From a bacterium (GTDB lineage Bacteria > UBA6262 > WVXT01): DNA of 54,200 nt. A program made the position numbers and the translations under genes. The notes below the pieces were generated by a model that saw only the letters and a program-made list of their open reading frames with translations, did not search any database and had not been told where the DNA came from. The stretch covers positions 1 through 54,200 of the forward strand of contig JBHIBS010000007.1 of the NCBI GenBank assembly GCA_046759165.1. The letters run 5' to 3'. Positions 1 through 54,200 of this stretch are shown piece by piece (positions within the stretch are counted from its first letter, which is position 1; every line of letters starts with the position of its first letter).

Positions 1-192
1 GATTGACCTCTGGGTAAGGAGAAAGTTTACCCAAAGGGGATAGTTTCATATATGTGACCTATTGGGGGAGAGTATAGGTAACAAAACAATTGTGTACTAT
101 ATTAACTGTAATTAATACATAAGATTATAGGCGAGGTTTAAGAATGTGGTGAGATGAAAAACGAAAGTGAAATCTATAGTCCAGATTAAAAT

Positions 193-2145
193 GTGGACTT
201 TAATAAGATAAATAAGGTAAGGATTATCATGCAGTGTAGTCGTTGGAAAATCATCGGAATAGCGTTCCTCGCTCTTAGCCTGTTCTTACAGGTCGGGCTG
301 GTTTTTGTCTCAAATACCAGTGCAGCCGGTTCAGACAGCCTGACTCTGCGAGTGACGTGCGATGGTATTCCACCAGCATCAATTATGGATTTGGTAGCTT
401 CGCCGGGGATAAATGTAGGGGAGATTGCTTTGGCTTGGACTACGCCTGGTGATAATGGTTGGGTTGGACGTCTGCCAGGTTATCCTTACAAAGTGAAGTA
501 CGATACTCGCAGTGTGGCTGAGTTGGGCGGCACAACGACTAGCTGGTGGAATCTGGCAGCTAATGAATGGCCTCAAGGCTGGTCTGCTCTCGACCCAGGC
601 GAATGGGACGATGATCCTACTCTTCATTATCTGGCTGGACTGACACCAGGAATCACTTACTATATTGGTATTCGCGCCATTGATAAAGTGGGCAATGAGG
701 CGCTGAATAATAATGTGGCAAGTGCAATGGCGAAAGAAGATGATACGACTCCTCCGGCGGCGGTGACAGATTTGGTAGCCACGCCAGGGGTGGGAAATGA
801 CAGGATAGATTTGTCCTGGACAGCTCCAGGGGATGATGGATGGCAGGGGATGGCAACAAAATATATCATTAAGTATGCCACTTATAACATCAATGCTGGT
901 AATTTCGGAAGTATAACCGATGTTAAGGAGAGAAGTGTCACTGTGAGCGGAGGTGGTCCCGATAGTGAGACAATAACAGGTTTGGCGAGTGATACTCTCT
1001 ACTACTTTGCTATAAAAACGGAAGACGAAGTTCCCAATGTTTCGGATATCTCCAATATTGCCACTGCTAAGGCTGGAGAGGATAGTCTGCCACCGAGAGA
1101 ACCTGCGGGGATTAAGGGAATTCTAAGCGCCGATCGAAAAACGATGAGCATAAGCTGGAGTGTAGTAACTAAGAATGAAGATGGAACGCCCTGCGAAGAC
1201 CTGGCTGGATACAATATCTATCGGGCTTCGTTTCTGGATGGCGAGTATATTTTGGTGGATTCTGTTGCCGAGGGAGAGTCTTTAGTCTGGGCAGATCCAG
1301 AAAATGTCAAAGGACAAACCTTCTATTATATGGTTAGGGCTAAAGATACTTCTGGCAATCTCAGCAAGATTTCAATGATTGCCGATTCTTCAGTAGATAT
1401 GAATATAATCGCTATTAATGGTGAAGACATGTTAACTCGTATAGTTATTCCAAAAGAGATTAGGCAAATTCTTTACAAGGAGACCAACTCCTACGGCGAC
1501 GACGTGATAATAGAGGTCTTAAGAAGCCAAGAAGAAGAGAATGGAAGAGTAATCAAATCTTACAGTTTCATAGCCAGTGAAGGACAGAGCGGAAAAGAGA
1601 TAAAGGACTTCGTTTTTGCCAAACCACTAGCCGAAATAGTTCTTAATTACGAAGTTGAGGATGGACATGTAAAAGGAGCCTCATCAGTTCCAGAAAACCG
1701 TGCATCTGAACAATTGGCTCTCTTCTGGTTCAATGGTTTAGAGTGGATTAAATTGGGAGGCAAGGTAGATGAATCTTTGCGCCTTGTAAGTATAAAGTCG
1801 AAACGAATTGGTAAGCTTATGATTAAGATGTCTTTCCAGGCCACCTCATTTGGAATCGAATCTATACAACCGGATAAGATATTCACTCCCAATGGAGATG
1901 GCTGGAACGACTTCTTTGAGATTCAATATGCCAATCCCAAGGATGGCTTTGTAAGTGGTAAGATTTACGACCTCAGGGGCGCTCTGGTGGCAGAAATGGA
2001 GAAGGAAGCAAGTGAGGAAACTCTAAGATGGGATGGGAAAGATGCGAATGGCAATCCCGCCCCAGGCGGTGTCTATATTTATCAAATTGAAGTAACTGGT
2101 CCTGAGGAGAAAGTGATCAATGGGACAGTGGTGGTGGCAAGATAA
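193..2145 (+). CDS. Secreted fibronectin type III repeat protein with C-terminal CHU_C/T9SS type-B-like sorting domain (likely start ATG 229)
   Basis: Hydrophobic signal peptide (IIGIAFLALSLFLQVGLV..AA); repeated Fn3 units (PPAxxxDLVAxPG..LxWTxPGDxG); C-terminal IFTPNGDGWNDFF..IYDLRG..WDGKD..GVYIYQI..VVVAR. Confidence 0.85.
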   Translation: MDFNKINKVRIIMQCSRWKIIGIAFLALSLFLQVGLVFVSNTSAAGSDSLTLRVTCDGIPPASIMDLVASPGINVGEIALAWTTPGDNGWVGRLPGYPYKVKYDTRSVAELGGTTTSWWNLAANEWPQGWSALDPGEWDDDPTLHYLAGLTPGITYYIGIRAIDKVGNEALNNNVASAMAKEDDTTPPAAVTDLVATPGVGNDRIDLSWTAPGDDGWQGMATKYIIKYATYNINAGNFGSITDVKERSVTVSGGGPDSETITGLASDTLYYFAIKTEDEVPNVSDISNIATAKAGEDSLPPREPAGIKGILSADRKTMSISWSVVTKNEDGTPCEDLAGYNIYRASFLDGEYILVDSVAEGESLVWADPENVKGQTFYYMVRAKDTSGNLSKISMIADSSVDMNIIAINGEDMLTRIVIPKEIRQILYKETNSYGDDVIIEVLRSQEEENGRVIKSYSFIASEGQSGKEIKDFVFAKPLAEIVLNYEVEDGHVKGASSVPENRASEQLALFWFNGLEWIKLGGKVDESLRLVSIKSKRIGKLMIKMSFQATSFGIESIQPDKIFTPNGDGWNDFFEIQYANPKDGFVSGKIYDLRGALVAEMEKEASEETLRWDGKDANGNPAPGGVYIYQIEVTGPEEKVINGTVVVAR

Positions 2146-2184
2146 GGGAAGAGGGCACCATAAACGGTGCCTGGCCAGATCTGG

Positions 2185-2235
2185 GTTGGTCGACCTTTCC
2201 CGACCCCGTTCCGGTTTCGGAACGAGGCGGGTGAG
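2185..2235. repeat. REP-like palindrome carrying a 30-nt inserted hairpin module (copy 1; copy 2 at 40738-40789)
   Basis: gttggtcgaccttt-cccgaccccgttccggtttcggaacgaggc-gggtgag aligns without gaps through the insert to gtaggtcacccttt-cccgaccccattccggtatcgggacagggc-agagtgac; extra hairpin ggcacc/ggtgcc at 2154-2171. Confidence 0.7.
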
Positions 2236-2250
2236 GGAAAGGAGTAAAAA

Positions 2251-2682
2251 ATGGTAAGAATTAACCATTTAGTTAAGGTTATCTTGCTCTTGTCTGTTTT
2301 CTTCATCTTGGAATGCGCGCAATTGGGAGGAAGGACAAAGGAGTATTATAGAGGCTATGTTGATGGAACATTTCGTGCAACTTCGTTCGAGATTATTAAA
2401 ATCCGACCAGATGAGATATTTACTCCCAATGGCGATGGCTGGAATGACTATTTTGAAATTCAATATACCAACCCATATGATGCTTTGGTAAGCGGTAAGA
2501 TTTACGACCTTAAGGCAAGATTGGTCGCCAATATGAAAAAAGGTGAAGACAACGAGAAACTCATTTGGGATGGAAATGACCTTAACAACAATCCTGTAAC
2601 AGGTGGTTTATATATTTATCAAGTTGAAGTTTCTGGCCCTGAAAATAAAGTAACTAAAGGAATAATAGTTTTAGTGAGATAA
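2251..2682 (+). CDS. Small secreted protein consisting almost only of a CHU_C/T9SS type-B-like domain
   Basis: SD GGAG; signal peptide; FxATSFxI..IxPDxIFTPNGDGWNDxFEIQY, clearly paralogous to the C-terminus of 193..2145. Confidence 0.85.
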   Translation: MVRINHLVKVILLLSVFFILECAQLGGRTKEYYRGYVDGTFRATSFEIIKIRPDEIFTPNGDGWNDYFEIQYTNPYDALVSGKIYDLKARLVANMKKGEDNEKLIWDGNDLNNNPVTGGLYIYQVEVSGPENKVTKGIIVLVR

Positions 2683-2696
2683 GGAGGAAAAGGAAA

Positions 2697-4277
2697 ATGA
2701 GAAGATTAATATCGAAGGGCATCTTGATACTGTTGTTAACTTTCACCTGTAATTTGCCTTCAGCTCTTGCTCAATTTGAGGATTTGGGAGTGGGGGCCCG
2801 AGGAATTGGAATGGGAAATTCCTTTATTGGCTTAGCTGATGATGGGTACTCCATCTACTATAATCCAGCCGGGTTGGGAAGGATCGGCTGGCAGGAGCTG
2901 GTTCTGGACTATGGGAAACTTTATTGGGGACTTGATGATAACTCAAATTTAGGACAAAGTTTTGTTGGTTATGCTCAATCTCTTAAACACATGGGAACGT
3001 TGGGAGTGGGATGGTTAAACTTTGCTTTGACTCGCTATTACAGTGAGGATACTTTTATGCTTGCCTACGGGAAGAGAATTTCCAATTCTAAGGCGGGTTC
3101 GCTTTCGGCAGGGCTGAGTTTCAAGGTTCTCCACAAAGGGTTCAAAAAGACGCTCTATACTGAAAACGCTGTCAATCTCGACACAGGTGACCCTAAGGGA
3201 GGAAGAGACCCTGTCTTTGAAAATGGCTATTCACGAACAGGTTTCAGTACCGACCTTGGACTTCTCTACGACCTGGGTAGACACCATTCCTTTGCCTTAA
3301 CCCTGAACGATATTAACCAGCCTGATATGGGCTTAGCCGACAGGGATAGACTGGCTCTGGGGACAAAGTTAGGTTACGCCTGGAGGGGCAGGACTTTCAA
3401 TATGACATCCGACCTTAGCTCCAAAAGAAGAGATATTACCTTTTCAGCAGGTGCTGAGAAGTGGTTTATGGGCAAGACTTTTGCTGTCAGAGGGGGTTTG
3501 GGTATTGGTACAAGAGAATATGCCAGCCTCTCTCTGGGAGCTAGTTACCGATATAGTAGACTCTTTCAATTTGATTATAGCTTTGTCTATCCTCTGAGAG
3601 GTATTTCAAGTCTTTATGGCTCGCACCGGTTCTCCCTTACCTTAAGATTTGGTGTTAAAGTTCCGGAAGAGGTGCAGGTTGAGGCGGAATTAAGAAAAAC
3701 CAAATCTGAACTCGAATCAGCTAAGGCAGCAGCTGAAAAAGCGAGACTTGACGCTGAGGAGATAATGAAGGCAAAAGAGACATCGGAGAGAAAGATAAAA
3801 GAAGCTCAAGAGAAACAACAACAAACTGAGGAGAAGTTACGTCTCATTGAGGCGAAATTACGTCGAGTTGAAGAAAAATTGCGTCGGGTTTCGGGGAAAG
3901 CCAGAGTAGAACCAGAGGAAAAGGCAAGAGAAAAATTGATTAAAAAGTATTGGAGCCGGGGATTCAGTCACTACCAGAAAGGTAGATATGAGAAGGCTAT
4001 TGCTGAGCTGGAGAGAATCTTGGAATTAGACCCAGATTATCTCGAAGCGAAACAGCTAATAATGCAAGCGAAAGAAAAAATGGAACGAAGAATTGAGGAT
4101 GAAGTTGAGAGACTTTATACTCGTGGACTGAAAGCCTATTCCGAAGGCCATTTAGAGGAAGCGGTTAGAGAATGGGAACAGGCCTTGAAATTGGCCCCCG
4201 GGAATGAAAAGATTCAAAGAGCACTCGAAGGAGCTGAAAAAGAACTTAAATTGAAGGAGGGAAAGAAATGGCATTAA
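2697..4277 (+). CDS. PorV/PorP(SprF)-like outer-membrane beta-barrel fused to coiled coil and TPR repeats
   Basis: SD AGGAGG; signal peptide; GARGIGMG..ADD..IYYNPAGL N-terminal motif; amphipathic strands ending HRFSLTLRF (to ~3650); E/K-rich coiled coil; TPRs (G..HY..GRYEKAI..LELDP). Confidence 0.8.
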   Translation: MRRLISKGILILLLTFTCNLPSALAQFEDLGVGARGIGMGNSFIGLADDGYSIYYNPAGLGRIGWQELVLDYGKLYWGLDDNSNLGQSFVGYAQSLKHMGTLGVGWLNFALTRYYSEDTFMLAYGKRISNSKAGSLSAGLSFKVLHKGFKKTLYTENAVNLDTGDPKGGRDPVFENGYSRTGFSTDLGLLYDLGRHHSFALTLNDINQPDMGLADRDRLALGTKLGYAWRGRTFNMTSDLSSKRRDITFSAGAEKWFMGKTFAVRGGLGIGTREYASLSLGASYRYSRLFQFDYSFVYPLRGISSLYGSHRFSLTLRFGVKVPEEVQVEAELRKTKSELESAKAAAEKARLDAEEIMKAKETSERKIKEAQEKQQQTEEKLRLIEAKLRRVEEKLRRVSGKARVEPEEKAREKLIKKYWSRGFSHYQKGRYEKAIAELERILELDPDYLEAKQLIMQAKEKMERRIEDEVERLYTRGLKAYSEGHLEEAVREWEQALKLAPGNEKIQRALEGAEKELKLKEGKKWH

Positions 4278-4795
4278 AAACTAGATTTTCCTTATTCACT
4301 GGTCTTCTTGTCACTATGATGCTGGCGGCTACAGGCTTTCATTTTCTGACTTATGAGAAGCAAGACGTCGTTAAGGAAACCAGAGAAAATCAAATTGCTT
4401 TAGTTAAGAGTTTGGCAAGCGTGGGCAAGGATTCTTTGCTCAGGAAGGATGACCTATTCCTCGTCAATTACATAAACACGGTAAAAGAAGGAAATAAAAC
4501 AGTAGCCTATGCTCTATTTGTTGATGAGGATAACCGAATATTGGCTCATTCTAATTCACAACTCTTAAGGCAATTTGTAAAGGACCCCATTGGGATAAAG
4601 GCTCAATTAAGCCAGGCTCTCACCATTCAGTCATATCAAACAGGGTCAGAAAAGCCTCCACAGGAAATAGTCGATGTTGCCTTACCGGTCTTTTTAGGTA
4701 AAGAGAGGAAAGCAACTGCCCGTATTGGATTTTCCAAGACTGTTTTAGAGGAAGTAAGTGAAGGCGCTTTGGATAAGACAGGGAGGGGTGTGCTT
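4254..4795 (+). repeat. Direct duplication of RBS and 5' part of the kinase gene (partner ~5554-6095, offset 1300)
   Basis: Colinear match, including an 84-nt identical run 4601-4684 = 5901-5984. Confidence 0.95.
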
Positions 4796-5368
4796 GGTGA
4801 ATATGAGAAGGCTATTAGTGAGCTTAAGGGTGTTCTGGAATTAGATCGGAATCATCTCGAAGCGAAACAGCAAATAAAGGAAACGAAAGAAGAAATGCAA
4901 CAGAGAATTAAGGAAGAAGTTGAGAGACATTATACTCGTGGACTGAAAGCCTATTCCGAACGTCGTTTAGAAGAAGTAGTTAGAGAATGGGAAGAGGCCT
5001 TGAAATTGGACCCCGGGAATGAAAAGATTCGAAAAGCACTGGAAGGAGCTGGAAAAGAGCTTAAATTAGTGAAAATTAGAAAAGATGTGAAGGGAATTCC
5101 AGTATATATAGGGGCGAGCGGAGCAAGGATCTCTAACCAGGACAATGTATCAACTCTCAATTTCACTACCTCCGACCCCATGGGTAGAGTTGTAATTTTT
5201 TACAAAAGAGAGATGGGGAGGAGAGGCTATGGGTTAGTGCGGGACGATTATTCGCCGGGTAGCAACATTGCGCAGCTCCTTTTCTCCAGGGAAGGTAAAG
5301 AATGCACTGTTAATCTGGTTGAGAACGAAAGAGGTGGCGTTAATGTAGCTATTTCGTATAGGGAATAG
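4268..5368 (+). CDS. Chimeric membrane-anchored protein: sensor-kinase periplasmic domain + TPR + small alpha/beta domain
   Basis: 4268-~4795 duplicates 5568-~6095; 4801-5068 duplicates 3986-4253; unique C-terminal domain (IPVYIGA..TSDP..VVIFY..GY); intact ORF. Confidence 0.8.
   Translation: MALKTRFSLFTGLLVTMMLAATGFHFLTYEKQDVVKETRENQIALVKSLASVGKDSLLRKDDLFLVNYINTVKEGNKTVAYALFVDEDNRILAHSNSQLLRQFVKDPIGIKAQLSQALTIQSYQTGSEKPPQEIVDVALPVFLGKERKATARIGFSKTVLEEVSEGALDKTGRGVLGEYEKAISELKGVLELDRNHLEAKQQIKETKEEMQQRIKEEVERHYTRGLKAYSERRLEEVVREWEEALKLDPGNEKIRKALEGAGKELKLVKIRKDVKGIPVYIGASGARISNQDNVSTLNFTTSDPMGRVVIFYKREMGRRGYGLVRDDYSPGSNIAQLLFSREGKECTVNLVENERGGVNVAISYRE
4801..5068 (+). repeat. Direct duplication of the TPR-coding 3' end of the barrel gene (partner 3986-4253, offset 815)
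   Basis: Shared blocks such as atatgagaaggctatt, tatactcgtggactgaaagcctattccgaa, ccccgggaatgaaaagattc. Confidence 0.95.
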
Positions 5369-5567
5369 TGGTGCCGAGTCCCCGTTTTTTTGGCTAAAAT
5401 CACTGAAGCTTTTTACAAACTATGTTTTAAATGTTGCGAGGGTAAAAAATAATAAAAGGATAGAAAAGATAGCTACCGAATTTGTCAAGAAGCTTTCTCA
5501 ATAGGTAATATGATTAGAAAAAGTCAGGACCAGAAATGAGGAATGTTTATGGGATGGAGGGAAAGAG

Positions 5568-7016
5568 ATGGTATTAAAAACTAAATTTTCCTTATTCACT
5601 GGTCTTCTTGTTACTATGGTACTGGCGGCTACAGGCTTGCTTTTTCTGACTTTTGAGAAGCAACACCTGATTAAGGAAACCAGAGAAAATGAAATTGCTT
5701 TAGTTAAGAGTTTAGCAAGCGTCAGTAGGGATGCTATGCTCAGGAACGACGACCTATTCCTCATCAATTACATAAGGGCGATAAAGGAAGGAAATAGAAC
5801 AGTAGCCTATGCTCTATTTGTTGATAACGATAACCGAATATTAGCTCATTCTAATCCGCAACTCTTAAGGCAATTTATAGAGGACCCCATTGGCATAAAT
5901 GCTCAATTAAGCCAGGCTCTCACCATTCAGTCATATCAAACAGGGTCAGAAAAGCCTCCACAGGAAATAGTCGATGTTGCCTTATCGGTCTTTTTAGGTG
6001 AAAAGAGGAAAGGAACTGCCCGTATTGGATTTTCCAAGACTGTTTTAGAAGAAGTAATTAAAGATGCTTTAGATAAGACACGGAGGCGTATTCTTATCGT
6101 TGCATTCGGGGGCTTAATTTTTGGACTTTGGGGTGCTTTTATCCTCTCTGCCACTATGACTGGACCGATCAAATTGTTGGTCAGAGGAGCCGAGCTTATC
6201 GGTCAGGGGAAGTTAGACACTAAAATAAAAGTGGCGAGAAAAGACGAAGTGGGTTGGTTAGCTCGTGAGTTTAACCAAATGGCTGAAAGACTTAAGGAGG
6301 TTGACCAGATGAAAAAGGATTTCGTCTCCAGCGTCACACATGAACTGCGTTCTCCTCTGGCGGCCATTGAAATTTATGTTAATGAGATGCTTGAAGAGGG
6401 GCTTGAAGAATTTGCAAAGACCGGCGTTCAGGATCTAACTATCATAAAAAATAATGCTATTCGTCTTTCACATTTCATCAATGACCTACTGGATACGGCC
6501 AGAATAGAAAGAGGTCAAATGGAGATAGAACCTGGCTTAGTCGATGTATCTTCTTTGATTACGGAAGTAGTTGCTATTTTTATGCCCAATGCAGAAAAAG
6601 AAAAAATCGATTTCAGAATGGAACTGGCAAGCGATTTACCCAAAGTGTCTGCTGATGGAGATAGAATAAGGCAAGTACTCACCAATTTGATAAGTAATGG
6701 CATTAAATTCACTCCTTCCGGGGGCACAGTAAGCATTAGTGCTGAAAAGATGATGGAGAATCCTGAATCTATACAGGTTAGGGTCACGGATACCGGGGTA
6801 GGGATTCCTCCGGGTGACCTGGGTAGAATCTTTGATAAGTTCCACCAGGTAAAAGAGTTTAGGAGAAAAGTGAAAAGGGAAAAGGGGACAGGTTTGGGAC
6901 TCTTCATAGTCAAAAATATTGTGGAGTTACACGGAGGAAAAGTTTGGGCAGAAAGTAAATTGGGTGAGGGAAGCACTTTTTTCTTTACTTTGCCAGTTAA
7001 AAGTGGTAAAATATAA
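5568..7016 (+). CDS. HAMP-domain sensor histidine kinase (2 TM, periplasmic sensor domain, HisKA, HATPase)
   Basis: H-box FVSSVTHELRSPL; N-box QVLTNLISNGIKFT; G1 DTGVGIP; G2 GTGLGL; HAMP DEVGWLAREFNQM. Confidence 0.97.
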   Translation: MVLKTKFSLFTGLLVTMVLAATGLLFLTFEKQHLIKETRENEIALVKSLASVSRDAMLRNDDLFLINYIRAIKEGNRTVAYALFVDNDNRILAHSNPQLLRQFIEDPIGINAQLSQALTIQSYQTGSEKPPQEIVDVALSVFLGEKRKGTARIGFSKTVLEEVIKDALDKTRRRILIVAFGGLIFGLWGAFILSATMTGPIKLLVRGAELIGQGKLDTKIKVARKDEVGWLAREFNQMAERLKEVDQMKKDFVSSVTHELRSPLAAIEIYVNEMLEEGLEEFAKTGVQDLTIIKNNAIRLSHFINDLLDTARIERGQMEIEPGLVDVSSLITEVVAIFMPNAEKEKIDFRMELASDLPKVSADGDRIRQVLTNLISNGIKFTPSGGTVSISAEKMMENPESIQVRVTDTGVGIPPGDLGRIFDKFHQVKEFRRKVKREKGTGLGLFIVKNIVELHGGKVWAESKLGEGSTFFFTLPVKSGKI

Positions 7017-7034
7017 AAACATGGAGGCATTATA

Positions 7035-7430
7035 ATGAAAAAAATTCTTGTTGTTGATGATGAAAAGGACATACTGGATTTGGTGAAACGCCTCTTGACT
7101 CGGGGAGGTTTTAAGGTAATCACTAGCTCGGATGGAAAAGAAGGACTGGAGAAGGTCTACAGCGAAGCGCCGGATTTGATGATTTTGGATATTAACATGC
7201 CGGTGATGGATGGTTGGGAAGTATGTCGAAAGATAAGAGGAGATCCCTTATATAAGCATCTTCCAATTATTATGTTGACCGTAAGGAGAACGAAAGTAGA
7301 CCAGCTCAAAGGACTCGACCTTGGTGGTGACGAATATATCACCAAACCCTTCTATCCGAAGGAGCTCCTTGCTCGAGTTAAAACTGTCCTACAACGTTCT
7401 TCCGGGAGAAGTTCAGGTCCCCGTGGTTGA
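7035..7430 (+). CDS. Single-domain response regulator (REC only)
   Basis: KKILVVDD..LDINMP..MLT..ITKPF; no output domain. Confidence 0.95.
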   Translation: MKKILVVDDEKDILDLVKRLLTRGGFKVITSSDGKEGLEKVYSEAPDLMILDINMPVMDGWEVCRKIRGDPLYKHLPIIMLTVRRTKVDQLKGLDLGGDEYITKPFYPKELLARVKTVLQRSSGRSSGPRG

Positions 7431-7450
7431 GGATGTATCTATTTTGAAAG

Positions 7451-7484
7451 ACCGCTACACGAAGCAGGTGGAGCGGTTTTTTTT
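7451..7484 (+). terminator. Rho-independent terminator after the two-component operon
   Basis: accgct-a-cac/gtg-g-agcggt stem followed by T run. Confidence 0.7.
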
Positions 7485-7537
7485 GTTGCCAGAGCTTGAC
7501 ACAAATCAATTAGTGATATTTGTTCATTAAGTTAAAC

Positions 7538-7588
7538 GTAGGAGCTCAATTCATCGAGCCCGACGGGTATGATAAATCAAACCTCTGC
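7538..7588. repeat. Degenerate inverted REP doublet (GTAG-type REPIN)
   Basis: gtaggagctcaattcatcgagccc, 3-nt spacer, then gggtatgataaatcaaacctctgc (reverse complement gcagaggtttgatttatcataccc, 14/24 identical). Confidence 0.5.
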
Positions 7589-7732
7589 ATAATGAGCTAA
7601 CCGAACCTAATAGAACTTGTAGATATGGAAACATTAATAAAAAAGCGGTCATAGTCTCCAGTGACATAAGAAAAGAATAGGGGAGAGAAAATAGTGCTAC
7701 TAAGTTTGTGGCGGATAAAGGTCTAAACGTTC

Positions 7733-8076
7733 GTGTGTTTGCAAATAGCATCATTTCAATGCGGAAACAATAGAAAGCTACGTGCTGGAACAAATAAGAG
7801 AGGAGTTCTTGAATACGCGACAAGAAAGCAATTGCTATCAGATCTCAAAGAGGAACTTGGCGCCGAGTTTAAAGATAACACGGAAGAATTGAAGCAAATA
7901 GATAACGCCATCAAAGAAAACAAAAAGAAAGTAGGAGGGCTTTTGGATAGTATCGACAAAAGTCACAGAGACATCATAAACGAAAGACTGGATAAGCTAA
8001 GAGCGGAAAGACAATTCCTGGAAGAATAAAGAGAAAAGTTGATCAGTTAGAAAAAGGTACAGTGAATATTCAGGAA
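7733..8076 (+). pseudogene. Probable C-terminal remnant of a large serine recombinase
   Basis: FQC motif, then coiled coil IDNAIKENKKKVGGLLDSI..INERLDKLRAERQFLEE; stop at 8027 with coding-like continuation in another frame (DQLEKGTVNIQE); no catalytic N-terminus. Confidence 0.45.
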
Positions 8077-8107
8077 GGGCTTTTTATGCCTTTCCGCAAA
8101 TCGAGGA

Positions 8108-8308
8108 CATCCTGTTATTGCTGAAAAACCGGCTTGGCCAAAGCTAATAGCATGCAGGAAAAGCTAAAGAAATCAAGCTTTCGGGAATGCCCAATTTTTT
8201 AAGTGCCGAAGAAACGGCTTGTACCTTTGCGGATGTTTTCCTTGGACCAAGGATACTGAAAAGATTTAGTTGCCAAACTGGCGTAACATTGGAACGATAA
8301 GCGTAAAC
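8108..8308 (+). repeat. Structured non-coding repeat, segments A+B contiguous (A also at 16650-16744, B also at 14999-15103)
   Basis: 8152-8205 equals 16691-16744 at 53/54 nt; 8213-8308 matches 15007-15103 with few substitutions and indels; conserved hairpins. Confidence 0.9.
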
Positions 8309-8690
8309 CGGGTAGGGTGACCGGGTGCTAAGTTAACTATAGTAAAAGCTCTTCTTAAAGGTGACTTTTATTAGAGCTTTTAGGGTTCCTTAGAGAATAT
8401 TGTGCTCTTAATAGTTTGATATAATTGAAAAGTTAATGCCATCAAAAGACAAAAAGTGTGTAAATATATAATTTATAGAATAAGCACAAGTTGAAGAGAA
8501 AATAGTAAAAATAAACGACCTTGTTGAAAAATATGGAAGTCAAATAGAGAGAATAAAATATCGGCCAGTTAAGACAGTATAAGAGGATTTATTGCTGGAA
8601 TCGACTTTCTTGGTTTTCTTAGATTTTTTTGAACAAACACAACAGTTGCACCTTATAAGAAGAATTGCACATCTCAGTTCGTTCTACAAG

Positions 8691-8730
8691 GAAGCTTTGT
8701 AGCTCAGTTGATAGAGCGACATTTTCATAA
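8691..8730 (+). pseudogene. tRNA 5'-half fragment (D-arm to anticodon loop; CAT at positions 34-36, otherwise Arg-like)
   Basis: TA-GCTC-AGTTGATA-GAGC-G-ACATT-TT-CAT-AA in canonical spacing; anticodon stem unpaired and no T-arm follows. Confidence 0.6.
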
Positions 8731-8992
8731 GGCAAAACTGGGAGATAGAAGCAAAAGTCCCTGAAAGGGGGAAAAATCTGAACTTTTTCCATGATCTTCA
8801 TTTTGGCCTTCCAAATACGAGGAAAAACAAAGGATCTCTAATATTTTACTCCCTTAGAAACGAAATTATCCACATCGCTGTCCGGTAAGATTCGTCTTCT
8901 TCATTTGCCCTTAAGTACCCCGTTCCTCAGACTAGTCACTCACGTCCTCTTATTCTTCGCTCTTCCTCAGACGACCTGGGCGTTCGCCCCCT

Positions 8993-9016
8993 TTCGAGTC
9001 TCTCAGCGGGCTCGCA
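8993..9016 (+). pseudogene. tRNA 3'-end fragment (T-loop to acceptor), att-site-like
   Basis: TTCGAGT-CTCTC-AGCGGGC-TCGCA without a 5' T-stem, directly followed by a terminator. Confidence 0.45.
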
Positions 9017-9017
9017 T

Positions 9018-9054
9018 GGGAGCCAACCCGCCAAGCCGGGTTGGCTCCCTTTTT
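9018..9054 (+). terminator. Strong Rho-independent terminator
   Basis: Perfect 13-bp stem gggagccaacccg/cgggttggctccc, 6-nt loop, T5. Confidence 0.85.
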
Positions 9055-9577
9055 GTATAAAGTCGTAACCAAATTAAAAATAGAATTTATGACTGCCCGG
9101 TTTATTTACTCTTAGATTTGGGAAATGTTGAACCATTCTCACCTGTAACATACTGATTAGAAGTTAATCATAATAGTTTTTTTGGCTTGCCTTTTATGAG
9201 AATTTTTAGTACAATTAAAAAAATTAAAAATGAATATTTGTGCTAAAATCATATTTGCCAAGAACCAAATTTTATTGCCTAAGGCCAAAGATTGTCAGGT
9301 TATAAGTATGGTTTCCGGAAGCTAAGAAATTTCCACCCATGTTAACGCTAAACATACTGCAAACCAATAGTCTATTATTAGATAACCTAACCCTAAATAA
9401 AAAAAGGCGACATAGCAGTTTGAGTAGTGGTATAGCTGAATTTGGTTCGGAAATACTCCCAAGTTTGGAAGGATGTGAGGGACAAGTTCTGATATAAAGA
9501 AGTTGCGTGACACTTCAGGAGGAGAATCTTTTAACAGGGATGCCGCATTGTACGGGTTTTGAGAAAAAACGTATGAC

Positions 9578-10867
9578 ATGAAGATATTCAGCGAGAAAAA
9601 ATTTCACTATACTCTTATAGGCATTTTAGCAATTTTGGTTTTCTCTCAAATTGCTTTCGCACAGAATAAATCGACGTTAACTCTATCTGACGCAGTGCAA
9701 ATCGCTCTTAAAAACAATAGGGAAATTGCTATTTTGCAGAAGGATATCGAGAAGGCGAAGGGAGAGAAAAAAGCGGCTTCCCGAATCTTCCAGCACAATC
9801 CGGAAATAGCAGGGGAAGTGAAAAATAGAAGAAGTGGTAATCAGAACATTAGGGATTTCGAGTTTTCTCTTTCTCAATCCGTGGGGATAGGAAGACAAAG
9901 ACATTATCGAATGAAGATAGCCGAACTTTACCTCCTAAAAGCCCAGTTTCAACTGGAAAACGAGAAATTTACAATAGCTGAAAAGATCAAAGGCATATTT
10001 ATTGACTTGACCGCTTTGAATGAAAAACTTCAAGCCGTCCAAGATATACTGGAAGTTGAGGAAGGTCTTTTCCAATGGCTCACCATTCGTTCAGCTCAAG
10101 GGGAGATTTCATCAGTGGCATTAAATACCGTAGGGCTGGAAGTTTTGAGAACTAAAGAAAAGCTTTTGGATATCCACCGGGCGATACTTAGCAAAAAGCG
10201 AGGATTGGAGTGGGTGATGAACACCTCCCTGCCTGAAGGTAGGGAAATTGTCTATGGCTGGCCAGAATTTCCCGCTAATATCCCACGTGAGGAACTTGAA
10301 AGATATGCTGAAGAACATAATCCAGATGTTAAAATTGCTTTGGTAGATTCAAGAATAGCAGAAGCTTCATTGAAGCTGGCGAAAGCCGGGCACGTTATTC
10401 CCGGTCTCAGTTTTTCCTTTATACGTTCGCGGGAAGATAACGATAATCTTATCGGCTTCGGTTCCTCTCTCCCTCTGCCTCTTTTCAATCGGAGGACAGG
10501 AGAGATAACCACCGCCAAGGCGGAAAAAGAAAGGGCTACTCTGGAGCTTAAGCGAATCCATGAAAAGATTTTCTCAGAGATAAATAGATACTGTGAGTCT
10601 TCCACGATTTTAGAGCAGCAAAGGAAACTATTTGTTGAAAAAATTCTGCCAATCCCCCAACATAACCTGGATCAAATCAAGATGCGCTACCAAAGGGGAG
10701 AGCTTGACCTTATGACCCTTGAAAGGTTTTGGGATAGCTGGATAGAGACGAAAATAGAATACGCAGAGTTTCTGCAACAATACTATCATATGCTCTGCCG
10801 AATTGAGTTACTCTCAGGAGCAGAGTTAAAAAAGATTGTCAAAAAATATGAGCCAAAGGAGCAATGA
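9578..10867 (+). CDS. TolC/CzcC-family outer membrane efflux protein
   Basis: Signal peptide (AFA); LTLSDAVQIALKNN; SLPLPLFNRRxGEI; RYQRGE motifs; operon with MFP and RND. Confidence 0.92.
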   Translation: MKIFSEKKFHYTLIGILAILVFSQIAFAQNKSTLTLSDAVQIALKNNREIAILQKDIEKAKGEKKAASRIFQHNPEIAGEVKNRRSGNQNIRDFEFSLSQSVGIGRQRHYRMKIAELYLLKAQFQLENEKFTIAEKIKGIFIDLTALNEKLQAVQDILEVEEGLFQWLTIRSAQGEISSVALNTVGLEVLRTKEKLLDIHRAILSKKRGLEWVMNTSLPEGREIVYGWPEFPANIPREELERYAEEHNPDVKIALVDSRIAEASLKLAKAGHVIPGLSFSFIRSREDNDNLIGFGSSLPLPLFNRRTGEITTAKAEKERATLELKRIHEKIFSEINRYCESSTILEQQRKLFVEKILPIPQHNLDQIKMRYQRGELDLMTLERFWDSWIETKIEYAEFLQQYYHMLCRIELLSGAELKKIVKKYEPKEQ

Positions 10868-10868
10868 A

Positions 10869-11825
10869 ATGTTTAAAATCAACTGGTGCAGGGTGCGGCT
10901 GAAATACTGGATTTTACCATTCTTTTTAGTTCTGAGCATTATGATGTTTGCATCGTGTGCGAAGAATGAAAGTAAACCTACCCCTTTAAGGGGCCTGCTC
11001 CGCGCTGCTAAAGTAACACATAAGGATTTCCAGCGAACAGTTACTGCCTACGGATATACAAAGGCAACGAGAAAAGCAGACATTATAGCCTACACTCAGG
11101 GCAGAATTGAGCGAGTCTGGGTAAAAAATGGAGACGGAGTAAAGAAGGGTGAAAGATTACTTTCCATAAAAGGTTACTATGGAATAAAGGCCATGGAAAG
11201 CTCAGGCGGTTCCTATAAGAAAGGATTGGGCAAGTTAAATCCAGTTAAAAATAATATTTTAAAAACATCTCCGATATCTGGATACGTGACATCGTTGACA
11301 AAAAACATTGGAAATGCCGTCAAGTCCGGGGAACTCTTACTCTCCATTGTGAATCTGGAAAACCTCCTCGCTGAGGTGGAAGTCTTTGGTGTTCAAGCGA
11401 GCCCCATCAAGCGGGGACAATTAGCGATAATTAGTAGCGATAAGCGCCAGTTTTCTGGAAAGGTCTCTTTTGTGAGCACAGAAATTAGTCCGAAGACAGG
11501 AGGCAGAAAGGTAGGCATTGAGATTTCGAAAAAAGGGTCAGCAAAAGTTTTGCCAGGCGACTTCGTGAAGGCTGAGATAACTATCGAAAAACACCTCTCG
11601 TCGTTAGCAATTCCCGAGGAGGCACTCTTGAGTGAAAGGAGTCAAAAAGTTGTAATGGTGAAAGTTGGGCAAAATTATGAAAAAAGGGTCATCGCTACTG
11701 GTCTATACAGTCAAGGATATGTGGAAGTGTTAGATGGTCTCAGTGGAGGAGAAGAGGTAGCTACAACGGGCGCTTATGAACTACTCAATCGGGGAATAAA
11801 GAAAAAACTAAAGGTAGAGGACTAA
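10869..11825 (+). CDS. RND periplasmic adaptor (MFP) lipoprotein, apparently lacking the alpha-hairpin
   Basis: Lipobox FASC; lipoyl halves GRIERVWVKNGDGVKKGERL and SPISGYV; IPEEAL; VEVLDGLSGGEEV. Confidence 0.9.
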   Translation: MFKINWCRVRLKYWILPFFLVLSIMMFASCAKNESKPTPLRGLLRAAKVTHKDFQRTVTAYGYTKATRKADIIAYTQGRIERVWVKNGDGVKKGERLLSIKGYYGIKAMESSGGSYKKGLGKLNPVKNNILKTSPISGYVTSLTKNIGNAVKSGELLLSIVNLENLLAEVEVFGVQASPIKRGQLAIISSDKRQFSGKVSFVSTEISPKTGGRKVGIEISKKGSAKVLPGDFVKAEITIEKHLSSLAIPEEALLSERSQKVVMVKVGQNYEKRVIATGLYSQGYVEVLDGLSGGEEVATTGAYELLNRGIKKKLKVED

Positions 11826-11832
11826 TTTAACA

Positions 11833-14800
11833 TTGATAAAATATCTATCAAAAAGAATATATCTTGTTCTCATACTGTTACTCATCCTTGTTGTAGCTGG
11901 GGTTTACGCATTAAGACAACTATCGGTAGATATCTTCCCTAATTTGAATTATCCCCTCCTCAACATCATAACCCACTATCCCGGTGGCTCCCCTCCAGAC
12001 ATAGAGACCCTCGTTAGCCGTCCAATTGAAACACAAATGAGCGGACTTACAAATGTGCGAAGAATCTCCTCTACATCACGGCAGGGTCTCTCCCAGGTTG
12101 CGGTAGAATTCAATTGGGGAGTGGATGTAAAAGATGCCCGTCAGATGGTCGCCCAGGCACTCTCAATAGTGATTCCCAGCCTGCCTCAAGGAGCAATTCC
12201 CGTAATAGAGAACATCGGCTCGAGTCTCCAGGAAATAATGGATTTTGGAGTGACGACACAAAATGGCGGAATGGATTTAGGAGAACTAAAATATTATATT
12301 CGCGCCAAAGTTGCAAACCAACTCAAAGCGGTAAAAGGAATCTCCAGAATAGAAGTCATTGGTGGTCGAGACGAAGCCCTGGTGGTAGAGCCTGACACCT
12401 TGAGCCTCTTGAGAAACGAACTTTCCCTGTCGGATTTGCGAAATATTTTACTTTCTAACAATGTTCAGGAGATGGCCGGTTATCTCGAGAAGGACTACCG
12501 GGATTATGCTGTGCGGGGATTGGGCAATATTGAGGATATCCAAGGACTGAAAAATATAGTGGTTAAAAATACCAATGGCATACCAATTCTCTTAAAGGGT
12601 ATTGCCACAGTGAAGCGAGGTTACCTGCCCCAGAGGTATACCGTTCATATTAACGGTCAGGAGGGGGTCGCCTTCTGCATCTTCAAAAACCCCAACGCTA
12701 ATACGATTGAAGTAGCCCGAGAAGTATACCAAAAGCTAAGCGGAATTAGAAAAACGCTTCCACCAGGAATCACTATTGCCAATTTTTATGACCAGTCAGA
12801 GGTAATCAATGAAGCAGCGAGAAACTTTAGGTCCAATATCCTCGTGGGTGGATTCTTAGTCATCGTGGTTCTGTCTCTGTTTCTGGGTAGCTTCCGAAAT
12901 TCCTTACTTATCGCCTTCAGCATCCCGCTATCCGCTATTGTGTCCTTTCTTTTCCTTCGCCTGGCACATTTGTCATTGAATATGATTACCTTGGGAGCTA
13001 TGGCCGTGGCTGTGGGGATGGTAGTGGATGTTTCCATTATCGTTTTGGAAAATATCCTCCGCCATCGTTCGCTGGGGAAAGCTCCTCTGCAGGCAGTGGT
13101 TGAAGGTACGAAGGAAATTATGCCGGCTGGTGTCTCCGGAACGCTCACCACAGTGGCAGCATTTATCCCGCTACTTTTCTTATCTGGAATCGGGGGCCGC
13201 TTTGCCGCACCCTTCGGATGGGTTATGATTGTTATGCTTTTAGCCTCATTAGCAATTTCCCTCACCATCATCCCCATCTGGTCAGCAAGGGAAAGAGAAT
13301 ATAAGGAGAAAAAAGCTATAGCAGCCGATGCTGTCTCCTACTTCATCAACTTGAATCAGAAAATTCTCCGCATTTTTCTTCAGAGAAAGAAGCGGGCTCT
13401 ATTGATTGTCCTCGGAGTGTTTCTCGTCTCTGCTGGTCTTTTAGTTTTCTCCCCGATATCTTTTCTCCCCCAGGTAGACGAAGGAGCTATCTTGATGGAG
13501 TATATCCTTCCACCAGGAACGTCTCTTCAGGAAAGTGGTCGCATTGGAAGCCTTCTGGGAAGAATTTACATGCAAGACCCAGATGTCCAGACCGTCTACC
13601 GAAGGACAGGTTCGGAGGCAACAAGCTATCAGGTGGAACCTGTTAACCGGGGCGAACTTGTAATTAGACTTAAGCCCAGACGTTTAAGAAAGAGGAGTAT
13701 TTTCCAGATAATCAGAGACCTTAAAAGCATCACCGACCAAATTCCGGGCCTGATAACCCTCTACCATCAAGTAACTGCCGAAAAAATGGATGAAAGTTTC
13801 TCCGGTCTTCCGACAATGTTTGGCATAACGCTCTACGGCGAAGATTACGACAAACTTCTCTCCTACTCACAAAAAATAGAGAAACTTGCCAGTCAGACAA
13901 AAGGTATCGGGAATGTAATCAACAATGCAAAGTTTACAGTGCCTGAGATTCAGGTCAAGCCCAACCCTCGGCAAATGGCTCGCTACGGCCTCTCTTCAAA
14001 AGAGGTTATGGACGAATTGAGAATTCGTCTGGGGGGAGAGATTGTTTCCTGGGTGGTTAAAGGAGAAAAGACAGTCCCCATCTTTCTAAAAGGAAAAACC
14101 AATGGTGAAGTTCGGCTCGAGAACCTGGAGAAAATGCTGGTGAAGGTTGCTCATGGAGCTTATCTGCCATTATCACAGTTAACTAACATCTCTACCCACT
14201 ACGGTGCAAACTCAATCACCCACATCAACTTACAGAGGGAAGTCACCTTGCCGGCAGAGATTGAAGGCTCTATTGGAGGAGTTTCTCGCCGACTTAAAGC
14301 CGACATAGAAAAATTGAATCTGCCGGAGGGCTATTTCGTTGAGTTCGGCGGCCAGTATAAATCACTTTTAGAGATGCTGAAAGGCTTTGCGATCTTTGCC
14401 CTGATAAGCGTACTGATTGTATACTTGATTATGAACGTTCAACTTGGCAACAGTGTCCATCCTCTGGCTATTATGTTTGAGCTACCACTTTCATTTATGG
14501 GAGCGTTTTTGGCCATTGCCGCTTTCCGACAACCCCTGAACCTCTCTTTCTTCATTGGACTTATTACGCTCATTGGCGTCTCAGTGAATAACGGAATTGT
14601 CCTCATAGATTATGTCAATCGAAGACGCGACTCTGGAATGGAGAGAGAAAAAGCTATAGAAGAAGCTGCTCGAATTCGCGCCCGCCCTATTCTGCTTACT
14701 GCTTTGACCTCTATTTTTGCTCTTTTCCCCATATCCTTGGGGTTGGGTATTGGTTCCAAGATTCATCAACCTCTTGCCATCTGTGTTATGGGTGGATTGT

Positions 14801-14892
14801 TGGTGAATACCATTCTGACACTAAATGTATTGCCAGTAATTTACTGTGTTTTGGAAGATTTATTTAAGAGAAAAAGGGATAACTCACAATGA
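11833..14892 (+). CDS. RND efflux permease (AcrB/CzcA superfamily)
   Basis: 1019 aa; VDIFPNL..PGGSPxDIE; TM4 GMVVDVSIIVLENI; NNGIVLID; RARPILLT. Confidence 0.95.
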   Translation: MIKYLSKRIYLVLILLLILVVAGVYALRQLSVDIFPNLNYPLLNIITHYPGGSPPDIETLVSRPIETQMSGLTNVRRISSTSRQGLSQVAVEFNWGVDVKDARQMVAQALSIVIPSLPQGAIPVIENIGSSLQEIMDFGVTTQNGGMDLGELKYYIRAKVANQLKAVKGISRIEVIGGRDEALVVEPDTLSLLRNELSLSDLRNILLSNNVQEMAGYLEKDYRDYAVRGLGNIEDIQGLKNIVVKNTNGIPILLKGIATVKRGYLPQRYTVHINGQEGVAFCIFKNPNANTIEVAREVYQKLSGIRKTLPPGITIANFYDQSEVINEAARNFRSNILVGGFLVIVVLSLFLGSFRNSLLIAFSIPLSAIVSFLFLRLAHLSLNMITLGAMAVAVGMVVDVSIIVLENILRHRSLGKAPLQAVVEGTKEIMPAGVSGTLTTVAAFIPLLFLSGIGGRFAAPFGWVMIVMLLASLAISLTIIPIWSAREREYKEKKAIAADAVSYFINLNQKILRIFLQRKKRALLIVLGVFLVSAGLLVFSPISFLPQVDEGAILMEYILPPGTSLQESGRIGSLLGRIYMQDPDVQTVYRRTGSEATSYQVEPVNRGELVIRLKPRRLRKRSIFQIIRDLKSITDQIPGLITLYHQVTAEKMDESFSGLPTMFGITLYGEDYDKLLSYSQKIEKLASQTKGIGNVINNAKFTVPEIQVKPNPRQMARYGLSSKEVMDELRIRLGGEIVSWVVKGEKTVPIFLKGKTNGEVRLENLEKMLVKVAHGAYLPLSQLTNISTHYGANSITHINLQREVTLPAEIEGSIGGVSRRLKADIEKLNLPEGYFVEFGGQYKSLLEMLKGFAIFALISVLIVYLIMNVQLGNSVHPLAIMFELPLSFMGAFLAIAAFRQPLNLSFFIGLITLIGVSVNNGIVLIDYVNRRRDSGMEREKAIEEAARIRARPILLTALTSIFALFPISLGLGIGSKIHQPLAICVMGGLLVNTILTLNVLPVIYCVLEDLFKRKRDNSQ

Positions 14893-14998
14893 TATCTGAA
14901 AATTCTTATACGTACTTTTAGATGCTCCCTGAATTGGTTAAAAATCGGAAAAGCCGCACAACACTGCGTTACCAGTTCACTACGCTCACCCAAATCCC

Positions 14999-15103
14999 GC
15001 CGTTGGAACGGCTTGTACCTTTGCGGATGTTTTCCTTGGAGCAAGGACACTGAAAAGATTTTGTTGCCAAACAGGCGTAACATTGGAAACGATAAGCGTA
15101 AAC
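14999..15103 (+). repeat. Second copy of structured repeat segment B
   Basis: Matches 8205-8308; stems gccg/cggc, tccttg/caagga, tttgcg/cgtaaa retained with altered loops. Confidence 0.9.
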
Positions 15104-15176
15104 TAAGTGGATTAAGTTAACGGCAATAATAAGAATTTAGAACCGCCCTCTGAAAAATTTCCTCTTTTTTTTATCC

Positions 15177-15205
15177 TTGACATCATACTTTAAAGATAGT
15201 ATATT
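15177..15205 (+). promoter_or_regulatory. Sigma70 promoter of the MNT-HEPN operon
   Basis: TTGACA-17 nt-TATATT. Confidence 0.85.
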
Positions 15206-15246
15206 ATGTTTAGATTTATAAACATATGTTTATATTAACAAACATA
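15205..15246. promoter_or_regulatory. Tandem palindromic operator TATGTTT-N8-AAACATA (two copies)
   Basis: 15205-15226 and 15225-15246, covering the predicted transcription start, upstream of an HTH protein. Confidence 0.8.
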
Positions 15247-15266
15247 GAGACAAAATAGGTAAGTTT

Positions 15267-15890
15267 ATGAGAGTGCATGACCCATTAAATAAGATTTTAA
15301 ATAATGAGGTAAAAGTTAAAATACTGCGTTTTCTCTGCAGAACAGAGGCAGAATGGAGCGGGCGTCAAATTGCCCAGGAGATAAAAGTAAGTCCTGCAGC
15401 AGCTCACAAGGCTCTTCGGGAGCTTAATAATGAGAGGGCACTTTTGCTTAGAAGCGTAGGGAGGAGTTACCTTTACCGCTTGAATAGAGAAAACTTTATC
15501 ATTTCGGAATTACTTAAACCTCTATACGAAAGGGAAAATAAAATTCCTGAACAGGTATATGCAGAGATAAAAAGAAATATTTCTTCATTTGTAATAAAGG
15601 ACATAGTCTCTATGGCAGTCTTTGGAAGTGTGAAGGGAAAAAAGGAAAAGTCCACAAGTGATATAGACCTTTTAGTACTGATAAAGAATAAGGAGGATAA
15701 AGAAAAGGTAGAAGAGGGCTTTGGAAGGGCAAATGAAAAGATAATAAGTAGATATGGTAATACAGTGGCTGCTTACATTCAGACGGTTGAAGAATTTAGG
15801 TCAAAATACAAAAAAGGGCTTGCCTTGACAAAGAATATACTAAAGTTTCATAGTTTGATTTTTGGTAAACCGTTAGAGAATTTATTGTAA
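15267..15890 (+). CDS. Winged-HTH + minimal nucleotidyltransferase (MNT) antitoxin
   Basis: HTH SGRQIAQEIKVSPAAAHKALREL; MNT motif FGS..SDIDLLV. Confidence 0.88.
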   Translation: MRVHDPLNKILNNEVKVKILRFLCRTEAEWSGRQIAQEIKVSPAAAHKALRELNNERALLLRSVGRSYLYRLNRENFIISELLKPLYERENKIPEQVYAEIKRNISSFVIKDIVSMAVFGSVKGKKEKSTSDIDLLVLIKNKEDKEKVEEGFGRANEKIISRYGNTVAAYIQTVEEFRSKYKKGLALTKNILKFHSLIFGKPLENLL

Positions 15891-16298
15891 ATGCTAGCTA
15901 AGAAGATAAAGACAAAAGCGATAGAAAGAAGGGAATATAAAACCTACCTTAAAAAAGCCAGTGAATTTTATGATATAATGCTCCAGGCTAAGAAGAGGGG
16001 AAAATGGAATGCTGTGGGTTTGAATGCTGTCCACTGTGCAATATCTTCCTCGGATGCAATGTTTGTATTCTATGCAGGTATTCGCTCTATCAGCGATGAT
16101 CATTTGGCAGTAATTGATTTGTTATCAAATTCTATAAAATTGCCTGACGTGAAATCTAAACGCGAGACCTTAAGAAAGATCTTAGTCCAAAAAAGTATAA
16201 TTGAATATGAGGATAGAGATTTTACTCAGAAAGAAGCCCTGGAAATACTAAAGCTCACGGAAAGATTTTATAGTTGGGTTATTTCAAGAATAAGATAA
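15891..16298 (+). CDS. HEPN-domain protein (partner of MNT)
   Basis: Helical HEPN pattern (YLKKASEF..AVHCAIS..DH..KSIIEYE..EALEILKLTERFYSW); adjacent to MNT. Confidence 0.8.
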   Translation: MLAKKIKTKAIERREYKTYLKKASEFYDIMLQAKKRGKWNAVGLNAVHCAISSSDAMFVFYAGIRSISDDHLAVIDLLSNSIKLPDVKSKRETLRKILVQKSIIEYEDRDFTQKEALEILKLTERFYSWVISRIR

Positions 16299-16523
16299 TT
16301 GTTTATAATTTTTCCTGTTAGAGTCAACAACATAAAGCAATAAATTTCTCTTGTGCAAATCAATGCAAATTTCGTAAGCAATCGTGGCTACCTCTTTATG
16401 GAGGCATTCTCCTTCCACAATATTATAACAGTCGGAGTCGCTTTTTCATAATATAGCCGTTATGACTAAGAGGCAATCAAAAGCGACCTTCACTCAATGC
16501 TTCTATTAAAAATTTACGAGCGT

Positions 16524-16744
16524 ATCGGCCCCTTCCTTAGAGGGGCTTGTCCTTTTGAAGGCTACTGAGGAGGACCAGTTAAAGGCTTAGTTGATTTTCC
16601 CAGAGCTTGAGATTAAACAAACAGGTCCGGGGATTTGAAAACTTGCTCTCATCCTGCCTGGCATTGCTGAAACCTGACCGGGCCAACGGTATGCAGGAAA
16701 AGCTAAAGAAATCAAGGTTTCGGGAATGCCCAATTTTTTAAGTG
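16524..16744 (+). mobile_element. IS200/IS605-like end hairpin plus repeat segment A; possible decayed HEARO/omegaRNA-like element
   Basis: atcggc..gttgat outer pairing (16524/16590), gcccct/aggggc hairpin then ttgt, gtcctt/gaggac hairpin, then segment A shared with 8108-8205. Confidence 0.45.
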
Positions 16745-16749
16745 GACAA

Positions 16750-17014
16750 CCCTGACAAGAACATCTTTCTCGGGTTTAATACCTGGGATCCTATAAAGAT
16801 GAACCGAAGCGAGTTGAGGAAGCTGGTTCTCCATGAGCTTCTCCACAGTTTCTCTGGGAATTGAGTGACTTATTCAGTGTTACCATAGATGAGTGTGAGA
16901 TTACTTCTGGACAAAAAGAGTTATTGAAGGAGAAGTATGATAATATGGAAATGGAAAAATTAACCAACTGATAAATATGGCAATTAAATTAGAAACTCAA
17001 AAGGAAAAAGAATA
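16750..17014 (+). pseudogene. Frameshifted HExxH metallopeptidase-like remnant
   Basis: MNRSELRKLVLHELLH (HELLH at 16832-16846), then frameshifts into FLWELSDLF..KEKYDNME and KINQLINMAIKLETQKEKE*. Confidence 0.55.
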
Positions 17015-17027
17015 AATTGATTAATCA

Positions 17028-17056
17028 TTGACAAAGTTTATAAACTCTGTTACAAT
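17028..17056 (+). promoter_or_regulatory. Sigma70 promoter with palindrome in the spacer
   Basis: TTGACA-17-TACAAT with extended TGn; acaaagtttataaactctgt (17031-17050) is a near-perfect palindrome. Confidence 0.85.
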
Positions 17057-17096
17057 AAAATAAAAAGGAATAAAAATAGCACCAGAAGGAGAGATA

Positions 17097-17630
17097 ATGA
17101 AAAAGAAACTTAACATTCTGGTTGTGGATGATGATGTGGCTATTCGCGAACTCTTTGAAAGGATATTAAAAAAGGAAGAGCACAGGGTGGTTACTGTAGA
17201 TAGTGGAGAAAAGGCCACAAAGGCTATGGGCAAGGAGCCTTTCGATGTAGTCTTTCTGGACGTAGTGATGCCTGAAATGGATGGAGTGGAGGTCTTTAAG
17301 GTCATTAAAAAGATCAATTCTGAAGCGATTGTAATTATGATGAGTGGGTATCCAGTGGAAGAAAGGATAAAGGAGGCCATAAAACTGGGAGCTACTGACC
17401 GTATTGAAAAGCCATTGGATGCAGATACAATTTTGACCATAACTCAGGTTGCTGAGTATCTGAACGTCCGAAAGCTAACCGTCTATAAATTGGCTCGAGA
17501 AGGAGGTCTTCCCGCTTTTAAGGTAGGTGGACAGTGGAGGTTCAAGAAGGAACTGTTAGATAAATGGATTGCCCGGGAGACAGAGAGAAGTAAACTCTCT
17601 GAGCAGTCTAAAAAAGTTGATAGCGAGTGA
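17097..17630 (+). CDS. Response regulator, REC fused to excisionase-like (HTH_17) DNA-binding domain
   Basis: ILVVDDD..LDVVMP..KP; C-terminal LTITQVAEYLNV..TVYKLAREGGLPAFKVGGQWRF. Confidence 0.92.
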   Translation: MKKKLNILVVDDDVAIRELFERILKKEEHRVVTVDSGEKATKAMGKEPFDVVFLDVVMPEMDGVEVFKVIKKINSEAIVIMMSGYPVEERIKEAIKLGATDRIEKPLDADTILTITQVAEYLNVRKLTVYKLAREGGLPAFKVGGQWRFKKELLDKWIARETERSKLSEQSKKVDSE

Positions 17631-17694
17631 ACATTTTCATAAGTTGAACGTTCGGCTGTGTAGAGGTTAAGCCGAAGTTTTCGCTGGCTAAAAG

Positions 17695-17739
17695 ATCCAC
17701 CATTATTGTCTTTGAGGACGATAATGGTGGATTTTTTTT
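17695..17739 (+). terminator. Rho-independent terminator
   Basis: 16-bp stem atccaccattattgtc/gacgataatggtggat followed by T run. Confidence 0.9.
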
Positions 17740-17789
17740 GTCTTGGAAGCTCGAAATTGAAGCGCTGCTAAAAAAATTTAAAAAAATAC

Positions 17790-17818
17790 TTGACAAAAAA
17801 ACATCTTTTTTGTAGAAT
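17790..17818 (+). promoter_or_regulatory. Sigma70 promoter of the glycan export/biosynthesis operon
   Basis: TTGACA-17-TAGAAT; spacer palindrome acaaaaaa/ttttttgt. Confidence 0.85.
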
Positions 17819-17953
17819 CATCATAAAAACATAAATATGAGCACGAAAGGATAAAATCCATCTGTTTTTGCTATTTTTTGCCCAGAAGGAGGTGAAATGC
17901 ATAAAATTTAGTATTGCTGGCCGAGGCTAAACATCTTCAAAAAGGAGGCCTTT

Positions 17954-18505
17954 ATGACTAAGAGAACTTTAATTCTGGTTTCCCTACTCCTGGGAGTTCT
18001 ATTACTTCTCGGTCCCGGGGAGATTTATGGGGCTCAAGCACGTCTTATGACAAAGGGGGGATTTGTTCACCTGTTAATAAGAGTTATGGGTCTGCAGAGA
18101 GAGCTGCCTCCCGGTGCTGAAAAGTTCTCGCCCGATGAGTTCTATCGGGTAGAGGTAGAAATATTGGCTAAGAGAGGGCTTACCCAGTTCCTGGGAACCA
18201 ATCGTAAAGAAAAATTGAGGAGAGGGGAATTAGCGAATATTCTATATAATGCTATTGTTAAGGTGCCTGAGCCACTTACTATGATTCAGAAAATAGCTTT
18301 TCTGGCAGAGAGAGGTCTTATTAAGAAAGGGAAACCTACAGAAGCTATGACAGAAAAGGAAGTTTTGAGTGCGCTTCGAATCCCTGACCTGGTAATGGCA
18401 ATTGTTGAAACTTACACGCCGCCTCCTGTTCCGGAAGTAACTGTAAGAGAACTTCCCGAAATAGAGGAACTTTACGAAGACCCTGCAAGCCCCATAATGC
18501 CGTAA
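17954..18505 (+). CDS. Secreted protein with SLH-like helical repeats and a Pro/Glu/Thr-rich tail ending DPASPIMP
   Basis: SD AAGGAGG; signal peptide; LAKRGL..LRRGELANILY and LAERGLI..MTEKE resemble SLH; first gene of the operon. Confidence 0.7.
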   Translation: MTKRTLILVSLLLGVLLLLGPGEIYGAQARLMTKGGFVHLLIRVMGLQRELPPGAEKFSPDEFYRVEVEILAKRGLTQFLGTNRKEKLRRGELANILYNAIVKVPEPLTMIQKIAFLAERGLIKKGKPTEAMTEKEVLSALRIPDLVMAIVETYTPPPVPEVTVRELPEIEELYEDPASPIMP

Positions 18506-18523
18506 GCTGTGAGTCTGGTAAGG

Positions 18524-18646
18524 CTCTATTTCCCCCCTGCCTTCAGGTAATCACCAGCCACTGTGGTGATGACATGAGTTCCCAGGGCAGTAACCAACCA
18601 CAGTGGCAGTGGTGACCTGAGCAGGTGGGAAGCTGAAGGGATAGAG
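18524..18646 (+). other. Long imperfect RNA hairpin in intergenic region
   Basis: Nested pairings ctctatttc/gggatagag, cctgc/gcagg, tcagg/cctga, tcacca/tggtga, gccactgtggt/accacagtggc. Confidence 0.8.
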
Positions 18647-18705
18647 AAGACGAAAGGGAATAATGGTTTAGGATTATAAATTAGAAAAAAGGAGGAGAAA
18701 GTATT

Positions 18706-19878
18706 ATGAAAAAGAGGACTTTTCTTGTTCTTCTCGGAGGATTCTTGGTGGTCACTTTTCTTTCGATGGTCGAAATGGACGTTTGTGCAAAGGAAATCAG
18801 ACTGGGACCCGTTCGATTTAAGCCTTCAATCAGGATTCAGGAAAAATATGAAGAGAATATCTTTTTAGAAGCCACGGATAAGGAAAGCGACTTCATTACC
18901 ACTATTGCCCCCACTATGAGTTTTGATTTGCCTTTTGCTGATTACCGGGCCAGCCTGGCTTATGCGCTTAATGTTGTTAAGTTCGCCAAACATCCCCGTC
19001 AGGACTCTTATAATCACGAAGTGATTGCTTTCCTGGGACTTAATTTTACAAAGTTTAAGTTCACAGCGGAGAACGAGTTTCAAGACACGAAGGAGATAGC
19101 GGATACGGAGCTATCCAGGCGAATCCACCGGTCAAGAAATGATGTCAGAGCGAATGTTTCTACTGACCTTCACAGGATTAATTTAGACCTGGGATTCCGC
19201 AACATATTCGATGATTATAAGGAGGCTGCCTGGGAACACGAAGATAGGTATGAGAATATCTTTGCCTTAAAAGGAAGTTACCGGCTGCTTCCCAAAACTT
19301 CCCTTCTCCTGGAATACAATTTGGGAGGAGTTAGATACTATACTTCCGATAACCCCAATGCCGATTACCATCAGGGCTTCATTGGAATCGAAGGCAGATT
19401 GACGGCCAGGTCTCTTGGCGCAATAAAAGTTGGTTACCAGGCACGTAATTACAAGCGTTCGGGAGTAGCCGACTTTTATAGTCTGGTTACCACGATAAGC
19501 ATAGCTGAAAGGTTCACAGCAAGAGATATAGCTAAACTTGGCTTCCTCCGTTCTGCTGTTGAATCGACCTATGGCGTGAATAACTATTATCAAGTCAATC
19601 GGCTTATCGCTGAGTACAGTCATGAGTTCACTAAAAGGTTCTCTGGTATTTTGAATGGTGCTTACCAATTCAATAAATATCCTAAAGAGACCACTGAGGG
19701 AAGTGAATCAAAGAAAAGGAAAGATACTCTGTGGTCAGCAGGTATTCTTTTCAACTACAAATTCCGCAAATGGATCTCTTTTGAACTGGGATATAAGTAT
19801 GATGGCAGGGATTCAAATTTTGGAGTCTTCGATTATGGAGACAATGTTTCGACTCTGAGTGTAACTGCTGAATTCTGA
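18706..19878 (+). CDS. Polysaccharide-export-associated outer membrane beta-barrel (EpsX/VpsM/BBP2-like)
   Basis: Signal peptide; ENIF..KESDFITTIAP; alternating aromatic strands; terminal F; directly upstream of OPX. Confidence 0.85.
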   Translation: MKKRTFLVLLGGFLVVTFLSMVEMDVCAKEIRLGPVRFKPSIRIQEKYEENIFLEATDKESDFITTIAPTMSFDLPFADYRASLAYALNVVKFAKHPRQDSYNHEVIAFLGLNFTKFKFTAENEFQDTKEIADTELSRRIHRSRNDVRANVSTDLHRINLDLGFRNIFDDYKEAAWEHEDRYENIFALKGSYRLLPKTSLLLEYNLGGVRYYTSDNPNADYHQGFIGIEGRLTARSLGAIKVGYQARNYKRSGVADFYSLVTTISIAERFTARDIAKLGFLRSAVESTYGVNNYYQVNRLIAEYSHEFTKRFSGILNGAYQFNKYPKETTEGSESKKRKDTLWSAGILFNYKFRKWISFELGYKYDGRDSNFGVFDYGDNVSTLSVTAEF

Positions 19879-19924
19879 GTTGGCTGGGAAGGAAGAGGAA
19901 AAAAGAAAATGGGGGGAAGAGACA

Positions 19925-20560
19925 ATGAAAAAAAGGTATAAGAATTTTATTGTCTTGCTTAGTTTATTAATGCTTCTCATTCTAAGCCTACAAGGGCAAC
20001 TCATTGCCCGGAATCAGTCTTCTAATCAAGGTAAAAAGAAAAAAAGATCAATAGAAAAAGTATATAAAATTCATCATCAGGATATTTTAAATATAAGTAT
20101 ATATATGGAGGACGATTTACAGAAACACTACCGTGTTTCCCAGAAAGGTTATATCTCTTATCCTTTTATCGGAGAGGTTCGAGTTACTGGCTTGACTGTT
20201 TCTGCGTTGGAAGAAAAACTTACGCGTCTTTTGAGCCCAGATTATTTCATTAGCCCCCAGATAACCGTATTTGTGAAGAAATATCATTCCCGCAGGATAT
20301 TCATATTAGGAGCGGTAAATAATCCGGGCTCCTGCGCTATTCCCGCGGAAAAGGAACTTACCGTAGTAGAGGCTATATCTTTGGCTGGTGGCTTTACTGA
20401 GGATGCTGCGATTAATAAGACCAAGATAGTTAGGGTTGAGGATGGTGTAGAGAAGAGTATAGTAGTTAGAATAAAAGATATAACAAAGGCGGGCGATAAG
20501 AGTAAGGATATCATTTTGAAACCAAATGATATTGTCATTGTCCCAAAGAGCTTTTTTTAA
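19925..20560 (+). CDS. Short periplasmic OPX/Wza-family polysaccharide export protein
   Basis: PES motif DILNISIY..GYISYPFIGEV..GLT; one SLBB domain (EAISLAGGFT); no lipobox Cys or OM helix; ATG at 19925. Confidence 0.9.
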   Translation: MKKRYKNFIVLLSLLMLLILSLQGQLIARNQSSNQGKKKKRSIEKVYKIHHQDILNISIYMEDDLQKHYRVSQKGYISYPFIGEVRVTGLTVSALEEKLTRLLSPDYFISPQITVFVKKYHSRRIFILGAVNNPGSCAIPAEKELTVVEAISLAGGFTEDAAINKTKIVRVEDGVEKSIVVRIKDITKAGDKSKDIILKPNDIVIVPKSFF

Positions 20561-20577
20561 TTCCTGGAGGTAATTCT

Positions 20578-22425
20578 ATGCAAACTTCAAAAAACCAATC
20601 AACACATATGAGGGATTATTTAGGTATTATCCTTAAGAGAAAATGGACAGTCCTGACTTCTCTGATAAGTTTAGTAGTTATAGTTACGTTTGCCTCTTCT
20701 AAGATGGAACCTGTCTATCAGGCAACTTGTCAACTGTTAATCGAGAAAGAAAGATCCGATGCGGTCAGTTTTGAGGAGGTCATTGGCATAGATACTTTGC
20801 AGCAAGACTATTATCAGACCCAATACAAGATATTAAAAAGCAGAAGTCTGGCTAAGGAGGCTGTGCAAAAGCTTGGTTTAGCACACATCGCGGAATTCTC
20901 TCAATCTCGGCCAAGGCCTAATCTTTACACACTCTTTAGGAAGACTATCCTTAGGGAGGCTCTTCCTATCAAATCCAAATCTTTGGATATGAAAGGAATA
21001 ATTGATAGATTCTTAACGGCCATCGAGGTTGAGCCAGTCAGAAACACCCGCTTGGTTAGGATAAAGGCTAAATCTCGTGATCCCAAATTGGCTGCTCGTA
21101 TGGCCAACATGCTTGCCCAGACCTATCTCAGCCAGAGTTTAGAATATAGGCTTTTTTCCTCTCGTCAGGTATTGGAGAGACTTCTTCCCCAGGCCGGAAA
21201 AACAGGAGCTCATTCCGGTACCGCGGATTTAAGTGAATTGGTTGTCTCTCTTCCTTCTGTAGTAAACCACCCTTTGATTCAGAAGCTTAAAGAGCAATGT
21301 GCAGAACTTGAGGTTCGTTATGCCAACCTTTCCAAACGCTACGGACCCAAACATCCTAAGATAATCAGTACAAGGTCAGCTCTTGAAGAGATGAGAAAGA
21401 ATATAGATTTAGAAACGAATAGGATAGTCTCCGCCGTTAAAACAGAGCTTTCTGGCAATTTAAAGGCCATAAACATCAGGATAATTGACCCTGCCGAAGT
21501 GCCTAAGAGACCCATCAGACCCAATAAGAGACTAAATCTGGTTTTGAGCGTGTGTAGTGGCCTAATCTTGGGTTGTGGTTTAGCCTTTTTCTTCGAATAC
21601 TGGGACGATACTTTTAAGGCCCAGGAAGACGTGGAGGGATACCTTGAGTTGCCATTCCTGGGCCACATTCCCACCATCAGACCTCAGGGTCGTAAGAACA
21701 AAGCAGAAAAAGACATCTTTGTCCATACCCATCCTAAGTCAGCAGCCTCTGAGGCATTTCGAAATGTCAGAACAGGGATAGACTACTCCCATTCTTCAAA
21801 TCCCTTAAAGACGATATTGGTTAGCTCTGCCGGCCCTGAAGAAGGAAAAACTCTTGTAGCAATTAATTTAGCCATCAGTATGGCTCAGGCTGGCAGCAGA
21901 GTTCTTTTGGTAGATTCAGATTTGCGTCGTCCAGCGATTCATAGGATTCTAAAATTGAATAACTATCTCGGGCTTTCCAACTATTTTAGAAAGGAGTGGG
22001 AAGCGGAGAGAGTAATCCAGGAAACTTTCATTGAGAATATCAAGTGTGTCGCTTCAGGACCTGTGCCCTCTAACCCCGCTGAACTGTTGGGCTCAACTAA
22101 AATGAAGGAATTCGTCGAAGGGGTAAAAAATAGCTTTGACAGGATTATTTTTGACTCTCCTCCTATAGGTACTGTGACTGATGCGTTAGTCTTGGCCAAG
22201 GCAGTAGATGGGATAATTCAGGTTATCCGATTTGGTAAATATCCGAAGGATATGATCCATCAGGCCAAACAGAGATTGCAAGAGATGGACATAAAGATAA
22301 TTGGCGTGGTCTTAAATGATATTGACATAGAAAAAAGCGGCCGCTACTATTATCCCTATTATTATCGTTACTATCATAAAGGTTATTATCACCAAGAAGA
22401 AAGAACTGAAAAAGTTAAAGAATAA
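20578..22425 (+). CDS. wzc: Polysaccharide co-polymerase/BY-kinase
   Basis: Two TMs; Pro-rich PAEVPKRPIRP; Walker A GPEEGKT; DSDLRRP; DSPP; Tyr-rich tail YYYPYYYRYY. Confidence 0.95.
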   Translation: MQTSKNQSTHMRDYLGIILKRKWTVLTSLISLVVIVTFASSKMEPVYQATCQLLIEKERSDAVSFEEVIGIDTLQQDYYQTQYKILKSRSLAKEAVQKLGLAHIAEFSQSRPRPNLYTLFRKTILREALPIKSKSLDMKGIIDRFLTAIEVEPVRNTRLVRIKAKSRDPKLAARMANMLAQTYLSQSLEYRLFSSRQVLERLLPQAGKTGAHSGTADLSELVVSLPSVVNHPLIQKLKEQCAELEVRYANLSKRYGPKHPKIISTRSALEEMRKNIDLETNRIVSAVKTELSGNLKAINIRIIDPAEVPKRPIRPNKRLNLVLSVCSGLILGCGLAFFFEYWDDTFKAQEDVEGYLELPFLGHIPTIRPQGRKNKAEKDIFVHTHPKSAASEAFRNVRTGIDYSHSSNPLKTILVSSAGPEEGKTLVAINLAISMAQAGSRVLLVDSDLRRPAIHRILKLNNYLGLSNYFRKEWEAERVIQETFIENIKCVASGPVPSNPAELLGSTKMKEFVEGVKNSFDRIIFDSPPIGTVTDALVLAKAVDGIIQVIRFGKYPKDMIHQAKQRLQEMDIKIIGVVLNDIDIEKSGRYYYPYYYRYYHKGYYHQEERTEKVKE

Positions 22426-22433
22426 CCAATATT

Positions 22434-24776
22434 ATGGAAAGAGTATGCCAGAGAGTAGTAGAAGGAGTCTTAATTTCTATTATCATCTTTACCCCTTTTG
22501 CCTTTGGTTCAGTTCAGCCCTGGGCCATTACCGTTATAGAAGTGGCGGCCCTGGTTTTAGGTCTCTTATGGTTCTTTAAGTTCCTCATCCAGGGCAAAAT
22601 TGAATTTGTCAAGACCCCTCTGAACCTTCTCATTATCTTCTGGTTAGGATTTATTCTCTTTCAGCTTTCCACCACCACCTCCTATTTTCAAGCAACTAAG
22701 ACCGAATTCTTCAAATCTTTCTCCTATTGTATGATTCTTCTAGTGTTCATAAATAATATCCAAAAAAAGACTCAGGTCCAGAGGATTATTATCACTCTCA
22801 TAGTAGTAGGTTCTATCATATCTTTCTTTGGCATAATTCAAGAGTTAACCTGGAATGGAAAGTTGTTCTGGTTCTATCCTTTGAGTCATAGAGGCAGAGC
22901 GTTCGGCCCTTATGTAAACGGAAACCATTTTGCTGGCTATATTGGTATGCTCATCCCCTTAAGCATAGGGTATCTCCTTAGCCTGAAGAGAAAATATAGC
23001 CTTTCCTTCAAGGTATTGATAATCCTTGCCGTTCTGTTTATGTTTGCTGCTCTATTCTCTTCTCGCTCCCGGGCGGGAATAGTTAGTCTACTTTTGTCTT
23101 TAGTTTTTATGGGTTTCTTACTGGTGAGGCTGAAATCTGCCAAGATAGAGAAGCAACTGCCCTTTGTATTCGTCGTCCTGATGCTTATTGGTTTAGCCTG
23201 GTTTGGCTCAACCCGCATTGTGGATAGATTTTCCCTTTTGAATGACCCAAGCTGGAAGGCAAGATTATGGGTCTGGAGAGGAACAATTGAGATTATTAAA
23301 GACTCCCCTTTCCTGGGGACGGGTTTAGGAACCTTTGCCCATATCTTTCCTCAATATAGATTGCCCCAGACAAAATCCTTCTTTAACTACGCCCATAACG
23401 ATTTCTTACAACTTTTATCCGAGGGGGGTATCTTTGGTTTTCTACTCATCTCCATTTTCTTATTTTTTTTCTTAAGGAAGACCATAAGATTATTGTTTTC
23501 CCGCCGGGACACCTGGGCTATCAACCTGACTGTGGGAGGTTTGTCCAGTCTTTTTTCTATCTTTATCTTTAGCCTCTATGATTTCAATCTCCATATTCCG
23601 GCTAATGCAGTTCTCTTGTGCATAATCATCGGGCTCATTATTACTGTCATCAATTTGCGACCTAAATTGGGAGAGAGTGCCACTCTCCTTCACAAGGCAA
23701 GTCTTCCCCTTAATCCAAAAATAAGAATAGCTTTATATCCTTTAGGGATAGTTACCTTTATAACCGTATCTATTCTCGTAATTAAGCCCTTTTTAGCTGA
23801 ACGAAACTTTCAACTTTCCCTGAAGGCTAAAAGTTCTAAAGAAAAAATCGAATATTTAAAGAGAAGCATTGAACTGGAACCAAATGATGCTCGATATCAC
23901 TATAGCCTTGCTCGAGTTTATGGTGAAAAAGAAGGAGATTGGATTGTTGCCCTAAAACATTTCAGACAGGCTGCGTCGCTAAATCTTAATAGCGGTCGAT
24001 ATTATCAAGGTGTCGGTTTGGCTTATGCTCATTTGGGTAGAGAGGAGGAGACAATAAGATACTTAAGAAAGGCTGTAGAACTCGAACCAAACAATCCCTA
24101 TCGTCATCGTAACTTAGCCCTTTTCTACCTCTACTATCAGACTAAGATAGGCTCTCCTGATAGGTATCTTCAAGATGCCGTCTTTGAATACAAAAAGGCC
24201 ATTCTTCTTGAACCTTCTTTTACCCGAGAGGTGCTGGAAAATCTTTCCGAATTGGTTAAGGATTACCACCAATTAAGGAGTATAATTCCGGATACGCCCC
24301 CAGCCCATTGGGAACTGAGCAAATATTTAAAAACTAAGGGCAAAGATAAAGAATCTAAACAGGAATTTCAGAAGGCAATACAGAGTTGGCAGTCACAACT
24401 TTTGACTGCCTCTAATTCTCAAGCAGTAGAAATTCATAAACACTTAGCCAGTGCCTATATAGATTCAAAACAATATGCCCTAGCCCTAGTCCAATATCAG
24501 AAAGCATTAAAGATAGATCCTAGTGATGCGTGGGCTTATTATTTAGCAGGAACTTTATATGAAAGAATAGGCAAAGAAAATAAAGCGATTGATTTCTTAA
24601 AAAAAGCCATCTTTTTTGATCCCAGACATAGTTGGGCCTATTATAACTTAGCTAAAATTTATGAGTCTCAAGACGACTGCATCAGGTCACGCTCAATGTG
24701 GAATGCCATCTTGAAGATTAGAAATGGCGACCCAGATGCAAAACGAATCGCCAAAAGGGAATTAAGGAAATATTAG
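22434..24776 (+). CDS. O-antigen ligase/O-oligosaccharyltransferase-family membrane protein with C-terminal TPRs
   Basis: GPYVNGNHFAG; SRSRAG; GTGLGTF; YAHNDFLQLLSEGG; DFNLHIPAN; multiple TPRs. Confidence 0.88.
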   Translation: MERVCQRVVEGVLISIIIFTPFAFGSVQPWAITVIEVAALVLGLLWFFKFLIQGKIEFVKTPLNLLIIFWLGFILFQLSTTTSYFQATKTEFFKSFSYCMILLVFINNIQKKTQVQRIIITLIVVGSIISFFGIIQELTWNGKLFWFYPLSHRGRAFGPYVNGNHFAGYIGMLIPLSIGYLLSLKRKYSLSFKVLIILAVLFMFAALFSSRSRAGIVSLLLSLVFMGFLLVRLKSAKIEKQLPFVFVVLMLIGLAWFGSTRIVDRFSLLNDPSWKARLWVWRGTIEIIKDSPFLGTGLGTFAHIFPQYRLPQTKSFFNYAHNDFLQLLSEGGIFGFLLISIFLFFFLRKTIRLLFSRRDTWAINLTVGGLSSLFSIFIFSLYDFNLHIPANAVLLCIIIGLIITVINLRPKLGESATLLHKASLPLNPKIRIALYPLGIVTFITVSILVIKPFLAERNFQLSLKAKSSKEKIEYLKRSIELEPNDARYHYSLARVYGEKEGDWIVALKHFRQAASLNLNSGRYYQGVGLAYAHLGREEETIRYLRKAVELEPNNPYRHRNLALFYLYYQTKIGSPDRYLQDAVFEYKKAILLEPSFTREVLENLSELVKDYHQLRSIIPDTPPAHWELSKYLKTKGKDKESKQEFQKAIQSWQSQLLTASNSQAVEIHKHLASAYIDSKQYALALVQYQKALKIDPSDAWAYYLAGTLYERIGKENKAIDFLKKAIFFDPRHSWAYYNLAKIYESQDDCIRSRSMWNAILKIRNGDPDAKRIAKRELRKY

Positions 24777-24819
24777 ATAGGAATTAAGTGTACAAAAAAA
24801 TATTAACCTAGGAGGAATT

Positions 24820-25806
24820 ATGAAAATTTTGATAACCGGAGGAGCAGGTTTTATTGGTTCACATTTGTCTGACGCTTTGATAGAAAATGGTGAGAGTGTA
24901 ACTGTTATTGATGACCTTTCATCCGGTAGTATTGAAAATATCAAACATCTTAAAACAGACCCTAAATTTGCTTATGTTTTGGATACTATTATGAATAAAT
25001 CAGTCTTGCTTGAGTTGGTCGACGAAGCAGATATTATATTTCATCTGGCTGCTGCTGTTGGTGTCAAAATGATAGTAGGAAGTCCAGTAAGAACTATAGA
25101 GACTAATATTCATGGAACAGAGTTAGTATTGCAGTGCGCTGATAAGAAGAAAAAACCAGTAATTATTGCTTCATCATCTGAAGTCTATGGTAAAAATTCG
25201 AAAGTCCCCTTTAAAGAGAATGACGATTTAATTCTTGGTCCAACTATTAAAAGTAGATGGAGTTACGGTTGCTCCAAGGCAATTGATGAATTTTTGGCAC
25301 TGGCATATTGGAAAGAAAGAAAACTACCTATAATTATCGCTAGATTTTTTAATACCGTAGGTCCAAGACAGACTGGTAGATATGGTATGGTAGTACCAAG
25401 ATTTATTAATCAAGCTTTAAAAAATGAGCCAATAACTGTTTATGGAGATGGAAGGCAAATAAGATGTTTTGCCCATGTCAAAGATGTGGTAAAAGCAGTA
25501 ATCGATTTATCTAATACTTCAAAAGCAATAGGGGAAATATTCAATATTGGCACAGATGAGGAGATTTCCATAGAGGACTTAGCGAAAAAGATTAAAAACA
25601 GGGCTGATAGTTCATCAGAAATAAAATACATCACCTACGATGAAGCTTACGAAGCAGGTTTTGAGGATATGGCAATAAGGGTACCATGTTTAGAAAAGAT
25701 TAGAAAATATATTGATTATCAACCCCACTACAGTTTAGAAGAAATTCTAGCAGATACTATTGGATACATTAAAAGTAGACAGGAGCTTGTCTATCATTAT
25801 GCCTAA
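24820..25806 (+). CDS. NAD-dependent nucleotide-sugar epimerase/dehydratase
   Basis: GGAGFIG; SSSEVYG; YGCSK; RFFNTVGPRQ. Confidence 0.93.
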   Translation: MKILITGGAGFIGSHLSDALIENGESVTVIDDLSSGSIENIKHLKTDPKFAYVLDTIMNKSVLLELVDEADIIFHLAAAVGVKMIVGSPVRTIETNIHGTELVLQCADKKKKPVIIASSSEVYGKNSKVPFKENDDLILGPTIKSRWSYGCSKAIDEFLALAYWKERKLPIIIARFFNTVGPRQTGRYGMVVPRFINQALKNEPITVYGDGRQIRCFAHVKDVVKAVIDLSNTSKAIGEIFNIGTDEEISIEDLAKKIKNRADSSSEIKYITYDEAYEAGFEDMAIRVPCLEKIRKYIDYQPHYSLEEILADTIGYIKSRQELVYHYA

Positions 25807-26854
25807 AAGAGCTTTAATTACAGGAATAACAGGGCAGGATGGAGCTTACTTAGCTAAGTTCCTATTAGAGAAAAAATATAAAGTATGTGGAACATATCGC
25901 AGGTTATCTACGCCTAATTTCTGGAGATTACAATACTTAGATATCTTTAATAGGGTAGAGTTAGTCCCTGCCGATTTATTAGATTCTGCTTCATTAGTAG
26001 AGGCAATCAAAATTTCCCAACCCGATGAAATATACCATCTGGCAGCACAGAGTTTTGTAGGAGCCTCTTTTGAACAGCCAGTGGGAGCAGGAGAGATTAC
26101 TGGTTTAGGCGTTACCAGGATTTTAGAAGCAGTAAGAGAAATAGATCCCAAAATAAAGTTCTACCAGGCATCAACAAGTGAACTATATGGAAATGGAGAC
26201 TCAAAACTCCAGACAGAAGACACACCATTTAGACCTACCAGTCCTTATGCGATTGCTAAACTTTATGGCTACTGGATAACCCGCATATATCGAGAAGGCT
26301 ATGGAATATTTACCTGTAACGGAATTCTGTTTAACCACGAGTCGCCACTTAGGGGATTGGAATTTGTAACCAGAAAGATATCTAATGCAGTGGCTAAAAT
26401 AAAACTGGGACTTCAGAAAGAATTGCGACTGGGTAATTTGGAAGCAAAGAGAGATTGGGGATATGCTCCTGAATATGTAGAATCTATGTGGCTTATGCTT
26501 CAACAAGATACACCTGAAGATTACGTAATAGCTACTAGTGAAGCACATTCAGTAAAAGAATTCACAGAAAGGGCTTTTGAAATCGTAGGACTGGATTGGA
26601 GAAAATATGTCAAAGCAGACAGAAGATTTTTAAGACCTTTAGATACATACTTTTTGCAAGGAGACTGTACAAAAGCAAAACAAAAGTTAGGCTGGAGACC
26701 AAAGGTGAAATTTAAAGAGCTTGTAGAAATTATGGTGAAAGAAGAATTACATAAATGGCAGAGATGGATAGATGGAGAAAGGTTTTCTTGGGACGCACCA
26801 AACTATCCTAGCGAAGATAGAATATTATCGCGTAGTATTACTTTTGATAGATGA
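25799..26854 (+). CDS. gmd: GDP-mannose 4,6-dehydratase
   Basis: ALITGITGQDGAYLA; LFNHESPLRG.EFVTRKI; LGNLEAKRDWG; ATG at 25799. Confidence 0.97.
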   Translation: MPKRALITGITGQDGAYLAKFLLEKKYKVCGTYRRLSTPNFWRLQYLDIFNRVELVPADLLDSASLVEAIKISQPDEIYHLAAQSFVGASFEQPVGAGEITGLGVTRILEAVREIDPKIKFYQASTSELYGNGDSKLQTEDTPFRPTSPYAIAKLYGYWITRIYREGYGIFTCNGILFNHESPLRGLEFVTRKISNAVAKIKLGLQKELRLGNLEAKRDWGYAPEYVESMWLMLQQDTPEDYVIATSEAHSVKEFTERAFEIVGLDWRKYVKADRRFLRPLDTYFLQGDCTKAKQKLGWRPKVKFKELVEIMVKEELHKWQRWIDGERFSWDAPNYPSEDRILSRSITFDR

Positions 26855-26888
26855 TTTTGATTAATTTTAGGAGATAAGGTGTAAAAAG

Positions 26889-27623
26889 GTGAATAATACA
26901 TGCAAGGAGAAGTACGAAATTCTAGGAATTATCCCTGCTCGGTCTAACTCCAAAGGTATTGCCAATAAGAATATCAAAAAGCTAAATAATAAACCTCTTA
27001 TTGCTTATACTATAAAAGTAGCTCTTAAAGCAAAAAAATTGACTAGATTGGTCGTTTCTACCAATAGTGAAGAAATAGCTAATATAGCAAGAACTTATGG
27101 TGCAGAAGTTCCCTTCTTAAGGCCAACCGAATTAGCCCAGGATGATACACCTATGTTGCCAGTTTTACAGCATGCAGTAAAATTTTTAGAAAATAGTGAA
27201 AATTACAGAACAGATATCATTGTTGCTTTGCAGCCCACTTCGCCTTTACGCAAGTCGAGTCATATTGATGAGGCATTAGAAAAAATAATCAATAGTGATG
27301 CAGATTCTATAGTCAGTTTATGTGAAGCAGAACATTCACCTTATTGGATGAGAAAAATAGAAAATGACAGGGTAGTTAGTTTTATAGAAGGAAGCGAAAA
27401 ATATGTCCGCAGACAAGATCTCCCCAAGGTGTATCGCTTAAATGGTGCAATCTACGTGACTAGATACGAAGTTCTAATGAAAGAAAATAAAACCTCAGGT
27501 AATGACACTAGAGCGATTATTATGAGTCCAGAAGATTCTATTGATATTGACACAGAATTAGACTTTAAATTAGCAGAACTGATTTTGAAACAAAGACATA
27601 ACAATGAAAAAAATAAGAATTAA
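26889..27623 (+). CDS. neuA: Acylneuraminate (nonulosonate) cytidylyltransferase
   Basis: IIPARSNSKGIANKN; LQPTSPLR; NGAIY; SIDIDTELDF. Confidence 0.93.
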   Translation: MNNTCKEKYEILGIIPARSNSKGIANKNIKKLNNKPLIAYTIKVALKAKKLTRLVVSTNSEEIANIARTYGAEVPFLRPTELAQDDTPMLPVLQHAVKFLENSENYRTDIIVALQPTSPLRKSSHIDEALEKIINSDADSIVSLCEAEHSPYWMRKIENDRVVSFIEGSEKYVRRQDLPKVYRLNGAIYVTRYEVLMKENKTSGNDTRAIIMSPEDSIDIDTELDFKLAELILKQRHNNEKNKN

Positions 27624-28647
27624 TAATAGATGGATAGGAGATAAAGAGCCTGTTTTTATTATTGCCGAAGCAGGCGTCAACCATAATGGCAAACTTTGCT
27701 TAGCGAAAAAATTAGTGGACATAGCTAAGGAAGCCGGAGCAGATGCAGTAAAATTTCAAACATTTAAACCAGAAGATTTAGCTATCCCTAATACCCCTAA
27801 GGTAGGATATCAAAGAAAGTATTCTCGGGGTAATACACAATTTGAGATGTTAAAAAAATTAGAATTAAAATATGAAGATTTCCAAGCGCTAAAAGAATAT
27901 TGTGATAAAAAAGGAATAATTTTTCTATCTACACCTCATACAGAAAGTACAATTGATTTCTTGAAAGATTTAGTTCCTGCTTACAAAATAGCTTCCGGCG
28001 ATTTGACCAATCTACCCTTATTGCAAAAAGTGGCAAAGAAGAAAAAGCCGATTATTCTGTCTACGGGTATGTCCAATTTAGAAGAAGTCAAAGAAGCGGT
28101 CAAAGTAATCAAAGATAAGGGTAATAGAAAGATTATTTTACTTCATTGTGTATCTAATTATCCTGCTTCATTAAAAGAAGTAAATCTTTATGCTCTGGAG
28201 TTATTAAGGGAAAAATTTGATTCTATTGTTGGTTTTTCTGACCATACCCAAGGTTCAATTGCTTCAATAGTTGCCATTGCTTTGGGAGCTAAAGTAATTG
28301 AGAAACATTTTACATTAAGTAGAAAATTGTATGGTCCTGACCATAAAACATCGCTGGATAGGAAAGAATTCATAGACTTTGTTCGCTTATTAAGACAAAC
28401 AGAAAGCATATTGGGTGAAAGAAGGAAGTCAGTGCAGGAAGGTGAGTTGGAAAATCGAAAGATTGCAAGAAAGAGCGTAGTGGCAAGAATTAATATACCC
28501 AAGGGAACATTGATTAAAAGAGAAATACTAGATATAAAAAGACCGGGTACGGGAATAGCTTCTAAAGAATTATATAAAGTAATTGGCAAGAAAGCTAATA
28601 GAAATATCTTGAAAGATACATTAATAAAGTGGGAATATTTAGCATAA
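27604..28647 (+). CDS. neuB: N-acetylneuraminate/legionaminate synthase with SAF domain
   Basis: IIAEAGVNHNG; VKFQTF; LHCVSNYP; GFSDHT; EKHFTL; KRPGTGI. Confidence 0.95.
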   Translation: MKKIRINNRWIGDKEPVFIIAEAGVNHNGKLCLAKKLVDIAKEAGADAVKFQTFKPEDLAIPNTPKVGYQRKYSRGNTQFEMLKKLELKYEDFQALKEYCDKKGIIFLSTPHTESTIDFLKDLVPAYKIASGDLTNLPLLQKVAKKKKPIILSTGMSNLEEVKEAVKVIKDKGNRKIILLHCVSNYPASLKEVNLYALELLREKFDSIVGFSDHTQGSIASIVAIALGAKVIEKHFTLSRKLYGPDHKTSLDRKEFIDFVRLLRQTESILGERRKSVQEGELENRKIARKSVVARINIPKGTLIKREILDIKRPGTGIASKELYKVIGKKANRNILKDTLIKWEYLA

Positions 28648-28659
28648 AAGGATTATTTT

Positions 28660-29424
28660 ATGAATAAGCGAATAATTTGGCTTTCTGCTAATAGATTTGG
28701 ATATGAATTATTAAAAGAGGCAGTGAAGCAAAGTAGATCCAACATCAAAGCAATAGTTACACTTAGTAAGAAAACAAAAATTATAATGTACGATGGGTTG
28801 AGTAGGCAAAGATGGTACGATTTTAAAGATATCGATGTCTATGAAGTGGAATCAATTAATAATGATGGACAGATTCTAAAAAGATTATCTCCTGATTTTT
28901 TATTCGTATGTGGTTGGAGAGAAATTATTAGTAGAGATATTCTAAGAATTTCTAAATATGGGACAATAGGTTTTCATCCTAGTTTATTGCCTGAAGGAAG
29001 AGGACCTGCCCCTATAATTAATTCTATACTGCAAGGCATTAGATGGAGTGGAGTAACTATGTTCTATTTAGACAAAGGATTAGACAATGGGGATATAATT
29101 GGGCAGGAAAAATTTGTTATTGGAAAAGATGACTACGCTGAAGATATTTATAATAAAGTTATCTCTGCTGGAAAAGAATTGATTAACAGGTATCTTCCTT
29201 TGTTAATAAGCGGTAATGCTCCACGGAAACCCCAAGATGAGTTAAAAGCAACGTATTTTAAAAAATTGAGCTTGAAAAACAACGAGATAGATATTGAAAA
29301 TGAATCTACTAAACAAATTTATGATAAAATAAGGGCATTTTCTTCTCCTTATCGAGGAGCATATATTAAAAAAGGAGATAAAAAAATAGTAATTTGGAGA
29401 GCGGAAATAAAAGATATAAGATGA
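28660..29424 (+). CDS. Sugar N-formyltransferase (Fmt-like)
   Basis: GFHPSLLPEGRGPAP; LDNGDI; IRAFSSPYRGA. Confidence 0.88.
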   Translation: MNKRIIWLSANRFGYELLKEAVKQSRSNIKAIVTLSKKTKIIMYDGLSRQRWYDFKDIDVYEVESINNDGQILKRLSPDFLFVCGWREIISRDILRISKYGTIGFHPSLLPEGRGPAPIINSILQGIRWSGVTMFYLDKGLDNGDIIGQEKFVIGKDDYAEDIYNKVISAGKELINRYLPLLISGNAPRKPQDELKATYFKKLSLKNNEIDIENESTKQIYDKIRAFSSPYRGAYIKKGDKKIVIWRAEIKDIR

Positions 29425-30578
29425 GAAAAATTTGTGTCCTTACCGGAACACGAGCAGAATATGGGTTATTGAAACCAGTAATCAAAGCAATACAGGGACA
29501 TCCAAAGTTAGATTTGTCTCTAGTAGTTGCAGGTATGCATCTTTGTAAAGAGTTTGGCTACACTATCAAAGAAATAAGAAGGGATGGGTTTGATATACGG
29601 GCCATAGTGCATATGAATCCACAAGGTGATACTGGTTATTTTATGGCTCATGCTGTGGGAAGAGGAATTAAGACCTTGGCAGATAAGTTCAGAAAGGAAA
29701 GACCAGATATATTAGTGGTCTTAGGTGATAGAATAGAAGCCCTTTCTGCTACTATTGCTGCGGCGTATATGAACATTGCCGTATCTCATATTCATGGGGG
29801 AGACATTTCTAAAGCAGGGTTAGATGAATCCTGCAGACATGCCATAACCAGGTTTGCCCATATCCATTTCGCTGCTACTAAGTTGAGTGCTCTGCGATTA
29901 CTTAAAATGGGTGAGGAGGCTTGGAGAATCTTTGTAGTAGGCTCACCAGGTCTCGATTCCATAGTAAATGATGGATTAATAAATAGAGAAGAATTGGAGA
30001 GGAGATTGAAAATAAGACTGAAAAATCCAATTATATTGATGTTCCAGCATTCGGTTACTACCCAAGTAAATCAAGCTGCCCAGCAAATAAAAGAGACTAT
30101 TAAAGCTATAAAAGAACTACATTTTCAGACTATCATTATCTATCCCAATTCCGATGCTGGAGGTAGGAGAATAATTCAAGAGATAGAGAAATTAAGACGG
30201 TCTGATTTCATGCACATTTATAAAAACTTATCTCACAAAATCTATCTCAGCTTAATGAATAATGTTGATGTACTTGTGGGAAATTCCAGTAGTGGAATTG
30301 TGGAAGCCCCTTCGTTTCGCCTTCCTGTAGTAAATATTGGAATCAGACAATTTGATAGAGAGCGTGCTGGCAATGTGATTGATGTCGAACACAGTAAGGT
30401 AGAGATTATCAAAGGAATAAAAAGGGCCTTGTCTGAGTCATTCAAGGCAAAGATGAAAAATTGCCTAAACCCTTATGGTGACGGGAAAACAAGTAAGCGT
30501 ATTGTCAAGATTCTCTCTCAACTAGAGATTAATGATAATCTCTTACAAAAAAGGTTGAATGGGAAATATTTAAGTTGA
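29421..30578 (+). CDS. neuC: Hydrolysing UDP-GlcNAc 2-epimerase (NeuC/LegG type)
   Basis: TGTRAEYGLL; LGDRIE; HIHGGD; GNSSSGIVEA; NPYGDG; ATG at 29421. Confidence 0.95.
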   Translation: MRKICVLTGTRAEYGLLKPVIKAIQGHPKLDLSLVVAGMHLCKEFGYTIKEIRRDGFDIRAIVHMNPQGDTGYFMAHAVGRGIKTLADKFRKERPDILVVLGDRIEALSATIAAAYMNIAVSHIHGGDISKAGLDESCRHAITRFAHIHFAATKLSALRLLKMGEEAWRIFVVGSPGLDSIVNDGLINREELERRLKIRLKNPIILMFQHSVTTQVNQAAQQIKETIKAIKELHFQTIIIYPNSDAGGRRIIQEIEKLRRSDFMHIYKNLSHKIYLSLMNNVDVLVGNSSSGIVEAPSFRLPVVNIGIRQFDRERAGNVIDVEHSKVEIIKGIKRALSESFKAKMKNCLNPYGDGKTSKRIVKILSQLEINDNLLQKRLNGKYLS

Positions 30579-30585
30579 GGTCACG

Positions 30586-31254
30586 ATGAAAATTTTGGTA
30601 ATCGCCGCACATCCCGATGATGAAGTTTATGGAGTAGGAGGTACGATAGTGAAGCATATCAGGGAAGGGGATGAAGTTTTTGTATGCATATTGACCGATG
30701 GAGCATCGACCCAATATCCAGGAAATAAAACTATGATAAAACAGAAAAAAGAGGAAGCAAGAAAATCAACGGAAATTCTAGGAATAAAGAAAATTTATTT
30801 CTTCGATTTACCAGATATGCAATTGGACACAATTGCTCATGTTAAGGTAAACAAGGCGATAGAGGAAATGATATCAAGGATTATGCCCGATATAGTTTAC
30901 ACTCATTACTGGGGAGATGTTAATAAAGACCATCGCGTAGTTTTTGAGTCGACGATGGTGGCAGTTAGACCGAGTTTTAAACATACCATAAAAAGGATAC
31001 TCTTATACGAAACTCCTTCTTCTTCAGAGTGGAATGCACCAATTCTAACGGATAAGTTTATTCCCAATGTTTATGTAGATATTTCAGAAACAATCTCTAA
31101 AAAAATTGAAGCAATGAAAGCATATGAGTCAGAGTTAAGAGAATTTCCCCATCCTCGCTCAATAGAGGCAGTTACAACTTATGTGAAGAAAAACGGACTA
31201 GTTATAGCAAAGGAAGCTGCAGAGTGTTTTCTTTTAATTAGGGAGACTATTTAA
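30586..31254 (+). CDS. PIG-L family de-N-acetylase
   Basis: AAHPDDE; DVNKDH; YESELREFPHPRS. Confidence 0.92.
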   Translation: MKILVIAAHPDDEVYGVGGTIVKHIREGDEVFVCILTDGASTQYPGNKTMIKQKKEEARKSTEILGIKKIYFFDLPDMQLDTIAHVKVNKAIEEMISRIMPDIVYTHYWGDVNKDHRVVFESTMVAVRPSFKHTIKRILLYETPSSSEWNAPILTDKFIPNVYVDISETISKKIEAMKAYESELREFPHPRSIEAVTTYVKKNGLVIAKEAAECFLLIRETI

Positions 31255-31925
31255 TGAAAGAGAAAAGTATTTTAATTTTAGGAGCAGGAGAGCAGGCGAG
31301 GATAGTACTGGATATTTTGCGAGAAAATAATAAGGAAATCTTTGGATTTGTTGACATATGTGACAATTCATCTTTATGGGGAAAGAAGATAAAAGATTAT
31401 AAGATATTGGGAGGAATGTCAATTTTATCTGAGATTTTTAAACAAGGTGTGAAGAAAACAATTGTTGCATTTGGTGACAACAAGAAACGATTGCACACTG
31501 CAAACAGGGCTAGTGAGATAGGATTTGAACTAGTAAATGCAATTTCCCCCTCTGCCTTTGTGTCCCAGGAGTCCAAATTAGGAGAGGGAATAGTTATTGG
31601 TCCTAAAGTTATTATTAATACCGATGTAGGTATAGAAGACAATGCCATTATTAATTCAGGAGCGATAATTGAACATGATTGTATTATTGAACAAGGTGTG
31701 CATATTGCCCCCGGAGCTAATTTAGCTGGTGGAGTAAGAGTAAAGAGATGTGCTTTTATCGGAATTGGGGCAACAATAATTGATGACTTGATTATTGGGG
31801 AAAACTCTATAGTCGGAGCTGGCAGCGTAATCATTAAAAATATTCCGGATAATGTTACCGTGGTAGGGGTTCCGGGAGAGATCATAAAAGAGCATAATGT
31901 TCATAAATATATTCCTATTGTATAA
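31254..31925 (+). CDS. neuD: NeuD/PglD-family hexapeptide-repeat acetyltransferase
   Basis: Rossmann-like N-terminus; IEHDC; left-handed beta-helix repeats; VVGVPG. Confidence 0.88.
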   Translation: MKEKSILILGAGEQARIVLDILRENNKEIFGFVDICDNSSLWGKKIKDYKILGGMSILSEIFKQGVKKTIVAFGDNKKRLHTANRASEIGFELVNAISPSAFVSQESKLGEGIVIGPKVIINTDVGIEDNAIINSGAIIEHDCIIEQGVHIAPGANLAGGVRVKRCAFIGIGATIIDDLIIGENSIVGAGSVIIKNIPDNVTVVGVPGEIIKEHNVHKYIPIV

Positions 31926-31931
31926 ATAGCT

Positions 31932-33392
31932 GTGTACCAGTATATAAAACGATTATTTACTCATTCATTAATTTATGGCATTGGAGATGTCGTACCCAAA
32001 GCCATTTCTTTTCTGTTGATACCAGTATATACGAGATTTCTTACGACAAAAGACTATGGTGTTATTTCCTCAGTAATAGCAATATCTTCTGTCTTGGGTA
32101 TTGTTTGCCTGATGGGTTTAAATGGTGCAGTTACCAGATTTTATTTTGACTATGATGATTTTAACCAAAGAAAAAGCTATTTGGGCAACGTGACAATTTT
32201 CTTATTATTATCTACTTTTATAATAATTTCCCTTTTGGATGTATTCGGACCTCGGATGTTTAACAAAATTACTCCCGATATACCCTTTCATCCTTACCTT
32301 AGGTTAGCTCTATGGACGATTTTCTTTATGATAACTACAAGTATCTTGTTGGCAATTTATCGGGCACAAGAAAAATCTAAAAAATATACCATTTTTACTA
32401 TTATGAATAGTATTCTTACCGTGGGATTTATTGTATATCTTGTGGTATTTCTAAGACAGGGAGCATTGGGGTATATCAAAGGAATATTTTTTTCTTCAAT
32501 AGTCATTTTCATAATCTGCTCGATTTTTTTATTTCAGAAAATTAATCTCAGTTTTAACTTATCACAGATTATCGACTCATTAAAATTTGGCTTACCTTTG
32601 GTTCCCCATCTTTTGGCCTGGTGGGTATTAAATTTAATAGATAGATTAATGCTACAACATTTTCGCGGACTGGATGAAGTAGGTATTTATTCAATTGGAT
32701 ATACAATAGGCATGATTCTATGGTTTGTTACTGCGGCATTTAATAATGCTTGGATGCCTTTCTTTTTCTCCACAGCCAAACGAGAGAAAAACGCAAAAGA
32801 GATATTCTCTAAAATTACCACTTATTATCTTATGGGAATATTACTTTTGGGTCTACTAATTATGACCTTTTCTAAAGAGATTGTTACTTTGATGACTACA
32901 CCGGAATTTTATAAATCATATAAGGTCGTGCCAATTATAACTCTGGCTAATATAGCTACAGGAATTTACCTTATGAGTGCTAATCAGATATTCTTTGTAA
33001 AGAAAACGCATTATATGCCAGCAATAAGTATAACCGCAGCTTTGTCAAATATTTTACTGAATATATTATTAATACCTCCCTATGGGATGATTGGTGCTGC
33101 ATATGCAACCATGGTTTCTTTTGCTATTTGTGCGATGATTACTTATTTTACATCATCAAAGTTATACCATATTCAATATGAGTATGGCAGGATATTTAAA
33201 TTATTTTTAATTTTTGGATTGTTAATACTCATTCAACAATGGATACGTTTTAATAACACGAATCTGGGGTTTGTGACAAAATTTTTTATACTGTTAGCAT
33301 ACCCTTGTTTATTACTGCAAGCACATTTCTTTAACAGAGATGAAATAGAAAAAATTCTATCATACTTTAGGTTTTCGAAAACTAATAACTAA
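31932..33392 (+). CDS. wzx: Oligosaccharide flippase
   Basis: LIPVYTRFLT..DYG; DRLML..VGIYS; PPYGMIGAA; many TMs. Confidence 0.92.
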   Translation: MYQYIKRLFTHSLIYGIGDVVPKAISFLLIPVYTRFLTTKDYGVISSVIAISSVLGIVCLMGLNGAVTRFYFDYDDFNQRKSYLGNVTIFLLLSTFIIISLLDVFGPRMFNKITPDIPFHPYLRLALWTIFFMITTSILLAIYRAQEKSKKYTIFTIMNSILTVGFIVYLVVFLRQGALGYIKGIFFSSIVIFIICSIFLFQKINLSFNLSQIIDSLKFGLPLVPHLLAWWVLNLIDRLMLQHFRGLDEVGIYSIGYTIGMILWFVTAAFNNAWMPFFFSTAKREKNAKEIFSKITTYYLMGILLLGLLIMTFSKEIVTLMTTPEFYKSYKVVPIITLANIATGIYLMSANQIFFVKKTHYMPAISITAALSNILLNILLIPPYGMIGAAYATMVSFAICAMITYFTSSKLYHIQYEYGRIFKLFLIFGLLILIQQWIRFNNTNLGFVTKFFILLAYPCLLLQAHFFNRDEIEKILSYFRFSKTNN

Positions 33393-33394
33393 TT

Positions 33395-34867
33395 ATGGAT
33401 ATATTGCTGATACAACCGCCCCATAAGGATCGAACTCCCAGTGTTTTTCCCTTAGGGCTTGGATATATTGCTAGGTCGTTAATGGATATGGGATGTAAAG
33501 TAGAGATTTTTGATATTCATGCAGAAGGCATAAATGAAGAAGAGGTTTGTAAAAAAATAGCTAATTTTAATTTTGACCTTGTGGGAATTAATGCTTTTTC
33601 TACTCAGTATAAATACATAAAATGGCTAAGTGAACAGATTAGAAAACATACGAAAGTGGCAATAATTTTAGGTGGCCCTCTAGCTACGTATAATCCAGAA
33701 TTAGTACTTAGAAATACCAACGTGGATATATGCGTAATAAGCGAAGGTGATGTTACTATAAAAGAATTGGTTACAAATAAAGATTTATATAGCGTCAAAG
33801 GGATATGCTTTAAAAATGGTGGAGGAGTAATTAAGAATAAGCCCAGGGAAAATATTTCTAACCTTGATACTATTGGATTTGTTCCCTATGAGATTTTTCA
33901 TATGGATATTTATTTTAAACATATTTCTCTTTGGGGAAGAAGCGCCCAAAAAGTAATTAATGTCATAACATCAAGAGGATGTCCATACAATTGTAATTTC
34001 TGCTCGCGAACTTTTTCTGGAGTTAGATATAGAAGTATCAGTAATGTTATCGCCGAGATTAAGGCTCTCCAAGATAGGTACAATATAGATGGAGTATTAT
34101 TTAGTGATGAATTAGTAATCGCTTCTAAGAAGAGAGCATATGAATTATGCGAAGAGATGAGCAGAATAGGAGTGGAATGGGGATGCCAAGGCAGAGCCAA
34201 TTTCGTAGATTTACATTTACTGAAAAGTATGAAAAAAGCCGGCTGTGTCTATATAGGATATGGTATTGAATCTGGGAGTCAGAAACTACTCAATAATATG
34301 AATAAGAGAGTTGCTGTCGAGCAAAACAAGAAAGCAGTGATTAACACGTTAAAAGCAGGAATGGTTCCAGTAGCCCAGATGATTTTTGGTTATCCCGGGG
34401 AGAATATACAGACAATTCAGGAGACAATCGATTTCTATAAAGTAGTACATTACTCACCTCCCACTCCTGATTACAAACCAGCTGAATTGAATCTAATAAC
34501 TCCATTGCCTGGTTCCTCATTATATGCTTCTTGTATTCAGTCTCAAAAGATACCGGGTGAGGAAGACTATTTACTAAAAATAGAAAGAGGCTATGATCGA
34601 GGTGGTGTATTGTCAGTAAATTTTACTAAATTTCCAGACGATGTGTTACTCCAGTTGAAGGAGGATACGGAAAAGATACTTTATGAAAATTACCAAAAGT
34701 ATCTCAGGAAACATCCTCTATTATTTTTAATTAGTTTGGTTAAGAAAGTCATCAGTTATAAGCGAGAATATGGATATAAAAGATTGTTAGTGACTGTTAT
34801 GTTAAGATTTAATGAGATTTTGAGATTGCAATGGTTGAAGCTGTCAGAGAAAGTCTTTTATCATTGA
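33395..34867 (+). CDS. B12-binding radical SAM protein
   Basis: PLGLGYIA; ILGGP; TSRGCPYNCNFC; GIESGS. Confidence 0.93.
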   Translation: MDILLIQPPHKDRTPSVFPLGLGYIARSLMDMGCKVEIFDIHAEGINEEEVCKKIANFNFDLVGINAFSTQYKYIKWLSEQIRKHTKVAIILGGPLATYNPELVLRNTNVDICVISEGDVTIKELVTNKDLYSVKGICFKNGGGVIKNKPRENISNLDTIGFVPYEIFHMDIYFKHISLWGRSAQKVINVITSRGCPYNCNFCSRTFSGVRYRSISNVIAEIKALQDRYNIDGVLFSDELVIASKKRAYELCEEMSRIGVEWGCQGRANFVDLHLLKSMKKAGCVYIGYGIESGSQKLLNNMNKRVAVEQNKKAVINTLKAGMVPVAQMIFGYPGENIQTIQETIDFYKVVHYSPPTPDYKPAELNLITPLPGSSLYASCIQSQKIPGEEDYLLKIERGYDRGGVLSVNFTKFPDDVLLQLKEDTEKILYENYQKYLRKHPLLFLISLVKKVISYKREYGYKRLLVTVMLRFNEILRLQWLKLSEKVFYH

Positions 34868-34897
34868 GGTTAATTTAGTCACTTTATATTACGGGGA

Positions 34898-35722
34898 ATG
34901 AACAAAAAAAATATTGAATTTTGGGATAAAACCTGGAGAGAAAAGGATATTTGTATTTTATCTGATTATCTAAATGAAGCTAATCTATTTTCGAGAAATC
35001 AAATAGTTTGGAAGTTAAGCCTGGAATATTGGAATGGGGTATTCAAGTCAGCAAAAGGAAAAAATGTTCTTGAGTGTGGAAGCGGGTCGGGAATGGTATC
35101 TATGTATCTTGCAAAAAAGGATTATTGCACGCATTTACTGGACATCTCGGAACCAGGAGTTATGTTAGCAAAAAAGAATTATGAAATAAATTCCATTAAG
35201 GGTCATTTTATTAGAGGGAATGTTATTAATTTACCTTTTAGAGACAATGTATTTGACATTGTTATGAGCTTTGGTTTATTAGAATATTTGACAGATATTT
35301 GGACAGCGATTAAAGAGATGGTGAGGACTTTAAAACAGGGAGGGATTTTTGCTGCAGATATATCTACTAATCGTTTTTCAATTATGATCTTGCCGCGGTT
35401 ATTCAGGAATATAATTAAATTTAATTTTAAGGAGATTCTTCAAGGGAATTGGAGAGGTCCGTATACTGAAGTGAATTCATATTCTAAAAAAGAATATAAA
35501 AATGCAATGGAGGAAGCTGGTTTGAGCAATATTGTTATCACCGGGACAAGGCCGTTTCCTCCGGCTTATCCACCGTTACATATTCCTTTTATTATTGATC
35601 GGTATATTTATTCTAAATTTGTTAAGGCGTTAAGAAGTTTCCATCGGAAATTTGACCACTCTAATTCCAGAATAACTGATATCTGGGGCTGTGGCTGGTT
35701 TGCCCATGGAGTAAAAAGGTAG
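34898..35722 (+). CDS. Class I SAM-dependent methyltransferase
   Basis: VLECGSGSG; LPFRDNVFDIV; EMVRTLKQGG. Confidence 0.9.
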   Translation: MNKKNIEFWDKTWREKDICILSDYLNEANLFSRNQIVWKLSLEYWNGVFKSAKGKNVLECGSGSGMVSMYLAKKDYCTHLLDISEPGVMLAKKNYEINSIKGHFIRGNVINLPFRDNVFDIVMSFGLLEYLTDIWTAIKEMVRTLKQGGIFAADISTNRFSIMILPRLFRNIIKFNFKEILQGNWRGPYTEVNSYSKKEYKNAMEEAGLSNIVITGTRPFPPAYPPLHIPFIIDRYIYSKFVKALRSFHRKFDHSNSRITDIWGCGWFAHGVKR

Positions 35723-35778
35723 TTTAAAAAACAAATGGCTATGCTGGAGCAAAAATCACAGTTTTCGGAGTATAACTT

Positions 35779-37266
35779 ATGAGAGTGTTACTTATTTATC
35801 CTAATATAGGTGGAGAAGGAGAGATACCTATTAATTTGACTTTGCTACAAGCGGTTTTGAAAGAACACAATCACCAGGTGAAAATCTTTGACTTGACACG
35901 TTATCTTATTGAGCAGGTGAAGGAGTGGCATGGAAAAGACCAGAAGGTTCGGGTAGGCCAATTTAAGGAGACGCCAACTCCTCCTGTGCCCGCTCCTCCA
36001 GAGAAAAAATTTGAACAATTGGAGCAAGATCTTCTGTCAGAAATTAATTCATTTATGCCAGATTTAGTGGGAATAACTTCATTTACTCCTTCTTTTCTGG
36101 AAGGAATAAATTGTGCGAGGATCATAAAGAAGAAATATAAAGATCTACCGATAATATTTGGAGGGATTCATGCAACCATCATGCCCGAAGATGTAATTGA
36201 ACATAAGGAAATAGATTTCCTATGCATTGGAGAAGGAGAAGAACCTCTTGTTGAACTTTGCGAGAAGCTGGATACTGGCCGCCAAATAACGGGCATCGGA
36301 AACTTATGGATTAAAAGCAAAGCAGGCATTGAAAAAAATGGACTTCGGCCGCTAATTAATTTAGACGCACTTCCTCCACAGGATTTATCTGGATTTGAAG
36401 AATATGACTATTATCGTCCGTTAGATGGTAAGCTTTACCGGATGCTCAATACAGAAATCAGCAGGGGATGCCCTTTCCGATGTTCGTATTGCGTTAATCA
36501 TTATCTGCAAAATGTTTATAAGGGGTTAGGGCAATATAATCGTTTCAAAAGTGTTCGTAAAGCGGTAGTAGATTTGAAATTCATAAAAGAAAAATATGGT
36601 ATTGAGATGGTAAGGTTCTGGGATGAAGATTTTGTAGTTTTTAAACTAGAGTATCTAAAGGAACTGGCCGATGCCTATAAGCGGGAGATTAATTTACCTT
36701 TTTTGATTTATGCCGGGGCGAAAAGCTTGACAGAGGAAAAAGTCAAAATTCTCAAAGAAATGGGTTGTGTAACCATTGCCATGGGCATAGAAAGTGGCAA
36801 TCCCTGGATTAGGCGCTACATTTTGAACCGCAAAGTTACTAATGAAGAGATTATTGAGAAGTTCCATCTATGTCATAAATATCAAATTAGAGCTTCAGCA
36901 TATAATATGATTGGAATTCCTTTCGAGACTCGAGGCCATATATTTGAAACAATTGAATTGAATAGACAGTGCAAGACTTCTACCTCTTCAGTAACCTTTC
37001 TTGAGGTATATCCCAAGACTGAAATATATGAACTTGCCCGAAGGTTTGGGTTTATTGATGGTAAATATAGAGCAAGAGTAGAATATATGACTTCCCACCT
37101 TAAATCTCCCTATCTTACCAAAAATGAATTACAGGGGTTACTCAAAACTTTTAGTATGTATATAAAAGTACCTAGCAACCTTTTCCCGGTTCTTCGTCTC
37201 TGCGAACAAGATACGGATGAAGCAAATCAGCTTTTACAGAAACTGGTAAAGTTATATGTTAAATGA
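35779..37266 (+). CDS. B12-binding radical SAM protein
   Basis: FGGIHAT; GEGEE; SRGCPFRCSYC; GIESGN. Confidence 0.93.
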   Translation: MRVLLIYPNIGGEGEIPINLTLLQAVLKEHNHQVKIFDLTRYLIEQVKEWHGKDQKVRVGQFKETPTPPVPAPPEKKFEQLEQDLLSEINSFMPDLVGITSFTPSFLEGINCARIIKKKYKDLPIIFGGIHATIMPEDVIEHKEIDFLCIGEGEEPLVELCEKLDTGRQITGIGNLWIKSKAGIEKNGLRPLINLDALPPQDLSGFEEYDYYRPLDGKLYRMLNTEISRGCPFRCSYCVNHYLQNVYKGLGQYNRFKSVRKAVVDLKFIKEKYGIEMVRFWDEDFVVFKLEYLKELADAYKREINLPFLIYAGAKSLTEEKVKILKEMGCVTIAMGIESGNPWIRRYILNRKVTNEEIIEKFHLCHKYQIRASAYNMIGIPFETRGHIFETIELNRQCKTSTSSVTFLEVYPKTEIYELARRFGFIDGKYRARVEYMTSHLKSPYLTKNELQGLLKTFSMYIKVPSNLFPVLRLCEQDTDEANQLLQKLVKLYVK

Positions 37267-39199
37267 TAATGAAATTTTGTGTCTCGTTTCCAGAGGATAT
37301 ATTGATAAAATTTTTAAAAGCACGATATTTAAATCGGAAAAGAATAGATTGACCTTTCTGCCTTTAGATAATTTCACAAAAGATTACTTGGAAAAAAAAG
37401 GTTTTAAAACGATTAATTTGAAAAAATTTAGCAAGAACAGTTTTAATAATCCTTATGCGGTAGAATTTATAAATAGAATAAAGTCCAAGGATATAAAAGA
37501 TAGTAGTCTTTTAAACTCTTTATGCTATAAAGGTATCAATTTAATTGACCTAATAGATACAGAATTTTTAATCTTCTTCTTAGAGAAGTTTATCAGGCAA
37601 CTCGATGTCTCAATAAAATTAATTAGTGATTTTAGGCCAAGGAAAGTTATTATTGCAACAAACTCAGGCAACTGGGCTTCTCTATTTAATCTTAATTTTG
37701 ATGCGGTATTAGCTGAGTCGATTAAACTTGTTTCTAATTGGAAAAGTATACCAGTAATAGATATATCCTCAACAATAGGGGAGATAAAATTTGATTTGCT
37801 TTGTATTGTTCGACCATATTTAAAACTTGCCAGAGAGCTGATTTCAAGTATTAATTTGTCAGCGAAATATTTTTTAAAAAGGGAGAGAATAAATGATAGG
37901 AGGAAAGGAAAAGTTATCTTTTTAAATCACTCTTTTAGCTCCAATACAATTTTGCCAGTGATGGCGGAAATTGGAAAAAGGCAGTATTTGGTTACTCTTT
38001 TAATTCAAATATCCGGGTTTCCACATCTGGTGAGAAGTGAATATCTAAAATTTTATAGACCATGGCATTATTTTTTTCGCATTAGTGTGTTTATAGAAAT
38101 GTGTAGGGCATGGTTTTCTCTTAAGGGTAAATTAAAGAGGTTACGGCAATCTGATTTGTGGAGCAAGATAAAATATGGAAGAATTGAAATAGGTAAACTA
38201 ATTCGAAAAATATTTTTCTACTTTGCAACTACCCGACTCTTATCAGCAGTGAAATTTATAGAAATGGCTGATTTAATGTTTGGGAAGGAAAATGTAAAAT
38301 TTGTTGTGACTCCTGAGGATAGGACTCTTCCTAATAGAGCGATTTGTGCTTTAGCTTCTACTAGAAATATTCCTACACTTTTAATTCAGCGTGGTGTTTA
38401 TGGCAATCATCCCCTCTACAAGTTTCCTTTTTTAGTGGATAAGGTGGCTTTAGAAGGTGAGTGGGTAAAAAAGTTGCTTATAAATATGGGACATAGTGCT
38501 TCTAAATTTGAAATCACAGGTCAACCTGCTTATGATTTATTAAAGGAAAAATATGGCAAAATTGATCGTAGCGCTATTTACTCTAAGTATAAAATAGATA
38601 TGAAGGCTAAAATTATTTTATACACTTCACAACCCCTTGTAGAAGGGTTGTCTAACAGAAATAATATTATGCCTAAGGAGACAATTATTAGTCATAGAGA
38701 AGAAGTGCGAGAAATATGCCACTCATTATGCAATAAAAAAGGCATCATTTTACTTCTCAAACCACATCCCAATGAAAATGATGATTTACATTATCAGATT
38801 GTAAAGGAAATAGGAGCAGGGAACATAAAAGTTATTTCTAAAAGAGCTAATACATCTGAATTAATTAGTATTGCTGACCTTCTCATAACTAGACATTCTA
38901 CTACCGGAGCAGAAGCTATTGTCTTAGATAAGCCACTAATCATAGTAAATCTATTGTCCATTCCTGATAGTTTTCCCTATGTAGATTATGGGTCAGCTTT
39001 AGGTGTCTATAGAAAAGAGAATATTTGGCTGGCAGTTGAGTCTATTTTCCAAGATAAACAAGTTAACGAGAGATTGAAAGAAGGAAGAATGCGTTTTATA
39101 AGAGATTTTGCTTACAAATTAGATGGAAAATCCTCAAGAAGAATTGCCGCACTAATAGAAAGCATGCTAAAAGAATCTGAGGAAACCGTTGAAAACTGA
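37256..39199 (+). CDS. GT-B fold transferase, candidate nonulosonate transferase
   Basis: TGQPAYD; LKPHPNE; STTGAEA; DGKSSRRI; located in the neu cluster. Confidence 0.6.
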   Translation: MLNDNEILCLVSRGYIDKIFKSTIFKSEKNRLTFLPLDNFTKDYLEKKGFKTINLKKFSKNSFNNPYAVEFINRIKSKDIKDSSLLNSLCYKGINLIDLIDTEFLIFFLEKFIRQLDVSIKLISDFRPRKVIIATNSGNWASLFNLNFDAVLAESIKLVSNWKSIPVIDISSTIGEIKFDLLCIVRPYLKLARELISSINLSAKYFLKRERINDRRKGKVIFLNHSFSSNTILPVMAEIGKRQYLVTLLIQISGFPHLVRSEYLKFYRPWHYFFRISVFIEMCRAWFSLKGKLKRLRQSDLWSKIKYGRIEIGKLIRKIFFYFATTRLLSAVKFIEMADLMFGKENVKFVVTPEDRTLPNRAICALASTRNIPTLLIQRGVYGNHPLYKFPFLVDKVALEGEWVKKLLINMGHSASKFEITGQPAYDLLKEKYGKIDRSAIYSKYKIDMKAKIILYTSQPLVEGLSNRNNIMPKETIISHREEVREICHSLCNKKGIILLLKPHPNENDDLHYQIVKEIGAGNIKVISKRANTSELISIADLLITRHSTTGAEAIVLDKPLIIVNLLSIPDSFPYVDYGSALGVYRKENIWLAVESIFQDKQVNERLKEGRMRFIRDFAYKLDGKSSRRIAALIESMLKESEETVEN

Positions 39200-39605
39200 A
39201 ACCATAAGTTTTAATGGAATAGACTATGCTCTTATCTTAAGAAAAGGTCTCAGTGTGGAAAAATCAATTTTTTTCACTAAGCCTGATAATTCCTTGCAAT
39301 TAGGAATCATAAGACATAAAGCAGGTTATATTGAAAATCCCCATATTCATAGAAAGGTTAAAATTCTTCCTAATATTCAACAAGTTTTATATATAAACAA
39401 GGGTGTGGTAGCGATAGATTTTTTTGATAAAGGAGGTAAAAAGCTGGGAAAGACTACTTTGAAGAGAGGAGATACAGTTCTTATTATGTCCGGCGGTCAT
39501 GCTATTAGAGTATTAGAAAATTTGGAATGTCTGACAGTTAAACAAGGACCTTATGTAGGTATTGAGGGAGATAAAATAGATTTAATTCAGGAAGGTAAAA
39601 TATGA
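39189..39605 (+). CDS. WbuC-like cupin protein
   Basis: PHIH; GGHA; KQGPY; overlaps the aminotransferase gene. Confidence 0.75.
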   Translation: MKTETISFNGIDYALILRKGLSVEKSIFFTKPDNSLQLGIIRHKAGYIENPHIHRKVKILPNIQQVLYINKGVVAIDFFDKGGKKLGKTTLKRGDTVLIMSGGHAIRVLENLECLTVKQGPYVGIEGDKIDLIQEGKI

Positions 39606-40741
39606 TTCCTGTTTGTGCACCATTATTAGGTGAAGAAGAAATTCAGAATGTTATGAAGGCCTTAAAGAATAATCAAATTTCTGGAACATTTGGGGAATAT
39701 ATAGATGAATTCGAGAAGAAATTTAGCGAATATTGTGGATGTAAATATGGTGTGGCAACTACTAGTGGAACTACTGCCTTACATTTGGCTCTTGCCTCTC
39801 TTGATATAAAGAGGGGTGATGAGGTAATATTGTCAACATTAACAAATATAGCTACGGCATATGCAGTGGTATATTGTAATGCTACGCCAGTTACAGTTGA
39901 TTCTGAGCCAGTAACCTGGAATATAGACCCTAGAAAGATTGAACAGAAAATTACTGAAAATACAAAAGTTATACTACCAGTACATATATACGGTCATCCT
40001 TGCAATATGGAGCTAATAGTAAAGATTGCCAGGAAATATAATCTTTATGTAGTTGAAGATGCGGCTGAAGCACATGGAGCAGAATATTTTTCTAAAGAGA
40101 ATAGAAAATGGCAAAAAGTGGGAGCTATTGGCGATATTGGTTGTTTTAGTTTTTACTCTAATAAAATAATTACTACTGGTGAAGGAGGTATGATTGTTAC
40201 GAATAATAAGGAGATTTGTGAAAAGGCAAAATTACTTAGAAATTTGGCTTTTTCTAAGAATGTGAGATTCAAGCATGATTATTTAGGATTTAATTATCGT
40301 ATGACAAATTTACAGGCAGCCATCGGTGGAGCTCAGGTAGATAGAATTGATGAGATTATTGATAAGAAGAGATATATAGCAAAGTGCTATAGCGAAGGTT
40401 TAGCCAGTGTTGAAGGCATCACTTTACCTGTGGAAATGGAATGGGCTAAAAATGTTTACTGGATGTATTCCATATTAGTAGAGAGAGAGTTTGCTCTTAG
40501 CCGGGATGAACTTATTGAGAAATTAAGAGAAAAAGGTGTGGAGACTAGGACATTTTTTATTCCTATGAATAAGCAGCCTGTATTTCAAAAAATGGGTTTA
40601 TTTAAAGATGAAAGATGTCCTGTTGCTGAAGAATTATCACAAAAGGGTTTATATCTACCATCAGGGGTCGGCTTGAAAGAGGAAGAGATTGACTATGTAA
40701 TTAATACCATAAGAGAAATCTCCCAAAAAAGGGATAGGTAG
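39602..40741 (+). CDS. DegT/DnrJ aminotransferase, perosamine synthase-like
   Basis: SGTTALHLAL; EDAAEAHG; SFYSNKIITTGEGG; GFNYRMTNLQAA; gmd in the same operon. Confidence 0.9.
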   Translation: MIPVCAPLLGEEEIQNVMKALKNNQISGTFGEYIDEFEKKFSEYCGCKYGVATTSGTTALHLALASLDIKRGDEVILSTLTNIATAYAVVYCNATPVTVDSEPVTWNIDPRKIEQKITENTKVILPVHIYGHPCNMELIVKIARKYNLYVVEDAAEAHGAEYFSKENRKWQKVGAIGDIGCFSFYSNKIITTGEGGMIVTNNKEICEKAKLLRNLAFSKNVRFKHDYLGFNYRMTNLQAAIGGAQVDRIDEIIDKKRYIAKCYSEGLASVEGITLPVEMEWAKNVYWMYSILVEREFALSRDELIEKLREKGVETRTFFIPMNKQPVFQKMGLFKDERCPVAEELSQKGLYLPSGVGLKEEEIDYVINTIREISQKRDR

Positions 40742-40852
40742 GTCACCCTTTCCCGACCCCATTCCGGTATCGGGACAGGGCAGAGTGACGCATGAGCTGG
40801 TCGGTCACACTTTAGGGTGACGAAAGACAGCACTCTGAAGAATATGTCCAAC
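40738..40852. repeat. REP cluster: REP with 30-nt insert, empty REP, inverted degenerate REP
   Basis: gtaggtcacccttt[insert]agagtgac; gtcggtcacactttagggtgac (40800-40821); gcactctgaagaatatgtccaac (40830-40852). Confidence 0.75.
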
Positions 40853-40874
40853 CAAGATAGGCTGCTGCTTCTAA

Positions 40875-42122
40875 TTGATGAAAGAGAAAAAATTAAAGAG
40901 AATCATTTTATTCTGTAAAGAACTTACGGGTGTTGGTGGAGGCGAGCGTTTGATGTTTGAGGAAGCCCAATTTTTTAAAAATCAAAATATAGATGTAAAG
41001 ATATTGACTTTTAAATTTGACAGAGAAGTCTTATTTGATAATTCTTTTGATATTAATATAGAAGAAGTTAAATATAAACATTACTGTTTTCTTCCATTTA
41101 GGCTGATAAGTAAAATTTTTTCTCTTAGAAAAAAAATTAAAGAATTAGGTCCGGACTTGATCAATGCTCACTACTTTTTTGATACTATTTATCTTTTTTG
41201 GTCAACATTATTTACTGGCATTCCTTACACAACTCATATGCACGTTACTATTTTTTGGTATGAAAATGAAAGAAGTTTGTTGAAATACGCCTTAGTTCAT
41301 AGAAAAGCCTTTAGAGAAATAATAAATTCAGTTCCCGGACACAGAGATTTTACTCCTCTGGAGCCTCCTGAGCGGACTATTTTCTTCTGGATTAAAAATG
41401 AAATCATAGCAATTCTTCTTTATTTAGGCATTAAAGGAGCTAGAAAGATATTTGTTCATTCAAAGCAAATGCAGTGGGAAACAGAAAAGTTGTATAGAAA
41501 AAAAGCTGTTTCATTGAAGGGGGCTTTCCATACTGACATTTTTAATTATAAAGTTAAGAAAAATGTACACGCACACCTAGGATTAAATGGGAAAAAAATG
41601 ATTTTCCATATGAGTAGATTAGATCCCAGAAAACGGATCGATTTACTTTTAAGGGCTTTTAAAAAGATTTCTCTTTTGAGAGATGATGTCTGGTTAGTTA
41701 TCGGAGGAAAAGGAAGTGATGAAACTCGGCTTAAAAATTTAGTTAGAGACTTAAATATAACAGATAGAATTATTTTTCTGGGATATATTCCAGAGCAAGA
41801 GTTATGGGATTACTATGCCTCCTGTGATATTTTTGCTTATCCGGAGTGGATTGACTTTTCACTTTGTCCTTATGAGGCATTGGCGTTTGGGAAAAAATCG
41901 ATATGGGCTAGTGAGATGGAAATAGATGATAATCTTAAAAAGAGCAGGCTGATTTTTCAGGTTGACCCCACTCCAGATGAGTTTGCTAAAGCAATAGAAC
42001 GAGCCTTAGAAATTACAGTGAATGAGAAAAGAGGGGAAGATATTTTGAGAGGATATACCTGGGAACGGTATTTTAACCAATTGCAAAAGGGAATGAGAGA
42101 AGTAATTATAGGCGGTGCTTAA
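40875..42122 (+). CDS. Glycosyltransferase family 4
   Basis: GGGER; SRLDPRKRID; EALAFGK. Confidence 0.88.
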   Translation: MMKEKKLKRIILFCKELTGVGGGERLMFEEAQFFKNQNIDVKILTFKFDREVLFDNSFDINIEEVKYKHYCFLPFRLISKIFSLRKKIKELGPDLINAHYFFDTIYLFWSTLFTGIPYTTHMHVTIFWYENERSLLKYALVHRKAFREIINSVPGHRDFTPLEPPERTIFFWIKNEIIAILLYLGIKGARKIFVHSKQMQWETEKLYRKKAVSLKGAFHTDIFNYKVKKNVHAHLGLNGKKMIFHMSRLDPRKRIDLLLRAFKKISLLRDDVWLVIGGKGSDETRLKNLVRDLNITDRIIFLGYIPEQELWDYYASCDIFAYPEWIDFSLCPYEALAFGKKSIWASEMEIDDNLKKSRLIFQVDPTPDEFAKAIERALEITVNEKRGEDILRGYTWERYFNQLQKGMREVIIGGA

Positions 42123-43245
42123 GAGGATTTGCTTAAGTAAATTGAAGATAATTTTTTGCTTTAAAAAACCTGATGATTTGTCAACCGGTGGCGTGAGACA
42201 AATAGCTGATGTGATAAGATATTTTAATAAGTTAGATATTTCTATTGGATTTATAGATAAGAGACCATTGTTTAAAAGTGTTATTAATGATATCTGGAAG
42301 AATTTCTGGTATATTTCAAAATTCCATAAGATAAAAGGGAAAAATATAATAGTAGAGGATTATTCTAAACGCTACTCTTTTTTTCTGTTTAATAGCTTTA
42401 TTTCCTTATTCTATAGTAAGAAATTTCATTTGGTTGGCATAGTACAAGCCTTTTATTTTAATTATAGAACTTCAGGGCTAAAAAATTTTATGGATAAGTT
42501 ACTTAGTTACCTTTTTCTGAAAGGTTTAGATGTAATTATTACCAGCGGAAAAGCAGCCCAAGACGAACTTGTCAAATTGAGAATTCCTCTGCATAAGATT
42601 AATAATGTATATTTAGCAACCAGAGAGAGATTTGCAAAAAATGTAGATGGAACATTAGATTGTAGTACAAGTAAGAGAATATTATTTGTTGGCCGTGTGG
42701 ATCCAGTGAAAGGAATAGAATATTTAATTGAAGCGATCAATATTTTGAAAAAGAAAGACTTAAAACTAACTATAGTCGGGGATTTTAAGCAAAATACAGA
42801 ATATAGCAGGAAGATATTTGATAAAGTAAAAGAATTTGGTATTGAGAATAAGATAGTATTTGTTGGTAAAATTAAAGATGATTCACAATTAGTTGAGTTT
42901 TATAAATCTTCCAATATCCTTGTTCTCCCATCAGTGTGGGATACTTCACCAATCACATTAGTAGAAGCAATGTGTTTTGGATTACCTATTGTGGCTACTA
43001 AAGTAGGAGGTATACCAGAATATGTAGAAAATGGAGTAAATGGAATATTGGTGCCTCCTAAGGATTCTCAAGCATTGGCCAAAGCAGTTTCTTTATTAAT
43101 TGATAATTACAATTTAAGGAAAAAATTAAGCGATGGCTCTTTTGAAAAGTCTTTTAAATATCGTAATAGAACCTGGGAAGTCGTGGGTAAAGAATATTAC
43201 GAAATTCTCTCGGAATTATGGGTAAAGGAAGAAAAAAATGATTGA
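42115..43245 (+). CDS. Glycosyltransferase family 4
   Basis: FVGRVDPVKG; EAMCFGLPIVATKVGGIPE. Confidence 0.92.
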   Translation: MLKRICLSKLKIIFCFKKPDDLSTGGVRQIADVIRYFNKLDISIGFIDKRPLFKSVINDIWKNFWYISKFHKIKGKNIIVEDYSKRYSFFLFNSFISLFYSKKFHLVGIVQAFYFNYRTSGLKNFMDKLLSYLFLKGLDVIITSGKAAQDELVKLRIPLHKINNVYLATRERFAKNVDGTLDCSTSKRILFVGRVDPVKGIEYLIEAINILKKKDLKLTIVGDFKQNTEYSRKIFDKVKEFGIENKIVFVGKIKDDSQLVEFYKSSNILVLPSVWDTSPITLVEAMCFGLPIVATKVGGIPEYVENGVNGILVPPKDSQALAKAVSLLIDNYNLRKKLSDGSFEKSFKYRNRTWEVVGKEYYEILSELWVKEEKND

Positions 43246-44671
43246 GGCGTTTGGATTTTTTGTAGTGTTTATTATTTCAGTTTTAATTATCAAATTATTT
43301 TCAAAGTCATTACCCCTAAATCTCGATGTAACTATGAAGAATAGACTAATTTTTATTGTAATCTTAGCCATTGTTCTGAAGCTTGTGATTGTAGGAGTAT
43401 GGTATTTAAATGTAGGACATTCTTTTTATATGTATAGTGATTTGTCTACGAGAGATTCCGGCTTTTACGATTGGTCAGGCCAATATTTGGCAAATTACTT
43501 TAGACAAGGTATATTGTTTAGACAAGAATTTCTCAATCTTTATGGGGACAGTTTAGGATTTCCCTATTATGTAGGGTTAATTTATGCTTTTTTCGGCCAT
43601 CATCAGATAATGGTTTCAATATTTAATACTTTAGCGTCAGTAGTATTGGCTCTTTTAATGTTTCATATTGCTTTGACTCTTTTTAATAATCGAAAGATTG
43701 CTTTCTGGACATTGATTTTCAATCTATTTTACTCTCATTATGTATCTCAATCTTATTATTTATTAAAGGATATGTTTTTGGTCTTTTTAATAGTTATTTT
43801 CTGCTGGCTATTTATGAAGATTGGAAAAAATAGAATTAATTTACTTAATTATTTTGGGTTGTTTGTAGTTACAATAGGGATTTATTTTATACGTTCACTT
43901 ACAGTTTTAATATTAATAGGGCTGGGTGGATTACATTTGATATTAGGGTTAGGTCTTAAAGAGAGAAAAGTTCTTAAATCTATACTCGTTTTGTTGATTT
44001 GTTTAACTGCCATAATTGGACTTGGGAGATTGTCACCTCGTGGTAGAACTACTTTTGAGAAGATCGAATATTTCAGCACAGAGGAATATAGAGGAGAAGA
44101 ATCAACTCCTGCTTATTTAAGAGGAACAAGAGGAACGAAAGAAATAATATCGAGTATTGGATCCAGTCCTTTAAATGCATTCAAAGACCTTATAAGAAGT
44201 GTAATTTTAATCTATTGGGGACCAACTTACTTTTATCAGCGTTCTGGAGCAAATCTATTTTATGCATATGGTAGGTTTGTCTTCTGGGAAAACTTAGGGG
44301 GTTTAATGCGGATCTTTTTAATGCCCATGGTAATATTTGGATTTTTTTATTGTTTGAGGAAGAAAAAAAGTGAGTCATTTTTATTTTATAGTTTCGTTGT
44401 AATTTGGACAGTTGTTATGATGCTTACTGGTAATGCTGAACGCTGGGCGTTGAGTTTAATGCCATTTGTACTTATGTTTGGAGCAGTAGGTGTAGTTAAT
44501 TTTAATAAAATTAAGCCGTTCTATATACCTTATTTACTCTTATTTAACCTGCTAATAGCAGCCAATATTACTTTACATGAATCATTGATTGTAGCAAAGC
44601 CCTTATTTATTTTGACTTCGTTAGGTTTATTATGGGGAATATGTAGATATAGACAAGCACTGCGTAAATGA
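43238..44671 (+). CDS. Polytopic membrane protein, candidate Wzy polymerase (GT-C)
   Basis: More than ten hydrophobic segments; DSGFYD, LLKD and GNAER motifs; large periplasmic loop. Confidence 0.65.
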   Translation: MIEAFGFFVVFIISVLIIKLFSKSLPLNLDVTMKNRLIFIVILAIVLKLVIVGVWYLNVGHSFYMYSDLSTRDSGFYDWSGQYLANYFRQGILFRQEFLNLYGDSLGFPYYVGLIYAFFGHHQIMVSIFNTLASVVLALLMFHIALTLFNNRKIAFWTLIFNLFYSHYVSQSYYLLKDMFLVFLIVIFCWLFMKIGKNRINLLNYFGLFVVTIGIYFIRSLTVLILIGLGGLHLILGLGLKERKVLKSILVLLICLTAIIGLGRLSPRGRTTFEKIEYFSTEEYRGEESTPAYLRGTRGTKEIISSIGSSPLNAFKDLIRSVILIYWGPTYFYQRSGANLFYAYGRFVFWENLGGLMRIFLMPMVIFGFFYCLRKKKSESFLFYSFVVIWTVVMMLTGNAERWALSLMPFVLMFGAVGVVNFNKIKPFYIPYLLLFNLLIAANITLHESLIVAKPLFILTSLGLLWGICRYRQALRK

Positions 44672-44805
44672 AGATATATTATTTAGGAAAAAACATTGAG
44701 GATATAGTTACAGGATGTAGGAAAAAAATATCATTAATTACTGATAAAATCAAGAGTTAAGAATTATCAATTAAGAGTTTGCAATTCTAAACCTTTGGTT
44801 CATAG

Positions 44806-45945
44806 ATGAATATATTAATACTCTCTACTGATTATAAGCCACATTTTGGAGGTATAGCAGAGCACACTTATCAAGTTGCCAGGAGTCTTTATAAAAGTGG
44901 TACAAATGTAATTGTATTAGCTCCTTTTATAAAAGGATGTAGTAGTTTCGATAATAAGCAAGGATTTAAAACTTATAGAGTCCCAAATATCCCTATTTTA
45001 AGAGGGGTGTTATTTTTCCTAAGTGCACTATTTCTTTGCTGTAGATTCCAAATTGATTATATATATGTTAGCATAACATTTCTTTGTGGTGAAATTGCTT
45101 ATATTTTATCATACATTTCAAAATTAAAATACATAGTAGCTATTCATGGTTATGAAGTGATGTGTGCAAAAGATACATTCCGAGCTAAGATTAGAATTTT
45201 ATTAAAACCCCTCCAGCTACATGTATATAATAAAGCATATAGAATATTTGCTGTTAGTAATTTCACAAAGAGTAAACTCGAAGAATTTGGTGTGTCTTCT
45301 CAAAAAATCAGGGTAGTTAATAATGGTGTAGATTTAGATAAATTTAATACAAGAAAAAAACATCTGGGATATATCAAGCGATATAACCTAAATGGGAATA
45401 AAATTATCCTTACAGTTGCAAGATTAACTGAAGATAAAGGACATGACATGGTAATAAAATCATTGCCAGAAGTGCTTAAACGTGTACCCAAAGTTACATA
45501 TCTTATTGCAGGCATAGGTCCGCGAAGGACCTTTTTAGAATCGTTAGTAAAAGAAATGGGTATTCAACAAAATGTGATTTTTCTAGGCTATGTTCCTGAG
45601 AATGAATTACCAATGCTATATAATACCTGCAATGTTTTTATTTTAACTAGTAGACCTTTGGGTAGATGTGTGGAAGGATTTGGCATAGTATTCCTTGAAG
45701 CAGGAGCTTGCAAAAAACCTGTTATTGGAGAGAATTCTGGAGGTATTCCCGACGCAGTTATTAATGGTAAAACAGGGATATTGGTGAATTCAAATAACTC
45801 AGGTGAAATAGTAAAGGCTTTGATTTCTTTGCTTTCTGACCATAACCTGGCTAAAAAATTGGGAGACAATGGCTATAAAAGAATAGTAAAAGAACTAACT
45901 TGGAATAAAATCGGTTTAAATATGATGAAGGAAATCGAGATTTAA
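44806..45945 (+). CDS. Glycosyltransferase family 4
   Basis: GGIA; VARL..KG; EGFGIVFLEA..GGIPDAV. Confidence 0.93.
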   Translation: MNILILSTDYKPHFGGIAEHTYQVARSLYKSGTNVIVLAPFIKGCSSFDNKQGFKTYRVPNIPILRGVLFFLSALFLCCRFQIDYIYVSITFLCGEIAYILSYISKLKYIVAIHGYEVMCAKDTFRAKIRILLKPLQLHVYNKAYRIFAVSNFTKSKLEEFGVSSQKIRVVNNGVDLDKFNTRKKHLGYIKRYNLNGNKIILTVARLTEDKGHDMVIKSLPEVLKRVPKVTYLIAGIGPRRTFLESLVKEMGIQQNVIFLGYVPENELPMLYNTCNVFILTSRPLGRCVEGFGIVFLEAGACKKPVIGENSGGIPDAVINGKTGILVNSNNSGEIVKALISLLSDHNLAKKLGDNGYKRIVKELTWNKIGLNMMKEIEI

Positions 45946-45951
45946 TATAAG

Positions 45952-46818
45952 ATGAATATAAAAATCTATAGAGACTTTCTTGAGCAGTTGGGATATAAGA
46001 TTGTCCAGACGGAAAGTGGTTATTGGTATAACCATGGGAAATTCATCTACTTTAATCTCCCTTTTTTCAAACCGGTTAACCCTTCAAAAATGGAAATTAA
46101 AAAGCTTTTTTTAAATCCTACGTGCTGGGGAGTGAGATTTTCGACTACTGGTAATCTAAATGGAAAAGAAAGCTTTATGTGGGTATGTAGGGATAAGTCT
46201 TATGGATTAAAAAATCTTAAATCTAAAGCCCGTAATCAAACCAGGAGAGGTTTGGAGAACTGTGAAGTTGAAAAGATAACTCTTGAACGCTTACATAGGT
46301 ACTCTGGAGAAATTGACGCTGACACATTAAAAAGACAAGGGAGAAAAATCAATACAGAATATTGGAAACACCATCACAAAATTGCCTCTCGTTTTCCTGG
46401 ATTTGAAGCTTTTGGTGCTTTGGTTAATAAAAAATTAGTGGCTTATACTATTACATTTCAAATGGATGATTGTTGTAATATACTCATGCTTAGGTCCTTG
46501 CGTGATTATCTAAAGTATTATCCGAATAATTCTCTGTTATACAGTGTAATAAAAATGATGCTTTCCAGGCCTGAGGTATCCATGGTATTTTTTGGAGCAG
46601 AATCTCTTAAAAGAGATATGGAGTCCTTAAGACATTTTAAAGAATCTATGGGTTTTGTTAAAGAGTATATTAAACAAAGAGGAATTATTCATCCACTTAT
46701 TAGTTCTTTTGTGAAACGTTTTTCAGCTAACAGTAAAATATTTGAGCCGTTTGATAAATATTTAAAGGGAAAAGATAAGTGGGAAAAATTCTTGGGATTC
46801 GTTCAGATCTGTAAGTAA
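45952..46818 (+). CDS. GNAT/FemAB-like acyltransferase
   Basis: KARNQTRRGL; YPNNSL; LRHFKESMGF. Confidence 0.65.
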   Translation: MNIKIYRDFLEQLGYKIVQTESGYWYNHGKFIYFNLPFFKPVNPSKMEIKKLFLNPTCWGVRFSTTGNLNGKESFMWVCRDKSYGLKNLKSKARNQTRRGLENCEVEKITLERLHRYSGEIDADTLKRQGRKINTEYWKHHHKIASRFPGFEAFGALVNKKLVAYTITFQMDDCCNILMLRSLRDYLKYYPNNSLLYSVIKMMLSRPEVSMVFFGAESLKRDMESLRHFKESMGFVKEYIKQRGIIHPLISSFVKRFSANSKIFEPFDKYLKGKDKWEKFLGFVQICK

Positions 46819-47990
46819 TGAAAAAATTAAACATTCTTTTATTGACTCCTTATTTTTGTGCCGGAGGAAAAGGGAAAAGTTCTCCAACCCCTAGCGGTTA
46901 TGAGCCCATTTCGTTCGGGGGAACTGATTTGTCTACTTTGTCATTAGCTGAGGGATTCAAAGTAAGGGGGCATAATGTTTATGTGATGTTTGCAGACAGC
47001 GGCTTACCTGAGGAATTTACTAATCGGAAAATATCTTATATTTTAGCACCCGTTGATAAAAGAACTCCCTGGGGCATATTGGTTGGAGCGTATCATATTA
47101 AAAAAATTATAATCGAAAATAAAATCGAGATAATTCATTCCCAGACGGTTATTCCGACACTCATGGCTTATTTAGCAAAGCTTATTACAAAAAAAGCAAA
47201 CTTCAAAATCATCTGGCACTGCCGTGGGATAAAAGATCATAATTATCTTGTAATAGGACGACTTTTCAATTATTTAGTTGATTTTGTAATTGCTAATTGT
47301 AATTTTGAAAGGAATAGATTAATAAAAGGTGGACTTTCACCATGGAAAATTAAGACGATTTATAACTGTTTGAATATTCCTTTTCCGGACAGGATAGATA
47401 AGGATGGGAAACTAATTAAAGAAATTGGAATCAGGGAAGGCATACCCGTTATAGGAACTGTGGCGCGGTTAGATTCAGATAGAGGCATTGAATATTTTTT
47501 GCAAGCAGCAGCAATGGTTAAGAAAAATTTAAATAATGTAAAATTTTTCATTGTGGGTGGGGGTCCATACGCAAATATCTTTCTAAAACAAGCTCTTGAT
47601 TTGGGAATAAAAGAAGATGTCTTTTTTTTAGGAGCGCGTCGTGATGTTGGAAGAATTTATCCGATTTTGGATATATTTGTTAATCCCCGTGCACTGGAAA
47701 CAGGAACTGGTAATGCCAATGCAGAGGCAATGGCATACGGCAGGTCTGTTATTGCCTGTAGTTCTGGAGGAGTGCCGGAATTGGTTAAAAACGATGTTAC
47801 AGGAATCTTAGTACCTTCGAAAGATTCAAAAAAATTAGCCGAGGCAATTGTATATCTATTGCAAAACAAAGAAACATCTGAAAGAATAGGTCAAGCGGGA
47901 AGGCAACTAATCAAGGAGTATTTTACTCAAGAAAGGCTAATGCGGGAGATGGAAGAAGTTTATTGTCAAGTACTAAATAATTCTTTTTAA
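46818..47990 (+). CDS. Glycosyltransferase family 4
   Basis: GTVARL; EAMAYG..GGVPELV..TGILV. Confidence 0.92.
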   Translation: MKKLNILLLTPYFCAGGKGKSSPTPSGYEPISFGGTDLSTLSLAEGFKVRGHNVYVMFADSGLPEEFTNRKISYILAPVDKRTPWGILVGAYHIKKIIIENKIEIIHSQTVIPTLMAYLAKLITKKANFKIIWHCRGIKDHNYLVIGRLFNYLVDFVIANCNFERNRLIKGGLSPWKIKTIYNCLNIPFPDRIDKDGKLIKEIGIREGIPVIGTVARLDSDRGIEYFLQAAAMVKKNLNNVKFFIVGGGPYANIFLKQALDLGIKEDVFFLGARRDVGRIYPILDIFVNPRALETGTGNANAEAMAYGRSVIACSSGGVPELVKNDVTGILVPSKDSKKLAEAIVYLLQNKETSERIGQAGRQLIKEYFTQERLMREMEEVYCQVLNNSF

Positions 47991-48008
47991 TTTTTATCCA
48001 GGTTCATT

Positions 48009-49118
48009 TTGATGAAAGACTGGTTATACAAAGTTAAATTTATACTATGGTTGATTGGCAAGCGAAAATTTAAGTTAGTATACAATTATTTTTGGATGTA
48101 TTTTTGGGAATGGTCTAGTTTTTTCTCTAGGTTATTTCTTATTAAATTATTCCCTTGGGGTGTGCCTTATCCTCCTTCTATTGAGATTGAGCCAACAACA
48201 AGATGTAATTTAAAATGTACTATCTGTGAACATACTTATTGGAATGAAAAGGGAAGAAATATGTCCTTTGTGGAATTTAAGAATATTGTAGACCAATTTC
48301 CCAAACTAAGATGGACAGGTCTTACGGGCATTGGTTCCAGTTTCTTAAATAAAGATTTTTTAAGGATGGTAGAATATCTGAAGAAAAGGTCAATAATAGT
48401 AGAATTAATCGATACTTTTAATCATATTGATGAAAAGATAGTAGAGAAGATTGTGGATATGGAGGTAGATTTTTATTATATTTCGATGTATGGCGCGACA
48501 AAGCAGACCTATGAAAGTGTTTGCTTAGGTTCGAACTTTGATAAGATAATGAATAATATAAAATATTTAGTTAAATTAAAACAAAAAAAGAAGACCCTAT
48601 TACCCATCGTCAACTTCCATTTTATTGTCTCCCAAACAAATTACCATGAGATGCTACCTTTTCTGGAATTAGTACATTCATTAGATGTAGATGAGTTCCA
48701 GGTTTTATTTACTCCTCTTCTTCATCCCTTTAAAGAAATAAAGCATTTAGCAGTGGATATACCAAAAGAGAGAAGGGCAGAAGTTGCCCAAAAGGCTAAA
48801 GAACTTGGAATTAGCGTGATTTATAATAATTGTGCGCAGTTAAAAAAGCCACCGATAAAAGAATGTACTGCTTGGCTTGAGCCCTTTATTTTTGCTACAG
48901 GGCATGTTGTTCCATGTTGTGCTGGAAATGAAGCAAACAGAAGAGAATTCCAGAAAAGAACTAGCTTAGGCAATGCATTTGAGAAGGATTTTCTGGAAAT
49001 ATGGAATAGTCATGAATATAAAGAGCTTACAGAAAAAATTCATAATGGTGAAATACCTGTTCAATGTGCCAATTGCACTATTTTTGATACCAAAAGTAAA
49101 TGGGAGGAACCAACATGA
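48009..49118 (+). CDS. Radical SAM protein with SPASM/twitch domain
   Basis: EPTTRCNLKCTIC; C..GHVVPCC..LGN..IWNS..CANC. Confidence 0.92.
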   Translation: MMKDWLYKVKFILWLIGKRKFKLVYNYFWMYFWEWSSFFSRLFLIKLFPWGVPYPPSIEIEPTTRCNLKCTICEHTYWNEKGRNMSFVEFKNIVDQFPKLRWTGLTGIGSSFLNKDFLRMVEYLKKRSIIVELIDTFNHIDEKIVEKIVDMEVDFYYISMYGATKQTYESVCLGSNFDKIMNNIKYLVKLKQKKKTLLPIVNFHFIVSQTNYHEMLPFLELVHSLDVDEFQVLFTPLLHPFKEIKHLAVDIPKERRAEVAQKAKELGISVIYNNCAQLKKPPIKECTAWLEPFIFATGHVVPCCAGNEANRREFQKRTSLGNAFEKDFLEIWNSHEYKELTEKIHNGEIPVQCANCTIFDTKSKWEEPT

Positions 49119-50218
49119 AGGTACTGGTTACAGGTGGTTGTGGTTTTATTGGTTCGCATGTCTGTGAATATTATAGGAATAAAGGAATAGAGGTTGTTTC
49201 CGTAGATAATATGACAAAATATGAACTTTCCAGAACAGGATATATAGCAGAGGAAGCAAGAAATCATAATTGGAATTTTTTAAAGAGATTAGGAGTCAAT
49301 CTGTATAAAGAGGATATTCGAAATCTGAATAAATTGATGGAAATAACTCAACACTGTGATTTTATAATCCATACTGCAGCTCAGCCAGCGATGACCATTT
49401 CTTTAGAAGACCCTGAGTTGGATATATCTACTAATGTTATAGGAACATTTAATGTTCTGGAACTCGCCAGGAAGTTTAAAATCCCAGTTGTTTATTGTGG
49501 AACGATTCATATTTATGGAAATAAAATTAATGAAACTTTAAGGGGAAAAGATACTCGCTATGTAAGAAGGCCTATAGGAATAGATGAATCTCATCCTGTG
49601 GTTGAAGGATTATTAACTCCCCTCCATGCATCAAAGAGGTCTGCAGAGCTTTATGTACAAACATACATAGACTCATATGGAGTTGAAGCTGCAAGTTTTC
49701 GTTTAACGGGATTATATGGACCAAGGCAATTTGGAGGAGAAGACCATGGCTGGGTAGCAAACTTTGCTATAAGAGCAGTTGCGGGATTACCCATAAACAT
49801 TTATGGGACAGGTAAACAAGTAAGAGATATTTTATATGCCACTGATGTTTGTGAAGCATTTGATACCTTCTATAGAACGAGGAAACCTGGAATATATAAT
49901 ATTGGTGGAGGAGAAGGGACTGCTATATCTTTAATTGAGTGCGTTAGATTAATCGAGAACATATTAGAGAAAAAGTTAAAAGTTAACTTTGCACCTGCAA
50001 GGAAGGGAGACCTTAAATATTTTATTTGTGATATTAATAAAGCAAAAAAATTTCTCAAATGGGAACCACAAGTAAAACCAAGACAAGGAATCAAGCATTT
50101 GATTGAATGGATTAAGGATAATGAAAATATTTTTGTTTTTCAAAACAACAAATCAAAATGGAGGCCAGAAAATGGAAGCCTTAATTTTAGCAGGTGGCAG
50201 AGGGTCACGAGTAAATGA
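49115..50218 (+). CDS. NAD-dependent epimerase, CDP-tyvelose 2-epimerase-like
   Basis: GGCGFIG; HTAAQPAM; YGPRQFGGEDHGWV; GKQVRDIL; LHASK replaces the usual YxxxK. Confidence 0.85.
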   Translation: MKVLVTGGCGFIGSHVCEYYRNKGIEVVSVDNMTKYELSRTGYIAEEARNHNWNFLKRLGVNLYKEDIRNLNKLMEITQHCDFIIHTAAQPAMTISLEDPELDISTNVIGTFNVLELARKFKIPVVYCGTIHIYGNKINETLRGKDTRYVRRPIGIDESHPVVEGLLTPLHASKRSAELYVQTYIDSYGVEAASFRLTGLYGPRQFGGEDHGWVANFAIRAVAGLPINIYGTGKQVRDILYATDVCEAFDTFYRTRKPGIYNIGGGEGTAISLIECVRLIENILEKKLKVNFAPARKGDLKYFICDINKAKKFLKWEPQVKPRQGIKHLIEWIKDNENIFVFQNNKSKWRPENGSLNFSRWQRVTSK

Positions 50219-50969
50219 ACTTTCAGAAAGCGTCAATAAATGCATGATTAAAATGATGGGTAAACCTCTGCTTGAATACAATTTAGACATACTTGCAAAA
50301 TTAGATATTCAGGAAGTTATTATCGTAGTCGCTTATAAGGCAGAAGATATTATCAATACGTTTGGAACAAATTATTCAGGTATGAGAATAAAGTATGTAA
50401 TTCAACGGGAACAGAAAGGATTGGTACATGCAATTGAAACTGCAAAAACATATTTGGATGATGATTTTATTTTAATGCTTGGGGATGAAATTTTAGTTGA
50501 GACTCGGCATGTGGAGATGGTGGGTAAATTTCATAACAATAAGATATTTGCTATTTGTGGCGTTGTTCCCGTGGAGAATAAAATGAGAATTTGTAAAACT
50601 TACTCTATATTTTTTAATGAGAAAAATAGAATCTTACGCTTAGTAGAAAAACCCAAAAAACCATTGAATAATTTAATGGGAACAGGGAACTGTATATTTT
50701 CTAAGGAGATAGTCAATTATATAGAGATTACACCTATTAGCCATGAGCGGGGCGAGAAAGAATTGCCCGACTTAATTCAATGTGCTATTGATGACGGGGA
50801 GATTATAGAATATTTCGAGATAGCCAATTATTACTATAACATCAATTCTTATGGTGACTTAAGAGAGGCGGAGTCTTTAATTTCTGAATTAGCAGAAAAG
50901 GAACAATCTCTATATGCTAGTAATTTATATTTGAGGCAAAAGCTTAATGAAAATAGTTATGGTAAGTGA
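50172..50969 (+). CDS. Sugar-1-phosphate nucleotidyltransferase (RmlA-like)
   Basis: ILAGGRGSR; GLVHAI; LVEKP; RGEKELPD; ATG at 50172. Confidence 0.9.
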   Translation: MEALILAGGRGSRVNELSESVNKCMIKMMGKPLLEYNLDILAKLDIQEVIIVVAYKAEDIINTFGTNYSGMRIKYVIQREQKGLVHAIETAKTYLDDDFILMLGDEILVETRHVEMVGKFHNNKIFAICGVVPVENKMRICKTYSIFFNEKNRILRLVEKPKKPLNNLMGTGNCIFSKEIVNYIEITPISHERGEKELPDLIQCAIDDGEIIEYFEIANYYYNINSYGDLREAESLISELAEKEQSLYASNLYLRQKLNENSYGK

Positions 50970-52299
50970 TTATTTGCCGGAATTGCACTCCACATGGGGA
51001 GGTGCCGAGCAAGCTTGTTTAAGGTTAGCTAATCTATTAACCAAGAATGGGGATAAAATTTATGTTATAACCACAAGACCCAAAAAAGCAAGCTTTACCC
51101 ACGCACCACGGAATTCTGAAGCAGAGAGTGCCTCTGGAGTTAGCTTGCAGGATTTTGCTTTTAATCATATTACTTTACCTGTGCTGGAAGATTTTTTCCC
51201 ATTTAGATTTAAGAAGATCGTACGAGGCATAAAGACATTAGTTTTTCCATTTGACTTATTTTCTTATTTCTCTTTTAAACGTTACTTAAAAGAGATCAAA
51301 CCAGATATTATTCATTTACATAATATGGCTTCTCTTTCCTTTTCGCTTATTCTGGCTGCTAATAAACAACGAACCCCAGTTTTACTAACTGCATATGATT
51401 ATTGGTTTTTCTGTCCTGTTGGGTTCTTATGGAAATTAAATAATTACTTTACTTTTCAAGGAGAAAATTGTTCTGAATATCACGGTAGTTATTGTTATGA
51501 TTGTCTAATTCAAGATTCTAGGATATCCAGATTGCAGATGAAGATTGTCAAATATCTTCTTCCTTTTAGAAGAATGATTTTTGATTTCTTTTTGAAAAGA
51601 ATTAGTGGTTTTATCATTCTCTCACAAGCTAATGCGAAAGCATTCGAGTCTTACCAGATAAAAAAAGATAGAATTCATGTAGTGCATATTCCCCTGGGAA
51701 GGAAAAGAAATCATCACGAATTTCCAATAGAAAAAAATAGCATCTTATTCCTAGGCTGGCTTCATCCCAGGAAAGGTCTGCATGTTTTAATAGAGGCAAT
51801 GAAATATGTGTTAAAAGAAGTCCCTGAAGCTAAATTATATGCTATAGGCGGAGATTATGATGGTGCCTATAAAGAAAACATTATGGCAAATGTGAGTCAG
51901 TACCATATGGAAAATAACATATTCTTTCTGGGGAAAAGACCGTATGATTTTGTTGAGCGGTATTTAAAAAAGGCATATGTATTGGTTATTCCTGAACAGT
52001 GGGAAACAATTGCGCCTAATGCATTAACAGAAGGTATGGTATATGGGAAAGTAGTTATTGCCAGTCGTATAGGAGGTAATTGTGACATCATTAAGGATAA
52101 TATAAATGGATTACTAGTAGAATATGATAATCCCAAGGATTATGCAGAGAAAATAATAAGCGTTTTAAAAAATGACTATTTAGCTTATTCCTTAAGAGAA
52201 AATGCCAGAAAAAAAACTCATATTTTCTCTGAGAAAAATGTATATAAAGAGCTTTCTTCTGCGTATCGAAAATATTCCTCTAAGGGTAATTTAAATTGA
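50947..52299 (+). CDS. Glycosyltransferase family 4 with Cys cluster
   Basis: GGAE; DYWFFCP..C..C..C; LGWLHPRKG; SRIGG. Confidence 0.9.
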   Translation: MKIVMVSDYLPELHSTWGGAEQACLRLANLLTKNGDKIYVITTRPKKASFTHAPRNSEAESASGVSLQDFAFNHITLPVLEDFFPFRFKKIVRGIKTLVFPFDLFSYFSFKRYLKEIKPDIIHLHNMASLSFSLILAANKQRTPVLLTAYDYWFFCPVGFLWKLNNYFTFQGENCSEYHGSYCYDCLIQDSRISRLQMKIVKYLLPFRRMIFDFFLKRISGFIILSQANAKAFESYQIKKDRIHVVHIPLGRKRNHHEFPIEKNSILFLGWLHPRKGLHVLIEAMKYVLKEVPEAKLYAIGGDYDGAYKENIMANVSQYHMENNIFFLGKRPYDFVERYLKKAYVLVIPEQWETIAPNALTEGMVYGKVVIASRIGGNCDIIKDNINGLLVEYDNPKDYAEKIISVLKNDYLAYSLRENARKKTHIFSEKNVYKELSSAYRKYSSKGNLN

Positions 52300-53528
52300 A
52301 AATTTTATTTATTACTCCCAGGCTCTTATATCCCACAGATCGAGGAGATAAAATCAGGCCTTTTAATTTTGCCAGAATTCTGTCTAAAAAATATAATTTA
52401 CATCTTGTTTCATTCATACAGTCTAGGAAAGAAACTAAATATATTGATAATTTAAAAGAATATTTTGTTTCAATAGATACCGTTTACTTCTCAAGATGGA
52501 AGTCATTTTTGAATATGGGGTTAAATATTTTTTTCTTTAGACCTCTTCCATTACAAGTTTATTATTTTAAAAGCATAGCGTTTAAAAAAAAGGTCAAAGA
52601 AGCTTTGGAGAAACAGAAAGTAGATTTGGCTTATATCTTTCATTTAAGAATGGCACAGTATCTTGTTGGTAAAGATGAGGTATATAAGGTGTTAGATTTT
52701 ACTGACGCGGTATCGTTGTTCATGAAAAGATTAGTAAGCTATTCTGAGTGGTATATGAAACCTATCTTTTTATATGAGAGATCAAGATTACTTAAATATG
52801 AAAAAAGGTTAATGAGATACTTTGATGAACACTGGGTAGTATCTGATATTGATAAGAAAGCTTTAGGGAATGGGGATAGGCATAATAATTATAGTAATTT
52901 ATACGTTGTCCCTAATGGGGTTGATACTGATTACTTTAAGAACGATTTTGAAAAAATCAAAGAGAAAAAAGACGAAAGAATTATGCTATTCGTTGGTTAT
53001 ATGGGCAGAGAAAGTATTGATTCTGTTTTATATTTCTACAAGAAAATATACCCTCTAATTAGAAAAATAATTCCTGATGTTGAATTTTATATCGTAGGCG
53101 CTAATCCTCCCAATAAAATAAGAGCATTAGCTAAAAATAGCAATGTGGTTGTAGCCGGTTATGTAGAAGACTTAAGGGAATGGTATCATAAGGCGTCTAT
53201 ACTGGTTGCGCCGATGAGATTTGTTGCAGGGATGCAGAATAAAATTTTAGAGGCGATGGCAATGGAACTACCTGTAGTTACAACTAGTTATGGAAATGAA
53301 GGGATAGACGCTGTGAATGGAAAAGAAATTTTTGTTGCTGATACACCTGAGGAATTTTCACAGAGAGCGATTGATTTATTAAATGATAAAAAGTTGAGAA
53401 AAAAGATAGGAAGGGCAGGACGTGAATTTGTTAAAAATAAATACAGATGGGAAAGTGTCCTTGAAAGAATAGATGAGATTGAGAAAAAAGTTTTTGATAA
53501 AAACCTATTTCATAAGCAAATGGGCTAA
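52296..53528 (+). CDS. GT4-like sugar transferase of the type seen in PEP-CTERM/EPS loci
   Basis: YPTDRGDKIR; DFTDAVS; PNGVD; GMQNKILEAMA. Confidence 0.88.
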   Translation: MKILFITPRLLYPTDRGDKIRPFNFARILSKKYNLHLVSFIQSRKETKYIDNLKEYFVSIDTVYFSRWKSFLNMGLNIFFFRPLPLQVYYFKSIAFKKKVKEALEKQKVDLAYIFHLRMAQYLVGKDEVYKVLDFTDAVSLFMKRLVSYSEWYMKPIFLYERSRLLKYEKRLMRYFDEHWVVSDIDKKALGNGDRHNNYSNLYVVPNGVDTDYFKNDFEKIKEKKDERIMLFVGYMGRESIDSVLYFYKKIYPLIRKIIPDVEFYIVGANPPNKIRALAKNSNVVVAGYVEDLREWYHKASILVAPMRFVAGMQNKILEAMAMELPVVTTSYGNEGIDAVNGKEIFVADTPEEFSQRAIDLLNDKKLRKKIGRAGREFVKNKYRWESVLERIDEIEKKVFDKNLFHKQMG

Positions 53529-53616
53529 ATAGGTACTGAAGATTTTCAGTATTATGAATTAGAGATTTATCGTAGCCATGAACAGATAAAGGACCACTAA
53601 AGAAAGGTTTGGTCCG

Positions 53617-53706
53617 GGAAAGAAAATAGGGGTTGGAGGAGAAGGAACCTTCTGATTGCTTGGCGGCAAGAAGGTCCTTTTGTCTGGTTCTCAAGCCCCA
53701 ACCCCT
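53617..53706 (-). ncRNA. Candidate antisense-oriented small RNA (~90 nt)
   Basis: Own promoter at 53712-53740 (-); 14-bp closing inverted repeat 53623-53636/53698-53711; inner stem; U-rich tail on the minus strand. Confidence 0.55.
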
Positions 53707-53711
53707 ATTTT

Positions 53712-53740
53712 ATATTAACATAATTATCCCCAAAAATCAA
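53712..53740 (-). promoter_or_regulatory. Minus-strand sigma70 promoter
   Basis: TTGATT-17 nt-TAATAT with extended TGn. Confidence 0.6.
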
Positions 53741-53814
53741 ATTTTTTGATTGAGACGTATGATTGAGGAGAGAGAAAAGAGAAGCAGAAAAAAGAATTCA
53801 CTGACTTCTGGGGA

Positions 53815-54200
53815 ATGCTAATGGGGTATTTACTCTTATTTAGTATATGTTATTTAAGCGCCTTAATTTTGACGCCTTTGGTGGCGCGTTTTGCTTCAGC
53901 GAACGGCTTTCTGGATATGCCCGGGGATAAGCTACAGATCCATAAGAAGCCTATTCCACTCTTAGGAGGGGTAGCAATCTTTATATCGTTCATCTTGGGA
54001 ATCATAACTGCAAGTTTAATTTCAGATTTCAAGTTTTTATCAGTGAATAGCGCAGTCATTGGTGGAAGCATTATCTTTGTAGTTTCATTATGGGATGACA
54101 TAAGAGATGTAAATCCATATATTCGGCTGTTTGCTCAGATATCAACTGCATTGATAATAGCTATGGGTGGTTTCCAAATGAGGGTGTTTAACTCAGGATT
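53815..54200 (+). CDS. WecA/MraY-family undecaprenyl-phosphate HexNAc-1-P transferase (truncated by window end; absent from the ORF track)
   Basis: Manual translation: MLMGYLLLF..LDMPGDKLQIHKKPIPLLGGVAI..SLWDDIRD; open to the end of the window. Confidence 0.88.
   Translation, partial: MLMGYLLLFSICYLSALILTPLVARFASANGFLDMPGDKLQIHKKPIPLLGGVAIFISFILGIITASLISDFKFLSVNSAVIGGSIIFVVSLWDDIRDVNPYIRLFAQISTALIIAMGGFQMRVFNSG

Follow-up and report, generated by a model that had tools for sequence, protein, structure and literature searches.

A gene cluster linking a PorP/PorV-like barrel with a TPR tail to a Cache-HAMP sensor kinase in an uncultured bacterium

It is largely open how bacteria inform the cell interior of events at an adhesin on the outside. 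Few relays are known (NlpE-CpxA, RcsF, FecA-FecR and PorA-PorY), and the mechanism differs for each. The window, a stretch of 54,200 nucleotides, comes from an uncultured two-membraned bacterium whose GTDB phylum counts 12 species genomes. It contains a cluster of six genes, all on the + strand, in which an outer-membrane barrel with a periplasmic tail is encoded beside a sensor kinase, raising the question whether this tail reports to the kinase.

Gene content and the predicted barrel protein

The cluster consists of the following genes. The arrangement of the barrel gene in one run with a periplasmic-sensor HAMP kinase and a REC-only regulator, given in a preliminary description of this DNA, was confirmed.

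193-2145, + strand: fn3 adhesin with a signal peptide, fn3/Ig-like repeats and a C-terminal T9SS type-B sorting domain (CHU_C)
2251-2682, + strand: small protein of 143 aa with a signal/TM segment, a short linker and a type-B sorting domain only
2697-4277, + strand: barrel protein of 526 aa with a predicted 14-strand FadL/PorV/PorP fold, two helices and TPR-like helices
4268-5368, + strand: mosaic (chimeric) gene of 366 aa with a copy of TM1 and sCache, a truncated TPR copy and a START-like C-terminal domain (PF27226)
5568-7016, + strand: sensor histidine kinase with TM1, a periplasmic sCache_3_2 domain (about residues 29-176), TM2, HAMP, HisKA and HATPase
7035-7430, + strand: REC-only response regulator of 131 aa without output domain (PF00072, 105.8 bits)

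Both type-B sorting domains lie at the C-terminus of predicted secreted proteins and exceed the HMM cut-offs, with 47.7 bits for the adhesin (P0001) and 47.3 bits for the small protein (P0002) against PF13585 (cut-off 27) and 36.7 and 36.4 bits against TIGR04131 (cut-off 35). The adhesin also matched PF00041. The small protein is an old partial duplicate of the adhesin 3' end, the DNA of 1864-2147 being repeated at 2401-2684 with 70% identity and the two sorting domains sharing 64% of their amino acids. Among relatives the small gene is conserved at 75-85% identity, and the adhesin gene upstream of the barrel is kept as well.

The AF2 model of the barrel protein (pLDDT 77.3, pTM 0.53) has a barrel domain at residues 25-318, with short N-terminal helices and 14 strands at 67-318, the last of which (309-318) ends in SLTLRF. 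From the even number of strands, the tail is predicted to lie in the periplasm. It was described earlier as a coiled coil of about 90 residues after the beta-signal, followed by TPRs. The TPRs are present, as five TPR-like helices at 401-524 with Pfam TPR families matched from residue 418 on, but the putative coiled coil corresponds in the model to two helices of 35 residues each (324-358 and 364-398) with a break between them. The best Foldseek matches were FadL (2r88_A) and PorV (chains 8gl6_F and 6h3i_F), with E-values of about 1e-10. The protein scored 25.9 bits against PF11751 (cut-off 22.3), and stayed below the curated cut-offs of NF033709 (63 bits versus 90) and TIGR03519 (26.6 versus 90.55). 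In the model, the 14-strand FadL-like barrel with its N-terminal segment corresponds to the PorP/SprF and PorV/PorQ fold. In the window and in nearly all relatives the barrel gene adjoins a gene for type-B sorting-domain cargo, and cargo binding is predicted.

In the kinase, HisKA and HATPase domains were recognised with 46.8 and 110.4 bits, and H258 and the other catalytic columns are invariant across 19 orthologues. The regulator is the most conserved gene of the cluster (79-88% identity in close relatives, 66% in L096). Kinase and downstream receiver fit a classical two-component system, in which phosphotransfer is predicted. Since the regulator consists of REC only and has no DNA-binding domain, it would have to act through protein contacts.

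Conservation of the barrel-sensor linkage

The linkage between barrel and sensor is real and old. A total of 494 homologues of the barrel protein were found. The kinase follows directly downstream in 21 of the 33 evaluable non-redundant close homologues, and in one more (L086) with the mosaic gene in between; a HAMP transducer lies within 3 kb downstream in 12 of 26 evaluable distant loci. On all 23 related contigs where both ends could be read, barrel stop and kinase start share an overlap of 4 nt. The conserved linkage that the preliminary description called for was thus recovered, in close relatives and in distant Elusimicrobia-labelled MAGs, and it recurs, with stop/start overlap, in another, paralogous family of modules and in combination with three kinds of output.

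The 1.885 Mb genome has only 15 kinase-core places in all. PF17203 (sCache_3_2) has exactly three matches in the genome, all in barrel-TPR clusters. A second cluster, on contig 14, encodes a propeller adhesin, a barrel-TPR protein, a propeller+OmpA protein and then an sCache-HAMP-GAF-GGDEF protein, and at locus L020 a barrel-TPR gene is joined to sCache-HAMP-SpoIIE. A survey from the sensor side in 11 related genomes found a barrel just upstream in 4 of 4 places of sensor group A and 10 of 10 of group C. The group-C barrels are only 24-26% identical, one short partial match excepted, and their TPRs were seen by tblastn in all loci but L166, where Pfam detected them.

The linkage has exceptions on both sides. 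In 11 of the 33 close homologues the stalk and TPR are kept without a kinase; these form a paralogous clade, which coexists with the kinase-linked clade in two genomes (G004 and G010). No kinase was found near the 842-aa barrel-TPR paralogues (L012, L015-L017) or the 391-aa L013, and eight sensor homologues of group B stand among REC genes without a barrel. Some homologous barrels end in OmpA or LysM where the TPR stands here, and barrels of this kind (OmpA in L011, LysM in L023 and L034) are also followed by kinases, that of L023 having no periplasmic sensor at all. The linkage therefore does not require contact between TPR and sensor.

These observations bear on the reading that barrel and kinase are not physically coupled. 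Kinase and regulator would then form a neighbouring two-component system of the ordinary kind, with a small molecule as the ligand of its Cache pocket; it would share a transcript with the adhesin operon or regulate it, while stalk and TPR serve as structural tether or scaffold. Cache domains are typically small-molecule sensors. The peptidoglycan-binding OmpA and LysM tails of sister barrels and the many barrel-TPR paralogues without adjacent sensor agree with a tether, as does the rapid evolution of the TPR, the fastest-evolving part (omega 0.43-0.75 versus 0.16-0.18 for the barrel). PorP complexes with PorE, according to the available text of PMC9143113, and PorE is given in that of PMC12773672 as TPR-WD40-CRD-OmpA_C. 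Against this reading, a REC-only regulator cannot itself control transcription, and barrel-TPR genes are joined to members of one sensor family whose three outputs (kinase, GGDEF and SpoIIE) are unrelated, which points to the input side rather than to regulation of the operon. The confinement of all three sCache_3_2 domains to barrel-TPR clusters, the invariable stop/start overlap and the weak pass of the complex prediction discussed below also speak against it, and absence of coupling is considered unlikely.

Origin of the mosaic gene

The gene between barrel and kinase was initially seen as a fusion of exactly the kinase sensor to exactly the barrel TPR. The fusion is real and far beyond chance: residues 1-176 of the mosaic are 80% identical to kinase residues 1-176, and residues 177-261 are 71% identical to barrel residues 429-513. 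The TPR part, however, starts inside TPR1, and a third part had been missed, residues 265-366, which share 85% identity with the C-terminal end of a membrane protein of 234 aa from a different contig. At the DNA level, 3981-4252 matches 4796-5067 at 85% and 4253-4552 matches 5553-5852 at 89%, giving repeat spacings of 815 and 1300 (815 + 485). By this pattern, the mosaic is the product of one 815-bp tandem duplication over the barrel/kinase boundary, after which 485 bp copied from a different locus were inserted. Its parts are:

3981-4795: first copy of the 815-bp unit, with the TPR end of the barrel gene beginning at helix B of TPR1, the ribosome-binding site and gene boundary, and the part coding for TM1-sCache
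4796-5067, + strand: TPR part of the second copy, inside the mosaic (85% nucleotide identity to 3981-4252)
5068-5552: 485-bp insertion, splitting the second copy of the duplicated unit
5378-5437: short dispersed repeat, directly after the mosaic stop codon
5553-6095, + strand: boundary and sensor part of the second copy, now the 5' end of the intact kinase gene

The insertion contributes the last 101 codons and the stop codon of the mosaic, and also the spacer in front of the kinase. Its source gene, for the 234-aa TM protein, adjoins parB/parA; 5072-5379 matches contig C6 of the same genome (G000:C6:20297-20604, - strand) with 90.6% nucleotide identity and 5443-5552 matches C6:19484-19590 with 82%. 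The dispersed repeat is matched over about 42-63 nt, with 75-88% identity, on 29 further contigs of this genome. The second copy (5553-6095) retains the old barrel 3' end and ribosome-binding site (GGAGGGAAAGA), and junction alignments place the duplication junction inside TPR1, of which helix A was removed. The mosaic has no kinase part and is predicted to be periplasmic except for its TM anchor.

The mosaic is recent and is not part of the ancestral device. In the sensor tree the duplication falls on the branch of the window and L086 only (support 99/99 and 90/83). A search of 5.8 billion clustered proteins, in the range of 201-641 aa, returned 77 matches, among which only two were full-length homologues (P0126, 95%, and P0127, 79%), both from close relatives and on the same branch, and none an independent Cache-TPR fusion.

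The fusion had been put forward as a sign of interacting partners, an argument that did not stand. Had the fusion been selected because Cache and TPR interact, it would itself be evidence of contact. In keeping with selection, the reading frame has stayed open in the window (366 codons), L086 (362 codons) and P0126, the 46 synonymous and 86 non-synonymous changes between window and L086 represent a significant synonymous excess (binomial p = 0.00066), and 39 of 47 invariant sensor positions are kept in the mosaic of the window and 41 of 47 in the other. One tandem duplication over two adjacent genes, however, necessarily makes this fusion, and its junction cuts TPR1. Changes common to both mosaics are K440G/E, I441V, P446R and G484R, and with P446R and G484R two structural residues of the TPR are lost. 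Between window and L086 orthologues, omega is 0.50 for the mosaic, versus 0.18 for the barrel and 0.24 for the kinase; the mosaic is under relaxed purifying selection and weakly constrained (omega about 0.5). With the event confined to a single branch, no independent recurrence in the range searched, and a local rearrangement that explains the fusion, this Rosetta-stone case was rejected, and selection for an interaction is judged quite improbable. The mosaic may act as a modulator or decoy, or it may be no more than a by-product that is tolerated. It shows cleanly how a tandem duplication over a gene boundary gives rise to a new gene, and it warns against taking such fusions as evidence of interaction.

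Proposed TPR-sensor contact and comparison with known systems

The complex prediction proposed in the preliminary description, of the barrel TPR (residues 403-526) with the kinase sensor (29-176), resulted in a weak pass. The partners had a pLDDT of 87 or more, and 100% of the contacts agreed between runs. The score was 0.44, against 0.01 for the best of three controls. In the absence of a good prior, the tool rates predictions in this band as wrong more often than right. Of 80 solved complexes, 58 attained the mark, as did 2 of 110 mismatches; scores of 0.60 or lower accounted for only 7 of the 80 solved complexes and for both passing mismatches. A partial Mantel test between TPR and sensor, given barrel and kinase core, gave r = 0.30 (p = 0.046; controls r = -0.07 and -0.09), a borderline signal that is confounded by the adjacency of the two coding regions on the DNA. 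Direct contact has about an even chance of being right.

Alternatively, the ligand of the sCache domain would be a sorting domain (CTD) on its way through the periplasm, above all the one belonging to the small CTD-only protein (2251-2682). This protein would be a dummy cargo that signals, by its level in the periplasm, the capacity for export or anchoring, with the barrel TPR as scaffold, cargo receptor or wall tether. The precedent is the small cargo PorA of Porphyromonas gingivalis; as described in the accessible part of PMC12152298, its CTD binds to PorY, a kinase, in the periplasm and turns on PorXY-SigP. Where the flanks of close homologues were long enough, the additional small CTD gene is present in 17 of 17 kinase-linked and 0 of 7 kinase-less loci, small CTD proteins also precede the barrel in the kinase-linked L023, L028, L032, L039 and L041, and the gene is old and conserved. 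The 17-versus-7 split, however, coincides with two paralogous clades and is essentially one evolutionary event. In the sensor-linked group-C modules, contig-14 GGDEF module, L022, L034 and L040, the only cargo gene upstream of the barrel is a large one, and L166 has an unassigned 270-aa ORF in this place. It is the barrel gene, never the CTD gene, that adjoins the sensor gene and is translationally coupled to it. The CTD of PorA, moreover, is of type A, and PorY and PorX are unlinked to their cargo in the same account. A sorting domain as the kinase ligand is accordingly given a low probability.

Favoured here, at an even chance, is a module that anchors specific cargo at the surface, belongs to a reduced T9SS-like pathway and is genetically hard-wired to an inner-membrane sensor, with the TPR docking on sCache. 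The PorP/PorV-like barrel would hold the adhesin and the small protein at the surface by their type-B sorting domains, as barrels of this kind do with such cargo in the Bacteroidota, and its C-terminus would run into the periplasm as a helical stalk tipped by the TPR-like repeats. This tip may dock on the periplasmic sCache domain of the kinase, so that a change in the barrel-cargo complex would alter kinase activity and thereby phosphorylation of the REC-only regulator. More tentatively, and with considerable doubt, barrel-TPR proteins of the PorP/PorV fold might in general be the outer-membrane half of modular outside-in devices, their TPRs docking on sCache-HAMP transducers with swapped outputs (histidine kinase, diguanylate cyclase or PP2C phosphatase) and relaying the state of a barrel-held adhesin (loaded, pulled or missing) to phosphorylation or c-di-GMP. 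If true, this would be adhesin-coupled surface sensing in a T9SS-like pathway outside the Bacteroidota. The barrel tail and the Cache-HAMP sensor, a pairing that recurs with kinase, GGDEF and phosphatase outputs, provide two small soluble domains, of about 125 and 150 residues, on which a new relay can be tested concretely.

As with PorP/SprF and type-B CTD cargo, a gene for a FadL/PorV-fold barrel directly follows that of a surface protein with a type-B sorting domain. The available text on the PorP-PorE-PG1035 complex of the Bacteroidota T9SS (Gorasia et al. 2022, PMC9143113) likewise places a TPR or OmpA module on the periplasmic side, beneath the barrel, and a PorE-like propeller+OmpA protein is encoded in the paralogous contig-14 cluster. 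In that text the module is a separate lipoprotein, whereas the TPR (OmpA or LysM in homologues) is fused to the barrel here. Unlike Bacteroidota PorP/SprF, the host lies outside the Bacteroidota and the sensor gene is translationally coupled to the barrel gene. In the genome (92% complete), GldL and GldM gave no match, with control genomes equally silent, and an SprA-like protein of 1677 aa scores below cut-off (164.8 bits versus 200); a PorV/PorQ-family protein reaches 61.6 bits versus 90. The occurrence of T9SS-type sorting domains, PorP/PorV-like barrels and an SprA-like protein in a small uncultured phylum in which no match to a GldL/GldM motor appeared bears on the portion of the T9SS that is required for sorting.

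In the TonB-dependent transducer system FecA-FecR-FecI, a periplasmic extension of the barrel contacts an inner-membrane transducer and reports barrel occupancy, and the same is proposed here. Such transducers have an N-terminal signalling domain, a 22-strand barrel and an anti-sigma factor partner, and depend on TonB. The protein studied here has a C-terminal helical/TPR tail, a 14-strand barrel and a proposed Cache-HAMP kinase partner. It is not a TonB-dependent transducer, as Pfam and other profiles of TonB-dependent receptors, signalling domains and anti-sigma factors had no matches in the six cluster proteins.

PorX consists of REC plus an output domain, unlike the regulator here, which with its 131 aa of REC only is not of the PorXY type. 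With PorA-PorY-PorX-SigP (Ito et al. 2025, PMC12152298) the cluster shares a small protein dominated by its sorting domain and, as proposed, a kinase that receives a periplasmic protein signal from the cargo pathway of the secretion system itself. In the accessible part of that paper, PorY and PorX are orphans whose genes lie apart from those of cargo and barrel, a barrel tail plays no role and the CTD of PorA is of type A, whereas the sorting domains here are of type B.

The same text cites NlpE-CpxA and RcsF-IgaA-RcsCD as relays from an outer-membrane lipoprotein to an inner-membrane sensor. The proposed likeness is that an outer-membrane-anchored protein reaches an inner-membrane two-component sensor and reports the state of envelope or surface. 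As portrayed there, these relays use lipoproteins and have no cargo or adhesin partner, no Cache sensor and no adjacent genes, unlike the present cluster with its barrel, fused helical stalk and TPR. Compared with these systems, the cluster represents a plausible, undescribed variant of outer-to-inner-membrane signalling.

Gene cluster and barrel protein

The cluster consists of six genes, all on the + strand.

Genes of the cluster (positions in the window)
193–2145, +: adhesin of 650 aa that has fn3/Ig-like repeats and ends in a CHU_C / T9SS type-B sorting domain (PF13585, 47.7 bits; TIGR04131, 36.7 bits with a cut-off of 35 bits)
2251–2682, +: 143-aa protein with a signal/TM segment and an adhesin-type sorting domain
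2697–4277, +: barrel protein, 526 aa
4268–5368, +: mosaic gene, 366 aa
5568–7016, +: kinase with TM, sCache_3_2, TM, HAMP, HisKA and HATPase (Pfam)
7035–7430, +: REC-only regulator, 131 aa (Pfam)

The 3' part of the gene for the 143-aa protein duplicates the 3' end of the adhesin gene (2401–2684 and 1864–2147; 70% identity at the nucleotide and 64% at the amino acid level). Judged from this alignment, the small gene, encoding a sorting domain only, is an old partial tandem duplicate of the adhesin 3' end.

The barrel protein was modelled with AF2 on an alignment of 37 orthologues (pLDDT 77.3, pTM 0.53). In the model, 14 strands span residues 67–318, the last one ending in ...SLTLRF, and the even strand number would place the tail in the periplasm. 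The strands are followed by helices 324–358 and 364–398 and by five more helices, up to residue 524. In place of the coiled coil of about 90 residues given in the preliminary description, two helices of 35 residues are predicted at the level of secondary structure, which may form an extended rod, a hairpin or a coiled coil. Top Foldseek matches were FadL (2r88_A) and the T9SS PorV chains 8gl6_F and 6h3i_F, with E about 1e-10. The barrel family comprised 494 matches, with sizes of about 390, 515–530, 680 and 842 aa, and some members end in OmpA or LysM and not in TPR.

No Rfam matches were obtained for the whole window. In region 1–9700, the promoter scan gave 22 hits (17.2 ± 3.6 in shuffles) and the terminator scan seven (8.1 ± 3.7), neither above the shuffled count; the sole strong-looking hairpin, of terminator type, is located at 9018–9049 (+). 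Downstream of the REC gene, a 2.1 kb region (7430–9578) has a low G+C content (about 0.38) and no convincing ORF. Several of its segments recur in other parts of the genome as well as on related contigs, and a 98-aa frame at 7733–8029 resembles a gene remnant.

Linkage of barrel and sensor genes

Close barrel homologues were present on 56 metagenome contigs, of which 33 with at least 600 nt downstream were kept after removal of identical genes. In 21 of these 33 loci an sCache kinase gene was located directly 3' of the barrel gene, mostly followed by a REC gene; one locus (L086) had a mosaic gene downstream and 11 had neither. The kinase ATG overlapped the barrel stop by 4 nt in all 23 contigs in which both ends were read. 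The barrels without kinase form a paralogous clade, as two related genomes (G004 and G010) carry both kinds, and an explanation of the two clades as orthologues of different lineages was rejected on the same ground. Among loci with enough flanking sequence, the small sorting-domain gene was present in 17/17 kinase-linked and 0/7 kinase-less loci, a split which essentially represents one event.

Among more distant relatives, with barrels of 33% identity or more, 12 of 26 evaluable loci contained a HAMP transducer within 3 kb 3' of the barrel gene; for comparison, the kinase core occurs at only 15 places in the 1.885 Mb of the host genome.

Gene orders at distant loci (Pfam)
L010: barrel-TPR, sCache_3_2 kinase, REC
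L011: barrel-OmpA, dCache_1 kinase, REC-only protein
L023: barrel-LysM, kinase without sensor
L034: barrel-LysM, kinase
L028, L032, L039, L040, L041: barrel-TPR, HAMP kinase
L020 (9081–12598): barrel-TPR, propeller+OmpA, sCache_3_2-HAMP-SpoIIE (PP2C) phosphatase

Over its first 79 residues, the L039 kinase could be aligned with the window sensor (probability 89.5%), and the SpoIIE domain of L020 is the third output type seen with the same sensor family. The gene after the kinase in L040 (10357–11883) encodes a FliF C-terminal domain fused to the middle and C-terminal domains of FliG.

The linkage was also followed from the sensor. In the host genome PF17203 has exactly three matches, namely the kinase, the mosaic protein and a protein on contig 14, where a second adhesin module is located.

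G000:C14:12250–21990 (L143 3250–12990), −: 1271-aa propeller adhesin with CHU_C, barrel-TPR (684 aa), propeller+OmpA (PorE-like), sCache_3_2-HAMP-GAF-GGDEF; genes overlap by 4 nt at each of the last two junctions

The GTDB phylum comprises just 12 species genomes. In the other 11, sensor homologues occur at 27 places, all of which were fetched; five (L159, L164 and L169–L171) were too short or uninformative. Sensors with 68–74% identity (group A) were found in the orthologous cluster in 4/4 cases. Those with 43–49% identity (group B, eight places) are located among REC genes, without a barrel. Sensors with 30–42% identity (group C) have a barrel-TPR gene directly upstream in 10/10 places, with start and stop overlapping in L158 and L165 and separated by 2 nt in L166. 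A simple co-duplication of barrel and sensor is not supported by the identity ranks: towards the window, the contig-14 barrel is 54% and its sensor 33% identical, while group C barrels are only 24–26% identical (with the exception of a short partial match in L167, 36%) and the sensors 30–42%.

A conserved barrel-kinase linkage across genomes, the absence of which would have counted against the preliminary description, is strongly borne out by the close and distant loci, the gene overlaps and groups A and C. Since the adjacency persists in two or more deeply diverged module families and is combined with three outputs, it points to the sensor's input side.

Origin and age of the mosaic gene

The mosaic protein is composed of three parts. 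Residues 1–176 are 80% identical to residues 1–176 of the kinase, ending just before TM2; residues 177–261 are 71% identical to barrel residues 429–513, and residues 265–366 share 85% identity with the C-terminal end of a 234-aa TM protein encoded on contig 6. At the DNA level, the spacings between repeats are 815 and 1300 nt. Junction alignments place the tandem-duplicated unit at 3981–4795, which starts at TPR1 helix B, crosses the gene boundary and ends with the last codon preceding TM2. Thereafter, a piece of 485 bp (5068–5552) was inserted, separating the second copy of the TPR from that of the ribosome-binding site, and the second repeat spacing is the sum of duplicated unit and insertion (815 + 485 = 1300). 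The insertion matches two contig-6 stretches at 90.6% and 82% identity, with a short dispersed repeat between them.

This repeat (5378–5437), directly 3' of the mosaic stop, has copies on 29 other contigs of the genome; matches are about 42–63 nt long with 75–88% identity, and dozens of copies exist in the genome. It could be a terminator, a REP-like or a MITE-like element. The donor of the third part (G000:C6:20297–21012; L142 5309–6013, − strand) adjoins parB/parA/rsmG. It is conserved and has a C-terminal PF27226 (AF_1845 START-like) domain, a family widespread among these MAGs; for the mosaic C-terminus the same START-like assignment comes from a precomputed label and, as a lead only, from the Atlas (scores under 0.9).

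An assembly artefact was ruled out as the source of the mosaic, because the copies are 85–90% identical and not fully identical, and because the same mosaic is present in L086, an independent contig, and in a database homologue (P0126). The fusion had been taken as a mark of interacting partners, which proved wrong: it is the product of an 815-bp tandem duplication across a gene boundary and a 485-bp insertion. A tandem duplication over two adjacent genes must create a frame of the N-terminus of the second and the C-terminus of the first, so that the fusion carries little information on interaction. The claim that the sensor is joined to exactly the TPR did not hold, as TPR1 helix A was removed.

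A search of 5.8 billion proteins gave 77 matches to the mosaic, among which only P0126 (95%) and P0127 (79%, the L086 gene) are full-length; the remaining matches each cover just one of the three parts. In the tree of sensor-coding DNA, the window and L086 mosaics group together with the window kinase outside (supports 99/99 and 90/83), which places the event on the branch of window and L086 only. Between these two mosaics omega was 0.50 (sensor 0.69, TPR 0.50, tail 0.33), compared to 0.18 for the barrel part of the barrel gene and 0.24 for the whole kinase (window against L088). The synonymous excess was significant, with 46 synonymous and 86 non-synonymous changes on 241.8 and 844.2 sites respectively (p = 0.00066). 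The window and L086 mosaics kept 39/47 and 41/47 invariant sensor positions and 18/23 and 19/23 conserved TPR positions, with P446R and G484R among the shared TPR losses. This pattern is read as that of a young gene under relaxed but real constraint. As the small sorting-domain gene also arose by partial duplication, new genes were made in this way at least twice in this cluster. The mosaic illustrates gene birth by a tandem duplication over a gene boundary, and warns against taking such fusions as a sign of interaction.

Predicted contact and relation to known systems

The contact proposed between TPR tail and kinase sensor was assessed by complex prediction with sensor residues 29–176 (19-row alignment) and TPR residues 403–526 (37-row alignment). 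The score was 0.44, against 0.01 for the best of three controls, with agreement between runs in 100% of contacts and a partner pLDDT of at least 87. The pass mark is reached by 58/80 solved complexes and 2/110 mismatches, counts which are rough here given the custom alignments; at 0.60 or under, only seven of those 80 complexes pass, together with both mismatches. The verdict was 'weak support'.

Coevolution pointed the same way at borderline level. Over 17 loci, partial Mantel correlations with the sensor were r = 0.30 for the TPR (p = 0.046) and r = 0.30 for the stalk (p = 0.05), with controls at r = −0.07 (TPR and kinase core) and r = −0.09 (barrel and sensor); this signal is confounded by DNA adjacency, as recombination tracts could produce it. 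A PDB sequence search with the sensor domain gave no matches at E up to 10. Considering prediction, Mantel tests and synteny together, direct docking of TPR and sCache stands at about even chances.

The main rival, by analogy, is a mechanism like that of PorA and PorY, in which a sorting domain would itself be the kinase ligand in the periplasm. Its precedent is the binding of the PorA sorting domain to the kinase PorY in the periplasm, as reported in PMC12152298.

A T9SS-like background was found on contig 32 (G000:C32; L144 2099–13416), with a SprA/Sov-like protein of 1677 aa (164.8 bits; the cut-off is 200), a barrel protein of the PorV/PorQ family, a subtilisin carrying a type-A-like sorting domain and adjoining lptF/lptG genes (LptF/LptG). 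By this gene set, the organism is a diderm whose T9SS-like complement is reduced, within a phylum that numbers just 12 species genomes. Searches of the genome for the GldL and GldM families gave no match, and since control genomes were equally silent this is no sign of absence. NCBI labels of close relatives conflict ('Clostridia bacterium', 'Elusimicrobia bacterium', 'bacterium').

In the portions of the literature available, no description was found of a PorP/PorV-fold barrel that carries a fused TPR and is coupled to a Cache kinase, nor anything on the present topic under T9SS in Elusimicrobia or Cache kinases and T9SS. The cluster may represent a new form of outer-to-inner-membrane signalling with a predicted contact; the original observation was largely right, apart from the argument from fusion. 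In Bacteroidota, PorP-like barrels hold type-B cargo and PorP binds PorE (PMC9143113), itself composed of TPR-WD40-CRD-OmpA_C (PMC12773672). The window barrel resembles a PorP to which a PorE-like module has been fused.
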